A stretch of 64,000 nucleotides of DNA from Myxococcales bacterium (GCA_038231075.1 JBBRMA010000020.1:4964-68963); one strand, 5' to 3'; positions 1-64,000 are shown, counted from the first letter of the stretch. Numbers and translations: made by a program. Notes: a model not told the origin generated them from the letters alone.

Positions 1-92
1 CCCCGGCGCGGCGCGGGCGCCACCCGACTGATGTGGCTCGCTGCGCTCGCGGCGATCGGATTTGTGTCGGGAGCCCTAGAGTCGCGCCGGGG
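1..92. repeat. Imperfect inverted repeat / REP-like element at window edge
   Basis: ccccggcgcggc (1-12) pairs with gtcgcgccgggg (81-92), with an internal gctcgctgcgctcgc motif; may extend beyond the window. Confidence 0.3.
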
Positions 93-433
93 GACTCTGC
101 CTGTCGGCGGCCTATTGGCCTGTCCGACGTCGAGCTTTGAATTTGAGGAGGAGCGTGGAGCGAAATGGTTGGGTGACGTCGCTTCTCTTCCTCCCTCTAA
201 AGGCTGCTAGAACGCCGATCGGTTTGGTGGACCGAGGAGAACGGCCGAGTCGCAAGCCTCGCAAGGAACGACGAGCGAGCCGTACTTTCTGTACGGCGAC
301 GAGAGGGACGCGGCGTTGGGCAGCGAATCGGCCGGTTGTCCGACGGGAACCAACCCGTTCGGCGTTCTAGGGGACCGCTTAGGCACCTGCTAGCGGTTGA
401 GGCGAGCGGCCCCGACGCAGTCTGCATACAGCT

Positions 434-685
434 CCATTGAGCAAATCGACGCGGCCACCGAGCTTGGCCATCGGTCCACCGAGCAAATCGACCTGGCCAC
501 CGCGTTCTTCCACCGTTCCACCGAGCAAATCGATCTGGCCACCGCGTTCAGCCGGCGAACCACCGAGCAAATCGATCTGGCCACCGCGTTCAGCCGGCGA
601 ACCACCGAGCAAATGGATCCGGCCACCGTGTTCAGCCAGCGAACCACCGAGCAAATCGATCTGGCCACCGCGGTCAGCGATCTTC
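434..685. repeat. Six tandem 42-bp units with 21-bp sub-periodicity
   Basis: Units start at 434, 476, 518, 560, 602, 644; conserved core CCACCGAGCAAATCGATCTGGCCACCG plus a more variable 15-bp tail. Confidence 0.9.
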
Positions 686-799
686 CGGTCCCAGGCTTTG
701 CGGCGCGCCGTGAAAATCGTCGTTGGCCCGAGGCGTTGGCGAAAGTGTCAGACCCCCTCCGCACTCTCGCGCTTGCAGCACAACCCAAGGGAGCACGGT

Positions 800-1510
800 A
801 TGCACGCGAAGAAGAACGAGTCGAAGGTGGAGCAGCAGATGGCCTCGGAGAACCGGTTCGGCGAGCAGATGGATGCGCTCGTCGAGTTTGGCCGGACCCA
901 TGCGGAGCGGCTCGCCCTGCGCGAGTTCGGTCCGGACAGGACAGAGGCGATGGCGAGGGCGCTTCTTCAGTACAAAAAAACCAACAAGGCCTTCCAGGCC
1001 GCGCGGGGCTCCATTGCACAGAAGCGCAGGTTGGTGACGGAGTTGGTCGCCGAGTCGATGGACTACCGCCAGGAGCTGACCGTCTCGTTCGTCCTGGTGA
1101 AAAAGCACGGCGGGCCGTTGATGCCAAAGGTGAGGAAGCGGACCAGCTTTGGGAGGATCTCCCAGCGCTGTCTGGTGTGGATGGATCAGGTCCGGACCGA
1201 CATCGAGCTGCTCTCCGGCTTGCTGTCGCCATTCATGGGTGACCCGCTGGGTCGACTGGACCAGCTGCAGGCAAGGCTTTCGGCGGCGGTGCTGTCGCAG
1301 CAGCAAGCCAAAGCCGAACTGGCGTCGCGGCGACAGGCGCTGCTCGACTCACGGAGTGAGGTGTGGCGGCTGGCGGAGATGCTCCGCCTTTCCGGTCGCC
1401 TCGCGTTCAAGGGTCAGCCGGATCTGCTGCGGCAGGTGAGCTGGAGAGCGGGTCAGCACCACCGCAGGCAGGCGACCCCGCCGGTGGTCCTGTCCGCCAA
1501 GGCTGCCTAG
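800..1510 (+). CDS. Hypothetical alpha-helical/coiled-coil protein (236 aa)
   Basis: ATG at 800 preceded by AGGGAG; heptad-like helical sequence ending LRLSGRLAFKGQPDLLRQ; the longer ORF from 437 runs through the repeats. Confidence 0.7.
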   Translation: MHAKKNESKVEQQMASENRFGEQMDALVEFGRTHAERLALREFGPDRTEAMARALLQYKKTNKAFQAARGSIAQKRRLVTELVAESMDYRQELTVSFVLVKKHGGPLMPKVRKRTSFGRISQRCLVWMDQVRTDIELLSGLLSPFMGDPLGRLDQLQARLSAAVLSQQQAKAELASRRQALLDSRSEVWRLAEMLRLSGRLAFKGQPDLLRQVSWRAGQHHRRQATPPVVLSAKAA

Positions 1511-1519
1511 ATCGGCGAT

Positions 1520-2056
1520 CTAGAAATTCAATCCCAGACCCACGCTGACGTCGAACGGGAACCCCGGCTGGGTGGTCACATCCGGCCGGATCCCATAGGA
1601 CCAGCTTCGCACCAGGCTTCCATTGCGTGCGCCGTAGTCCTCTTTGGGGAATCGATAATCGAGGTGGCTCACCGCCGGGCCTGCGCCGACCTCGAGCGAG
1701 AGCGGGCCCAGGCGCCAGCGCCAACCGCCGATCAGCGAGAAGACGACCAGGGTCGTCTGGTCGAACTCGTTGTCATCGACCGCGAGCATGGCGCCGGCGC
1801 TGACGAAGGGACCGCTCTTGCCGCGCGGAGACCAGCGCACCGCGAGAGCGTAGGTCTTGAAGCTCTTGTCCCAGAGGAAGACCGGCACCGCAATCGAGCC
1901 GGAGAAGGCTCCGTACCCAAGCTCGGCGCGAGCGCCAATCACCCCATATTGAGTTCCGACGCCGAAACCAATGCCGCCGCGCAGGGCCGCGGGCTCGACC
2001 TCTTGCGCGCGGGCGGAGGCGGACAGCAACAGGGCGGCGATGAAGAGGTGTTTCAT
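1520..2056 (-). CDS. Small exported outer-membrane beta-barrel-like protein
   Basis: Signal peptide MKHLFIAALLLSASARA; Gly/aromatic alternating strands; C-terminal Phe (VGLGLNF). Confidence 0.7.
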   Translation of the reverse strand: MKHLFIAALLLSASARAQEVEPAALRGGIGFGVGTQYGVIGARAELGYGAFSGSIAVPVFLWDKSFKTYALAVRWSPRGKSGPFVSAGAMLAVDDNEFDQTTLVVFSLIGGWRWRLGPLSLEVGAGPAVSHLDYRFPKEDYGARNGSLVRSWSYGIRPDVTTQPGFPFDVSVGLGLNF

Positions 2057-2184
2057 TCGGGCGATCCCTGCCAGCAAAGTGGTCAGACCTTGAGTTGGCG
2101 AGCTCGGCCACAGGGCGGCGTGGAAGACCCGGAGCTGGATGCGCATGCTCCCGCCGCATGCGCGAGGTCCCGATTGCCAACGAT

Positions 2185-3651
2185 CTAGGCGGCGCGGAGC
2201 GAGACGGTCACCGTGGTGCCGCGTCCGGGCAGCGTGTCCACGCTCAGATCGCCGCCCATTCCGCGCACCATGCCGAGCGCCACCGAGAGGCCAAGCCCGG
2301 TGCCCTCGCCGAACGGACGGGTGCTGAAGAACGGCTCGCAGAAGTGGGCGCGGGCCTCGTCGGAGATTCCCGCGCCGTCGTCGGTGACGTGGATGAGCAC
2401 GCGGCCGCCGCGCCGCTCGGACCAGAGCGCCACCTGTCCGTGCCGGCCCGGTTGGATGGCCTGCGCGCCGTTGATGGCGAGGTTGACGAGGACCTGCTCG
2501 AGCAGGTCGGGCTCGCCCATCGCCCTCATCCCCCGGCAGTCGCGCGACTCGATCTGCGCGCGCGAGGACACGCCGGGAGTGAGCCCGGCCTTGCGGGCGG
2601 CGCGCTGGAGCGACGCGTCTACGTCGAGCGACACCCCGGTGGCGTCGGCCGCGGCGGGCGCGGAGGCGAGCAGCTCGCGGACGATGTGCGCGATGCGCCC
2701 GACGGCGGCCGAGGCGTCGTTGATCGACTCGAGCACTTCGGGGGAAGAGAGCCTTCCGTCCTGGTGGGCCTCCCGCAGGAAGTCCAAGCAGACGCTGATG
2801 GCCGCGGCGGGGTTGTTGATCTCGTGCGCCACGCCCGAAGCGAGGCGGCCGAGGACGACCAGACGCGCGCTGCGCTCGAGCGCCGAATGGACGGCCTGCA
2901 GCTCCCGAGTCCGCGCCTCCACCTGCAGCTCGAGGGTCGCCGACAGCTCCGCGGCCCTGCGGGCGTCATGCGCCCAGCGGCGGGCAGCGACAATGCCGAG
3001 CGCGACCACCTCGCCGAAGAGGCCGATGGTGAGCAGGTACGGCACGGTGCGGACGCCCACAGTGCCGAGCGCGTCGTTGATGCCTGCGGCGAGCATCGTT
3101 CCGAGCGCCAGCGTGTGCGGCCAGGCGTGCGGGACGCCGGCGCGGACGGCCTGGATGAAGCGGCGGAGCGCCAGCGCCATCCCGAGCAGCAGCACGGCGT
3201 AGGAGGCTTCACCGAGGGGGTTGCAGTTGATCAGCCAGAAGCGCGGGCCGAGACCCGCGGGCGAGGGCGTCAGCGCGCCGGTTTGCAAGAGGCCGAGCAG
3301 CGAGAGCGGAACAACGACCAGGGCGCAGCGCTCGAGCAGGCGCTCGACCGCGCTGGGTGGCGTCGCCGCCTGCACGCGCGCGTAGCGGAGCCAGGCGAAC
3401 ACCGCCAGCGCGCCGGCCGCGATCTGCAGGCGGTGGACGAGCAGCACGCGCCCCTGCGACAGGTCGGTGAACTCGAGCGCGCTGCAGGCCGCGAACACGC
3501 CCGTGCCGGCGGCGATCACCGTGTGCCAGCGCTCGGAGCGATAGCGGGGCACCGAGCCAAAGGGCCACTCGAAGGCCGCGACGAAGAGGGCGAGGCAGGC
3601 GCCAAGCCAGATGACGAGCGGGATCCAATGCGGCAATCGCAGCGCCTCCAA
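2185..3651 (-). CDS. Membrane sensor histidine kinase (multi-TM N-terminus, HisKA, HATPase_c)
   Basis: H-box ASGVAHEINNP, N-box QVLVNLAINGAQA, G1 DDGAGI, F-box EPFFST, G2 GTGLGL; start uncertain. Confidence 0.85.
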   Translation of the reverse strand: MEALRLPHWIPLVIWLGACLALFVAAFEWPFGSVPRYRSERWHTVIAAGTGVFAACSALEFTDLSQGRVLLVHRLQIAAGALAVFAWLRYARVQAATPPSAVERLLERCALVVVPLSLLGLLQTGALTPSPAGLGPRFWLINCNPLGEASYAVLLLGMALALRRFIQAVRAGVPHAWPHTLALGTMLAAGINDALGTVGVRTVPYLLTIGLFGEVVALGIVAARRWAHDARRAAELSATLELQVEARTRELQAVHSALERSARLVVLGRLASGVAHEINNPAAAISVCLDFLREAHQDGRLSSPEVLESINDASAAVGRIAHIVRELLASAPAAADATGVSLDVDASLQRAARKAGLTPGVSSRAQIESRDCRGMRAMGEPDLLEQVLVNLAINGAQAIQPGRHGQVALWSERRGGRVLIHVTDDGAGISDEARAHFCEPFFSTRPFGEGTGLGLSVALGMVRGMGGDLSVDTLPGRGTTVTVSLRAA

Positions 3652-3769
3652 CCCCCTATCGGCACGCGGACCGACCGCTTGACCCGCGCGCTCCGCTCAC
3701 CCCGTCTCGGTGGTGGCAAGCCGCACCATGCCCGCGAGCTTGCGGTCGGATCCGAGCGCGCGCTGAAGC

Positions 3770-4783
3770 TCAACTCTCCTTGGGCTTCTTCTTCCGCGAA
3801 GGCTGCACCCGCGGCGGCTCGCCGGGCTGCTTGGCATATTGCGGCGGCCAAGGTGCGTCGCCCTGGCCTTCCACTTCCTGCCGCTTTGATAGCTCCAATA
3901 GGCCGTCGAGGCTGAATGAGTTCTCGTCGATACCAGCCCCCGCGTCGCCGCGCTCGCCATAGAGCTTGGGTACAGTCGCCAGGGTAAAGTCGGCCGGGTT
4001 GCAGCTCGACAGCTCGTCCCATTGCAAGGGCATCGACACCCGCGCGTCTTGAGTTGGCCGCACGCTATAAGCCGAGGCCACGGTGCGGTCCTTGGCGTTC
4101 TGGTTGTAATCAATGAAGACGCCGTGCCGCTCTTCCTTCCACCACTTGCTGGTCGCGAGCGTCGGCGCCTTTTTCTCCACCTCGCGGGCCAGCGCCAGCG
4201 CCGCGCGGCGCACCTCTTGGAAGCCCCACTTGCGCTCGATGCGGGCGTTGATGTGGATGCCGCGCGAGCCGCTCGTCTTGGGAAACCCGCGCAGCCCGTT
4301 CTCTTCCAACACTTGCCGAGCGAGAAGCGCCACTGCGCGGATCTGCGGCCACTCGATCCCGGGCTGCGGATCCAAATCGACCCGCAGCTCATCCGGATGG
4401 TCCAGATCGTCGGCGCGCACCGGGTGCGGGTTCAGGTCGAGACAACCGAGGTTCGCGACCCAAGCCAGGCCCGCGGCGTCGCGGATGACCACTTCGTCGG
4501 CGGTGCGTCCCGAAGGAAACTTGAGCTCGACGGTCTCGACCCACTCGGGCCGGCTGGTGGGCGCGCGCTTTTGAAAAAAGAACTCGGCCTCGGCGCCGTC
4601 GGGATAGCGCTTGAGCGCCATGGGCCTGCCGCGGATGCCGGCGAGCGCGCCCTCGGCGACGGCGAGGTAGTAGCGGACCAGGTCGAGCTTGGTGTGCCCC
4701 GCGCGCGGGAACATCACCTTGTCGGGGTTCGAGACGGACACCTCGCGCCCGGCGACCTGGAAGATCTCCTTCTTGGTGGCCAT
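3770..4783 (-). CDS. Stand-alone LigD-type primase-polymerase (Prim-Pol/PolD family)
   Basis: SNPDKVMFP, KRYPDG, FFQKR, ELRVDLDP, KTSGSRGIH, IDYNQN, ASAYSVR; C-terminal PGEPPRVQPS. Confidence 0.9.
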   Translation of the reverse strand: MATKKEIFQVAGREVSVSNPDKVMFPRAGHTKLDLVRYYLAVAEGALAGIRGRPMALKRYPDGAEAEFFFQKRAPTSRPEWVETVELKFPSGRTADEVVIRDAAGLAWVANLGCLDLNPHPVRADDLDHPDELRVDLDPQPGIEWPQIRAVALLARQVLEENGLRGFPKTSGSRGIHINARIERKWGFQEVRRAALALAREVEKKAPTLATSKWWKEERHGVFIDYNQNAKDRTVASAYSVRPTQDARVSMPLQWDELSSCNPADFTLATVPKLYGERGDAGAGIDENSFSLDGLLELSKRQEVEGQGDAPWPPQYAKQPGEPPRVQPSRKKKPKES

Positions 4784-4811
4784 CGGGTCCAGGGTACAAC
4801 TGAAGCCCCTG

Positions 4812-6404
4812 ATGCGCGCCTTTCTGCCAGCCGCCCTGCTCCTGACCGCCCTCGGCGCCGGCGCGGCCATGCCCCAGGGGACGGGCCCGCCCATCGATTT
4901 CTCCGGCAACGTCCTCTTCAACGAGTTCGTCTACCGCAGCATCCTCGAGCTGCCGGAGGACTCGCCCGCCACCCTCGGCACGGCGCGGAAAGTGGCGCGC
5001 ACCATCGCCCGCTTCCTCCACGACGCCGGCTACCAGCTGGCCACGGTGCGCGCGCGGGTGCACGAAGGGCGCATCCGCGTGGACGTGCAGGAAGGTCAGC
5101 TCGACAAGGTCATCTTCCTCGGCGAGGGCGCGTTCCAGACGCTGCGGCTCAAGCTCGAGTTCAGCCTGCCGCAGAACGTCTTCAACCGGCCGCTGCTCGA
5201 GCGGCAGCTGGGGCAGCTGGCCCTGCGCTTCCAGCTGCAGGACTTCGCCTACGAGCTGGTCGCCGTCGAGGACAAGGGCCGGCCGCTGCCGCAGATCGAG
5301 TCGACCATCGAGTCGCTGCAGGCGCTGCCGTTCGTGCAGGCGGGGCGGCCGTACGAGCTGCGCATCTTCGTCTCGCCGACGCCGTGGGGCACCGGGTTCT
5401 CGCCCGACCTGTACGTCGGCGGCGTGGAGGGCCTGGGCATCGGCGCGCACTACACGGGCAAGCAGCTCTTCCTCGGCAACGACCGCTGGGAGGCCGGGGG
5501 CCGCGTCGCCACCGCAGTGCGCCAGCACCTCGACTCGGCAGACTCGCGGCCGGTGCTGACGCGCGCGCTGGCCGCCGTCCGCTACATCGCGCCGCCGTTG
5601 ATCGGCGAGAATCTGCGCCCCTCGTTCACCGTGCGCGGCGATCTGATCTCCTATCAGCGGGGAGACCTGCACCTCGACAGCTACGACCAGCTCGTCCTCG
5701 AAGGCTCGCTCGACGCGCGCTATCAGATCGCGCCGCAGATCGAGCTGAGCGTTGGACTTGGCCTGGAGCGGCGCTTCCTCATCGACGTGCACAGCGTCGG
5801 CGCGCCGGCTCCACAAGTTGCCGCCGCGCCGATCGCGCAGACGAGGCCTTATGGCCAGACGTCGCTCGGGCTCACCTTCAACCACGACGAGATCCGGCGC
5901 GATCGGCGGCACGCGCTCGATGTCGATGGCCGCGTCTACGGCGCATCGTCTGGCGGGCGCGCGGACACTCTGCGGCTTCTCGCGCACTATCAAAAGATGT
6001 GGACGTTCGGCTGGAACGAGCTCTGGATCGAGCTGCGCGGGACGCTGCTCGCCGGCGATGTGCTCTTCTTGGACGAGCGATCGATCGGAAACGACCTGCG
6101 CGGTCCTTTCGGAGGGACCGACTTCGCGCGCCACGTGGCCAGCCTGAGCGTCGAGTATCGCTACTCATTCCTGCGCGACGTCTTCAAGGTCGGCATCTAC
6201 CACGACGCCGTCGGGTTCGGCGCCATCGACCGGACGGTGCCGTCGATGGGGCCGGAGAAGCTGCTCGGGGCCAACGCGGCAGGCCTCGCGGCGCACCTGC
6301 TGCTGCTCGATGAGTTCCAGTGCGACGCGTACTACGGGTATGGCTGGACGACCGACGGGCGGAATGACCACGGGCTGGCGCTGGTCATCCGGCAGGCGTT
6401 TTAG
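4812..6404 (+). CDS. Omp85/TpsB-superfamily outer-membrane protein (POTRA + beta-barrel)
   Basis: Signal peptide; POTRA-like IARFLHDAGYQLATV...IRVDVQEG; LRG motif near the C-terminus; terminal Phe. Confidence 0.65.
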   Translation: MRAFLPAALLLTALGAGAAMPQGTGPPIDFSGNVLFNEFVYRSILELPEDSPATLGTARKVARTIARFLHDAGYQLATVRARVHEGRIRVDVQEGQLDKVIFLGEGAFQTLRLKLEFSLPQNVFNRPLLERQLGQLALRFQLQDFAYELVAVEDKGRPLPQIESTIESLQALPFVQAGRPYELRIFVSPTPWGTGFSPDLYVGGVEGLGIGAHYTGKQLFLGNDRWEAGGRVATAVRQHLDSADSRPVLTRALAAVRYIAPPLIGENLRPSFTVRGDLISYQRGDLHLDSYDQLVLEGSLDARYQIAPQIELSVGLGLERRFLIDVHSVGAPAPQVAAAPIAQTRPYGQTSLGLTFNHDEIRRDRRHALDVDGRVYGASSGGRADTLRLLAHYQKMWTFGWNELWIELRGTLLAGDVLFLDERSIGNDLRGPFGGTDFARHVASLSVEYRYSFLRDVFKVGIYHDAVGFGAIDRTVPSMGPEKLLGANAAGLAAHLLLLDEFQCDAYYGYGWTTDGRNDHGLALVIRQAF

Positions 6405-6520
6405 GCCAGGAGCCGGTGGCGCCGAGGGTCGCCGACCAGGAGTCGCCGACGGAAGACGGCCCGTGAGCCCTGTTCGATAGAAGGTAGAGCGCTCCCGGTG
6501 GTCGGGCAGACGGGCGGGCG

Positions 6521-6538
6521 TTGGCTTGGTCCTCGCAT
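6521..6538 (+). promoter_or_regulatory. Candidate sigma54 (-24/-12) promoter
   Basis: TTGGCTTGGTCCTCGCAT: GG(6523-24)-N10-GC(6535-36), about 50 bp upstream of ATG 6585. Confidence 0.4.
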
Positions 6539-6584
6539 TCAAAGGCTCCGTCGGACCCCCCGGTCCGCGCGGAAGCGAGGCGTC

Positions 6585-6902
6585 ATGGCGCTGCGAGTGA
6601 TTGACCTGTCCGAGCTGCGGCTCTCCAACGAGAACGAAATCGACAACGCGATCTACGCCGTCCTGGTGGCCGCGTTCCTCGAGAGCACCGACGAAGGGGT
6701 CCTGCGCCGCCGTGTCCGGCTGCGGCTCTGCGCGCACCCGAGCCCCTGCGAGCTGGTGGACGCCGTCTGCGCCGAGCTGCGCCTGCAGGGCAAGCTGCAG
6801 TACGAGAAGTACCGCCGCGAGCAGGCCTCGCTGGTGCTGGCGGCGTTCCTCGAGCTGCCGGCCCTCGAGCGCGAGGACGTTTCACTCATGCCGGCCGCCT
6901 GA
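6585..6902 (+). CDS. Hypothetical protein (105 aa)
   Basis: ATG after GAGG; typical GC3-rich codon usage. Confidence 0.7.
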   Translation: MALRVIDLSELRLSNENEIDNAIYAVLVAAFLESTDEGVLRRRVRLRLCAHPSPCELVDAVCAELRLQGKLQYEKYRREQASLVLAAFLELPALEREDVSLMPAA

Positions 6903-6931
6903 CCCGGTCAGAGTCACGGTCACGCGGCCAT

Positions 6932-7615
6932 CTACTTCAGTCCGTATCGTTCGCCGTGCTCGCCGAGCAGGGCCGCGGCCAGAATGGTCGGCACGTACTC
7001 GGTGGCCTCTTCCGGCAGCCTCTTCTGCTCGGCCAGCCAGGCGAAGTCGCGGTGCGCAGGGCTTGCGTCGAGGGCCTTGTGCACGGCGGTCTCCCCGGCG
7101 TTGTAGGCCGCCAGCGCGAGCAGGGGCGACCCCTTGCCGAATTCGCCAAAGAGCTTGATGAGATACTCAGTGGCGGCGTGCGTCTCCTTGGCGAAGTCGA
7201 GCCGCTCGTCGCTCTCTGCCGTCACGGTCAGGCCATAGCGCCGCGCGGTCGCCGGGATGAACTGCCAGACCCCGCGCGACCCGAGCGGCGAGCTGAGGCT
7301 GCCGTCGAACCCCGACTCCGCCCAGGCGAGGTAGCCGAGCTCCTCGGGCAGCCCGCGCGCCGCCAGCTCGCGCGCGATCGTCGGCCAGCGCTGCTGCTTC
7401 CTCGCGAGGAGGGCGCCGAGGTTTTTCTGCGCCGCCAGTCGCTCCAAGTGGTGCAAGACCTTGCCGCGCAGCCAGGGCGTCGCCTCGGGCCTCGCCTCGC
7501 CGAGGCGGCCGAGCAGCGCGTCCAGGTCGCCATCGAGCGTCGTCGCCGGCGCGGCGCGCGCGGCCGGGGCCAGCAGGGCAACCGCGAGAGAGAGGCAGGC
7601 GAGCATCTTCGTCAT
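6932..7615 (-). CDS. Secreted lytic transglycosylase (SLT/MltD-like)
   Basis: Signal peptide; LAWAES (catalytic Glu), GVWQFIPATARRYGL, LAAYNAGE, TEYVP. Confidence 0.9.
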   Translation of the reverse strand: MTKMLACLSLAVALLAPAARAAPATTLDGDLDALLGRLGEARPEATPWLRGKVLHHLERLAAQKNLGALLARKQQRWPTIARELAARGLPEELGYLAWAESGFDGSLSSPLGSRGVWQFIPATARRYGLTVTAESDERLDFAKETHAATEYLIKLFGEFGKGSPLLALAAYNAGETAVHKALDASPAHRDFAWLAEQKRLPEEATEYVPTILAAALLGEHGERYGLK

Positions 7616-7691
7616 GGGAGTCTCCGTCGAGGGCGTCTTGCCCTCTCTGCCTGGTTGTTCCCGCCCGCGCGCGACCGTCGCACGGGCGCCC

Positions 7692-9497
7692 CTATTTTTC
7701 CGCGACACGCCCGGGTCGGTAGTGCGCCGGGTTCTCGAAGACGATGGCGGCGGCCAGCACGGCGGGGACGTACTCGCGCGTCTCCTCGCTGAGCAGCTTG
7801 CGGCGATAGAGGTGCCAGAAGTCGCGCCGCTCGGGGGCGAGGCCGCCGGGCTCCTGGGCCAGCGCGTGGAGCACTTCGCGCAGCTGGGTCTCGCCCATGT
7901 TGTAGGCGGCGATGGCCAGCATGAACGACTCGCGGCCGAAGTCGGCGAGCAGGTCGGCGAGGTACTGCGCGGCAGCGCGCGAGGAGAGCGCGGGGTCTGT
8001 GCGGTCGTCGCGCTCGGGGGACACCGTCAGGCCATAGCGGCGCGCCGTGCCGGGCTGGAACTGCCAGAGGCCGAGCGAGCCTTGCGGGCTCTTGGCCAGC
8101 GGGTCGAAGTGCGACTCGACGAAGGCGAGGTACCCGAGCTCTCGAGGCAGCCCGCGCGCGGCGAGCTCGCGCTGGACCAACGGCAGCGTGCGCGCCATCG
8201 CCGCGCGGGCCGCGGGGAGTCCCTTGCCGCGCAAGATCCTCGCGATGTGCGCCGAGAGCCGTTCTTTGAAGAGGGGGGGAACGGCGTACGTCCCGGCGCC
8301 GAAGCGCGCGAGCAGCGCCCGCAGCTCTTGATCGAGCGCGTCTCCCGCGGGCACGGCCCCCTTGCCGTCCTTCTTCGCCAGTTCGCGAGCGGCGCTCTCG
8401 GCGGTCCCTTCCAGCGCGCCGAGCGAAGACTCGAGGCTGCGCAGCCGCTCGGGCCGGGTCTCGTCCTGCATCGCGCGCAAGGTCTCGGCGATGCGCGCGT
8501 CGGCCAGGGCCTTGCGCTCCCGCAGCTCGGACAGCTCGCGCCGCTGCAGGACGAGCGCCACCAGGAGCGCTGCGCAGAAGGCGACCGCAGCCAGCGCCAG
8601 CGCGCGCCGGCCCGCGCCCAGAGCGGGCGAGAGCGCGCGGGACAGCTCGGCCACGCTGGCAAAGCGCTGCGCCGGATCCTCCGCCAGGCCACGCCGCAGC
8701 GCGCGCTGCACGCGGGCCGGCGCGCGATCGCCGAGCGCGTCGCGGAGCGCCACGCAGAAGCTGTACTGGTCGGCGCGCGCGCCGGCCGGCTCGCCGCGGC
8801 GCTGCTCGGGGGCCATGTACGCGGGGCTGCCCGAGGCAGAGCTCTCCGCCGCGGCCGGCAGCGCGAGGCCAAAGTCGGCGACGCGGACGCGGCCGTCGCT
8901 GCCGAGGAGCACGTTGTCGGGCTTGAAGTCGCGGTGGACGAGGCCCGCCTCGTGCGCGGCCGAGAGCCCGCGCGCGGCGGCGAGAAAGGCGCGAAGGATC
9001 TCGCCCGGCGAGCGCCCGGCCGCGCCCAGCCAGCGCGCGAGCGTTCCGCCCTCGACCAGCTCCATGGCGACGTAGAGCTGGCCGTCGATCTCGCCCGCGT
9101 CGTAGACCGTGAGCACGTTCGGGTGCGCGAGGCGGGCCATCGCGCGCGCCTCGCGCAGCAGCAGGTCGCGCGCCTGGGGGAGGCCGGCCAGCACCTCGAG
9201 CCGCAAGAGCTTGAGGGCCACGCGTCGATCCAGCCGGGGGTCACTCGCCTCGTAGACGACGCCCATCCCGCCGGCGCCGAGCGGCCGGACGATCTCGTAC
9301 CGGCCCACACGCGAGCGCCCCGCCTCGCCCGGCTCATTGGCCTCGCGCTCTTCGGGAAAGGCCGACCGCGCCGTCTCGACCAGCAGCTCGCGGCAGGCCT
9401 CGCAGCCATCGACGTGAGCTTCGACCGCGGCGGCCGAGGCGGGCGAGAGCGCCCCCTCGACGAACTCGTGCAGCCGCGATTCCGAGAGGCACGCCAC
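7692..9497 (-). CDS. Ser/Thr kinase: zf-HC2 - kinase - TM - coiled coil - SLT transglycosylase
   Basis: HVDGCEAC; GAGGMG, VALK, HRDFKPDN, DFG, YMAPE; TM ALALAAVAFCAALLVALVL; LAFVES, GLWQF, AAYNMGE; start GTG 9497 or 9524. Confidence 0.9.
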   Translation of the reverse strand: MACLSESRLHEFVEGALSPASAAAVEAHVDGCEACRELLVETARSAFPEEREANEPGEAGRSRVGRYEIVRPLGAGGMGVVYEASDPRLDRRVALKLLRLEVLAGLPQARDLLLREARAMARLAHPNVLTVYDAGEIDGQLYVAMELVEGGTLARWLGAAGRSPGEILRAFLAAARGLSAAHEAGLVHRDFKPDNVLLGSDGRVRVADFGLALPAAAESSASGSPAYMAPEQRRGEPAGARADQYSFCVALRDALGDRAPARVQRALRRGLAEDPAQRFASVAELSRALSPALGAGRRALALAAVAFCAALLVALVLQRRELSELRERKALADARIAETLRAMQDETRPERLRSLESSLGALEGTAESAARELAKKDGKGAVPAGDALDQELRALLARFGAGTYAVPPLFKERLSAHIARILRGKGLPAARAAMARTLPLVQRELAARGLPRELGYLAFVESHFDPLAKSPQGSLGLWQFQPGTARRYGLTVSPERDDRTDPALSSRAAAQYLADLLADFGRESFMLAIAAYNMGETQLREVLHALAQEPGGLAPERRDFWHLYRRKLLSEETREYVPAVLAAAIVFENPAHYRPGRVAEK

Positions 9498-9529
9498 GCC
9501 ATCTTTTGTAACATCGGGGTCCACGCCCC

Positions 9530-10441
9530 ATGGTGCCCGCCGATCCGCCAGCGTCGCTCTCGGAGCATTTTCTTTCCGCCTTGCAGGCCCGCGGGCTCAC
9601 GCCGCCGGGCGCAAGCGACGCGCTCGAGCGCGCCCTCGCCGCAGCGGCAGATTCGGCCAGGACCGCCTGGCCCCAGATCGCGCCAGACCGCGCCGGGCTT
9701 GCGCGCGCGCTCGGAGACAAGCTCGAATCCGAGGACCTGGGCGAGCCCCTCGCCGCCCTCGCCCAGGTGCGCGCCGCCGATCTGACCCTCGCGCTCGCCT
9801 GCGCCCGCGGCGAGCCGGTCGCGCTGCGCCTCTTCGAGGAGCAGTTCCTCGCGCGCGTTCCGGCGCTGGTGCGGCGGCTCGACCCCTCGGGCACGCTCGG
9901 CGCGGAGGTGGCGCAAGAGCTGCGCGAGAAGTTGCTCGTCGCTGGCGAGGGCGGCCCGCGCATCGCCGACTACTCGGGCCGCGGCGACCTGCTCGGCTGG
10001 CTGCGCGTGGTGGCACTGCGCGCCGCGCTCAAGCTGCGCCGCGCCCAGCGGAGGCACGGGCTGCACGCGCTCGGCGAACGGGAGCACGGCGCGGACCTGC
10101 TCGACGGCGCCGATCCCGAGCGCGACTATCTGCGCCTCCGCTACCAGGGCGAGTACGAGGCTGCTTTTCGCGCCGCGCTGCAGTCGCTGCACGCCCCCGA
10201 GCGGCTCCTGCTCAAGCTGCACCACGTGGACGGGCTCAGCCTGCCTCGCCTGGCCGCGCTCTATCGGGTGCACCGGGCGACCATCGCGCGGCGGCTCGCG
10301 GACCACCGGCGCAAGCTGCTCGAGACCACCAAGGCGCTCCTGAGAGACAAGCTGCGGCTGAGCGAGTCCGAGTTCGAGAGCCTGCTCGTGCTGGTGCGCA
10401 GCCAGCTTGGCGTGGGGCTGCGCTCGGCGCTGTCGAAGTAG
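9530..10441 (+). CDS. ECF sigma-70 factor, myxobacterial kinase-associated type
   Basis: DLTLALACARGE, YSGRGDLLGWLRVVA (sigma2), sigma4 HTH LSLPRLAALYRVHRATIARRL. Confidence 0.85.
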   Translation: MVPADPPASLSEHFLSALQARGLTPPGASDALERALAAAADSARTAWPQIAPDRAGLARALGDKLESEDLGEPLAALAQVRAADLTLALACARGEPVALRLFEEQFLARVPALVRRLDPSGTLGAEVAQELREKLLVAGEGGPRIADYSGRGDLLGWLRVVALRAALKLRRAQRRHGLHALGEREHGADLLDGADPERDYLRLRYQGEYEAAFRAALQSLHAPERLLLKLHHVDGLSLPRLAALYRVHRATIARRLADHRRKLLETTKALLRDKLRLSESEFESLLVLVRSQLGVGLRSALSK

Positions 10442-10543
10442 TTCCCCGGCTGAGCACTTCCTTGCCCAGCCCGTGGAACGGCGCTGCCCACTGCCGGGCG
10501 GCAGGACGTCTGCGCTTGGTCCCTCCACCGCTCTGCCGCAGCG

Positions 10544-10560
10544 ACGGCACGGTGTGTGCT
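10544..10560 (+). promoter_or_regulatory. Candidate sigma54 promoter
   Basis: CGGCACGGTGTGTGCT: GG(10546-47)-N10-GC(10558-59), upstream of the lipoprotein gene. Confidence 0.55.
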
Positions 10561-10605
10561 CTGTGCCCCTACGCGTGAAGTGTCGCGAGTGTCCGGGGGG
10601 CAGCA

Positions 10606-12468
10606 ATGCGGTCAGGGTGGAATTGGCGGCGGGTCGGCTGTGCGCTCGTCCTCGCGGTGGCCGGCTGCTCGAGCAGCGTGGCGACGCCCGATGATGGCGG
10701 CTCCCTCCAGCTCGGCGGAGACGCCGGCAATGACGCCGGCCAGGTCTCCGACGCAGGCACGCCCGCCGATGGCGGCAAAAGCTTCGACGCCGGCACTCCG
10801 GCCGACGCGGGCACTCCGACCGACGCGGGCACGCCGGGCGACGCCGGCACTGTCAGCGACGCCGGCACTGTTAGCGACGCCGGCACTGTTAGCGACGCCG
10901 GCACTGATAGCGACGCCGGAACCGTGAGCGACGCAGGCTCGCCCGCCGACGCCGGGACGCCCGACGCGGGCACCGTCTACGACGCTGGAACTCCGGCTGA
11001 CGCTGGGACTGACGCTGGCTCGCCTGCCGACGCGGGCCCCTTCGACGCCGGCCCGCCGTACACCTATCCGGACGCGACCGGCTGGAAGTTCTACGGTCCG
11101 CAGGACGGCGTGCCCGCGAAGGTCTACGGCGTCACGGCCGATCACGACGGCAACATCTGGGTCGCCGGCGGCGAGGACGGCCTCTTCCTCATGCGCCCGA
11201 ACGACACGCGCTTCCAGCAGTTCGGCCTCGCCGACGGCCTCCACCCGTACGGCTACATGGCGGACGGCTCGCCGTCGACGACCGACCCCTACCTCAACGT
11301 CATCTCTGTGGCAGGCGGCCAAGGCAGCACCGTCTACGTCGGCTACGCCGGCATCGGCGGCGAGGTGGACGGCGCGCGGCAGCCCCCGTCCGGCGAGGTG
11401 GGCTGCGAGTCGAACTGGGATCCGACGCAGCCGAACAATCCGGCCCTCAACGATCCGGCGGTCTACAAGAGCGGCGACGCCGATCGCGTGGTGTTGAGCG
11501 GCGCCGGCATCACCGTGGCCCACTACGACATCTTCAGCGGCCCCGGCATGGTCAAGCCCGAGCCGCAGGGCCGCGAGAAGATCTGCGACGTGCACCGCAT
11601 CAAGTACGACGCGAGCACCCACAGCGTCTGGTTCGGCGGCAACCACGGCTTCGCCTGGGGCGACCCGGACTTCACCGGCGCGCCGACCTGCGATGGGCGG
11701 CGCTCCTGCCAGGGCTTGCTCGAGCACGTGCACCCGGCGATCAGCGGCTGGCAGACCGACGCCAGGACCAACCTCGTCTACTACACGGGCGGCTACTACG
11801 GCATTGCCCCGGACGCCAACGGCGACGTCTGGTTCGGCGGGTTCAACCGCTCGACGCACCTCTTCTTCGGCACCAACGGCGGCGCGACCAACAAGTACGT
11901 CTTCCTCGCCGCGGCCGGCGACCAGACCCAGGATTCGGCCCACGCCTGGAACCGGATCGACGTCTGGCCGGACAAGGTCTCAGAGCCGAACTATCCGACG
12001 CCGAGCGACCGCGGCTGCACCAACGGCCAGAACTGCACGCTCGACGACCTCGTCAGCGGCATGGCCGTGGCGCCCGACCAGAGCGTCTTCGCCAGCTCGT
12101 TCCACCTGGGCATCGCGCACCTCACCTTGAGCGGCACGGTGCAGGACTACGTCAGCATCAAGGTCCCGAAGACGGCGCGGACGGCCGACCAGATCGACAA
12201 CGGCTCGTTCGGCGCGCTGGCCACCGATCCGAAAGACGGCAGCATCTGGGCGGGCCACGTCTACGGGCCGGGCATCGCGCGCATCACCGGCTCGCAGGCC
12301 CCGTACAACGTCGCCTACTTCACCGGCGACACCTTCGGCTGGGACCTCACCTTCGCCAAGATCACCGACATCCAGGCGGACGCCTGGTCCACCCCGCGGC
12401 GGATGCTGGTCGGCTGGACGGCCGCGGGGGCCGCGCCTGGCACCGTCGGCGTCTACACCGGCGACTGA
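10606..12468 (+). CDS. Lipoprotein with DAG(T/S) repeat stalk and probable beta-propeller domain
   Basis: Lipobox LAVAGC; many DAGTPA/DAGTVS repeats; propeller-like blades DGNIWVAG, NGDVWFGG, DGSIWAG. Confidence 0.8.
   Translation: MRSGWNWRRVGCALVLAVAGCSSSVATPDDGGSLQLGGDAGNDAGQVSDAGTPADGGKSFDAGTPADAGTPTDAGTPGDAGTVSDAGTVSDAGTVSDAGTDSDAGTVSDAGSPADAGTPDAGTVYDAGTPADAGTDAGSPADAGPFDAGPPYTYPDATGWKFYGPQDGVPAKVYGVTADHDGNIWVAGGEDGLFLMRPNDTRFQQFGLADGLHPYGYMADGSPSTTDPYLNVISVAGGQGSTVYVGYAGIGGEVDGARQPPSGEVGCESNWDPTQPNNPALNDPAVYKSGDADRVVLSGAGITVAHYDIFSGPGMVKPEPQGREKICDVHRIKYDASTHSVWFGGNHGFAWGDPDFTGAPTCDGRRSCQGLLEHVHPAISGWQTDARTNLVYYTGGYYGIAPDANGDVWFGGFNRSTHLFFGTNGGATNKYVFLAAAGDQTQDSAHAWNRIDVWPDKVSEPNYPTPSDRGCTNGQNCTLDDLVSGMAVAPDQSVFASSFHLGIAHLTLSGTVQDYVSIKVPKTARTADQIDNGSFGALATDPKDGSIWAGHVYGPGIARITGSQAPYNVAYFTGDTFGWDLTFAKITDIQADAWSTPRRMLVGWTAAGAAPGTVGVYTGD
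10750..11055 (+). repeat. In-frame 15-18 bp coding repeats (GACGCCGGCAC...)
   Basis: Repeated gacgccggcactgttagc-like units encoding DAGTVS/DAGTPA. Confidence 0.8.
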
Positions 12469-13649
12469 GCGCGGAAGAGCGAGTTCCACTGCTTGAGCGC
12501 GGCCCCGTTGAGGGCGAACGGCTTCACTTCCAGCCCGAAGCCATCGCCCTGCGGAGAGCAGCGCACCACCTTGGCCCAGAGGCGCAGCGGCGCCGGCTCG
12601 ACGGCAAGCTCGCACTCGACGAGCTGGTTCAACGTCAGCGGCCAGCGGCCTTCCATGCGGAAGCTCTGCGAGGCAATGCCGACGACGCTGTAGTCGCCGC
12701 GCGCCGCCGGCTGGACGATCTTGACCGGCGCGCTGAGCGGGCGAAAGCCGTCGGGCAGCGGCGTCGGCTCGACCAGCTTGGAAGGGGCGGCCTTTGGCGG
12801 CGTGCCCTCGAACGAGGCGATGACGGCGGGGATGTCCGGCAGGATGGCGGCGATCGCCTCGCGCTCGGGCCGGGTCAGGGCGGACACGCGCTTGAGCTCC
12901 TCGGCCGAGACCGACGAGTGGTGGGCGAGCAGCGCGACCACCTGGTCGCTCGCGGCCACCACTTCGACCACGCTGCCGTGCGCGCCCTGTCCGGGAGTTG
13001 CGTCGTGGTGGAGCGAGAAGACGTCGGAGAAGACCGCCGGCAGGTTCCAGCGCGCGGCGATGACGAGGCCGATCTCGACGTGCAGCCGCGAGAGCATGGC
13101 GCTCAGGTGGGCAGCGTCCTGCGCGGGGACCTCGGGGCGCTGGGCGAGCAGCTCCTCGAGCAGCGAGATGCCGACCACCCAGCCAAAGTCGTGGAGCAGC
13201 CCGCAGAGGAACGCCTCTTCGATGTTGAGCACGCGCAGCCGCGCCAGCTCCTGGCAGATGAGCGCCGACGCCACCGAGCCGTGCCACGCCTGCCGCTTGA
13301 GCGCCTGCAGGCCGCCTGCGCTCGTGGTGGTCGCCGCCAGCGCCGAGGCCAGCGAGATGCGCACGATCTCTTGAGCGCCCAGCCAGCCGACCGCTTGCGG
13401 AAGGGTGGTGATCTTCGCGCCTCGCGAAAAGAACGCCGAGTTTGCGCAGCGCAATACGCCCGCGGCGGTCACCGGGTCGGCCGAGATGGCAGCGACGATC
13501 TCCGCGATCGAATAGTCGTCCTTGCGGGCGATGGCCGAGAGGCGCAGCGCGACCGCCGGATAGGGCGGCAGCTTGAGCTTCCCCACGCGCAGGCAAGCGA
13601 CAAGCGCCTCCTCGAGGTCGAACGGCGGGTCCGGATTGAGGCCGACCAT
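12453..13649 (-). CDS. HDOD domain protein with PilZ-like C-terminal domain
   Basis: LPPYPAVA, DPVTAAGVLRCANSA, GLLHDFG, RWNLP; C-terminal GIASQSFR...AKVVRC...FGLEV. Confidence 0.85.
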   Translation of the reverse strand: MVGLNPDPPFDLEEALVACLRVGKLKLPPYPAVALRLSAIARKDDYSIAEIVAAISADPVTAAGVLRCANSAFFSRGAKITTLPQAVGWLGAQEIVRISLASALAATTTSAGGLQALKRQAWHGSVASALICQELARLRVLNIEEAFLCGLLHDFGWVVGISLLEELLAQRPEVPAQDAAHLSAMLSRLHVEIGLVIAARWNLPAVFSDVFSLHHDATPGQGAHGSVVEVVAASDQVVALLAHHSSVSAEELKRVSALTRPEREAIAAILPDIPAVIASFEGTPPKAAPSKLVEPTPLPDGFRPLSAPVKIVQPAARGDYSVVGIASQSFRMEGRWPLTLNQLVECELAVEPAPLRLWAKVVRCSPQGDGFGLEVKPFALNGAALKQWNSLFRAQSPV

Positions 13650-13836
13650 GCACTCTCCCTCGAAGTCTTCCCCGTGATCGGCCGGCGCGCCCGCTTCTGG
13701 AGCAGCGACAAACGTCGTAGGATGCGCGCCCGCGGTCCGCCAGGCGGCGGAGGGCGCGCTCACTCCGGCAACTAGCGGAGTCCCGGGCGCGCCGCGAGTG
13801 GTGTAGGAGAGCACCCTCGCACTGACCGGAGGCTCG

Positions 13837-14310
13837 ATGTCCCGCACCGCGCTCTCGCTCGCGCTCCTCGCCCTCGCCCCGCTCTCGGGCATGGGCTGCA
13901 CGCCGACGTTGTTCATGAACCGGTCGTTCCTCGTCCCCGAGGAGCTGAAGCTCTCGAGCACCGGGTACGCCAGCTTGAAGTCCACCGGTGAGACGTTCGA
14001 CCTGACGCCCATCAAGGCGCAGGAGTCGCGGATGGGCGAGCGGGTGCAGGTGCTCGAGGTGCACGGCAGCTACGTGCTCATCGGCGACGGCTGGAAGAAG
14101 GCGTGGCGCATCTGGCCCGCCGGCAAGGACGAGGCGAAGTACAAGGCCGTTGGCCTCGAGGCAGGACCAGCAGGATCGCTGTTCCAGGCGCCGACGCTCG
14201 AGGCGAGCGGCAAGTGCGCGCTGTTGAAGTGGCAGGGCAGGGCCGGGCCAGCACAGGCCTACATCACCGCTGACGGAGACGCCGATGCGAAGAAGTGTGG
14301 AGACGAATAG
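13837..14310 (+). CDS. Hypothetical lipoprotein
   Basis: Hydrophobic leader ending SGMGC; GGAGG RBS. Confidence 0.7.
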   Translation: MSRTALSLALLALAPLSGMGCTPTLFMNRSFLVPEELKLSSTGYASLKSTGETFDLTPIKAQESRMGERVQVLEVHGSYVLIGDGWKKAWRIWPAGKDEAKYKAVGLEAGPAGSLFQAPTLEASGKCALLKWQGRAGPAQAYITADGDADAKKCGDE

Positions 14311-14311
14311 C

Positions 14312-15778
14312 GTGAAGACCCTCATCGCCGTTTGCGCAGCGTTCGCGCTCGCGCTTCCCGCAGCCGCCATCACGCCGGTCATGCCGGCAAGCCAGGGCAG
14401 CCAGGGCAATCATCCGACCCAGCCCGCGCCCACCAAGGTGGCGGCGCCCGCGCCCATCTCGCCGAAGAACGATCCGAACCGGATCGCCGCCGAGAAGATC
14501 CTGCGCGAGGCCGCGACGTTCGAGAAGGACAACTGCGAGACGGCTTTCCTCAAGTACCAGGAGGCCAACCAGTCCATCGCGCAGATCATGGACAAGGCCA
14601 CGCGCTCGCAGCTCGAGTCCATCGCCTCCAACAAGGTGGAGAAGCTGAACGAGTGCTACCAGGCGTGCCAGCCCGGTGAGCGGCAGAAGTCGCTGCTCGA
14701 CTCGGCCCGCTCGGCGCACGAGCGCGGCGAGGACCGGCGAGCGATCCAGATCTCGAAGCGCCTGCTGGTCGGCAAGAACGACAAGTGCATGTTCTGGCAG
14801 AGCGCCAAGGACTTCCTGCGCACGCTGCCCAAGCAGGCCGAGGAGATGGACTCGGCCAACTTCGACCCCTGCCAGGTGACGCCTGACGTGCAGAAGGCGA
14901 TGACCGACGCGCGCGAGTCGTCGAAGAAGCACGCCGCCGCGGTGGCCGCGCTCGAGACCGAGAAGGGTCCCTTGACGCCGCGCCTGGGCGACATCGTCGA
15001 GCTCTACCGCTCGATGGACGCGACCCGCGTCAAGGTCTTCGAGCTGCGCGAAGAGTTCCTCGACTGCGACAGCGTCTACAAGCCGCTGGTCTCGGACGCC
15101 ATCTCGCTGCGCGACAGCTATGGCCGCGCGCAGGACCTCATCCTCACCACCTACAAGGCGCAGGTCGACGGCCTCGCCAAGCGGGTCAAGCACTTCCAGC
15201 GGCAGATCGCCGACCAGAACGCCAAGCTGCTCAAGAGCGGCACCGAGCTGGATCGCTTGAAGGCAGAGCTCGACGGCCTCTCGGCGTTCAATGAAGAGCT
15301 CTACAACGACCTGTTCGCGCTCGCGGGCACCGAGTCGGCCCAGTTCGCCGTCACGGTCGAAGGCCGCCGCATCGAGCAGCCGGTCGAGGAGATCCAGAAG
15401 CTGGTCGAGAACCAGGCCAAGGTGATGGAGACCCTCTCGGCGAAATATCCTGAGTATTTCAAGGACGGCATCAACGTCGAGGCGCTCAAGCGCAGGAAGC
15501 TCGTCTTGGAGAAGGTCGCCCAGATGATGGGCCGCTTCGGCAAGACCGTCGCCAAGGGCAAGCCGACCTACGGGCGCGCCATGGCAGAGCTCGACGCGAC
15601 CATCCGCATGATGGACAAGGCGATCGCCGCTGGGAACCTCACGGGCGACAAGGCCCCCGCCGTGCAGACCGCCGCGGTGTCCACCTCGACCGGCTGGTTC
15701 GACTACCTGGCCGTCGCGGCGCTCGGCCTCGCCGTGGTCGGTGCGGTGGTCTTCGTCTTCCGCCGCAACGCGCGGTAG
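14312..15778 (+). CDS. Exported Cys-containing coiled-coil protein with C-terminal membrane anchor
   Basis: GTG start 1 bp after the upstream stop; signal peptide; long helical body; C-terminal TM then RRNAR. Confidence 0.75.
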   Translation: MKTLIAVCAAFALALPAAAITPVMPASQGSQGNHPTQPAPTKVAAPAPISPKNDPNRIAAEKILREAATFEKDNCETAFLKYQEANQSIAQIMDKATRSQLESIASNKVEKLNECYQACQPGERQKSLLDSARSAHERGEDRRAIQISKRLLVGKNDKCMFWQSAKDFLRTLPKQAEEMDSANFDPCQVTPDVQKAMTDARESSKKHAAAVAALETEKGPLTPRLGDIVELYRSMDATRVKVFELREEFLDCDSVYKPLVSDAISLRDSYGRAQDLILTTYKAQVDGLAKRVKHFQRQIADQNAKLLKSGTELDRLKAELDGLSAFNEELYNDLFALAGTESAQFAVTVEGRRIEQPVEEIQKLVENQAKVMETLSAKYPEYFKDGINVEALKRRKLVLEKVAQMMGRFGKTVAKGKPTYGRAMAELDATIRMMDKAIAAGNLTGDKAPAVQTAAVSTSTGWFDYLAVAALGLAVVGAVVFVFRRNAR

Positions 15779-15799
15779 CAGCAGCGACTGCTGAGCAGA

Positions 15800-15834
15800 A
15801 GACACGGAGAGCTTTTCTCAAGTCCTCCGTGTCT
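15800..15834. terminator. Hairpin between convergent genes
   Basis: AGACACGGAG (15800-09) / CTCCGTGTCT (15825-34), perfect 10-bp stem. Confidence 0.5.
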
Positions 15835-16954
15835 CTGTGTTCGGGAGTTTTTCCACCTTGAGCTGCTCGCGGCCCGCCTTGGTCCAGGCCGCGATGCGCC
15901 GCGTGGGAACGACCAGGCTGGTCCGGTTCAGCTCGAGGAGGAACGCGCCGCCGGAGCCGGGCCGCTCCGGCGGTGGCTTGCGCGGCTCGATGCGAACGAG
16001 GTCGATGGCGACCGTGCGCATCGGTCCGTTGGCTCCTGATCCGACATAGAGGAAGCCGCGGTCAGGGGTCTCCATGCGCGCCGCGAGCACGGTGGCGTAG
16101 TGGCCGGTGGCGGGCGCTTTGGCGTGGCCCGTGCGCAGCGTGACGATGTCGCCCGAGCGCGCCTTGGGCTCGGCGTTGTCGTCGTCGCAGAGCGGCGTCT
16201 TCGGCGTCCGCCCATTGGAATACTCGGTGACGTCGAGGTTCCAATCTTTGCGATAGACCAGCTCCGGCCAATCGTCGCCGAGCCGCAGGCGATAGCCGCC
16301 GCGCTTGAGCCCTTCGACCAGCGCGGCCGAGGCGGTGGCGCCGCAGAAGTCGCGTGGGAAGTTGGCGATGTCCGGCCGGTCGCCCAGGTCCAGCGCGCGG
16401 CCGTTGCCGTGGCTGGCCGCCGATTTGTAGAGGTGCTCGCAGTAGACGTCGCCGCTCTCGGCAAAGTCCCGCTCGGGCGACAGATAGGCGGCGCGCAGGA
16501 ACGAGCGATAGAAGGTGCCCGCCAGCAGCGCGCGCAGCTCGGCGGCCGGGGTAAAGGCGCGGCTGCGCGAGACCGATTCGCGAAAGGCCAGCACCCAGAG
16601 CGGAACGCCGGGCTGGTAGGGCAGCTTGCGCTCCTCGCCCAAGACCACCGCGCGCGAGTCCGGCTGCGAGAGGGCCGCCGGATCGAGCTGGTCCTTGTCG
16701 CAACAGCGTTGCAACAGCGAGTTGGCGGAGCGCTCGGCGAAGCGGCGCGCCTCGAAGTCCCAGTTGGGATTGAAGCCGAAGGGCGCCTCGATGCCTTCGC
16801 CGAGGGCAGGCGCGTCTTCCACCGGCGGAAACTCCTCCTCGAGCGCGGTGCCGTAGGGCTGCGAGGTCACGCCAACATCGCCCTGGCGCGCCCACTCGTC
16901 GGCAGAGGGCCAGCCGGGCCAGCCGGCGCGCAGCTTCGCTTCGTTCTCCATCAT
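15818..16954 (-). CDS. Hypothetical protein, possible papain-like (CHAP/NlpC-P60-type) Cys hydrolase
   Basis: ATGA overlap with the upstream phosphoesterase; DFCGATAS ... RSGDIV ... GHYATV motif order. Confidence 0.6.
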   Translation of the reverse strand: MMENEAKLRAGWPGWPSADEWARQGDVGVTSQPYGTALEEEFPPVEDAPALGEGIEAPFGFNPNWDFEARRFAERSANSLLQRCCDKDQLDPAALSQPDSRAVVLGEERKLPYQPGVPLWVLAFRESVSRSRAFTPAAELRALLAGTFYRSFLRAAYLSPERDFAESGDVYCEHLYKSAASHGNGRALDLGDRPDIANFPRDFCGATASAALVEGLKRGGYRLRLGDDWPELVYRKDWNLDVTEYSNGRTPKTPLCDDDNAEPKARSGDIVTLRTGHAKAPATGHYATVLAARMETPDRGFLYVGSGANGPMRTVAIDLVRIEPRKPPPERPGSGGAFLLELNRTSLVVPTRRIAAWTKAGREQLKVEKLPNTETRRT

Positions 16955-17934
16955 GGCGGGGCCTTCCGCAGGGTGCGGGCGAGCCAGGTCTTGCCCTCGG
17001 CGTCCACCAGCTCGGCGGTCAGCTCGGCGGCGCTGGCCACCAGGTAGACGAAGCCGAGCGCCGCCGCCTGGAAGTGCACCGGGTTGCGGTCGGAAACCTG
17101 GGTCGCCTCGGCGCCCGCGCCGGAGACGATCAGCTCGGTCGAGCCGCCGCACCGTTCGGAGAGCCACTGGATGCTGTGGTCGTGGCCCGAGAGGTAGAGG
17201 TCGGCCTTGCCGCAGACGGCGGCGTCGAGCAGCGCCTTGACCTCGGCGCCCCGGCCGATGACGTCGGTGCCAAATCGCTTCAATGGTGACGGTCTCGCGG
17301 GCTCGTAGGCCCCGGCGTTGCCGTGCGGGCCATTCGACAAGTAGGGGAAGTGGCTGAAGGCGATCTTCCAGGGGGCCTTGGACGCGGCCATCCAGCCGGC
17401 CACCTCGGCGGTCTGCTCCGGGTCGCGCTGCCAGCGGGCGGCGTTGGTGTCGAGCGAGAAGAACTCGGCCGGGCCCTGCACGAAGTGGTAGCGCCGCGCG
17501 GGCAGCTTGAAGCGGCCTCCGCGGCGCGCGTAGGCGAGCTCGCCCTCGGGCCGGGCAAAGTCGTTGCCGAGGCCCCCGTAGTCGTGGTTGCCGAGCGTCG
17601 CATAGAACGGCAGCTGCAGCGCCGCGTAGGGCTCCTCGAACTTGGTGCGCCACTGCGGATCGTCGGCCGAGTCCACGCCCGTCTGGTAGATGTTGTCGCC
17701 GAGCAACAGCACGAAGTCGCAGCCGCGCGCTGCGCAGGTTTTTGCCATCGCCGCGGCCACCTTCAGCTGCTCGGCGTTGCCCATGCCCGTGTCACCGACG
17801 GCGAGGAAGCGCACCGTGCCGTCGCCGGCCTCGGCGCGCGGGCGCACGGCGGAGGCTTGCGCCCCATCTGGATGTTGGGCCCGCGCAGAACACGAGCAGA
17901 CAAGTGCGGCGAGCAGGCCGGCGAGCATGCGCAT
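16951..17934 (-). CDS. Exported metallophosphoesterase (purple acid phosphatase/TRAP-like)
   Basis: GDTG, GDNIY, GNHDY, SHFP, SGHDH motifs; signal peptide. Confidence 0.9.
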   Translation of the reverse strand: MRMLAGLLAALVCSCSARAQHPDGAQASAVRPRAEAGDGTVRFLAVGDTGMGNAEQLKVAAAMAKTCAARGCDFVLLLGDNIYQTGVDSADDPQWRTKFEEPYAALQLPFYATLGNHDYGGLGNDFARPEGELAYARRGGRFKLPARRYHFVQGPAEFFSLDTNAARWQRDPEQTAEVAGWMAASKAPWKIAFSHFPYLSNGPHGNAGAYEPARPSPLKRFGTDVIGRGAEVKALLDAAVCGKADLYLSGHDHSIQWLSERCGGSTELIVSGAGAEATQVSDRNPVHFQAAALGFVYLVASAAELTAELVDAEGKTWLARTLRKAPP

Positions 17935-17982
17935 GTTGCCATCGTCGCATGACTCGCGCCCGGCTGTTACGCTAGCTGCCCC

Positions 17983-18822
17983 ATGACCGACTTCCGCAAG
18001 TTCAAGGGCACCGATCGCTACCTCACCTCCACGGGCCTGGAGGCCGCCGTCAACTGCGCGCTGGCCCTCGAGCGGCCGCTCCTGGTGCGCGGCGAGCCCG
18101 GCACCGGCAAGACCCAGCTGGCCGAGGCCGTCGCCGCCGCGCTCGGCATGAAGCTCATCCACTGGCCGGTGAAATCGACCACGCGCGCGCAGGACGGCCT
18201 CTACGTCTACGACACCGTCCAGCGGCTCTACGACTCGCGCTTTGGAGATGGCGACGTGAAGGACATCCGCCGCTACATCAAGATGGGCCCGCTCGGGCAG
18301 GCCTTCGCCGCCAGGGAGCGGGTGGTGTTGCTCATCGACGAGGTGGACAAGGCCGACCTCGAGTTCCCGAACGATCTGCTCCACGAGCTCGACCGCATGC
18401 GCTTCACCGTCAGCGAGACCGGCGACGAGATCGCGGCACGCGAGCGCCCCGTGGTCATCATCACCTCCAACGCCGAGAAGGAGCTGCCCGACGCCTTCTT
18501 GCGCCGCTGCGTCTTCCACTTCATCGAGTTCCCCGACAAGGAGCTGATGGCGCGCATCGTCCGCGTCCACCACCCGGACCTCGACGACAAATTGCTCCAG
18601 CAATCACTCAAGGCCTTCTATGGCCTTCGCGACACTCAAGGTCTGCGCAAGCGCCCTTCTACGAGCGAATTGATCGATTGGATCGCAGTCCTCCGCCGCG
18701 CGGGGTTGGGTGTGGCTGAGTTGGAAGATCGGTTGCCATTCCTTGGCGCCTTGCTCAAGCGCGAGCAGGATCTATTGGCCTTCGCCGAGGCCTCCCACCG
18801 CGGCCGCCGGCCGAGGGCGTAG
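17983..18822 (+). CDS. MoxR-family AAA+ ATPase
   Basis: Walker A GEPGTGKT, Walker B LLIDEVDKAD, ELPDAFLRRC. Confidence 0.92.
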   Translation: MTDFRKFKGTDRYLTSTGLEAAVNCALALERPLLVRGEPGTGKTQLAEAVAAALGMKLIHWPVKSTTRAQDGLYVYDTVQRLYDSRFGDGDVKDIRRYIKMGPLGQAFAARERVVLLIDEVDKADLEFPNDLLHELDRMRFTVSETGDEIAARERPVVIITSNAEKELPDAFLRRCVFHFIEFPDKELMARIVRVHHPDLDDKLLQQSLKAFYGLRDTQGLRKRPSTSELIDWIAVLRRAGLGVAELEDRLPFLGALLKREQDLLAFAEASHRGRRPRA

Positions 18823-18872
18823 CTTGAACCAAGGTGCCTCCGCGCTCTCCGCGTCCAAAGCAAGAGGTCACG

Positions 18873-20057
18873 ATGTTCGTTGAGTTCATCTACGAGTTGC
18901 GTCAACGCGGCGTGAAGGTCGGCCCGCAGGAGGCGATGACGCTCGCCACCGCGCTCGCGCAGGACCTGCACGGCACCACGCTCGATGGATTCTATGAGGT
19001 GGCGCGGGCGCTGTGCGTGAAGCGCGAGCAGGAATTGGATGCGTTCGACCGCGCCTTCGCCCACCACTTCAAGGGCGTGCCCGACGAGGCGCTGCAATTG
19101 ACCGAGGAGCTCCTCGAGTGGCTGCGCGAGCCGGCCGAGAAGCGCGAGCTGACCGAGGACGAGAAGAAGCTGCTCGAGGCCCTCGACCTCGACGAGGCGA
19201 GAGCGCGGCTCAAGGAGCGCATCGCCGAGCAGCGGTCCCGCCACGATCGCGGCAGCAAGTGGGTCGGCACCGGCGGCACCTCGCCGCACGGGCGGGCCGG
19301 GACGCACCCGAGCGGCATCCGCGTCGGCGAGGGCCCGAATGGCGGCAAGGGCGCTTTGGAGCGCGCAGGCGAGCGGCGCTTTGCGGATTTGAGATCGGAT
19401 ATCACCCTAGATACGAGGCAGCTTGAGTTGGCCTTGAGACGCCTGCGTGCCTATGTCCGCGAAGGCGCCTTGGATGAGTTGGACCTGGAAGGAACAATCG
19501 ACGCCACGGCCAAGAACGCCGGCGAGCTCGAGGTGAAGCTGCGGCCGCCGCGAAGGTCCTCCTTGCGCGTGCTCTTGCTGCTGGATGTGGGCGGCTCGAT
19601 GGACCCGCACGCCGAGGTCAGCGAGAGGCTCTTCTCGGCGGCCAGGCGCGCCACCCATTTCAAGGAGCTGCGCACCTATTACTTCCACAATTGCATCTAT
19701 GGCTCGGTCTTCGCGCGCGCGTCGCTCTCGGGACGTAAAGACGTCGTTGAGTTGCTGCAAGAGTGCGACTCTACCTGGCGTCTCATCGTCGTCGGCGACG
19801 CGCTGATGCACCCTTGGGAGCTGCACTCTGCCGGGAGCCGCTGGACCTGGGGCGAGGACTCGGGCGCGCCCGGCATCGCCTGGCTCGCGCACCTCGCGCA
19901 GCACTTCACCCACTCGGCGTGGCTCAACCCCGAATCGAAGGTCTCGTGGAACGGAACGGCCGAGGTGATCGGCCGCGTCTTCCCCATGTATCGGATGACC
20001 GTGGACGGCCTCGGCGAGGCCGTCCACAAGCTGATGGCCGGCGGGACGCGCCGGTAG
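18873..20057 (+). CDS. VWA domain protein (CoxE-like MoxR partner)
   Basis: KWVGTGGTSP, MIDAS-like DVGGSMD, YYFHNC, VGDALM, WLNP. Confidence 0.88.
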   Translation: MFVEFIYELRQRGVKVGPQEAMTLATALAQDLHGTTLDGFYEVARALCVKREQELDAFDRAFAHHFKGVPDEALQLTEELLEWLREPAEKRELTEDEKKLLEALDLDEARARLKERIAEQRSRHDRGSKWVGTGGTSPHGRAGTHPSGIRVGEGPNGGKGALERAGERRFADLRSDITLDTRQLELALRRLRAYVREGALDELDLEGTIDATAKNAGELEVKLRPPRRSSLRVLLLLDVGGSMDPHAEVSERLFSAARRATHFKELRTYYFHNCIYGSVFARASLSGRKDVVELLQECDSTWRLIVVGDALMHPWELHSAGSRWTWGEDSGAPGIAWLAHLAQHFTHSAWLNPESKVSWNGTAEVIGRVFPMYRMTVDGLGEAVHKLMAGGTRR

Positions 20058-20102
20058 CAGGTCGCCGCCCTCTGCGCGCGGCGACCTGCAGGAAGCCCAG
20101 CG

Positions 20103-21980
20103 CTACCTTGCGCCGTTCTTCCGGCGCCGCCGCGTGGCCAGCGCGAGCCCGATGGCCAGGACCGCGAACACCGCCGGCTGCGTCTCGGTCGACGAGGTGC
20201 TGCAGCCCGCCTTGGCCGTGCTGGTGGCGCCGTTGCAGATGTAGCTCGTGCCGCTGGCGGTGACGAACTTGTAGCCGCCGGTCGGGCAGTTGGCGCCTGG
20301 AGGCTCGACCGCGTCGCTGACCGACTCGCCCGACGGCCCGGTCGGGCCGGTGACGCCCATGGTGCCGGTCGCGCCGCCGCTGCCCGCAGCGCCGGTGGGT
20401 CCAGTCGCGCCCGCGAGGCCGGGCGGACCTTGGACGCCCTGCGCGCCGTCGGTCCCGGGGGACCCGTTGCAGACGAAGGTCGTCCCCGTGGCGGACTGGT
20501 ACTTCACGCCGCCCCTGGCGCAGTTGATCCCGGCGGGCTCGACCGTTCCCTGGACGGACTGTCCGGCCACACCTTGGATCCCTTGCGCGCCCGTCAGGCC
20601 CTGGATTCCCTGGATTCCCTGCGCGCCGGTGGCGCCCTGCGGACCGACGTTGCCTTGCAGGCCGGTGGCGCCGATCGCGCCCGTGGCTCCCTGCGGTCCG
20701 ATTCCGCCGGTCGCGCCCACTGCGCCGGTCGGACCAGCGATGCCTTGCACTCCGGTCGCGCCTTGAGCGCCAACCGGTCCTTGGACGCCGGTCGCGCCTT
20801 GCACGCCCGTCGCGCCCTGCGGTCCCACTGCGCCGGTGGTGCCTTGCTGCCCGGTGGCGCCGGTCGGCCCGACCGCACCTTGCACGCCCGTCGCCCCCTG
20901 CGGTCCTACTGCGCCGGTCGTGCCTTGCTGTCCGGTGGCGCCGGTCGGTCCGAGGAGACCTTGGACGCCGGTCGCCCCTTGCGGCCCGACCGCGCCCGTG
21001 ATGCCTTGCGTGCCGGTGCTGCCCGTCGGTCCGAGCGCGCCCTGCGGGCCAGTCGCGCCTTGCGGCCCGATGACGCCCGTCGGTCCTTGGATGCCCGTGT
21101 TGCCGGTCGCGCCCTGAGGCCCGGCAGGCCCCGTGGCGCCTTGGGCTCCCGTCGTGCCGTTGGTGCCATTGGCTCCGGTCGCTCCAGTCGCGCCGTTGGC
21201 CCCGGTCGCTCCAGTCGCGCCCTTCGCGCCCGCGGCGCCGACTGCTCCAGTCAGGCCTTGCGAGCCGGTTGCGCCCGTCGCGCCGACTGCTCCAGTCAGG
21301 CCTTGCGAGCCGGTTGCGCCCGTCGCACCGATCGCACCATTGGTTCCGTTGGTGCCGGTAGGCCCGATGGGGCCGGTCGGGCCAGTCCCGCCGTTGCTCC
21401 CGTTCGTGCCGTTGTTACCAGTCGGCCCAGTAGGTCCGGTACTACCTTGCGGCCCGGTCGGGCCTGCTGCGCCATTCACGAAGGCGATCACATCGCCGTT
21501 GACGGGAGTGACGTTCTGATTGGTGTAGACGTAGCTGACCAACGCCATGAACGAACTGGAAAAGCGCGGGGTCAAGGTGACCAGCAGCGAGACGGTGCTG
21601 GTCGTGAAGAACGTGCCGCCCTTTGGGTTGGTGTACTTGACCACCACAATGTTGAACGGCGCACCGCCCGTCGCCGACGTTGCCGTCGCGGTGAAGTCGC
21701 TCGCCGTGAACACGCCGCCGCTCGGGTTGACCAGGAACCCCGAGGCGATCGCGACGTCGACGCCGCGGTTGGCCGAATCGAAGGTGAAGATGAACTGGTC
21801 GTTCTGCGCGACGAAACCGTTGACCGTGGCGCCGAGCTGGAGCAGCACCTCGCTCGATTGACCCAGCGGCAACACCTCGGGTCGAACGGAAAAGAGCGGA
21901 TGCACCGCCGACTGCGCGTGCGCCGCGCCTGCCAGTAGCGAAGCAACAAAGAGACCCGCCAATGCGCGACGCAAGCCCAT
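20103..21980 (-). CDS. Collagen-like surface protein with MYXO-CTERM-type anchor
   Basis: Signal peptide; about 100 Gly-X-Y triplets; two EP(A/P)GxNCxxGG modules; C-terminal GCS...hydrophobic...RRRRK. Confidence 0.88.
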
Positions 21981-22063
21981 CGATACCCTCGGTGTAGAAA
22001 CAGTCACAGCCAGTGGAGGCGCACAGCCTCGCAGATCGAGGCCCCGATTTGCAATCCGCCGCA

Positions 22064-22921
22064 TTACGCCCAGCGGCGGGGGCGCTCCCGCAGCTCGGCA
22101 GCGCCAAGTCCCTCGCAGAGCTTGTAGAAGGGCTCCTTGGGGACGCCGTGGAAGCGCAGTTCTTCCAGGGTCTCCGGCACGGGGGCATCGAGCCGCAGCG
22201 TCGCCAGGGTGCGGTAGAGCAGCGCGTCGGCCCGCTGCGCCTCGAGCGTCGCCGACAAGCGCAGCGCGCCGCGCACGCCCGCTGGCCAGCGCAGCGGCTG
22301 CGCCGGGATCTGCTCGAGGTGGCCAAACTCTGCCAGGAGCGCGGCCGCGGTCTTCTCGCCAAAGCCCGGCAGGCCGGGGATGCCGTCGGCGTCATCGCCG
22401 GTCAGGGCCAGCAGATCGGGGATGCTCGCCGGTCGCACGCCGCGGCGCTTGACGAGCGCGTCCTCGTCGATGACGGCCTTGCGGATGCGATCGACCTGCA
22501 CCACGCGCGTGGCGACGAGGCACTGGCCGAGGTCCTTGTCGGGCGTGAGGATGCGCACCTGCTCGACCTGGCCGGCGAAGCGGGCGGCGGCGGTGGCGAG
22601 GCCATCGTCGGCCTCGAAGTCGCGCATCGAGAGGACGCAGAGCCCGAGCGCGCGGCAGGCCTCTTCGACCAGATCGAACTGCTCGCGCAGCTCGGGCGGC
22701 ACCCCCTCGTCGCTCTTGTAGCCGGCAAAGAGGTCGTTGCGGAACGAGCGGATCGGGTTGTCGAAGGCGATGGCCAGGTGCGTGACCGCCTCGGCCTCGT
22801 CGTGCAGGAGGGCCAGCATCGCCGAGGTGAGGCCGCGGGTGGCCTTGAGCGGCCGGTCGGGCGCTTTGGAGTAGTGAGCCCGATACAATTCAAAGGTGCC
22901 GTCGACCAGGTGGAGGCGCAT
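22064..22921 (-). CDS. 5'-3' exonuclease / flap endonuclease (stand-alone)
   Basis: [24 protein letters not shown]3[20 protein letters not shown]. Confidence 0.92.
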
Positions 22922-22978
22922 GAAGCAAAACGATACAGTGGGCGGCGCCCGGCTGCTTGGGGGACGGCCGGGCAGGCT

Positions 22979-23003
22979 GGAATAACCTTATCGCCCAGGC
23001 GTT
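22979..23003 (+). promoter_or_regulatory. Possible ECF-type promoter
   Basis: GGAAT-N16-CGTT just upstream of the sigma factor ATG at 23021. Confidence 0.25.
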
Positions 23004-23020
23004 TTGACCGACTGGCCTGC

Positions 23021-23869
23021 ATGGATGCGATGCCCCAACTGCGCCCCGCGACCGACCCCGCCCTCGAGGCGGCCCTGTGCGCGGCGAGCGCCCGGGCGAG
23101 GCTCGCGTTCCCGCTCTTGCAGGCCGACGAGGCGAGCTTTCGCGCCTGGCTCCTGCGCGGGCCGCAGGCGGGCGCCGACAAGGCCGCCGCCGTCGGCTTG
23201 CTCCACGTCGAGGACGTGCTTCTTGCCTGCGCCTGCGCCGCGGGCGACCGCCGCGCCCACGAGGAGCTGGACCTGCGCCTGCGCGCGGTGGTCCCGTCGG
23301 CCGCGGCGCGGATGCGGGCCTCGAACGCCTTCGTCGAGGAGGTGCAGCAGCGGCTGCGCCAGAAGCTCCTCATCGGCGGCCCCGACGGCAGCCCCAAGAT
23401 CCTGGCCTACCTGGGACGCGGGTCGCTCTCGAGCTGGCTGCGCGCGGCCGCCCTGCGCGAGGCGCTCAACCTGCTCGACGGCGAGCGCAACGACTCGCCG
23501 CTCGACTCGGCCCAGCTCGCGCGGCTGCCCTCGGGCGGCGATGACCCCGAGCTGGAGCTGGTGCGCCGCCGCTACGCGCCCGAGTTCAAGAGCGCGCTCG
23601 ACGACGCCCTGCGCGGCCTGCCCGCGCGCGAGCGCAACCTGCTCCGGCTCTACTTCGTGCAGGGGCTCACGGTCGAGGAGATCGGCCGCATGGAGGGCAC
23701 GCACAAGTCAACCATCTCGCGCTGGCTGGCCAAGACGCGCGGCTCGGTGCTGGCCGACGTCAAGCGGCGGCTCGGCGCGCAGCTCAAGCTCTCGTCCGCC
23801 GAGCTCGACAGCCTGATCGGCGCGCTCCGCAGCCAGCTCCACCTCAGCCTGCACCGGGCGCTCGAATGA
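23021..23869 (+). CDS. ECF sigma-70 factor, myxobacterial kinase-associated type (paralog of 9530-10441)
   Basis: DVLLACACAAGD, YLGRGSLSSWLRAAA, HTH LTVEEIGRMEGTHKSTISRWL. Confidence 0.85.
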   Translation: MDAMPQLRPATDPALEAALCAASARARLAFPLLQADEASFRAWLLRGPQAGADKAAAVGLLHVEDVLLACACAAGDRRAHEELDLRLRAVVPSAAARMRASNAFVEEVQQRLRQKLLIGGPDGSPKILAYLGRGSLSSWLRAAALREALNLLDGERNDSPLDSAQLARLPSGGDDPELELVRRRYAPEFKSALDDALRGLPARERNLLRLYFVQGLTVEEIGRMEGTHKSTISRWLAKTRGSVLADVKRRLGAQLKLSSAELDSLIGALRSQLHLSLHRALE

Positions 23870-26529
23870 GCGCGTGCGCCTCGGAGACCGAGCTGCTCGA
23901 TTTCGTCGCCGGCTCGCTCGGCTGCGCGGAGTCCGACGCGCTCCACGCGCACCTCGCTTGCTGCCCCGCCTGCGAGCGCATGGTGGCCGAGCTCGCGCGC
24001 GAGACGCCGGCCGACACCGCTTCCGCCGCGCCCGGCGCCGAGGCCCGCCCGCTGCGGCGCGGCGATCAGCTGGGCCGCTACCTGGTCCTGGACGAGCTCG
24101 GCGCGGGCGGGATGGGCGTCGTCTACGCCGCCTTCGATCCGCAGCTCGACCGCAAGGTCGCGCTCAAGCTGCTCAAGCCCGACGCCAGCGGCCACGCGCA
24201 AGAAGGGCAGCGCGAGCGGCTCCTCGGCGAGGCGCAGGCGCTGGCGCGGCTCAGCCACGCCAACGTCGTCACCGTCTACGAGGCGCAAGCGCTGGGTGAG
24301 CGGGTGTGGCTCGCGATGGAGCTGGTCGAGGGGACGACGCTCGCGCGCTGGCTCGCAGAGAAGCGGCCGCGCGCGCAGGTGCTCGACATCTTCGTCAAGG
24401 CGGGGGAGGGGCTCTTCGCGGCACACGAGGCGGGCCTCGTCCACCGCGACTTCAAGCCCGAGAACGTCCTCATCGGCGACGACGGCCGGGTGCGCGTCAC
24501 CGACTTCGGCCTGGCGCGCAAGGAGCAGGGTCCGGCGCAGGCAGGGGAGGCGAGGCTGCTCGGCACCCCCGCTTATATGGCGCCCGAGCAATGGGCGGGC
24601 CTGCCGGCCGATGCGCGCAGCGACCAGTTCAGCTTCTGCGTCTCCCTCTGGGAGGCGCTCTCCGGCGCGCGGCCGTTCCACGCCGACAAGCTCGAGCTGC
24701 TGGCCGGCGAGATCGAGCGCGAGCACATCTCCGCCAAGGGCCACGCGGAGCTGATCCCCTCGCGGCTGCGGCGCGTGCTCTTGCGCGGGCTGCACAAGGA
24801 CGGCGCCGCGCGCTACCCGTCGATGCGCGAGCTGCTGGCCGAGCTGCAGCGCGATCCGCTGGCGCCGTTCAGGAAGCCCCTGGCGGCGGCGGCGGCGCTG
24901 GTCCTGGTGGCGCTCGGCATCGTCCTTGGCGCGAAGCACCGGGACCCGCTGATCTGCAGCGGCGCCGAGCAGAAGCTGGCCGGCATCTGGGACGCGCAGC
25001 GCAAGGAGGTCGTCCGGGCCTCGCTCAAGCTGCCCGTCGCCGGCGAGGCCTGGCGCGGCCTCGAGCGCGCGCTCGACGGCTACGCGCAGAGCTGGGCGCG
25101 CATGCACTTGGAGGCGTGCCTCGCGACCCGCGTGCGCAAGGAGCAGAGCGAGCAGCTGCTCGACTTGCGCGTCGCCTGCCTGGAGCGCCGCGCCCGCGAC
25201 CTCGGCTCCTTGACCGCGCTCTTCGTGCGGCGCGGGCAGGAGGTCGCCCCCGAGGCCGCCAAGGCCGCCTATGCGCTCCCCCCGCTGCGCGAGTGCGCCG
25301 AGACCGACGCCTTGGCCGCGCAGGTGAAGCAGCCCTCCGATCCCGCCGAGCGCCGCCGCATCGCCGCCGTCGAGGCCGAGCTCTCCGAAGTCCGCGCTCT
25401 CGTCTCGGCGGGCAATGACGCCGCCGCGGCCCCTCGCGCCGAGGCCACCGTCGCGCTCGCCCGCGAGGTGCCCTACGCGCCCATCCGCGCCGAGGCGCTC
25501 TACCAGCTTGGCCTCCTGGCGATGCGCAACGGCGACGCGCAAAAGGCCGAGCACGCGCTGCTCGAGGCCGCCTGGGAGGCAGAGGCGGGCCGCCACGATC
25601 GCCTGGCCGCGCACGCGCGCATCGACCTCGTCTACGTGGTCGGCGAGCTGGAAGGCCGCGCCGCCGATGCCGCCGGCAACTGGCTGCGCGAGGCCGGGGC
25701 CGCGCTGCAGCGCTTTGGCGCCGATGCCGATCTCGAGTCGAGCCTCGAGACGGTGCACGCCGGCGTCCTCACCGCCCAGGACAAGTGCGAGCAGGCGCTG
25801 CCCCACCTCCGCTTGGCGCTGGCGCTGGCCGACCGCGCCTACGAGGCCGACGACCCGCGCCGCGGGATGCTGCTCAACAACATCGGCAACACCCTGCGCT
25901 GCGTCGGCGACCTCGACGGCGCGCTCGACCGCCACCGCGCGGCGCTCGCGCTGCGCGAGCGCGTCTTCGGCCCCGACCACCCCGAGGTCGCCTCGTCGCT
26001 CAACGCCATCGGCAACATGTACTTCTTCAAGAGCGACTTCGCGGCCGCGCTCGACTACCACCAGCGCGCGCTGCGGGCCCGCGAGCGGTCGCTCGGAGAA
26101 GGCGCGATGATGGTCGCGACCGCTGTGCTCAACGTCGGCGTCGATCTGATCTCGCTCGGCCGCAACGCCGAAGGGCGGGCCCACGCGCGGCGGGCGCTCG
26201 ACATCTACGAGTCGGCGCTCGGCAAGAACAGCCCGCGCCTGGTGTCGCCCTTGTCGATCCTCGGCCACGTCGAGGTGGACCTGGGCGCGCCGCAAGAGGC
26301 GAGGCGCTACCTCGAGCGCGCGCTGCAGCTGCTCGGCGACCGCGACGACGACAAGGCCGCGATGGCGCGCTTCAACCTCGCCCGGGCGCTGCGCGGCGAG
26401 CACGGCGACGAGCAGCGCGCGCGCGACCTCGCCATCTCCGCCCGCGAGTACTACACGCGCCGCCCGCAGGCCCGAAAGACCGAGCTCGAGACCATCGACG
26501 AGTGGCTCAAGGGTCCCCGCGCGATGTGA
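23866..26529 (+). CDS. Ser/Thr kinase: zf-HC2 - kinase - TM - TPR repeats
   Basis: HLACCPAC; GAGGMG, HRDFKPEN, DFG, GTPAYMAPE; TM; TPR-like GPDHPEVASSLNAIG; ATGA overlap with the sigma gene. Confidence 0.92.
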   Translation: MSACASETELLDFVAGSLGCAESDALHAHLACCPACERMVAELARETPADTASAAPGAEARPLRRGDQLGRYLVLDELGAGGMGVVYAAFDPQLDRKVALKLLKPDASGHAQEGQRERLLGEAQALARLSHANVVTVYEAQALGERVWLAMELVEGTTLARWLAEKRPRAQVLDIFVKAGEGLFAAHEAGLVHRDFKPENVLIGDDGRVRVTDFGLARKEQGPAQAGEARLLGTPAYMAPEQWAGLPADARSDQFSFCVSLWEALSGARPFHADKLELLAGEIEREHISAKGHAELIPSRLRRVLLRGLHKDGAARYPSMRELLAELQRDPLAPFRKPLAAAAALVLVALGIVLGAKHRDPLICSGAEQKLAGIWDAQRKEVVRASLKLPVAGEAWRGLERALDGYAQSWARMHLEACLATRVRKEQSEQLLDLRVACLERRARDLGSLTALFVRRGQEVAPEAAKAAYALPPLRECAETDALAAQVKQPSDPAERRRIAAVEAELSEVRALVSAGNDAAAAPRAEATVALAREVPYAPIRAEALYQLGLLAMRNGDAQKAEHALLEAAWEAEAGRHDRLAAHARIDLVYVVGELEGRAADAAGNWLREAGAALQRFGADADLESSLETVHAGVLTAQDKCEQALPHLRLALALADRAYEADDPRRGMLLNNIGNTLRCVGDLDGALDRHRAALALRERVFGPDHPEVASSLNAIGNMYFFKSDFAAALDYHQRALRARERSLGEGAMMVATAVLNVGVDLISLGRNAEGRAHARRALDIYESALGKNSPRLVSPLSILGHVEVDLGAPQEARRYLERALQLLGDRDDDKAAMARFNLARALRGEHGDEQRARDLAISAREYYTRRPQARKTELETIDEWLKGPRAM

Positions 26530-26583
26530 TCCGTCTTGCTTCTTGCCGTTCGCCAATCGCCGATCGCCGGTTACACTCCCTCC

Positions 26584-26904
26584 ATGGCCCGCCGTCCGAA
26601 TCGCCGAGAGCCTTCTCAGTCCTGGGAATCCGAGCGCACGCTGGCCGCCGCCGAGGCCGAAGCCGCGGAGGCCGCCCGCGCCACCGGCCCGCAGACGAGC
26701 GCCGCCGTGACGGCCTGCGCCTGCGGATCGGGCGAGTTCGTCCTGGAAGCCTACCTGCACATCGTCGATGGCGTGCCTTCGCCGACTCCGGTCGAGGTCG
26801 AGGCGCTCACCTGCCCCGCGTGCAACCGCGAGTACGAGGCCATCCTCGGCGAGGGCGGCCGCATCCTGCGCGGCGATTTCCTTGGGTTCGTCGAGGAAGA
26901 CTGA
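26584..26904 (+). CDS. Small zinc-ribbon-like hypothetical protein
   Basis: CACG ... CPAC cysteine pairs. Confidence 0.65.
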   Translation: MARRPNRREPSQSWESERTLAAAEAEAAEAARATGPQTSAAVTACACGSGEFVLEAYLHIVDGVPSPTPVEVEALTCPACNREYEAILGEGGRILRGDFLGFVEED

Positions 26905-26928
26905 GTCGCGATATGGCAAAGTAAAGCC

Positions 26929-28740
26929 ATGTCCACCATTCCGCGCATGTTCCTCGACCGGGTGGTGAAGAGCGCCGCCCACCGCGCCTTCACCTCCTTC
27001 GTCGACGGCAGCTACCAAGACTTCACCTGGCGAGACTACGACCGGGACTCGCGCGACTTCGGCCTGGGCCTCGTCGAGCTTGGGCTCAAGCGCGGCGAGA
27101 CCGTGGCCATCCTCGGCTCGACCCGGCGCGAGTGGGTGCTGAGCGACATCGGAGCCGTGGGCGCGGGCGCCATCACCGTCGGCCTCTACCCGACGCTGAA
27201 CCCCGAAGGCACCGGCTCGATGTTCTACGTCATCGACCACTCGGAGTCGCGCTACCTCGTGGTCGAAAGCGGGAAGATCCTCAAGGAGCGAATCGGGCCC
27301 ATCCTCGGCAAGATCGGCCGCGTCGAGAAGATCATCCTCTGGGAGTGCGACGCCGAGGCGAAGAAGCTGGACCCCCGCGTCGTCTCCTTCGCCGAGGTGT
27401 CCGCCCTCGGCAGCGCCGCCCACGCGCGCGACACCGGACTCTGGCAGCGCACCTGCGACGCCGCCAAGCCCTCCGATGTGGCGATCCTCGTCTACACCTC
27501 GGGCACCACGGGGCAGCCCAAGGGGGCGATGCTCACGCACGGCAACGTCTTCGCTCTCGAGGAGTCGCTCAGCCAGGTGGTCCCGCCCCACTCGGACGAC
27601 GAGTGCACCGTGAGCTTTCTTCCCATGGCCCACGTCGCCGAGCGCTGCGTCGGCCACTACGGACGCATCCGCCAGGGCTACGCGACGCGCTTCGCCCGCT
27701 CGTTCGACACCATCATCGAGGATCTAAAGGCGGCGCGGCCCACCATCTTCGGCTCGGTCCCGCGCATCTTCGAGAAGGTCTACGCCGGCGTGATTGGCAA
27801 GGTCTCCACCAAGCGCGGCCTCGCCGGCTTCATCGGGCGCGCGGCGCTGCGGGCGGGCATGGAGTCGTGGCGGGCGAGACAGCGGGGCGAGAGCGTGGGC
27901 CTCTACACGCGCCTCTTCGCCTGGGTCTTCCAGCGCACCATCGCCGAGAAGGTCCGCGCGGGCTTTGGCGGCCGCTGCAGCTGGATGGTGAGCGGCGCCG
28001 CTCCCATCGCGGTCGAGATCCTCGAGTTCTTCGACGCCTGCGGCCTGCGGACCTTCGAAGCCTACGGCATGACCGAGACCAGCGCCCTGCTCACCATCAA
28101 CGGCCCTGACGCCTTCCGCTACGGCACGGTGGGCAAGGCCCTGCCCGGCGTCGAGCTGCGCATTGCCGAAGACGGCGAGATCCAGGCCCGCGGTCCCAAC
28201 GTCTTCAAGGGCTACTTCAAGGATCCAGAGGCGACCGCGGCCGCCTTCACCGCCGATGGCTGGTATTGCACCGGCGATATCGGCGCTTTCGACAAGGACG
28301 GCTTCTTGCGCATCACCGATCGCAAGAAGAACATCCTCATCACCGCTGGCGGCAAGAACATCACGCCCTCCAATATCGAGAACGAGGTCAAGTCCCACCC
28401 GCTCATCTCTTATTGCCACTTGCACGCCGACCGGCGGCCCTATCCGGTGGCGCTCATCTGCCTGGACCCCGACGAGCTGAAGAAGCTGGCCCAGGACAAG
28501 GACGCCCACCAAAGCGCGGCGGTGAAGAAGGCGGTGCAGGAGGCGATCGACCGGGCCAATGGCCGCTCGGCGCAATATGAGCGCATCGGCAAGTTTGCCA
28601 TCTTGCCCCAGGAGTTCTCCGTCGAGGGCGGCGAGCTGACGCCGACCTTGAAGGTGAAGCGCAAGGTGGTCGATACCAAATATGCGTCGATTCTCGACGC
28701 GCTCTATGCCGAAGGGAAGCAGGAGCGCGGCGCCGCTTGA
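26929..28740 (+). CDS. Long-chain fatty acid--CoA ligase (AMP-binding)
   Basis: YTSGTTGQPKG, YGMTE, TGDIG, DRKK, ELTPTLKVKR. Confidence 0.92.
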   Translation: MSTIPRMFLDRVVKSAAHRAFTSFVDGSYQDFTWRDYDRDSRDFGLGLVELGLKRGETVAILGSTRREWVLSDIGAVGAGAITVGLYPTLNPEGTGSMFYVIDHSESRYLVVESGKILKERIGPILGKIGRVEKIILWECDAEAKKLDPRVVSFAEVSALGSAAHARDTGLWQRTCDAAKPSDVAILVYTSGTTGQPKGAMLTHGNVFALEESLSQVVPPHSDDECTVSFLPMAHVAERCVGHYGRIRQGYATRFARSFDTIIEDLKAARPTIFGSVPRIFEKVYAGVIGKVSTKRGLAGFIGRAALRAGMESWRARQRGESVGLYTRLFAWVFQRTIAEKVRAGFGGRCSWMVSGAAPIAVEILEFFDACGLRTFEAYGMTETSALLTINGPDAFRYGTVGKALPGVELRIAEDGEIQARGPNVFKGYFKDPEATAAAFTADGWYCTGDIGAFDKDGFLRITDRKKNILITAGGKNITPSNIENEVKSHPLISYCHLHADRRPYPVALICLDPDELKKLAQDKDAHQSAAVKKAVQEAIDRANGRSAQYERIGKFAILPQEFSVEGGELTPTLKVKRKVVDTKYASILDALYAEGKQERGAA

Positions 28741-28750
28741 TCAATCAATC

Positions 28751-28870
28751 CTATTCCTTGAAGTCGGTCCCGGCCGCGCCGGCGCACGACTTGACCGCCT
28801 CGGTGCGGCCGTTGATCCAGCTCCAGAAATCCTCGAAGATCGAGCAGTCGCGCTTGCCGTCCGAGGCCAT
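28751..28870 (-). CDS. Putative 39-aa small protein coupled to the helicase
   Basis: TGATG overlap with the helicase stop; MASDGKRDCSIFEDFWSWINGRTEAVKSCAGAAGTDFKE; GC3-rich codons. Confidence 0.5.
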   Translation of the reverse strand: MASDGKRDCSIFEDFWSWINGRTEAVKSCAGAAGTDFKE

Positions 28871-31410
28871 CAGCTCTTGATCCCGCGAAACTCGAGCAAA
28901 GGCAGATCGTCGGCGCGGCTCTCGCGCAGATCGACCACGCACTCCAAGACCCAGCCCTCTTCGCCGGTCGAGTCCACCAGCTTCTGCGCGGCCTCCCAGA
29001 CGCGCGGCTCGAGCACTCTCAGGACGGTCTTGTCGGGCCGGCGCGCGCGCGGGGTGAGGTCGATGGACGGGTGCTCGGCGAAATAAGGAGCGATGGCTTC
29101 TTCCAGCGCCGCCGGCGTCGCGGGCGGGTAGAGATAGGTTGACGCCTCTTCGAATTGCTTCTTGGCGAGCGCAATCAACAACCGATGCAGCTCGGCGCGC
29201 ACGCGAGCCGCAAAGGCGCGAGGGTCGGCCGCCGGGTCCTTGGGCTTGACCGGCTGCGGAGGCGCTTCCGCGGCGGCCGCGATGAGCGTCGCGGGAGCAG
29301 GTGCTTCCAGGCGGCGCTCCCACTCGTCGAGGAGGCTGGAGTCGACCCCGCGCACCAGCTGCCGCAAGAAAGCGATGACGTCGTCGAGCTCCTCGGTGCG
29401 CGCGACCTCGGGCACGTTCTGCACCAGCGTCCGATAGACGTCGGTCAGGTAGCGCAAGAGCACGCCTTCGCTCCGCTGCAAGCCATAGTCGCGGACATAC
29501 TCATTGAAGGTCGCGGCCGTCTCTACCATCTCCCTGGCGACTGATTTGGGCCGGATATTGTCGCCCGACGCCCAGGGGTGCCGCGCGGCGAAGTCATTGA
29601 ACGTGGCATAGATGAAGTCCGCGTGCGGCTTGGGATAGGTGACGTTCTCCAATTCCTTCATCCGATCGGAGTAATCCATCCCCTGCGCCTTCAGCTCAGC
29701 GACCTTCTCTCCTTTGGCGCGATCGATCTGCGCATAGAGGACGGGCATCGGGTTCTCGAGGATGGCCTCGACCAGCGAGAGCACGTCGAGCGCATAGGTC
29801 TCGTTCTCGCGCGGCACCTTGGGCACCGTCTCGAGCAGCCAGAGCGAGAGCGTGTGGTGGAGCGAGAAGTCCTTCTGCAGCTCCGTGCTCACCTGCACGC
29901 GCCGCCCGCGCTTGTTGGCTTGCTTGACCAGCTCGAGCAGCCCCGCGGCCCGCAAGCGCCTGAACGCCTGGGCCGAGCTGCGCTTGAGTCGCCCTTTGAT
30001 GACCTCGCGGGTGTGCGAGCGCGCAATCAGCGTCATCAATTTGCGATATCCGCCGCCGCCGGCTGAGTTGTCGCTTTGTAATAGATTCAAGAGCAGGCCG
30101 TGGGTGACGTCGAACCGCGATTCGAGAGGCTCGGGCTTCTGCGTGCGCAAGCGCTCGAACGTCGCCCGGTCCCAATGGGCATAGCCCTTCTGCGGCGGCT
30201 TGTGCTTGACGACCTTCTTCCCCGCGGCCGCTTTTTTCTCCAGCTTGAGGTTCTCGATCACGTGCTCGGGGGCCTGCGCCACCACGCTGCCCCGGTCGTC
30301 GAACCCCTTGCGTCCCGCGCGCCCGCTCACCTGCAGGAAGTCGCGCACGGTGAGGACGCCGGTCTTCTCGCCGTCAAACTTGCACATCTGCGAGAAGAGC
30401 ACCGTGCGGATGGGGATATTGACACCGACCCCTAGAGTATCGGTGCCGCTGACGACCTTGAGCAGCCCCTGCTGCGCCAGCTTCTCGACCAGCAGCCGAT
30501 ACTTGGGCAAGAGCCCCGCGTGGTGCAGCCCGATGCCGTGGCGCAGGAAGCGCTGCATCTCCTTGCCGAAGGGCGTGTCCATCTTCACGCCGTGCAGCTC
30601 TTTGGCGATCGCCTCCTTCTGCTCCTTGGAGGTGAAGTTCGCGCTCATCAGATTCTGCGCCTGCTCGGCCGCCGAGCGCTGCGAGAAGTTGACCAGGTAG
30701 ACCGGCGCCTTGTTCTTCTCCACCAGCTCTTCAATCGTCTCGTGCAGCGGCGTCTCGCGATACTCGAAGTCGAGCGGCACGGGCCGGTCGCTGCTCTGCA
30801 CCAGCGCCACCTCGCGGTGGGTCAGCTTCTGCAGGCTCTCGATGATCGGCGTCATCTCGCCGAGGGTCGCCGACATCAAGAGGAACGTGCTCTTGTCGAG
30901 CAGCAGGAGCGGGATCTGCCAGGCGATGCCGCGCTCCTTGTCGGCATAGTAGTGGAACTCATCCATGACGATATAGTCGGCCTTGAGTTGCCCCTCGCGC
31001 AGCGCCAGGTTCGAGAGGATCTCGGCCGTGCAGCAGAGGATTGGCGCCTCGCGGTTGATCGACGCGTCGCCGGTGATCATGCCGACGTTCTCGGCGCCGA
31101 ACGCGTCGCAGAGGGCGAAGAACTTCTCGTTGACCAGGGCCTTGATGGGGCAGGTGTAGAACGACACCTTGCCTTCGGCCATGGCCTTGAAATGCAGCGC
31201 CGTGGCGACCAACGACTTGCCCGACCCCGTGGGCGTCGCCAGGATGACGTGCTTGCCGGAGACGATCTCGAGGATGGCCTCTTCCTGCGCCGGATAGAGC
31301 TCGAGCCCGCGGGACGCGGCCCAGGTGACGAAGCGCGAGAGGATCTCGTCGTCGGCGAGCGCCGGCTCGCCTTTCTTGGGGAGCAGCGCCAACAAAGAAG
31401 GAGTGGCCAC
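28870..31410 (-). CDS. Ski2/HelY-like DEAD/DEAH-box helicase with DUF3516-type C-terminus
   Basis: PTGSGKS, PIKAL, DEFH, SAT, GTDTLGVGVN, GRAGRKG. Confidence 0.92.
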   Translation of the reverse strand: MATPSLLALLPKKGEPALADDEILSRFVTWAASRGLELYPAQEEAILEIVSGKHVILATPTGSGKSLVATALHFKAMAEGKVSFYTCPIKALVNEKFFALCDAFGAENVGMITGDASINREAPILCCTAEILSNLALREGQLKADYIVMDEFHYYADKERGIAWQIPLLLLDKSTFLLMSATLGEMTPIIESLQKLTHREVALVQSSDRPVPLDFEYRETPLHETIEELVEKNKAPVYLVNFSQRSAAEQAQNLMSANFTSKEQKEAIAKELHGVKMDTPFGKEMQRFLRHGIGLHHAGLLPKYRLLVEKLAQQGLLKVVSGTDTLGVGVNIPIRTVLFSQMCKFDGEKTGVLTVRDFLQVSGRAGRKGFDDRGSVVAQAPEHVIENLKLEKKAAAGKKVVKHKPPQKGYAHWDRATFERLRTQKPEPLESRFDVTHGLLLNLLQSDNSAGGGGYRKLMTLIARSHTREVIKGRLKRSSAQAFRRLRAAGLLELVKQANKRGRRVQVSTELQKDFSLHHTLSLWLLETVPKVPRENETYALDVLSLVEAILENPMPVLYAQIDRAKGEKVAELKAQGMDYSDRMKELENVTYPKPHADFIYATFNDFAARHPWASGDNIRPKSVAREMVETAATFNEYVRDYGLQRSEGVLLRYLTDVYRTLVQNVPEVARTEELDDVIAFLRQLVRGVDSSLLDEWERRLEAPAPATLIAAAAEAPPQPVKPKDPAADPRAFAARVRAELHRLLIALAKKQFEEASTYLYPPATPAALEEAIAPYFAEHPSIDLTPRARRPDKTVLRVLEPRVWEAAQKLVDSTGEEGWVLECVVDLRESRADDLPLLEFRGIKS

Positions 31411-31457
31411 GCGGCAGTGTTAGCACAGGGAAGAACGACCAAGAGTAGGATGCCCTC

Positions 31458-31748
31458 ATGCCGACCGTATCGCTCGATGCCGCAGGTCTCACCGCTCTCC
31501 GCACCGAATCGCTCCGCCGCGTCCCCCTCTGCACCCGCCAGGCCACCTCACACCGGCCGGGCTGGCGCCTTGATCTCGCCTGCACGCAGGGGCAGGGTGC
31601 CATCGTCATCGCCGAGGTCTCTCCTTCGGAGACCTGGCTCCGCGGCGAAGGAATCCTCCTCGGCTGGCCGCAAGAGAAGCTGGCAGAGCTCCACGCGGCG
31701 CTCACGGCGGGCGAGGCCGAGGGCAACGTCGGCCCCCAGCTCGGGTGA
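31458..31748 (+). CDS. Hypothetical protein (96 aa)
   Basis: ATG after AGGA, divergent from the helicase; WLRGEGILLGW motif. Confidence 0.6.
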   Translation: MPTVSLDAAGLTALRTESLRRVPLCTRQATSHRPGWRLDLACTQGQGAIVIAEVSPSETWLRGEGILLGWPQEKLAELHAALTAGEAEGNVGPQLG

Positions 31749-31954
31749 TTCTTTCGCACCTCCACCGCACCCACGGATCGCTGGGCGTTCAAGCAGGGCA
31801 CGGCTCGCCGCGCCTGCAAGGTGCCGTTCATAGGCCGGTCGGCGCGCAGAGGGTCGGGGACGCTCTTGGCTCCCGGCCACCGGGATCCTCGGGCGCAGAG
31901 TGCCGGGTGGCGCCGATGCGTCCACGACCCTCTGCGCGCCGAACGGCCGATACT

Positions 31955-32743
31955 CTAGACGCCCGCTATACCAGGCTCGAGCCGAACGAAGCCTTGCTCG
32001 AGCGCCCAGAGATCCATTGCCACAGACCTCAACTCATCGACCTCGGCGATCGGTCGCGCGTCAATCGTCAAGTCGATTGATTTGAGATAGCGCCGGCAGC
32101 TCTCGCAGGCCTCGATGCGCGCCTCGGGATAGGTCTCGCTCTTGTATTGCGGCAGCTTGGCGGGGTCCTGCTCGCCGCAGCCGGGGCAGCGAATGCGTGG
32201 ATAGGGCTTCTCCGAGCCGCAGAGCGCGCAGCAGAGGAAGCGCGCAGCGCCATCGGCGCCCTCGGTCTCCACTGAAGTGCGGCGCACCGCGACCCAAGGC
32301 GGGCCGCCGCAGAAGCCGCAGCCCGGCCCGCGCGATTTGTCGGGAGTCAAGGAGAGCTCGCGCAGCGTCTCGGTATAAGGGCGGAGCAGGGCGCGCGAGA
32401 GGTAATCCGCCGAGTCGCCGCTCCAGAGCGCAAAGAGCGGCGGAAGCAATGAGTCCTTGCTCTGCCCGCGCGCCCGCGCATCGGCGGCCAGCTCGGGCGG
32501 AGCGCTCTTCTCGATGGCGCGGAGCAACTCGAGGAAGGGCTTGTGCAAGCGATCGACGTCGTCGGCGAGCTTGCCCGTCAGGGGCAGCGTGGCCAGCGAC
32601 TTCGCGCACGCGGCCTGGGCGCGCAAGAGCGACGCCGCGAAGAGCAGCGGCGCCTGGGCGGCGCGCGACGCGGGCGCGAGCAGCTCAGCTCGCTCGGCCC
32701 GCGCCTCGAATGCAGAGAACAGCGACTCAGCTGCGCTTGTCAC
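31955..32743 (-). CDS. fdhE: Formate dehydrogenase accessory protein FdhE
   Basis: Four CxxC pairs (CGFC, CALC, CPGC, CESC), RYLK, position at the end of the fdn operon. Confidence 0.88.
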   Translation of the reverse strand: MTSAAESLFSAFEARAERAELLAPASRAAQAPLLFAASLLRAQAACAKSLATLPLTGKLADDVDRLHKPFLELLRAIEKSAPPELAADARARGQSKDSLLPPLFALWSGDSADYLSRALLRPYTETLRELSLTPDKSRGPGCGFCGGPPWVAVRRTSVETEGADGAARFLCCALCGSEKPYPRIRCPGCGEQDPAKLPQYKSETYPEARIEACESCRRYLKSIDLTIDARPIAEVDELRSVAMDLWALEQGFVRLEPGIAGV

Positions 32744-33428
32744 CAGTGACGTCCCGATACCACTTCGGGTGGTGCAGCCTGGCCCAGGCGCGGGTCACTG
32801 TGCCGCGCATCATCGACCCGAACGTCCCAGGGAAGGCGGCGGTCCCGAGATAGACGTGGCCAATGATGGAGACGACAAAGAGCAGGAAAGCGATGTCGTG
32901 CAGCGGGATGGACGGCTCGCGAACGGCCTGCGGGAAGAAGCTTGGCCACCAAAGGACGAACCCGGTGGCGAAGAGCAGCACCGCGTCGATCACGACCACA
33001 TAAAAGAATAGCTTCTGCCCGCCGTTGTACTTGCCGGTCTGCTGGTCGGTCTCCGGATAGTTCAGATACTTGATGATGGCGGTGGGGCTGAGCCACTTCT
33101 TGTCCACCTCCGCCAGCTTCATCGACGCGAGCCAATGAATCAGCATCCAGAGCATTCCGACGAAGAAGGCCGCGCCCGACCACGGGTGCAGCCAGCGGCA
33201 GACGTGCAGCCCGCCGACCAGGAACGCCATCCAGGAAAAGATCGGCGTCCAGATTGGCATGCCCGTGATCAGCGTCAGCATGAACGCCAGCGCCACCGTC
33301 CAGTGCATCACGCGCGAGGAGAGCCGGTGGCGGACGATCTCATTGCCGACCGCCACGTCTTCTTGGGTTCGCGCGGCGATCACCGCAGGGTCGCCGGCGG
33401 AGACCGCGTGAGGAGCAATCTCGCTCAT
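32727..33428 (-). CDS. fdnI: Formate dehydrogenase cytochrome b (gamma) subunit
   Basis: RVMHW, WLHPW, GKYNGGQK, LHD...GHVY, WARLHHPKWY. Confidence 0.92.
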   Translation of the reverse strand: MSEIAPHAVSAGDPAVIAARTQEDVAVGNEIVRHRLSSRVMHWTVALAFMLTLITGMPIWTPIFSWMAFLVGGLHVCRWLHPWSGAAFFVGMLWMLIHWLASMKLAEVDKKWLSPTAIIKYLNYPETDQQTGKYNGGQKLFFYVVVIDAVLLFATGFVLWWPSFFPQAVREPSIPLHDIAFLLFVVSIIGHVYLGTAAFPGTFGSMMRGTVTRAWARLHHPKWYRDVTGDKRS

Positions 33429-34324
33429 GGCCGGGTCTCCTTGGTGGTGCCGCTCTGGTCGGCGCCGCCGGGCGGGGGCTCGTGCGGCTCCTTCGGTCCC
33501 GAGCGCAGGTAGTGGCCGAACATTCCGGCCACGGCGCCGAAGATGGCGATCAAGCCCAGCGGCTTCAAGATTGATTTGGCGAAGCGGACACCCAAGGGAA
33601 TGTGCGGGTCCTTGGGCAGGCCGTACCACTCCGGGTGGTCGCCGTGGGCGAGCACGGTGACCACGGTGGTGCCACCGACGCCCTTCGGGTCATAGACCGC
33701 CGCGTTGGTGAACCCATTGGCGCGCAATTGCAGGAGGCGCGTGTCCGCCAACTCAAGCATCGCCTCCTTGGTTCCAAAGTGCAGGCAGCCAGTGGGGCAC
33801 GACTTGACGCACGCGGGCTCCAGGCCCACCTCGACGCGATCGACGCAGAGCGAGCACTTCGACATCTTCGCCGTCTTCTCGTGGAAGCGCGGCACGTCGA
33901 AGGGACAGCCCGTCTGGCACATCCCGCAGCCGATGCATTTGTCGGGATTGACGTCGACGATTCCATTTGCGTACTGGACGATGGCGCCGGGCGCGGGGCA
34001 GGCCTTCAGGCAGCCCGGGTCCGCGCAGTGCATGCACTGGTCCTTGCGCATCAGCCAGGCCAGTGAGTCGCCGAGGTCGTGCTCGCTGAACTTGATCAAG
34101 TTCCAATACTCAGCGTGCAGCGTGGGCATCGTCTGGTAGGTGCCGGTCTGCTCGGTCTTGACGACCTTCAGGTCATTCCATTCCTGGCAGGCCACTTCGC
34201 AGGCCTTGCACCCGATGCAGGTGGTGGTATCGATATATTTCGATACCACCGGCAATTTGCGAATCAGCGAGTCTTCGCCGCGGAGCGAGGCCGACGAGCG
34301 GCGGATCTGCATGGACGCTGCCAT
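33425..34324 (-). CDS. fdnH: Formate dehydrogenase Fe-S (beta) subunit
   Basis: CIGCKACEVAC, CMHCADPGC, CIGCGMCQTGCP, KCSLC; C-terminal TM. Confidence 0.95.
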   Translation of the reverse strand: MAASMQIRRSSASLRGEDSLIRKLPVVSKYIDTTTCIGCKACEVACQEWNDLKVVKTEQTGTYQTMPTLHAEYWNLIKFSEHDLGDSLAWLMRKDQCMHCADPGCLKACPAPGAIVQYANGIVDVNPDKCIGCGMCQTGCPFDVPRFHEKTAKMSKCSLCVDRVEVGLEPACVKSCPTGCLHFGTKEAMLELADTRLLQLRANGFTNAAVYDPKGVGGTTVVTVLAHGDHPEWYGLPKDPHIPLGVRFAKSILKPLGLIAIFGAVAGMFGHYLRSGPKEPHEPPPGGADQSGTTKETRP

Positions 34325-37300
34325 CAGGCCTTCTCCAGCTTGACGAGGAACGTCTTGTACTCAGGGGTCCAGGTGTTCGGATCCATCGCCGAGGGCGTGA
34401 GGAAGTTGGCGAGCGGCCCAACGTGCTGTGGATCGCCGGAATAACCCCAGTGCAGCGGGAAGCCGATGTGCCACACCGTCTTTCCATCGACCGTCAATTG
34501 CCGCAGCCGCTTGGTCACCATGGCCGTGCCTTCGATCGACCCGCGCGCCGAGGTGATGCGCGCGCGCTGGCCATTGGCGATGCCTTTCTCCTTGGCGAGC
34601 TGCTCGGGGATCTCGATGAAGAACCCCGGCTGCAGTTGATTGAGCACGTTCGTGTGGTGGGTCCAATAGTGATAGTGCTCGGTCAATCGATAGGTCGTGC
34701 ACACTACCGGGAAGTCTTCCTTCTTCCCGTACACGTCCTTGTCGGACTTGAACCGCTTGGCGGCCGGGTTCGACGTCACCTTCGGGTGCAGCGGGTTGTC
34801 GATGGCCGCTTCAATCGCCTCGTAGTGCTCGGACATGGGGCCGTCGTTGAGCGAGGGCGCGAAGAGCCGGCCCACCCCTTCGGCGTTCATGATGAAGGCC
34901 CCGAATTGGCCGGGCGGCGAGTCGGGCTTGATGTCGGGCACGTCGCCGACCCACTTGGCGCCGTTCCAGACGATACCGGGCCGCGTCGGGTCCCACGCCT
35001 TTCCGTTGATATCGGCCGAGGCGCGGTTGTACATGACGCGCCGGTTGGCGGGCCAGGAGAAGCCCCACTTGGGGAACATGCCGAGGCCGGTCGGATCCTC
35101 GTTGCTCCGCCGCTTGGCGAGGTTGCCCGCGTCGGTATAGACGCCGAGGTGGAGCCAGTTGCCGCACGAGGTGCTGCCGTCGTCCTGCAGCTGGCCAAAG
35201 TTCTCGAGCTGCTGGCCGGCGGTGCGGATGTTCTTGCTCGGGTCCTTCGGGTCCTTGATGTCGGTGACGGCCTTGCCGTTGATCTCCTTGAGCACCTCTT
35301 CCAAGTCAGGCGCCGCCGGGTTGGTGTAATCCCAAGCGACGTTCAGCACCTGCTCGGGCAGCGCGCCGCCTTCCTTGCGATAGAGCTCGCGCACGGCGAG
35401 GAAGATGCGCGCCAGGATCTCTTGATCGGTCTTCGAGTTCCCCGGCGGATCGATGGCCTTCCATTTCCATTGCAGCCAGCGCGCGGAGTTCGTGAAGGTG
35501 CCGTCCTTCTCGGCGAAGCCCGAGCAGGGAAGCTGGAACACCTCGGTCTGGATCTTGGACGCCTCGGGCCCGCCGTACTCTTTCGGGGCCTTCCAGAAAG
35601 TCGCGGTCTCGATCTCGTAGTTCTCGCCCACCACCAGCCACTTCAGCTTGGAGAGGGCGTTGATCATCTTCGAGGTGTTGGGGCCGATGCCGACCGGGTT
35701 CATGCCAAAGGTGATGAACCCTTCGGGCCCCGGCTCCTGGCCGCCGGCGCGGTTTGGATTCGAGCCGCGGTACATATCGTCAAAGAGATACATCCAGGAA
35801 TAGTTGCCGTCGGTCTTCGGCAGCCAGCTATAGCCCCAGTCGTTCTCCTTGGTGGCCGCTTTTCCGTAGGCCGCCTTGAGGAGCGAGACCATGAACTTTG
35901 GATAGTTGGACCAATAGTTCATCGACGACCACGCCTGCTTGTTCAGCGTGGTGGGCGCGGCCTTGTCGAGGTACTCCGCGAGCGTCGCCTGGTTGCTGAC
36001 CGGCGTCTTCAGGTAGCCCGGCAGGATCTCGAACGTCCCGGCCATGTCGGTGGCGCCCTGGATGTTCGAGTGCCCGCGCAGCGCGTTCACGCCGCCGCCC
36101 GGCCGACCGACGTTGCCGAGCAGGAGCTGCATGGTGGCCGCGGCGCGGATGATCTGGACGCCGATGGAGTGCTGCGTCCAGCCGAGCGCGTACATGATGG
36201 TGCCGACGCGCGCCGCGTTGCCCGTCGAGGTGACGATGTCGGCGACCTTGAGGAAGTCCTTCTGCGGAGTGCCGCAGATGCGCTCGACCATCTCGGGCGT
36301 GTAGCGATCCAGGTGCTTCTTCAAGAGCTGGAAGACGCAGCGCGGGTGGTTGAGCTCCATATCAACCAGATAGGCGTTGGTCTTTGGATCGGCCTCGTAG
36401 GCCCAGGTGCTCTTGTCGTATTCGCCCTTGGCGGCGTCGAACCCGGAGAAGAGGCCGTCCTCGAAGCTGAACTTCTCCGAGATGACATATGGAGCGTTGG
36501 TGTGGATCTTGATGTAGTCCTCGTGGAAGCGGCCCGTCGCCAGCGCGTGGCGCATGATGCCGTTCAAGAAGGCGATGTCGGTGCCCGGCCGGATGGGCGC
36601 ATAGACGTCGGCGACGGCGGCCGTGCGGGTGAAGCGCGGATCGACCACCACCAGCTTGGCGTTGCGCACCTTCTTCGCTTCAATGGCCCACTTGAAACCG
36701 CACGGATGGTTCTCGGCGGGGTTTGCGCCCATCGCCAGGACCACGTCCGCGTTCTTGATGTCGACCCAGCCGTTGGTCATCGCCCCGCGGCCGAAAGTGG
36801 CGGCCAAACTGGCCACCGTAGGACCGTGTCAAACTCTTGCTTGGGAGTCTCGGTAAGGCACTCCTAGCGCCGTGATGAACTTCCATTGGAGGAAGTTGAA
36901 CTCATTGGTGTCGGTGCAGCCGCCGATCATGCCGAGGCCGGGCGTGCGGTTGACCGTCTGCCCCTTGGCGTTCTTGGCCACGAAGGTGCGGTCGCGCGTG
37001 TCCTTGATGTGGCGCGCGATCTTCTGCACGGCGTCGTCCCAGGTGATGTCTTCCCACTTGTCCGAGCCGGGGCGCCTGATCTTCGGCGTCTGCAGGCGAC
37101 TCGGGTTGTTGATGTCGTCGCGCAGCGTCGCGCCCTTGGGGCAGAGCGTGCCGCGGTTGATCGGGTGGTCCGGGTCGCCCTCGACGTGCACCACCGCCTT
37201 GACGACGTTCTTGGCCCCGTCGCCGATGGTGTGGATGATCACGCCGCACGAGACGGCGCAATAGGGACAGGTCGATCGCGTCTCGGTGGTGCGCGCGATC

Positions 37301-37404
37301 TTCAGCTCGCGGATCTCCGCGCGGGCCTTCGACAGGTCGAACCCGAGCGCTGCTGCGCCAGAGGCGGCGGAGGCCAACTTCAGGAAGGAGCGACGATGCA
37401 TCAT
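34324..37404 (-). CDS. fdnG: Formate dehydrogenase-N/O alpha subunit, selenocysteine-containing, Tat-exported
   Basis: Tat motif RRSFLK; CPYCAVSC; SQARV-U-HGPTVASLA across the in-frame TGA at 36829-36831; LRGHSNIQG. Confidence 0.95.
36796..36831 (-). promoter_or_regulatory. Sec UGA codon and bacterial SECIS hairpin
   Basis: UGA CACGGUCCUAC GGUGGCCA-GUU-UGGCCGCC: stem begins about 11 nt after the UGA, with G/U in the apical loop, as in E. coli fdnG. Confidence 0.85.
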
Positions 37405-37516
37405 TCGCCTCCGACTGTTGTCTAGCGAGGGCGACGCTGCCCCTGATGGCCCCTTGCTGTCAAGCGCGCCGCACTTGAGTTCATTATCGAAACACTATTT
37501 GCAAACTTGCCACGCG

Positions 37517-39262
37517 TTATCGCAGCACGTCATGCTCCGCCTTGCCGACCTCGAGCACGTGGCGCGCCACTGCCTTCAGCTCCTCGTCGTTGTTGCGCGC
37601 AGCCGCGCGCAGGTTGGTCCGGATGCGACGGTACGCCTCGGAGCAGAAGGCGAAGGTGAGGTTGAGCTCGTGCTCGCACTTCTCGAGCCCGCGCTTGCCG
37701 ATCAGCGAAGTGGTGCGTGAGATGGTCGCGCACATCGCGTAGAGATCGATGGCGATGTCGGCCATGCGACGCGTCACCAATTGCTGGCCAATCAAGTCTT
37801 TGCCATAGCGCCGCAGGATGTTCTCGCAGAGCCCGGCCAGCTCCTGCACGGCGTCCTCCACCCAGCTCACCTGCTGCTTCATCGAAGGATGCGCCTTGGT
37901 GATCTGCGCGCGGTCATAGGGCAGGTTCTGGCGCGCTTTGCGCTCGGCATACTCACGGAGCAACCCAAAGCCCTTGATCGGGTCACTCAAGGTGCGGCTC
38001 AGCTCCTTGCCCAATCCTTTGAGATACTCACCCGGCTTCTGCACGCCGGTCAGCCCGACATAGATGCGGAGGATCTCGTTGGTGCCTTCGAAGATGCGGT
38101 TGATTCGCGCGTCGCGCATCATCCGTTCATAGGGCTGCTCGCGCATATAGCCCATGCCGGCGGCGATCTGCAGCGCTTCATCAGAGGCCGTCCAGAGCGC
38201 TTCACTATTGAAGATCTTGGTCGCGGCGCCCTCGAGCGAGTAATCAACCCCGCTCTTGTCAATCGTCGCCGAGACCAGGTAGCAGAGCGACTCGCTCGCA
38301 TAGAGATTGTAGGCCATGCGGCCGAGCTTCTCCTGCACCAGGACGAACTCGCCGATGGGGCGGCCGAACTGCTTGCGCTCGTTGGCGTGCGCAGCCGCCA
38401 GCTTGAGCAGATGCTTCTGCGCTCCGACGGCGCCGGAGCCGAGCCCCGTCCGTCCATGGTTGAGGATGGCCATGGCCACCTTGAAGCCCTTGCCCTCCTC
38501 GCCAATCACGTTCTCCACCGGGACCTTGACGTTATCGAAATAGATCGCGGTGGTGGACGAGGCGCGGATCCCCATCTTGTCTTCGTGCGGCGAGTGGGTC
38601 ACGCCCATGTCGCGCGTCACGGCGAAGGCGGTGATCTTGCCCTTCTTGCCCTCCTCGTCGGGCGAGGTCTTGGCGAAGACGGTGAAGAAGTCGGCGAACT
38701 CGCCGTTCGAGATCCAGAGCTTCTGGCCGTTCAACACATAGTGCGTGCCGTCGGCGCTCTTCTCGGCGCGGGTCTTGATGGAGAAGGCGTCGCTGCCGCT
38801 GCCCGGCTCGGTCAGGCAGAAAGCGGCGATCATCTCGCCGGTGGCCAGCTTTGGCAGGTACTGCGCTTTCTGCTCGGGCGTGCCCGAGAGCAAGAGGCCC
38901 TTGAGCCCGATCGACGAGTGCGCGCCGATGGTCACGGCGATCGAGCCGTCCCAGGCGGCGACCTGCTCCATCACCCGCGCGTAGCCGGTGTTGGTCAGCC
39001 CGAGGCCTCCGTACTCTTGCGGAATGATCAGCCCGAAGAGTCCCATCTCGCGCAGCGACTGCAAGAGCTCGGGCGGGATCTTCGCCTCGCGGTCGAGCTT
39101 CGCGACGTCGATGCCCGCCATGTACTTGTCCACCGCGTCGCAGAGGACCTGGACGGTCTCGCGGGAGTCGGCGTCCATCTCCGGGTACGGAAAGATCTGG
39201 TCTTCGAGGAGCTCGCCGAAGAAGAGGGACTTGCCGAATGAGGCCTGGGGGTCGAAGGGCAT
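37517..39262 (-). CDS. Acyl-CoA dehydrogenase (VLCAD/ACAD9-like)
   Basis: FCLTEPGSGSDA, NGQKLWISNG, KMGIRAS, RKQFG, RIFEGTNEI. Confidence 0.93.
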   Translation of the reverse strand: MPFDPQASFGKSLFFGELLEDQIFPYPEMDADSRETVQVLCDAVDKYMAGIDVAKLDREAKIPPELLQSLREMGLFGLIIPQEYGGLGLTNTGYARVMEQVAAWDGSIAVTIGAHSSIGLKGLLLSGTPEQKAQYLPKLATGEMIAAFCLTEPGSGSDAFSIKTRAEKSADGTHYVLNGQKLWISNGEFADFFTVFAKTSPDEEGKKGKITAFAVTRDMGVTHSPHEDKMGIRASSTTAIYFDNVKVPVENVIGEEGKGFKVAMAILNHGRTGLGSGAVGAQKHLLKLAAAHANERKQFGRPIGEFVLVQEKLGRMAYNLYASESLCYLVSATIDKSGVDYSLEGAATKIFNSEALWTASDEALQIAAGMGYMREQPYERMMRDARINRIFEGTNEILRIYVGLTGVQKPGEYLKGLGKELSRTLSDPIKGFGLLREYAERKARQNLPYDRAQITKAHPSMKQQVSWVEDAVQELAGLCENILRRYGKDLIGQQLVTRRMADIAIDLYAMCATISRTTSLIGKRGLEKCEHELNLTFAFCSEAYRRIRTNLRAAARNNDEELKAVARHVLEVGKAEHDVLR

Positions 39263-39279
39263 GCAGCGAATCTACCGCT

Positions 39280-39816
39280 TTACGGGAGGAGCGCGTCGAG
39301 GATCGCCGAGGGCGTCGTGCGCACGACAAGCCGCGCGCGCGTCTCGGGGCGCAAGAAGCCCTCCTCGACCATCGTGTCGAGCATGCGCAAGAGCGGCTGC
39401 CAGTAGCCCTCGACGTCGAGCGCGCCGTAGGGCTTGGCATGCACGCCGAGATAGTTCCACGTCGCCGTCTCGAAGAGCTCGTCGAGGGTGCCGATGCCGC
39501 CTGGCAGCGCGATGAAGGCGTCCGAGAGCGCGGTCATCTGCGCTTTGCGCTCGTGGAGCGTGTCCACCACGCGCAGCTCGGTGAGCCCGCGGTGCGCGAT
39601 CTCGCGCGTCTCGAGCCCGCGCGGGAGCACGCCGATCACCTGCGCGCCGCTGGCCATTGCAGCGTCGGCCACCGCGCCCATCAGGCCGACCGAGGCGCCG
39701 CCGTAGACCAGCCCAAGCCCGCGCTCGGCGATGGCGGCCCCCAGCGCCTGCGCCGCGATTCGATAAGCCGGCCGCGCGCCGGGCGCGGAGCCGCAAAAGA
39801 CGCAGACTCGCTTCAC
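39280..39816 (-). CDS. LOG family nucleotide phosphoribohydrolase
   Basis: VFCGS, YGG, GLMG, PGGIGTLDE; GTGA overlap with purB. Confidence 0.92.
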   Translation of the reverse strand: MKRVCVFCGSAPGARPAYRIAAQALGAAIAERGLGLVYGGASVGLMGAVADAAMASGAQVIGVLPRGLETREIAHRGLTELRVVDTLHERKAQMTALSDAFIALPGGIGTLDELFETATWNYLGVHAKPYGALDVEGYWQPLLRMLDTMVEEGFLRPETRARLVVRTTPSAILDALLP

Positions 39817-50278: not shown

Positions 50279-52179
50279 GCCGCCGCCTCGGCCGAGGAGG
50301 GCGGACCCTCGAGCGGGAGCAGCACCGAGAAGCGCGCGCCGCCCAGGGCCTGCGCCTTTCCCAGCTCGATGCGTCCGCCGTGCGCGCCGACGAAGCGCTG
50401 CGCGGTGGCCAGCCCCAGGCCCGTGCCGTTGCGCTTGGTGGTGAAGAACGGCTCGAAGAGGTGGGCGCGGGCCTCGTCGGCGACGCCGGGGCCGCTGTCC
50501 TCGATCGCGACCGTCGCCAGGGGCGCGCTGCCGGCCGCCGGAGCGAAGGTCTGCACCCGCACCTCGCGCCGCGCGTCGACCTTGCCGTCGCTGCGCCAGG
50601 CCACGGCCTCGATGGCGTTCTGGAGGAGGTTGACGAGCACGCTCTGGATGCGCTCCTCGTCACAGTCGACCAGGAGCGGCGCGGAGGCCCCGCACAGCTG
50701 CAGCTCGAGCCGCACGTCGGCGTCCTTTGCCTGCTCCCTGCAGAGGTCGGCCGCGGCGCGGAGCAGCGCGTGCAGATCGACGCGGCGGCGGGCGATGCGC
50801 GGGGTCCGCGCGAACACCAGCAGCTCGTCGGTCAGCGTGCGCAGCCGCGTCACCTCGGTGCGCACCTGCGCGTGCACGCGGGCCAGCCCCTCGACAGAGC
50901 GCGCGTGCCCCGCGATCAGATCGACGCCCATGCCGATGGCCCCGAGCGAGTTCTTCAGCTCGTGCGAGATCACGGCCGCGGCCTGGCCCATGGCGGCGAG
51001 GCGCTCCTGGGCCAGCAGCGAGCGCTGCGCCTCCTCGAGCTCGGCGGTGCGGGCGTGGACCCTCTCCTCGAGCGAGGCGGCCAGCTCGCGGATGCGGAGC
51101 AGGTCGGCGGAGTGGCGGTCGTCGCCCTCGGCCAGCTTCTCGCGCAGCTCGCGGAAGGCGCGCGCCAGCTCGCCCAGCTCATCGGTGCGCGCGGCCAGCC
51201 CGGCGACCGGCGCGGCCGGCGCTGGTGCGCCCGGGCTGCCGCGCTGCTCGCCGAGGTGGCGCACCGCCGAGACCAGCGCGTTGAGCGGCCCCGTCAGGAA
51301 GCGCGAGGCAAAGAAGCCGAGCAGGATCGCAAATGCCGCGCCTATCGAAAGTGAGAGCGTCAATAATTTCAATAACCGTCGCTGGCTGTGGTCGAGCTGC
51401 GAGTAGCGCCAGCGGTAGACCAGCCCGAAGTCGGCCCGCGCGACCGGCGCGTGGGCATAGAGGTAGCGGACGCCTTGGCTCTCTTCGACAAAGGCCGAGG
51501 CCGCCCCGCGCGAGGCGCGCACGGCCCGCTCCCAGCCGCCTGCGAGCGCGGTCGGCCAGAGCACGCCGCCCGAGCGATCGACCAGCGCCGCCTCGGTGCC
51601 CGACGGCAGCGCCCCGGTGAGCGCCGGGGAGATCACGCGATCGTTGCGCAGATCGATGATGCCGCGCAGGACGCCCGCCGCGTTGCCGGGCTTGCCGCCG
51701 ATGGGCACCACCACGTCGAGCCGCGTAGCGCCATCCCCGGTGCGCTCGCCCAGCACCAGGGGACCTGTGGCCCTCTTGCCCGCGCGAAACCAGGCCGCCT
51801 CGGGAAAGGCGCGCCCCTCGCAGTCGGGCGACGCCGGCTCGGACCACAGGCAGCGGCCCTGCGCGTCCTCGATCTGCAGGCCGATGTTGAAGAGCGTCGA
51901 GTTGCGGTGGGCGTGCGCGAGCAGGGCCGCCTCTGGCTTCAGGTCGTTGTCGGTGAGGTCCACCTCGGCCATCTGCGAAAGCCGGACCAGCTCGCGCGTC
52001 GCCAGCTCCAGGTTGTAGCCGAGGGCGAAGGCGCGGTTCTGCACCAGCAGCAGCTGCTTCTGTAAGAGCTCGGCGGCGGCGCTGGCGCGCGACTCGGCGA
52101 CGAGCAACAGACCTGTGGCGGATGCGGCCCCGAGCGCCGTCAGGCAAGAGAGCAGCGCGATGCGGGGACGCAGGTTCAT
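50275..52179 (-). CDS. Sensor histidine kinase (TM-Cache-like-TM-HAMP-HisKA-HATPase)
   Basis: DELGELARAF, ISHELKNSL, NLLQNA, DSGPG, GTGLGL; GTGA overlap with the regulator. Confidence 0.92.
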
Positions 52180-52219
52180 CGGGGCCGAGCTTACCGCCCG
52201 CCGGGGATTCGTGGCCGAA

Positions 52220-52259
52220 CTACAAGAAACCTGCAGTCGCAGCTCCAAGAACCTTGCAG
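52220..52259. promoter_or_regulatory. Two imperfect palindromic enhancer (UAS) sites
   Basis: CTACAAG-AAA-CCTGCAG (52220-36) and CTCCAAG-AAC-CTTGCAG (52243-59); consensus CTGCAAG-N3-CTTGCAG. Confidence 0.6.
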
Positions 52260-52297
52260 CCTCGGGGCTCCGCTCGGAGCGCGCGCAGGGGCCCTGC

Positions 52298-52314
52298 CCG
52301 GTACGGGCCTTGCT
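52298..52314 (+). promoter_or_regulatory. Sigma54 (-24/-12) promoter of the efflux operon
   Basis: CCGGTACGGGCCTTGCT: GG(52300-01)-N10-GC(52312-13). Confidence 0.65.
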
Positions 52315-52329
52315 CGTGCTGGACCGTCC

Positions 52330-53609
52330 ATGATCTGCCTTGCGATCACACTTGCCGTCCTCGCCGCCCAGCCTGCCGCGCCGGAGCTTCCCGCGAAGCT
52401 GACGCTCGGCGAGGCCCTGCGCCTCTTTCGCGAGCGGGGGCTCGATCTGCTGCTCGCGGACGCGCAGGTGCAGAGCGCCCAGGCGGACCAGGCCTCGGCG
52501 GCAGCGGTCCCCAATCCCAACGCCTCGGCGGGCGTCGGCCGCTCGTTCAACTACGACCCGAGCTGCCAGGGCTGCTCGGCGCTGCAGCTCTCGGTCGGGC
52601 TCTCGGACAACGCGGCGCTCTCCGATTCCATCTCGGGCAAGCGGGGCTTGCGCAAGGACGTCGCGGCCCACGCGCTCGCCGCCGCGAAGCTCGGCCGCGC
52701 CGATGCCCAGCGCACGCTCGAGCTCTTGCTCAAGCAGGTCTATCTGCAGTCGGTGCTCGCCCGCGCCCAGCTCCGCTTCGCCGAGGAGACCGAGCAGACC
52801 TTCGCGCGCACCCAGGGGTTGCAGCGGGAGAAGCTGCGCCTCGGGGCCATCTCCGACGCCGATCTGGCCCGCGTCGACGTCGCTGCCCTCGAGGCGCTGC
52901 AGGCGCGCGACCAGGCCGCGCAGGCGCTCCGGGCCGCGCGGGCGCAGCTCGGGCTGCTGCTCGGCGTGCGCGGGCTCTTGCCGGACTTCGACGTCGACGA
53001 GGCGGCCCTCTCCGAGGTGCCAGAGAAGCAGCTGGAGAGCCGGTCGCGCGCCGAGCTCCTGCAGGCAGCGGAGAAGAACCGGCCCGACCTGCTCGCGTTC
53101 GACGAGCAGATCAAGCGCGCCGAGAGCTCCATTGCGCTGGCGCGGCGGCAGCGCTGGCCGGACCCGTCGGTCTCCTTGACCTACTCGCAGGAAGGCAGCG
53201 GGCAGAGCGCGATCACGCCGCCCACCTTGACCCTGGGGCTGTCGATGGGATTACCGATTTTTTATCAACAGCAGGGCGAGATCGGTAAAGCCATCTCCGA
53301 CCTGCGCACCCAGACGCTCCAGCGGCAGAAGCTGCAGGCCCAGCTCGCCAGCGACCTCGAGGTGGCGTCGGGGCAGCTGCAGACCGCGTCCAGCCTGCTC
53401 GCCCGGATGCGCTCGGGTCTGCTCGCGCGGGCCAAGAAGGCGCGCGACCTGGTCGAGGTGCAGTACGAGAAGGGGGCGGCGACGCTGCTCGAGCTGCTCG
53501 ACGCCGAGCGCACGTACATCGCCATCCACGGCGAGTACCTGCAGGACCTGACCGGTTATTGGACCGCCGTGGCGCAGCTCGAGGCCGTCACCGCCCTGGA
53601 GCTGCGCCA

Positions 53610-53613
<4 letters not shown>
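52330..53613 (+). CDS. TolC/CzcC-family outer membrane factor
   Basis: Signal peptide; LTLGEAL, PNP, NRPDL, YEKGAATLLELLDAER. Confidence 0.92.
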
Positions 53614-55870
<2,257 letters not shown>

Positions 55871-55874
<4 letters not shown>

Positions 55875-58800
55875 TCCAGGCAGTCGTCGCCTTCGCGCTG
55901 CGCAATCGCCTGCTGGTCGGCATCTTGGGCGCTGGCCTCGTGCTCGCGGGCCTGCTCGCCTTCAAGCGGCTCCCGATCGAGGCCTATCCAAACCCCGTGC
56001 CGCCGCTGGTCGAGGTCATCGTCCAGCCGCAGGGCTGGAGCGCGGAGGAGGTCGAGCGCTACGTCACCATCCCGATCGAGATCGGCCTCTCGGGAATGCA
56101 GGGCCTGGATCACATCCGCTCGCAGTCGCTCTTCGGCCTCGCCGATATCAAGTGCTATTTCAAATGGGGCATTGAGTACAAGGACGCGCGGCAGGAGGTC
56201 ATCAATCGCCTGCAGTTCATCCAATTGCCCAATGGCCTCTCGGCGCAGCTCTCGCCCTGGAACGCGATCGGCGAGGTCTTTCGCTATGAGGTGCGCGCGC
56301 AGAAGGGCTCGACCCATGCGCTGCGCGACTTGAAGGCCGCGCAGGACTGGATCCTCGAGCGGCAGTTCAAGCAGGTGCCCGGAGTCATCGACGTCACCGG
56401 CTTTGGCGGCGAGACCAAGGAATATCACGTCGAGGTCGATCCCTTTCGGCTCCGCGCCCGCGGCGTCTCGCTCGCGCAATTGAATCAAGCGCTCTCCAAT
56501 GCCAATCAAAACGTGGGCGGCCAGCGGCTCACGCTCGGCGAGCAGGCCTATACCGTCCGCGGCATCGGTCTATTGCAGAACGAGCGGGACATCGGCGACG
56601 TGGTGATCACCGCCGCCAAGGGCGTGCCGGTGCGCGTCTCCGACGTGGCAAAGATCTCCATCGGGGCCGCGCCCCGCCTGGGAAAGGTGGGCCGCGACCA
56701 GACCGAGGACGTGGTCCAAGGGACCGTGCTGATGCGCTATGGCGGCGAGACCGCGCGAACTCTAGAAGGGATTCACGAGCGGGTAGAGTTGATCAAGAAG
56801 AACAAGCTATTGCCGCCCGGGATGGAGTTGATTCCCTACTATGACCGCGGCTGGCTGGTCGCGGTCACCACCCGCACCGTGATGGAGAACCTCCTGATCG
56901 GGATGGGCCTCGTCACGCTCGTGCTGCTGGGCTTTCTCGGCAACATCCGCGCCGCCCTCTGCACCGCGGTGACCATTCCCCTGGCGCTCCTCTGCGCCTT
57001 TTGCGGAATGGTGGCCACCGGCTCGTCGGCCAACTTGATCTCGCTCGGCGCGGTCGATTTCGGCATCGTCGTCAACTCAGCCGTGATCATGGTCGAGAAC
57101 ATCTTTCGCCACCTGGGCTCGCACGGCCGCGGCACCATGAGCGAGCGCATGCACGACGCCGCCGCCGAGGTGGGCCGGCCGATGGCCTTCTCGACCATCA
57201 TCATCGGCGTCGCCTTCCTGCCGCTGCTCACCATGACCGGCGTCTCCGGAGTCATCCTCTCGCCGATGGCCATCACCTATGCCTTCGCCATCGGCGGCGC
57301 GGTGCTCATCTCGCTGACCATCACTCCGGTGCTCGTCTCGCTCTTCATTCCCGCCGCGATGGAGGAGAAGCAGACGCTGGTCGTGCGCGCCTTCGAAGGC
57401 ATCTACAACCCGCTCTTCCGCGCCTCGCGCAAGCATCCGCGCATCGCCTTTGCGTTGGCCTTGATTCCAATCCTCCTGCCGATCGCGCTCTTCCCCCTGC
57501 TGGGCCGCGAGTTCATGCCCAAGCTCGAGGAGGGCAACTTCTGGATCCGCGCCACCCTCCCGTCGTCGGTGGCGCTCGAGACCTCCACCGCGCACGTGGG
57601 CCGGCTGCGCAAGATCCTCCTTGGCCATCCCGAGATCATCACCGTGGTCTCGCAGGTGGGCCGGCCCGACGATGGGACCGACGTGGCGGGCTTTGGAAAT
57701 ATCGAGTTCTTCGCCCCATTGAAATCATTTGACCAGTGGCCCAAGGGCTTGACCAAGGAGAAGCTCACCGAGCAGCTCGCCAAGGAGCTCGGCGAGGCAG
57801 CGCCCGGGATGGGCTTCAACTTTTCTCAATACATCTCCGACAACGTCGAGGAGGCCATCTCCGGCGTCAAAGGCGAGAACAGCGTCAAGGTGGTCGGGCC
57901 CGATATCCAGAAGAACGAGGCCGCCGCCGAGACCATCGCCGAGACCATGGGCAAGGTCACCGGCGTCAAGGACGTCGGCGTCTTTCATTCAATGGGCCAG
58001 CCGAGCGTGCGCATCGTGCCCGATCGCGAGAAGGCGCAGCGTTATGGGCTCAATACCGGCGATATCGAGGCGGTCATCCAAGCCGCCATCGGCGGGCAGA
58101 CCGTCACCTCGGTCTTCGAGGGCGAAAAGTCCTTTGCCCTCACCGTGCGCTGGCTGCCGACCTATCGCGGCAGCGTCGAGGCCATCCGCCAGATCACGGT
58201 GGCCTCGCCCGACGGAACCCAGCTCCCCCTCGGCCAGCTCGCCTCGGTGACGCTCGAGGACAGCCCCGCCGTCGTCTTTCGCGAGGACGGCAGCCGCTAT
58301 TCGCCCGTCAAGTTCTCGGTGCGCGGACGCGACCTCTCCTCGACGGTGGTCGAGGCCCAGCAGGCCGTGACCGACAAGGTGCTGCTGCCGCCCGAGACGC
58401 ACCTTGAGTGGGCCGGCGAGATCAACGAGCTCAACGAGGCCTTCGGCCGGCTCCTGGTCGTCATTCCCATCACCCTCTTGCTCATCATGTTCCTCATCTA
58501 TTCGGCGGTGAAGAAGTGGGTCGATACCATCCTCGTCCTGGTGTCGATTCCGGTGGCCTGCACCGGCGGCATCGTCGCGCTCCTGCTCGCGGGCGAGAAC
58601 TTCTCGGTCTCGGCCGCGATGGGCTTCGTCTCCATCTTCGGCATCGCCATCGAGGGCGCCATCCTGGTGGTCTCGTACGCGCAGCGCCGCCGGGCCGCGG
58701 GGCAGAGCATCGAAGACTCGGCCTATGCCGCCGCCGGCCAGCTCTTGCGTCCGATGCTGATGACGACGCTGGTGGCCACGCTCGGCCTCTTGCCCGCGGC

Positions 58801-58951
58801 CCTCTCGAACGGCATCGGCGCGCAGACCCAGAAGCCCCTCGCCATCGTCGTCATCGGCGGCTCCCTGTCCCTTGCACTACTTACGCAGGTGCTGGCCCCG
58901 ACCCTGCTTTCGTTCGTTCACCGGCTCTTAGAGAGAGACGCTCCCTCTTGA
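55871..58951 (+). CDS. CusA/CzcA-family heavy-metal RND permease
   Basis: LPIEAYP, EEVERYVTIPIE, ANLISLGAVDFG, EFMPKLEEG, RPMLMT, QKPLAIVVIGG. Confidence 0.93.
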
Positions 58952-58985
58952 CACCCGGGCTGACCGCAGGCTCTCGTCGTAGGCC

Positions 58986-60941
<1,956 letters not shown>

Positions 60942-60992
60942 GAAATGGTTTCTGCACGCCGGGCGTGGTCGAGCCCGGCTGCCCCGAAGTCG

Positions 60993-61079
60993 GACCCTGC
61001 CTCTGCCTCTGCCTCTGCCTCTGCTCCCTACCTTTTCAAGAGCTGGGGATAAGGCAGAGGCAGAGGCAAAGGCAGGGTC
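60993..61079. terminator. Long inverted repeat built from 6-bp units, probable bidirectional terminator
   Basis: GACCCTGC(CTCTGC)n ... (GCAGAG)n GCAAAGGCAGGGTC between convergent genes. Confidence 0.65.
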
Positions 61080-61097
61080 TGCTTGCGAGCTGCTATA

Positions 61098-61739
61098 TCA
61101 GTGGCCGGACCGTGTTGATTTGGCCGGATCTGGCCCCAGATGCGAAGTATCGTTCCACAGGCGGATGAAGGGATCCTTGTTGGCGCGCAACTCAATCAGG
61201 TTCAAGGCGCACTCATCTTGCGCCCAGCGCGTGCGATAGGAAGCGAGCGGGGCGCCACTCAAGGCGGCGCCGAGCGCGCGGATGGTGGCCTTGTGCGAGA
61301 CCACGAGCACGGGGCCCGTGGCGACGCTTTGACGGGCGAGGATCTCTTGCAGGGCGGCCTGGGCGCGGGCGGCCACCTCAGCGATGGTCTCGCCGGCCGG
61401 AGGCGAGATGTTCACCGGGTCGCGCTGCCAATCGTCGAAGCGCTGGCCGCTCTTTTCGCGCGCTTGAGTCGGAGAGAGTCCTTCCCAATCACCGTAGTGA
61501 ATCTCCGTCAGTCCGGGCAGGATCGACGCCGATAGAGCGGGAGCAATCAAGGTGGACGTCTCCCCCGTGCGGCCGAGCGGTGAGCGATAGACCGCGGCAA
61601 AGGAAACGCTCTTCAATCGCGCCCCGAGCGCGGCGGCCTGGGCGCGGCCCTGCTCGGTGAGCGGCAGCTCGCGCTGCCCGTTGAAGGAATCGACCGCGCT
61701 GGAGGCGGTCTGCGCGTGGCGGCAAAGATAGATCAGCAT
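61098..61739 (-). CDS. Histidine phosphatase (phosphoglycerate mutase family)
   Basis: CRHAQT, LTEQG, SPLGR, EIHYGDWEG, VVSH. Confidence 0.88.
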   Translation of the reverse strand: MLIYLCRHAQTASSAVDSFNGQRELPLTEQGRAQAAALGARLKSVSFAAVYRSPLGRTGETSTLIAPALSASILPGLTEIHYGDWEGLSPTQAREKSGQRFDDWQRDPVNISPPAGETIAEVAARAQAALQEILARQSVATGPVLVVSHKATIRALGAALSGAPLASYRTRWAQDECALNLIELRANKDPFIRLWNDTSHLGPDPAKSTRSGH

Positions 61740-61757
61740 GGGACCATCCTGCCCGAT

Positions 61758-64000
61758 TCAGGGCTGCAAGAGCAGCGGAGTGCCCACGGCAGGCTGGTGC
61801 AGCCGGGTGCGGCCAGTGGTGTCGCCGCGCAGCCAATCGCCCTGCTGGTCGAGCCGGTGCGGGCTGCCGAGGTGGCCCGATTGGCCGAGCGGCAGGACCA
61901 GCGTGGTCGCGTCCGGGTCGCCGAAATCGACCACCATCCGCATGCTCTGGCCGTGCGAAGGATTGCCGACCCGCACGCAGGTCGAGCAGCCGCTCTGCTC
62001 CGCCTGGGGCGGGTCAAAGAGCCACGCGAGCGGTCCGCCGCCAAAGCCGAAGGCGTGGTGGATCTGCGTCTTGTTGTAGGCGCCCCAGGTGACTCCATGT
62101 TGCGAGGCAAGCCACTCCTCGGCGCGCGCCTGCGCCCGCGCGAGCAGCGCCGCCTTGTCGCCGAGCCCCGCGCGGGTCCAGGCCGCTTGCGGCTCGCGCA
62201 GCGCCTCTTCGACCGAGGGCGCGTCATTCCCCCAGCTCAGCTCCTCGAGCGGCTGCGCCACGGCGGCCACCCGCAGCTCGCGCCGGAGCGCGTTGAGCAG
62301 CGCCACCGAGGCCAGCATGCGCTTGTCGTCGGCGCGGGCCGAGCCGTCAAAGCCCTCGAGCGCCGTCGCCAGCGCGCCTTTGCCGAGCTGACCCTGGAGC
62401 AGGGCGGCCAGGTCGCGGTGCAAGGGCGAAGTGGCGTCGAGCTGCATCTGGCGCACCTCGTCGGCCGTCAGCTTGTCTTTGGCTGAGTCGATCAGCTCGA
62501 CGATGCGGCGGGCGCGGCTCGGGTTCGCCCACTGCGTCGCCACCGCGTGAGGGAACGAGCTGCCGATGACGCGCTGGTTGGCTGTGACCAGGCGGCCGCT
62601 CGGCGGATCGGCGATGCGCGGCATCTCGGACTGCGGGACGAACCCCTGCCACTCGTGCGCGCCGCCCTGGGCCTCGACGATCGACGAGCCATCGTCGCCG
62701 GCGGGGCGGAGGGGAATGCGGCCGGTGGCGCGCCAGCCGATGTGCCCGTCGGCGTCGGCATAGACGACATTCTGCGCGGGGCCTGGGAACTGATCGAAGG
62801 CGGCGTTGAAGCTGGCCCAGTCGTGCGCCGTCATGATCGCCTCCAGCGGCGTCGAGAGCGTGCGCGGGTCGAGCGCGGTCCAATGCAGGGACAGCCCGTC
62901 CATCACCTGCGGCCCGTGAGCGCCGATCTTCACCACCAGCTCCACCGCGGCCTCGCCCTTGACGGCGATGCGCTCGCGCCGCTCCGAGACGGGCGCCTCG
63001 CGATACAGGTCCTGCACGTCGGTCCCGATGTTGGTGAAGCCCCAGGCCACGCGATCGTTCTGGCCGATGATGACGCCGGGCACGCCGGGCAGCGTCACGC
63101 CTTGCACGAAGCGGCCGGCCCACTCGATGCGCGCGGCGTACCAGAGCCCCGGCGCGCGCAGGCCGAGGTGCGGGTCGTTGGCCAGGATGGGCTTGCCCGA
63201 GCGCGTGCGGCTCCCGGCGATGACCCAGTTGTTCGAGCCAAGCCAGGCGGGACGCGTGCCGGCATCGTCGGGCAGGGTTGTCGAATCAGCTGGTTCGATA
63301 GGATTCGATAAGTGTCGAAGTTGCAGCTCCGCGTGCTCGGCGTGGAAGAGCAGCGCGGAGTCACCGCCTTTGGGCACCGGCACGGCATCTGGCACCAGCA
63401 GCACGTCCTCGTCGGTGGCGCGAGGGAAGAGGAAGAGCCGCTTCGCCTCGGTCAGCGCCTGGAGGGCGCCTGTGCGCTGCTCGGTGCGCCAGCTGGAGGA
63501 GAGGTCCTCGTGCATCAAGAGCAGGGTGGCGACCGAGTCCGCTGGGGTCCAGGCCCTGGGCGCCGAGCGAAGGATGGCCAGCTCGAGCCCCAGCCGCCGG
63601 GGGCGCGCGGCCAGCCAGGCGTTGACGCCGTCTGCATAGGCTTGCAGGTGCTGCCGCTCGGCGGGTGGCAGGAGCGCCGCGGCCGCCTCGGCGACCTGGG
63701 CGAAGCCGTAGGTGCGATGCAGCTGGTCCAGGCGCAGCGCGGCCTTGCCGACCAGCTCCGCCAGCTCGCCGCGGGCGGTGCGCCGCTGCAGCTCCATCTG
63801 GAAGAAGCGCTCGCGGGCGTGGAGCAGGCCCAGCGCCCGCGAGGCGTCGAGCAGGTTGGCGGCGTGCAGCGTGGGCACGGCGCGCGCGTCGAAATCCACG
63901 CCCAGCGAGGTCGAGAGGCCCGGCAGCCGCGGCGCTTCGCTGCCGGGAAGCTGGCGGCGCACCGCGAACCAGAGGGCGATCGCGACTCCGATGGCCACGC
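61758..64000 (-). CDS. Penicillin acylase family Ntn-hydrolase (5' end outside the window)
   Basis: ERFFQMELQRR, GSNNWV, ILANDPHL, GWRATG, GQSGHLGSPH. Confidence 0.92.
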   Translation of the reverse strand, partial: VAIGVAIALWFAVRRQLPGSEAPRLPGLSTSLGVDFDARAVPTLHAANLLDASRALGLLHARERFFQMELQRRTARGELAELVGKAALRLDQLHRTYGFAQVAEAAAALLPPAERQHLQAYADGVNAWLAARPRRLGLELAILRSAPRAWTPADSVATLLLMHEDLSSSWRTEQRTGALQALTEAKRLFLFPRATDEDVLLVPDAVPVPKGGDSALLFHAEHAELQLRHLSNPIEPADSTTLPDDAGTRPAWLGSNNWVIAGSRTRSGKPILANDPHLGLRAPGLWYAARIEWAGRFVQGVTLPGVPGVIIGQNDRVAWGFTNIGTDVQDLYREAPVSERRERIAVKGEAAVELVVKIGAHGPQVMDGLSLHWTALDPRTLSTPLEAIMTAHDWASFNAAFDQFPGPAQNVVYADADGHIGWRATGRIPLRPAGDDGSSIVEAQGGAHEWQGFVPQSEMPRIADPPSGRLVTANQRVIGSSFPHAVATQWANPSRARRIVELIDSAKDKLTADEVRQMQLDATSPLHRDLAALLQGQLGKGALATALEGFDGSARADDKRMLASVALLNALRRELRVAAVAQPLEELSWGNDAPSVEEALREPQAAWTRAGLGDKAALLARAQARAEEWLASQHGVTWGAYNKTQIHHAFGFGGGPLAWLFDPPQAEQSGCSTCVRVGNPSHGQSMRMVVDFGDPDATTLVLPLGQSGHLGSPHRLDQQGDWLRGDTTGRTRLHQPAVGTPLLLQP

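Follow-up and report, generated by a model that had tools for sequence, protein, structure and literature searches.

Can the state of the cell wall be read, and passed on to a sigma factor, by one protein that joins an anti-sigma domain, a kinase and a lytic transglycosylase (LT)? This question is raised by positions 6932-10441 of a window from an uncultured myxobacterium (the window being the whole stretch of 64,000 nucleotides that was analysed), which hold three genes: an ECF sigma factor, a divergent fusion of a zinc-binding anti-sigma (ZAS) domain with a Hanks-type kinase and an LT, and an exported LT paralog (Table 1). We give an even chance to the view that they form a three-gene envelope-signalling unit, in which anti-sigma, kinase and periplasmic LT are combined in one inner-membrane protein.

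Gene organization of the locus

The kinase-LT frame was first read as 7692-9524(-), which corresponds to a protein of 610 aa from GTG 9524. Judging from the alignment, GTG 9497 is the most likely start (601 aa), because 15 of 15 relatives begin M-x-C-x-S there. With this start, the sigma gene at 9530-10441(+) lies 32 bp off (5 bp from GTG 9524), as anticipated by an earlier note on this DNA, which had placed a divergent ECF sigma about 30 bp or less from the kinase. The start of the free LT gene was moved from 7708 to ATG 7615, because the first 31 codons of the longer frame do not have the coding GC3 pattern and because MTKMLACLSLAVALLAPAARA is a signal peptide.

Table 1. Features of the locus, with window coordinates and the evidence for each
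Feature	Position	Strand	Evidence
Free exported LT paralog, 227 aa	6932..7615	-	SLT profile, GC-position start, N-terminal hydrophobic stretch
Promoter-like bipartite motif GCGAC-N16-GAAC	7657..7681	-	41 nt upstream of free LT start
ZAS / Hanks kinase / TM / helical hairpin / LT receptor gene	7692..9497	-	Pfam, NCBIfam, 16-protein alignment
MltD-like (family 1D) LT module without LysM, residues 396-602, catalytic E470	7719..8339	-	model, PDB matches
Periplasmic helical hairpin, coiled-coil-like, residues 341-386	8367..8504	-	AlphaFold2 model
Single TM helix, residues 304-330	8535..8615	-	Kyte-Doolittle
Hanks-type Ser/Thr kinase domain, residues 76-271	8712..9299	-	Pkinase profile
ZAS-type anti-sigma domain, residues 10-58 (610-aa numbering)	9351..9497	-	zf-HC2 profile, alignment, predicted complex
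ECF sigma TIGR03001 (Myxococcales family 1)	9530..10441	+	NCBIfam profile
Sigma N-terminal extension, about 80 residues	9530-9769	+	coding GC pattern, kept in most homologs
Second motif copy GCGAC-N16-GCAC	9533..9557	-	35 nt upstream of GTG 9497

Recurrence of the kinase-LT fusion

The order of domains proposed earlier for the fusion (zf-HC2, kinase, TM helix, coiled coil, SLT) is reproduced by Pfam profiles, by one hydrophobic stretch and by two long helices behind it. The profiles match at residues 16-45 for zf-HC2 (PF13490; 36.3 bits against a cutoff of 22.2), 76-271 for Pkinase (PF00069; 117.8 against 31.7) and 457-551 for SLT (PF01464; 82.1 against 21.3). The TM helix at 304-330 is the only 19-residue stretch of the protein with a Kyte-Doolittle mean of at least 1.6, and it is followed at 341-386 by the two helices of a hairpin (AlphaFold2 helices H2-15 and H19-47 of the modelled fragment; block pLDDT 81-94).

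Could such a protein be an assembly chimera, or the read-through of two genes? With 153 contigs, the genome is a draft, and one relative (L186) has a frameshift within the gene. However, a single open frame is also found in genomes G002, G007 and G018 and on metagenome contigs L125 and L186, the fusion junction does not interrupt the coding GC3 pattern, and clustering at 90% identity places the fusion in 16 protein clusters, its own among them (at least eight at 50%), which come from several sources. The neighbourhood, to which the earlier note had drawn attention, is conserved as well: the kinase-LT architecture is present on six contigs (five lineages), with the free LT downstream in 6/6 loci and the sigma upstream in all five loci where upstream DNA is present. 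Architecture and gene order being shared by independent contigs, chance and assembly error both fail as explanations, and we consider an artefact to be practically ruled out.

The anti-sigma domain, the kinase and the sigma factor

The N-terminal zinc finger carries the full anti-sigma motif, and both its profile and its residues are those of a class I ZAS domain: C12, H37, C41 and C44, invariant in 16/16 fusion proteins, make up a complete Cys/His set (HxxxCxxC plus an upstream Cys). Among 80 related Myxococcota kinase loci, a homolog of the window sigma lies within 3 kb of 22 of the 36 kinases with HxxxCxxC and of none of the 44 without it. The kinase domain is likewise invariant in 16/16 proteins at G83/G85/G88, K105, E125, H197-R198-D199, K201, N204, D217-F218-G219 and A238-P239-E240, which we take to be the Gly-rich loop, the VAxK Lys, the alpha-C Glu, HRDxKxxN, DFG and APE, respectively. 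The window kinase is shorter than most of its 15 relatives in the part that runs from the APE motif to the C-terminal helix (an alignment gap in a C-lobe segment).

The sigma factor matches TIGR03001 with 232 bits (cutoff 154.6) and TIGR02937 with 43.5 bits (cutoff 42.9). In a predicted complex of this sigma with kinase residues 1-75, sigma residues 147-167 and 222-246 (regions 2 and 4) contact ZAS residues 14-58; the partner pLDDT is at least 73 and the runs agree on at least 91% of contacts. The model thus predicts that the ZAS domain clamps sigma regions 2 and 4. The ipSAE values are 0.83, 0.84 and 0.83, against 0.00 for the best of three controls, although ZAS/ECF complexes have already been solved and the score may therefore merely mirror likeness to them. 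In the tool's calibration, 58 of 80 solved complexes come up to the ipSAE mark, as do 2 of 110 mismatched pairs, counts that are only a rough guide here as the alignments were made by the analyst.

Two other ways of controlling the sigma have to be weighed against sequestration and release by the kinase. RsrA releases its sigma upon oxidation of its zinc-binding cysteines, and the ZAS domain might free the sigma in the same manner, the LT being no more than a wall anchor or a means of placing the protein there, and the kinase having its targets elsewhere. Both the complete, invariant Cys/His set and a weak match to the RsrA family model TIGR03988 (E 0.0024) agree with such a redox switch. However, zinc binding in many ZAS domains is not coupled to redox sensing, and a redox switch gives no account of the conserved kinase and LT catalytic residues or of the conserved downstream LT paralog; we regard it as quite improbable.

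Alternatively, the kinase might phosphorylate the sigma directly, as in group ECF43, the phosphate being required for RNA polymerase binding and the zinc finger serving only as a substrate dock. A Hanks kinase gene does adjoin the sigma gene, an arrangement that is a hallmark of phosphorylation-controlled groups in the accessible parts of PMC7826278, PMC8999054 and PMC13147305, and Ser149, a nearly invariant residue of the conserved DYSGRG loop, falls in the predicted ZAS interface. However, ECF43 sigmas are described in the accessible part of PMC8999054 as not having the acidic motif (DAED) of region 2.2, whereas the family consensus here is ..DEVAQEL.. and the window sequence ..AEVAQEL..: aligned by eye to the canonical motif, one acidic residue or more is retained, with no Ser/Thr run in its place. 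In addition, the kinase here comes with a fused, complete ZAS motif, while kinase-linked groups typically have no anti-sigma factor, according to the portion of PMC7826278 available. Direct phosphorylation in the manner of ECF43 thus seems rather unlikely to us. The earlier note had taken EcfK/PknS and EcfP/PknT as models for the link to the sigma; as the sigma family keeps the acidic pair of region 2.2 and the kinase bears a ZAS domain of its own, predicted to act as a clamp, sequestration and release provide a better model.

The periplasmic LT module

The topology puts the LT domain in the periplasm, and not on the cytoplasmic side: the protein has one TM helix and its sigma-binding and ATP-using parts both precede it. 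The catalytic Glu, GLWQF and AYN motifs are intact, as first noticed (FVESHFD, with E470-S471; GLWQF; AAYNMG). The AlphaFold2 model of the module (pLDDT 92.2) finds its best PDB match in Pseudomonas aeruginosa MltD (8RHF; E 2.2e-07, 29% identity over 206 columns), and phmmer against 8RHE yields 1.5e-17, with ES, GLWQF, AAYN and ET..YVP aligned. The module scores 77.8 bits with the MltD equivalog NF008050, against a cutoff of 508; no LysM is detected by Pfam, and the protein is anchored by a helix in the inner membrane.

The catalytic Glu is kept in all 40 modules examined (6/6 kinase-LT, 6/6 free-LT and 28/28 FHA-LT). Its full conservation suits an enzyme as much as a sensor.

Most relatives of the TM-hairpin-LT module belong to another, uncharacterised group of Myxococcota proteins. 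FHA+SLT proteins account for 97 of the best 120 matches listed for the module and for 71 of 80 metagenome loci, and two FHA-LT paralogs are encoded by this genome. Their TM helix, hairpin and LT are homologous to those of the fusion from residue 309 on (46% identity), that is, the homology begins exactly at the TM helix; in front of it they carry a cytoplasmic FHA head, whereas the fusion has a ZAS domain and a kinase. They form a separate clade (100% support), and a neighbouring sigma or LT paralog is found at 0/71 of their loci. On this sequence evidence, the LT module is shared with the much commoner FHA-TM-LT family and appears to have been borrowed from it, which opens an inside-out reading of the fusion. 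The LT would then be the output, cytoplasmic phospho-signalling placing and timing cutting by a membrane-tethered TM-hairpin-LT module, through a phospho-threonine-docking FHA domain in most copies and through its own kinase in the fusion. Sigma holding would only tune the supply of the second LT, and the phosphorylated kinase might recruit the two FHA-LT paralogs of the genome.

Apart from the prevalence of FHA+SLT proteins, the two paralogs and the position at which homology begins, the Glu kept in 40/40 modules speaks for an output role. So do P0207 and P0211, clusters in which kinase and LT are fused and there is no ZAS domain. With P0241, these make three of at least eight clusters at 50% identity that do not have the ZAS motif, which counts against our main model in that the kinase-LT fusion can do without a sigma. 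However, P0241 has lost the catalytic Glu and retained the domain, a better fit to binding than to enzymatic activity, and the inside-out reading leaves unexplained why a sigma and a separately promoted LT paralog are present at every fusion locus and at 0/71 FHA-LT loci. We consider it a serious but unlikely alternative to a receptor in which the LT domain would sense peptidoglycan.

The free LT paralog and a promoter-like motif

The free LT has an MltD-like SLT domain (Pfam SLT match, 71.9 bits) with E-S, GVWQF and AYNAG motifs, and aligns with kinase residues 398-602 with 46% identity over 205 aa (E 4e-50). The upstream segment that the earlier note had found to be common to the two proteins lies inside this alignment. 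Of the local duplication proposed there, the paralogy is real but the event is not recent: free-LT branches mirror kinase-LT branches, and this parallel divergence indicates an old duplication. The suggestion of a muramidase secreted for prey lysis finds no support, as only a Sec-type signal peptide is seen, corresponding to export to the periplasm.

The stop-to-start gap before the free LT contains a GCGAC-N16-SMAC element in 5/5 lineages, with a constant 16-nt spacing. The 64-kb window contains three matches, two of which precede the free LT and kinase-LT genes; the background is 0.3-0.5 matches per 10 kb. The copy at 9533-9557 shares 17 of 25 positions with that at 7657-7681 and overlaps the first sigma codons, on the opposite strand. 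Upstream of the kinase, one other lineage (L039) has GCGAC-N16-ATAC, 36 nt from the start, and no copy was seen there in L040, L041 and L186. Upstream of the sigma gene no copy was found, which gives no sign of autoregulation, and other ZAS-kinase/sigma loci show no enrichment of the motif. It does not resemble the GGAAC/CGTC type, which is common among ECF promoters. As two of the five copies are short palindromes, the motif may be an operator; we infer that it works as a promoter. The earlier note had named 7616-7700 as the stretch to test for a sigma-dependent promoter: a promoter-like element does lie there, and it may be used by this sigma.

A model for the locus

In the model that we favour, the ZAS domain would, at rest, clamp regions 2 and 4 of the ECF sigma encoded beside it and so keep this sigma at the membrane. 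A change in the peptidoglycan bound or cut by the LT domain (such as glycan strands that are abnormal or not cross-linked) would alter the ectodomain or stalk and turn the kinase on. Phosphorylation by the kinase, either within its own chain (ZAS domain or linker) or on the bound sigma, would then free the sigma, which would transcribe the periplasmic LT paralog from the GCGAC-N16-SMAC element and, in the window and L039 lineages, the receptor gene too. The signal, the phosphorylation target and the link between sigma and promoter are the conjectural parts of this model. The locus looks like a Gram-negative coupling of wall state to gene expression that is apparently undescribed, a variant of kinase-linked ECF signalling with a proposed mechanism.

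A more elaborate version, which we find doubtful, makes the fusion a diderm counterpart of PASTA kinases with a catalytically live LT ectodomain. Glycan binding or cutting would be read as sigma release, and the phosphorylated kinase would recruit FHA-TM-LT paralogs through their phospho-threonine-binding heads, resulting in a wall-cutting complex that amplifies itself via the sigma-driven free LT.

Comparison with known systems

Each part of the fusion has known relatives. P. aeruginosa MltD (8RHE/8RHF/8RHI), the best structure and sequence match to the ectodomain with ES, GLWQF, AYN and ET..YVP aligned, is a lipoprotein with LysM, whereas the fusion module is without LysM and sits on an inner-membrane helix and hairpin. 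At the other end of the protein, the HxxxCxxC and kinase head (about 40-50% identity) and the type of sigma beside it are shared with Myxococcota ZAS-kinase-TPR proteins, which differ by C-terminal TPR repeats (in 24 of the 28 examined) and have an SLT domain in none. ZAS-kinases with a TIGR03001-type sigma are widespread in Myxococcota, and most of them bear TPR repeats.

EcfP/PknT of Vibrio parahaemolyticus and EcfK/PknS of Xanthomonas citri resemble the locus in having an ECF sigma beside the transmembrane Hanks kinase that controls it. In these ECF43 pairs, as far as the accessible texts describe them, the sigmas do not have an acidic region 2.2 and are directly phosphorylated, and the kinases carry no anti-sigma domain; unlike them, the window sigma belongs to the TIGR03001 family and keeps acidic residues in region 2.2. 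PASTA kinases (PknB, PrkC, StkP) are also receptor Ser/Thr kinases with a peptidoglycan-related outside part, and the fusion matches their model NF033483 with 193.3 bits (cutoff 450), over the kinase part (74-269) only. It differs from them in its diderm host and in an ectodomain that is an enzyme fold, and no PASTA domain was found in it with Pfam or NCBIfam.

The closest parallel in logic comes from Mycobacterium tuberculosis, where PknB phosphorylates the ZAS factors RshA (of SigH) and RseA (of SigE) and the sigma is freed (accessible part of PMC8999054). A wall-facing Hanks kinase, a zinc-binding anti-sigma factor and an ECF sigma thus act in one pathway there too, but as three proteins and with a PASTA ectodomain, whereas here kinase and ZAS domain are one chain with an LT ectodomain, and phosphorylation is only proposed. 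If our model is correct, the myxobacterial fusion would condense into one polypeptide the mycobacterial route from PknB to RshA and RseA.

Organization of the three-gene locus

The locus comprises three genes, which encode an ECF sigma factor, a receptor (kinase-LT) that combines a zinc-binding anti-sigma (ZAS) domain, a Hanks kinase, a transmembrane (TM) helix, a helical hairpin and an MltD-like lytic transglycosylase (LT), and a free exported LT paralog (see table). All sequence motifs quoted in the earlier note were found in this region, whose G+C content is 0.68-0.76. The sigma passes the ECF superfamily model as well as TIGR03001 ('RNA polymerase sigma-70 factor, Myxococcales family 1'), and its N-terminal extension of about 80 residues, which shows a coding GC-position pattern, is kept in most homologs. 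The receptor (residues numbered along the 610-aa frame) has a single hydrophobic stretch, at residues 304-330. Its start is likelier to be GTG 9497 than GTG 9524, because all 15 relatives begin with M-x-C-x-S, aligned to Val10 of the window protein; with this start, 32 bp separate the divergent sigma and receptor genes. The free LT, which begins 76 bp after the receptor stop codon, shares 46% identity with kinase-LT residues 398-602 (E 4e-50). That it could be a lipoprotein was rejected on reading its sequence, as its Cys, at position 7, leaves too short an N-terminal stretch to form a lipobox signal peptide.

Features of the locus, in window positions
Feature	Position	Strand	Details
ECF sigma factor	9530-10441	+	303 aa; NCBIfam TIGR03001 232 bits (cutoff 154.6)
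Kinase-LT receptor ORF	7692-9524	-	610 aa; Pfam zf-HC2 16-45, Pkinase 76-271, SLT 457-551
Free LT	6932-7615	-	227 aa; ATG 7615; signal peptide and SLT domain
GCGAC-N16-SMAC copy	7657-7681	-	41 nt 5' of free-LT start
GCGAC-N16-SMAC copy	9533-9557	-	35 nt 5' of kinase start

In the window kinase domain (8712-9299), the segment linking the APE motif to the last C-lobe helix is shorter than in most of the 15 relatives; it is also shortened in two of these, P0003 and P0004. An ORF (10606-12468, +) directly 3' of the sigma gene encodes a putative lipoprotein of 620 aa, which contains a long low-complexity stretch rich in DAGT and weakly matches a 'two component regulator propeller'. It is probably outside the three-gene unit, since no tblastn match to it was found in the fusion loci of three same-order genomes (L039-L041). 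Also in the window are a gene for a 520-aa HDOD-domain protein (12453-14015, -; 132.1 bits) and a LigD primase-polymerase domain gene (3770-4921, -; 295.6 bits), which adjoins that of a POTRA-bearing outer-membrane-type protein (4689-6404, +); the last two ORFs overlap as listed, and their true starts are probably internal.

Recurrence and rarity of the fusion

The joining of a kinase to an LT, seen in the earlier note, is borne out by other genomes: a single open frame with both halves occurs in at least four of 363 same-order species genomes, all from one family (the window's own genome, G000, and G002, G007 and G018). This count is a floor, with three candidates scored per genome; the order-wide tallies take in one unpublished genome, G256, on which no claim depends. 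Among 1.84 billion representatives at 50% identity, the top 150 matches include at least eight Pkinase+SLT clusters, Pfam having been run on nine of the 150 and the eighth cluster, P0010, being counted from the domain list of the search with the periplasmic part. That search (residues 340-610) returned, among its 120 best listed matches, 16 Pkinase+SLT proteins, the window's own included, and seven with SLT alone, the remaining 97 being FHA+SLT proteins. In an alignment of the 16 fusion proteins, C12, H37, C41, C44, the kinase catalytic residues, GLWQ and Y-N are invariant, and 15 of the proteins have the catalytic Glu, the other one carrying a deletion at that site. Two other approaches were less productive: a genome-contig scan with a whole-protein alignment, for which kinase motifs were chosen as patterns, yielded 80 kinase loci and the fusion in none, and a query spanning the junction (residues 200-460), run across the order, returned matches that were split or weak and did not improve the fusion count. 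Overall, sequence comparison indicates that the kinase-LT fusion is genuine and recurs, albeit rarely, and it is so far known from uncultured bacteria only.

The HxxxCxxC motif is missing from three of the Pkinase+SLT clusters (P0207, P0211 and P0241). In P0241, a 633-aa kinase-TM-LT protein, the catalytic Glu-Ser and AYN motifs are replaced as well; this protein resembles a pseudo-enzyme, a hint that the LT domain serves for binding or sensing in that lineage. In the metagenome locus L186 (positions 596-2331), the kinase-LT gene is broken over two frames by a frameshift or sequencing error, and its close relatives P0010 and P0011 are intact.

The periplasmic LT module

An AlphaFold2 model of residues 340-610, built from a 47-row alignment, has a mean pLDDT of 92.2 and a pTM of 0.88. 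Its best PDB match is Pseudomonas aeruginosa MltD (8RHF; E 2.2e-07, 29% identity over 206 columns), and the sequence matches 8RHE (1.5e-17) with the ES, GLWQF, AAYN and ET..YVP motifs aligned. The receptor ectodomain and P. aeruginosa MltD thus have their catalytic motifs in common, but no LysM domain was found in the receptor, which scores 77.8 bits against the MltD equivalog model (cutoff 508). For these two reasons, the ectodomain is best described, from sequence and model, as an MltD-like catalytic module and not as an MltD ortholog. The catalytic Glu is retained in all 40 LT modules inspected.

Conserved gene order and an old duplication

The earlier note had pointed to neighbourhood conservation as a check on the fusion. 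By tblastn, the sigma, kinase-LT and second LT genes show the same arrangement in G002, G018 and G007. Among 80 metagenome loci with the periplasmic module (71 FHA-LT, two kinase-LT, six cut off and one unclear), a second LT lies just downstream only at the two kinase-LT loci, L125 and L186; the sigma is also present in L186, while the L125 contig ends upstream. Altogether, the free LT is found 3' of the fusion in 6/6 loci and the sigma 5' in all five with upstream DNA. As L125 and L039 (the G002 fusion locus) are near-identical, the fusion loci represent five lineages. No further conserved neighbours were found by tblastn with the chosen window proteins, the one exception being a POTRA-protein homolog that L041 carries near the fusion, at a different position from that in the window.

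The 28 FHA modules group in a single clade of the module tree (100% support). Five of the six free LTs fall into another (99%), where the branching order repeats that of the kinase-LT proteins they accompany; the free LT of the window sits on a long branch (1.24). The duplication is therefore old, the free LT and kinase-LT having diverged together. Hence the local duplication described in the earlier note holds as a duplication, whereas a recent event is ruled out by the tree.

Origins of the head and the LT cassette

Kinase-LT is homologous to an FHA-LT paralog of the same genome from residue 309, which lies inside the TM helix, as far as the C-terminus (46% identity); the TM-hairpin-LT module is thus a cassette whose cytoplasmic head has been swapped. 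Relatives of the module are dominated by FHA-TM-LT proteins, both among the best listed matches and at the metagenome loci. These FHA-bearing relatives suggest the main rival explanation, in which the LT is an output controlled from the cytoplasm, a reading that we consider unlikely; we favour the LT as the input side of the receptor. G000 carries two FHA-TM-hairpin-LT paralogs, of 511 aa (C27:44069-45604; L043:6070-7605) and 503 aa (C9:78131-79642; L044:6131-7642), whose neighbouring genes give no clear functional hint.

The ZAS-kinase head derives from a widespread Myxococcota family. The 80 kinase loci of the contig scan (L045-L124; named Polyangiaceae, Kofleriaceae, Nannocystaceae, Myxococcaceae, Sorangium, Archangium and others) were reused to survey sigma association and C-terminal domains. 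HxxxCxxC precedes the kinase domain in 36 of them, and a homolog of the window sigma lies within 3 kb in 22 of these 36 versus none of the other 44, a contrast that is descriptive and carries no statistical test, the loci being mutually related. C-terminal TPR repeats were found in 24 of 28 full-length ZAS-kinases, and an SLT domain in none. These observations suggest a large class of kinase-fused anti-sigma factors in Myxococcota.

The anti-sigma head and its predicted sigma contact

Residues C12, H37, C41 and C44 form a complete ZAS motif, whose numbering we take to match that of RsrA. A redox switch is a further rival reading, which we regard as improbable. Predictions of the sigma in complex with receptor residues 1-75 gave ipSAE values of 0.83, 0.84 and 0.83 (best of three controls, 0.00), with a partner pLDDT of at least 73 and at least 91% of contacts shared between runs. 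When the prediction tool was calibrated, 58/80 solved complexes and 2/110 mismatched pairs reached this ipSAE mark, counts that are rough here, as our own alignments were used. Predicted contacts join sigma residues 147-167 (region 2) and 222-246 (region 4) to ZAS residues 14-58. Because similar anti-sigma/ECF complexes have already been solved, the score is to be read as likeness to them, not as binding.

The earlier note had cited ECF sigmas that partner Hanks kinases activate, a reading that corresponds to direct, ECF43-like activation of the sigma. ECF43 sigmas have lost the DAED motif, according to PMC8999054, whereas acidic residues are kept at that place in the TIGR03001-type family of the window sigma. 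We hold direct activation to be quite unlikely and favour release of the sigma from the ZAS head.

A candidate promoter motif

Although the sequence that separates the kinase-LT stop from the free-LT start has otherwise diverged, 5/5 lineages share a motif in it. This consists of (T)GCGAC followed, after a spacer of exactly 16 nt, by CCAC, GCAC or GAAC, and it ends 22-41 nt 5' of the free-LT start codon. GCGAC-N16-SMAC has three matches in the 64-kb window (mean of 6.15 in shuffles), and related loci show a motif background of 0.3-0.5 per 10 kb. The two copies upstream of the free-LT and kinase genes are identical at 17/25 positions; the third match (27428-27452), inside long ORFs, is probably due to chance. 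In L039, GCGAC-N16-ATAC lies 36 nt 5' of the kinase start, while the kinase-side copy is absent in L040, L041 and L186. The motif was not found upstream of the sigma gene, nor was it enriched in other ZAS-kinase/sigma loci (8 matches in 291 kb versus 35 in 744 kb), and a scan of 6700-10700 revealed no sigma-70 promoters or terminators. Two motif copies are palindromic, which, like the missing copies before the sigma gene and on the kinase side in L040, L041 and L186, speaks against a straightforward interpretation. We infer that the neighbouring sigma reads this element. L039 has a third copy, GCGAC-N16-CCAC (7347-7371), just 3' of the free LT and about 200 nt before a 583-aa ORF, which might be a further regulon member.

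A model and its relation to known systems

To our knowledge, what is understood of how bacterial Ser/Thr kinases sense peptidoglycan comes almost wholly from the PASTA domains of Gram-positives and actinobacteria, and direct sigma phosphorylation (ECF43) is the only known form of kinase control of ECF sigmas. Here, a kinase shares one chain with both an anti-sigma domain and a wall enzyme, and this three-function protein has a defined sigma partner, along with a likely target gene and candidate promoter. In the best-supported model, whose chances we put at about even, the ZAS head would retain the sigma at the membrane until a peptidoglycan-related event at the LT ectodomain switches on the kinase; the kinase would then phosphorylate its ZAS domain or linker, or else the sigma, and so release the sigma, which would transcribe the gene for the periplasmic LT paralog and also, in some lineages, that for the receptor. 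This model and its rivals can overlap.

In the literature searched, we found no description of a kinase-SLT fusion, of FHA-TM-LT (FHA-SLT) proteins, of a kinase with a fused anti-sigma domain or of Myxococcota ZAS-kinase/sigma pairs; this pairing may be mentioned in ECF group descriptions or in the myxobacterial kinome (Perez et al. 2008). The M. xanthus LT list, in the key resources table of PMC11444678, names no FHA domain and no kinase. The locus leads to two larger groups, FHA-TM-LT proteins and ZAS-kinase/sigma pairs across Myxococcota, whose existence suggests that coupling between phospho-signalling and wall cleavage is far wider in the phylum.

We classify the locus as a previously undescribed variant of kinase-linked ECF signalling. 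Kinase-linked ECF groups are typically without anti-sigma factors, as PMC7826278 describes them, whereas here the anti-sigma domain is carried by the kinase itself. The nearest precedent, described in PMC8999054, is PknB, which phosphorylates the ZAS anti-sigma factors RshA and RseA; by analogy, the window locus would unite this route in a single protein in which an LT replaces the PASTA repeats.
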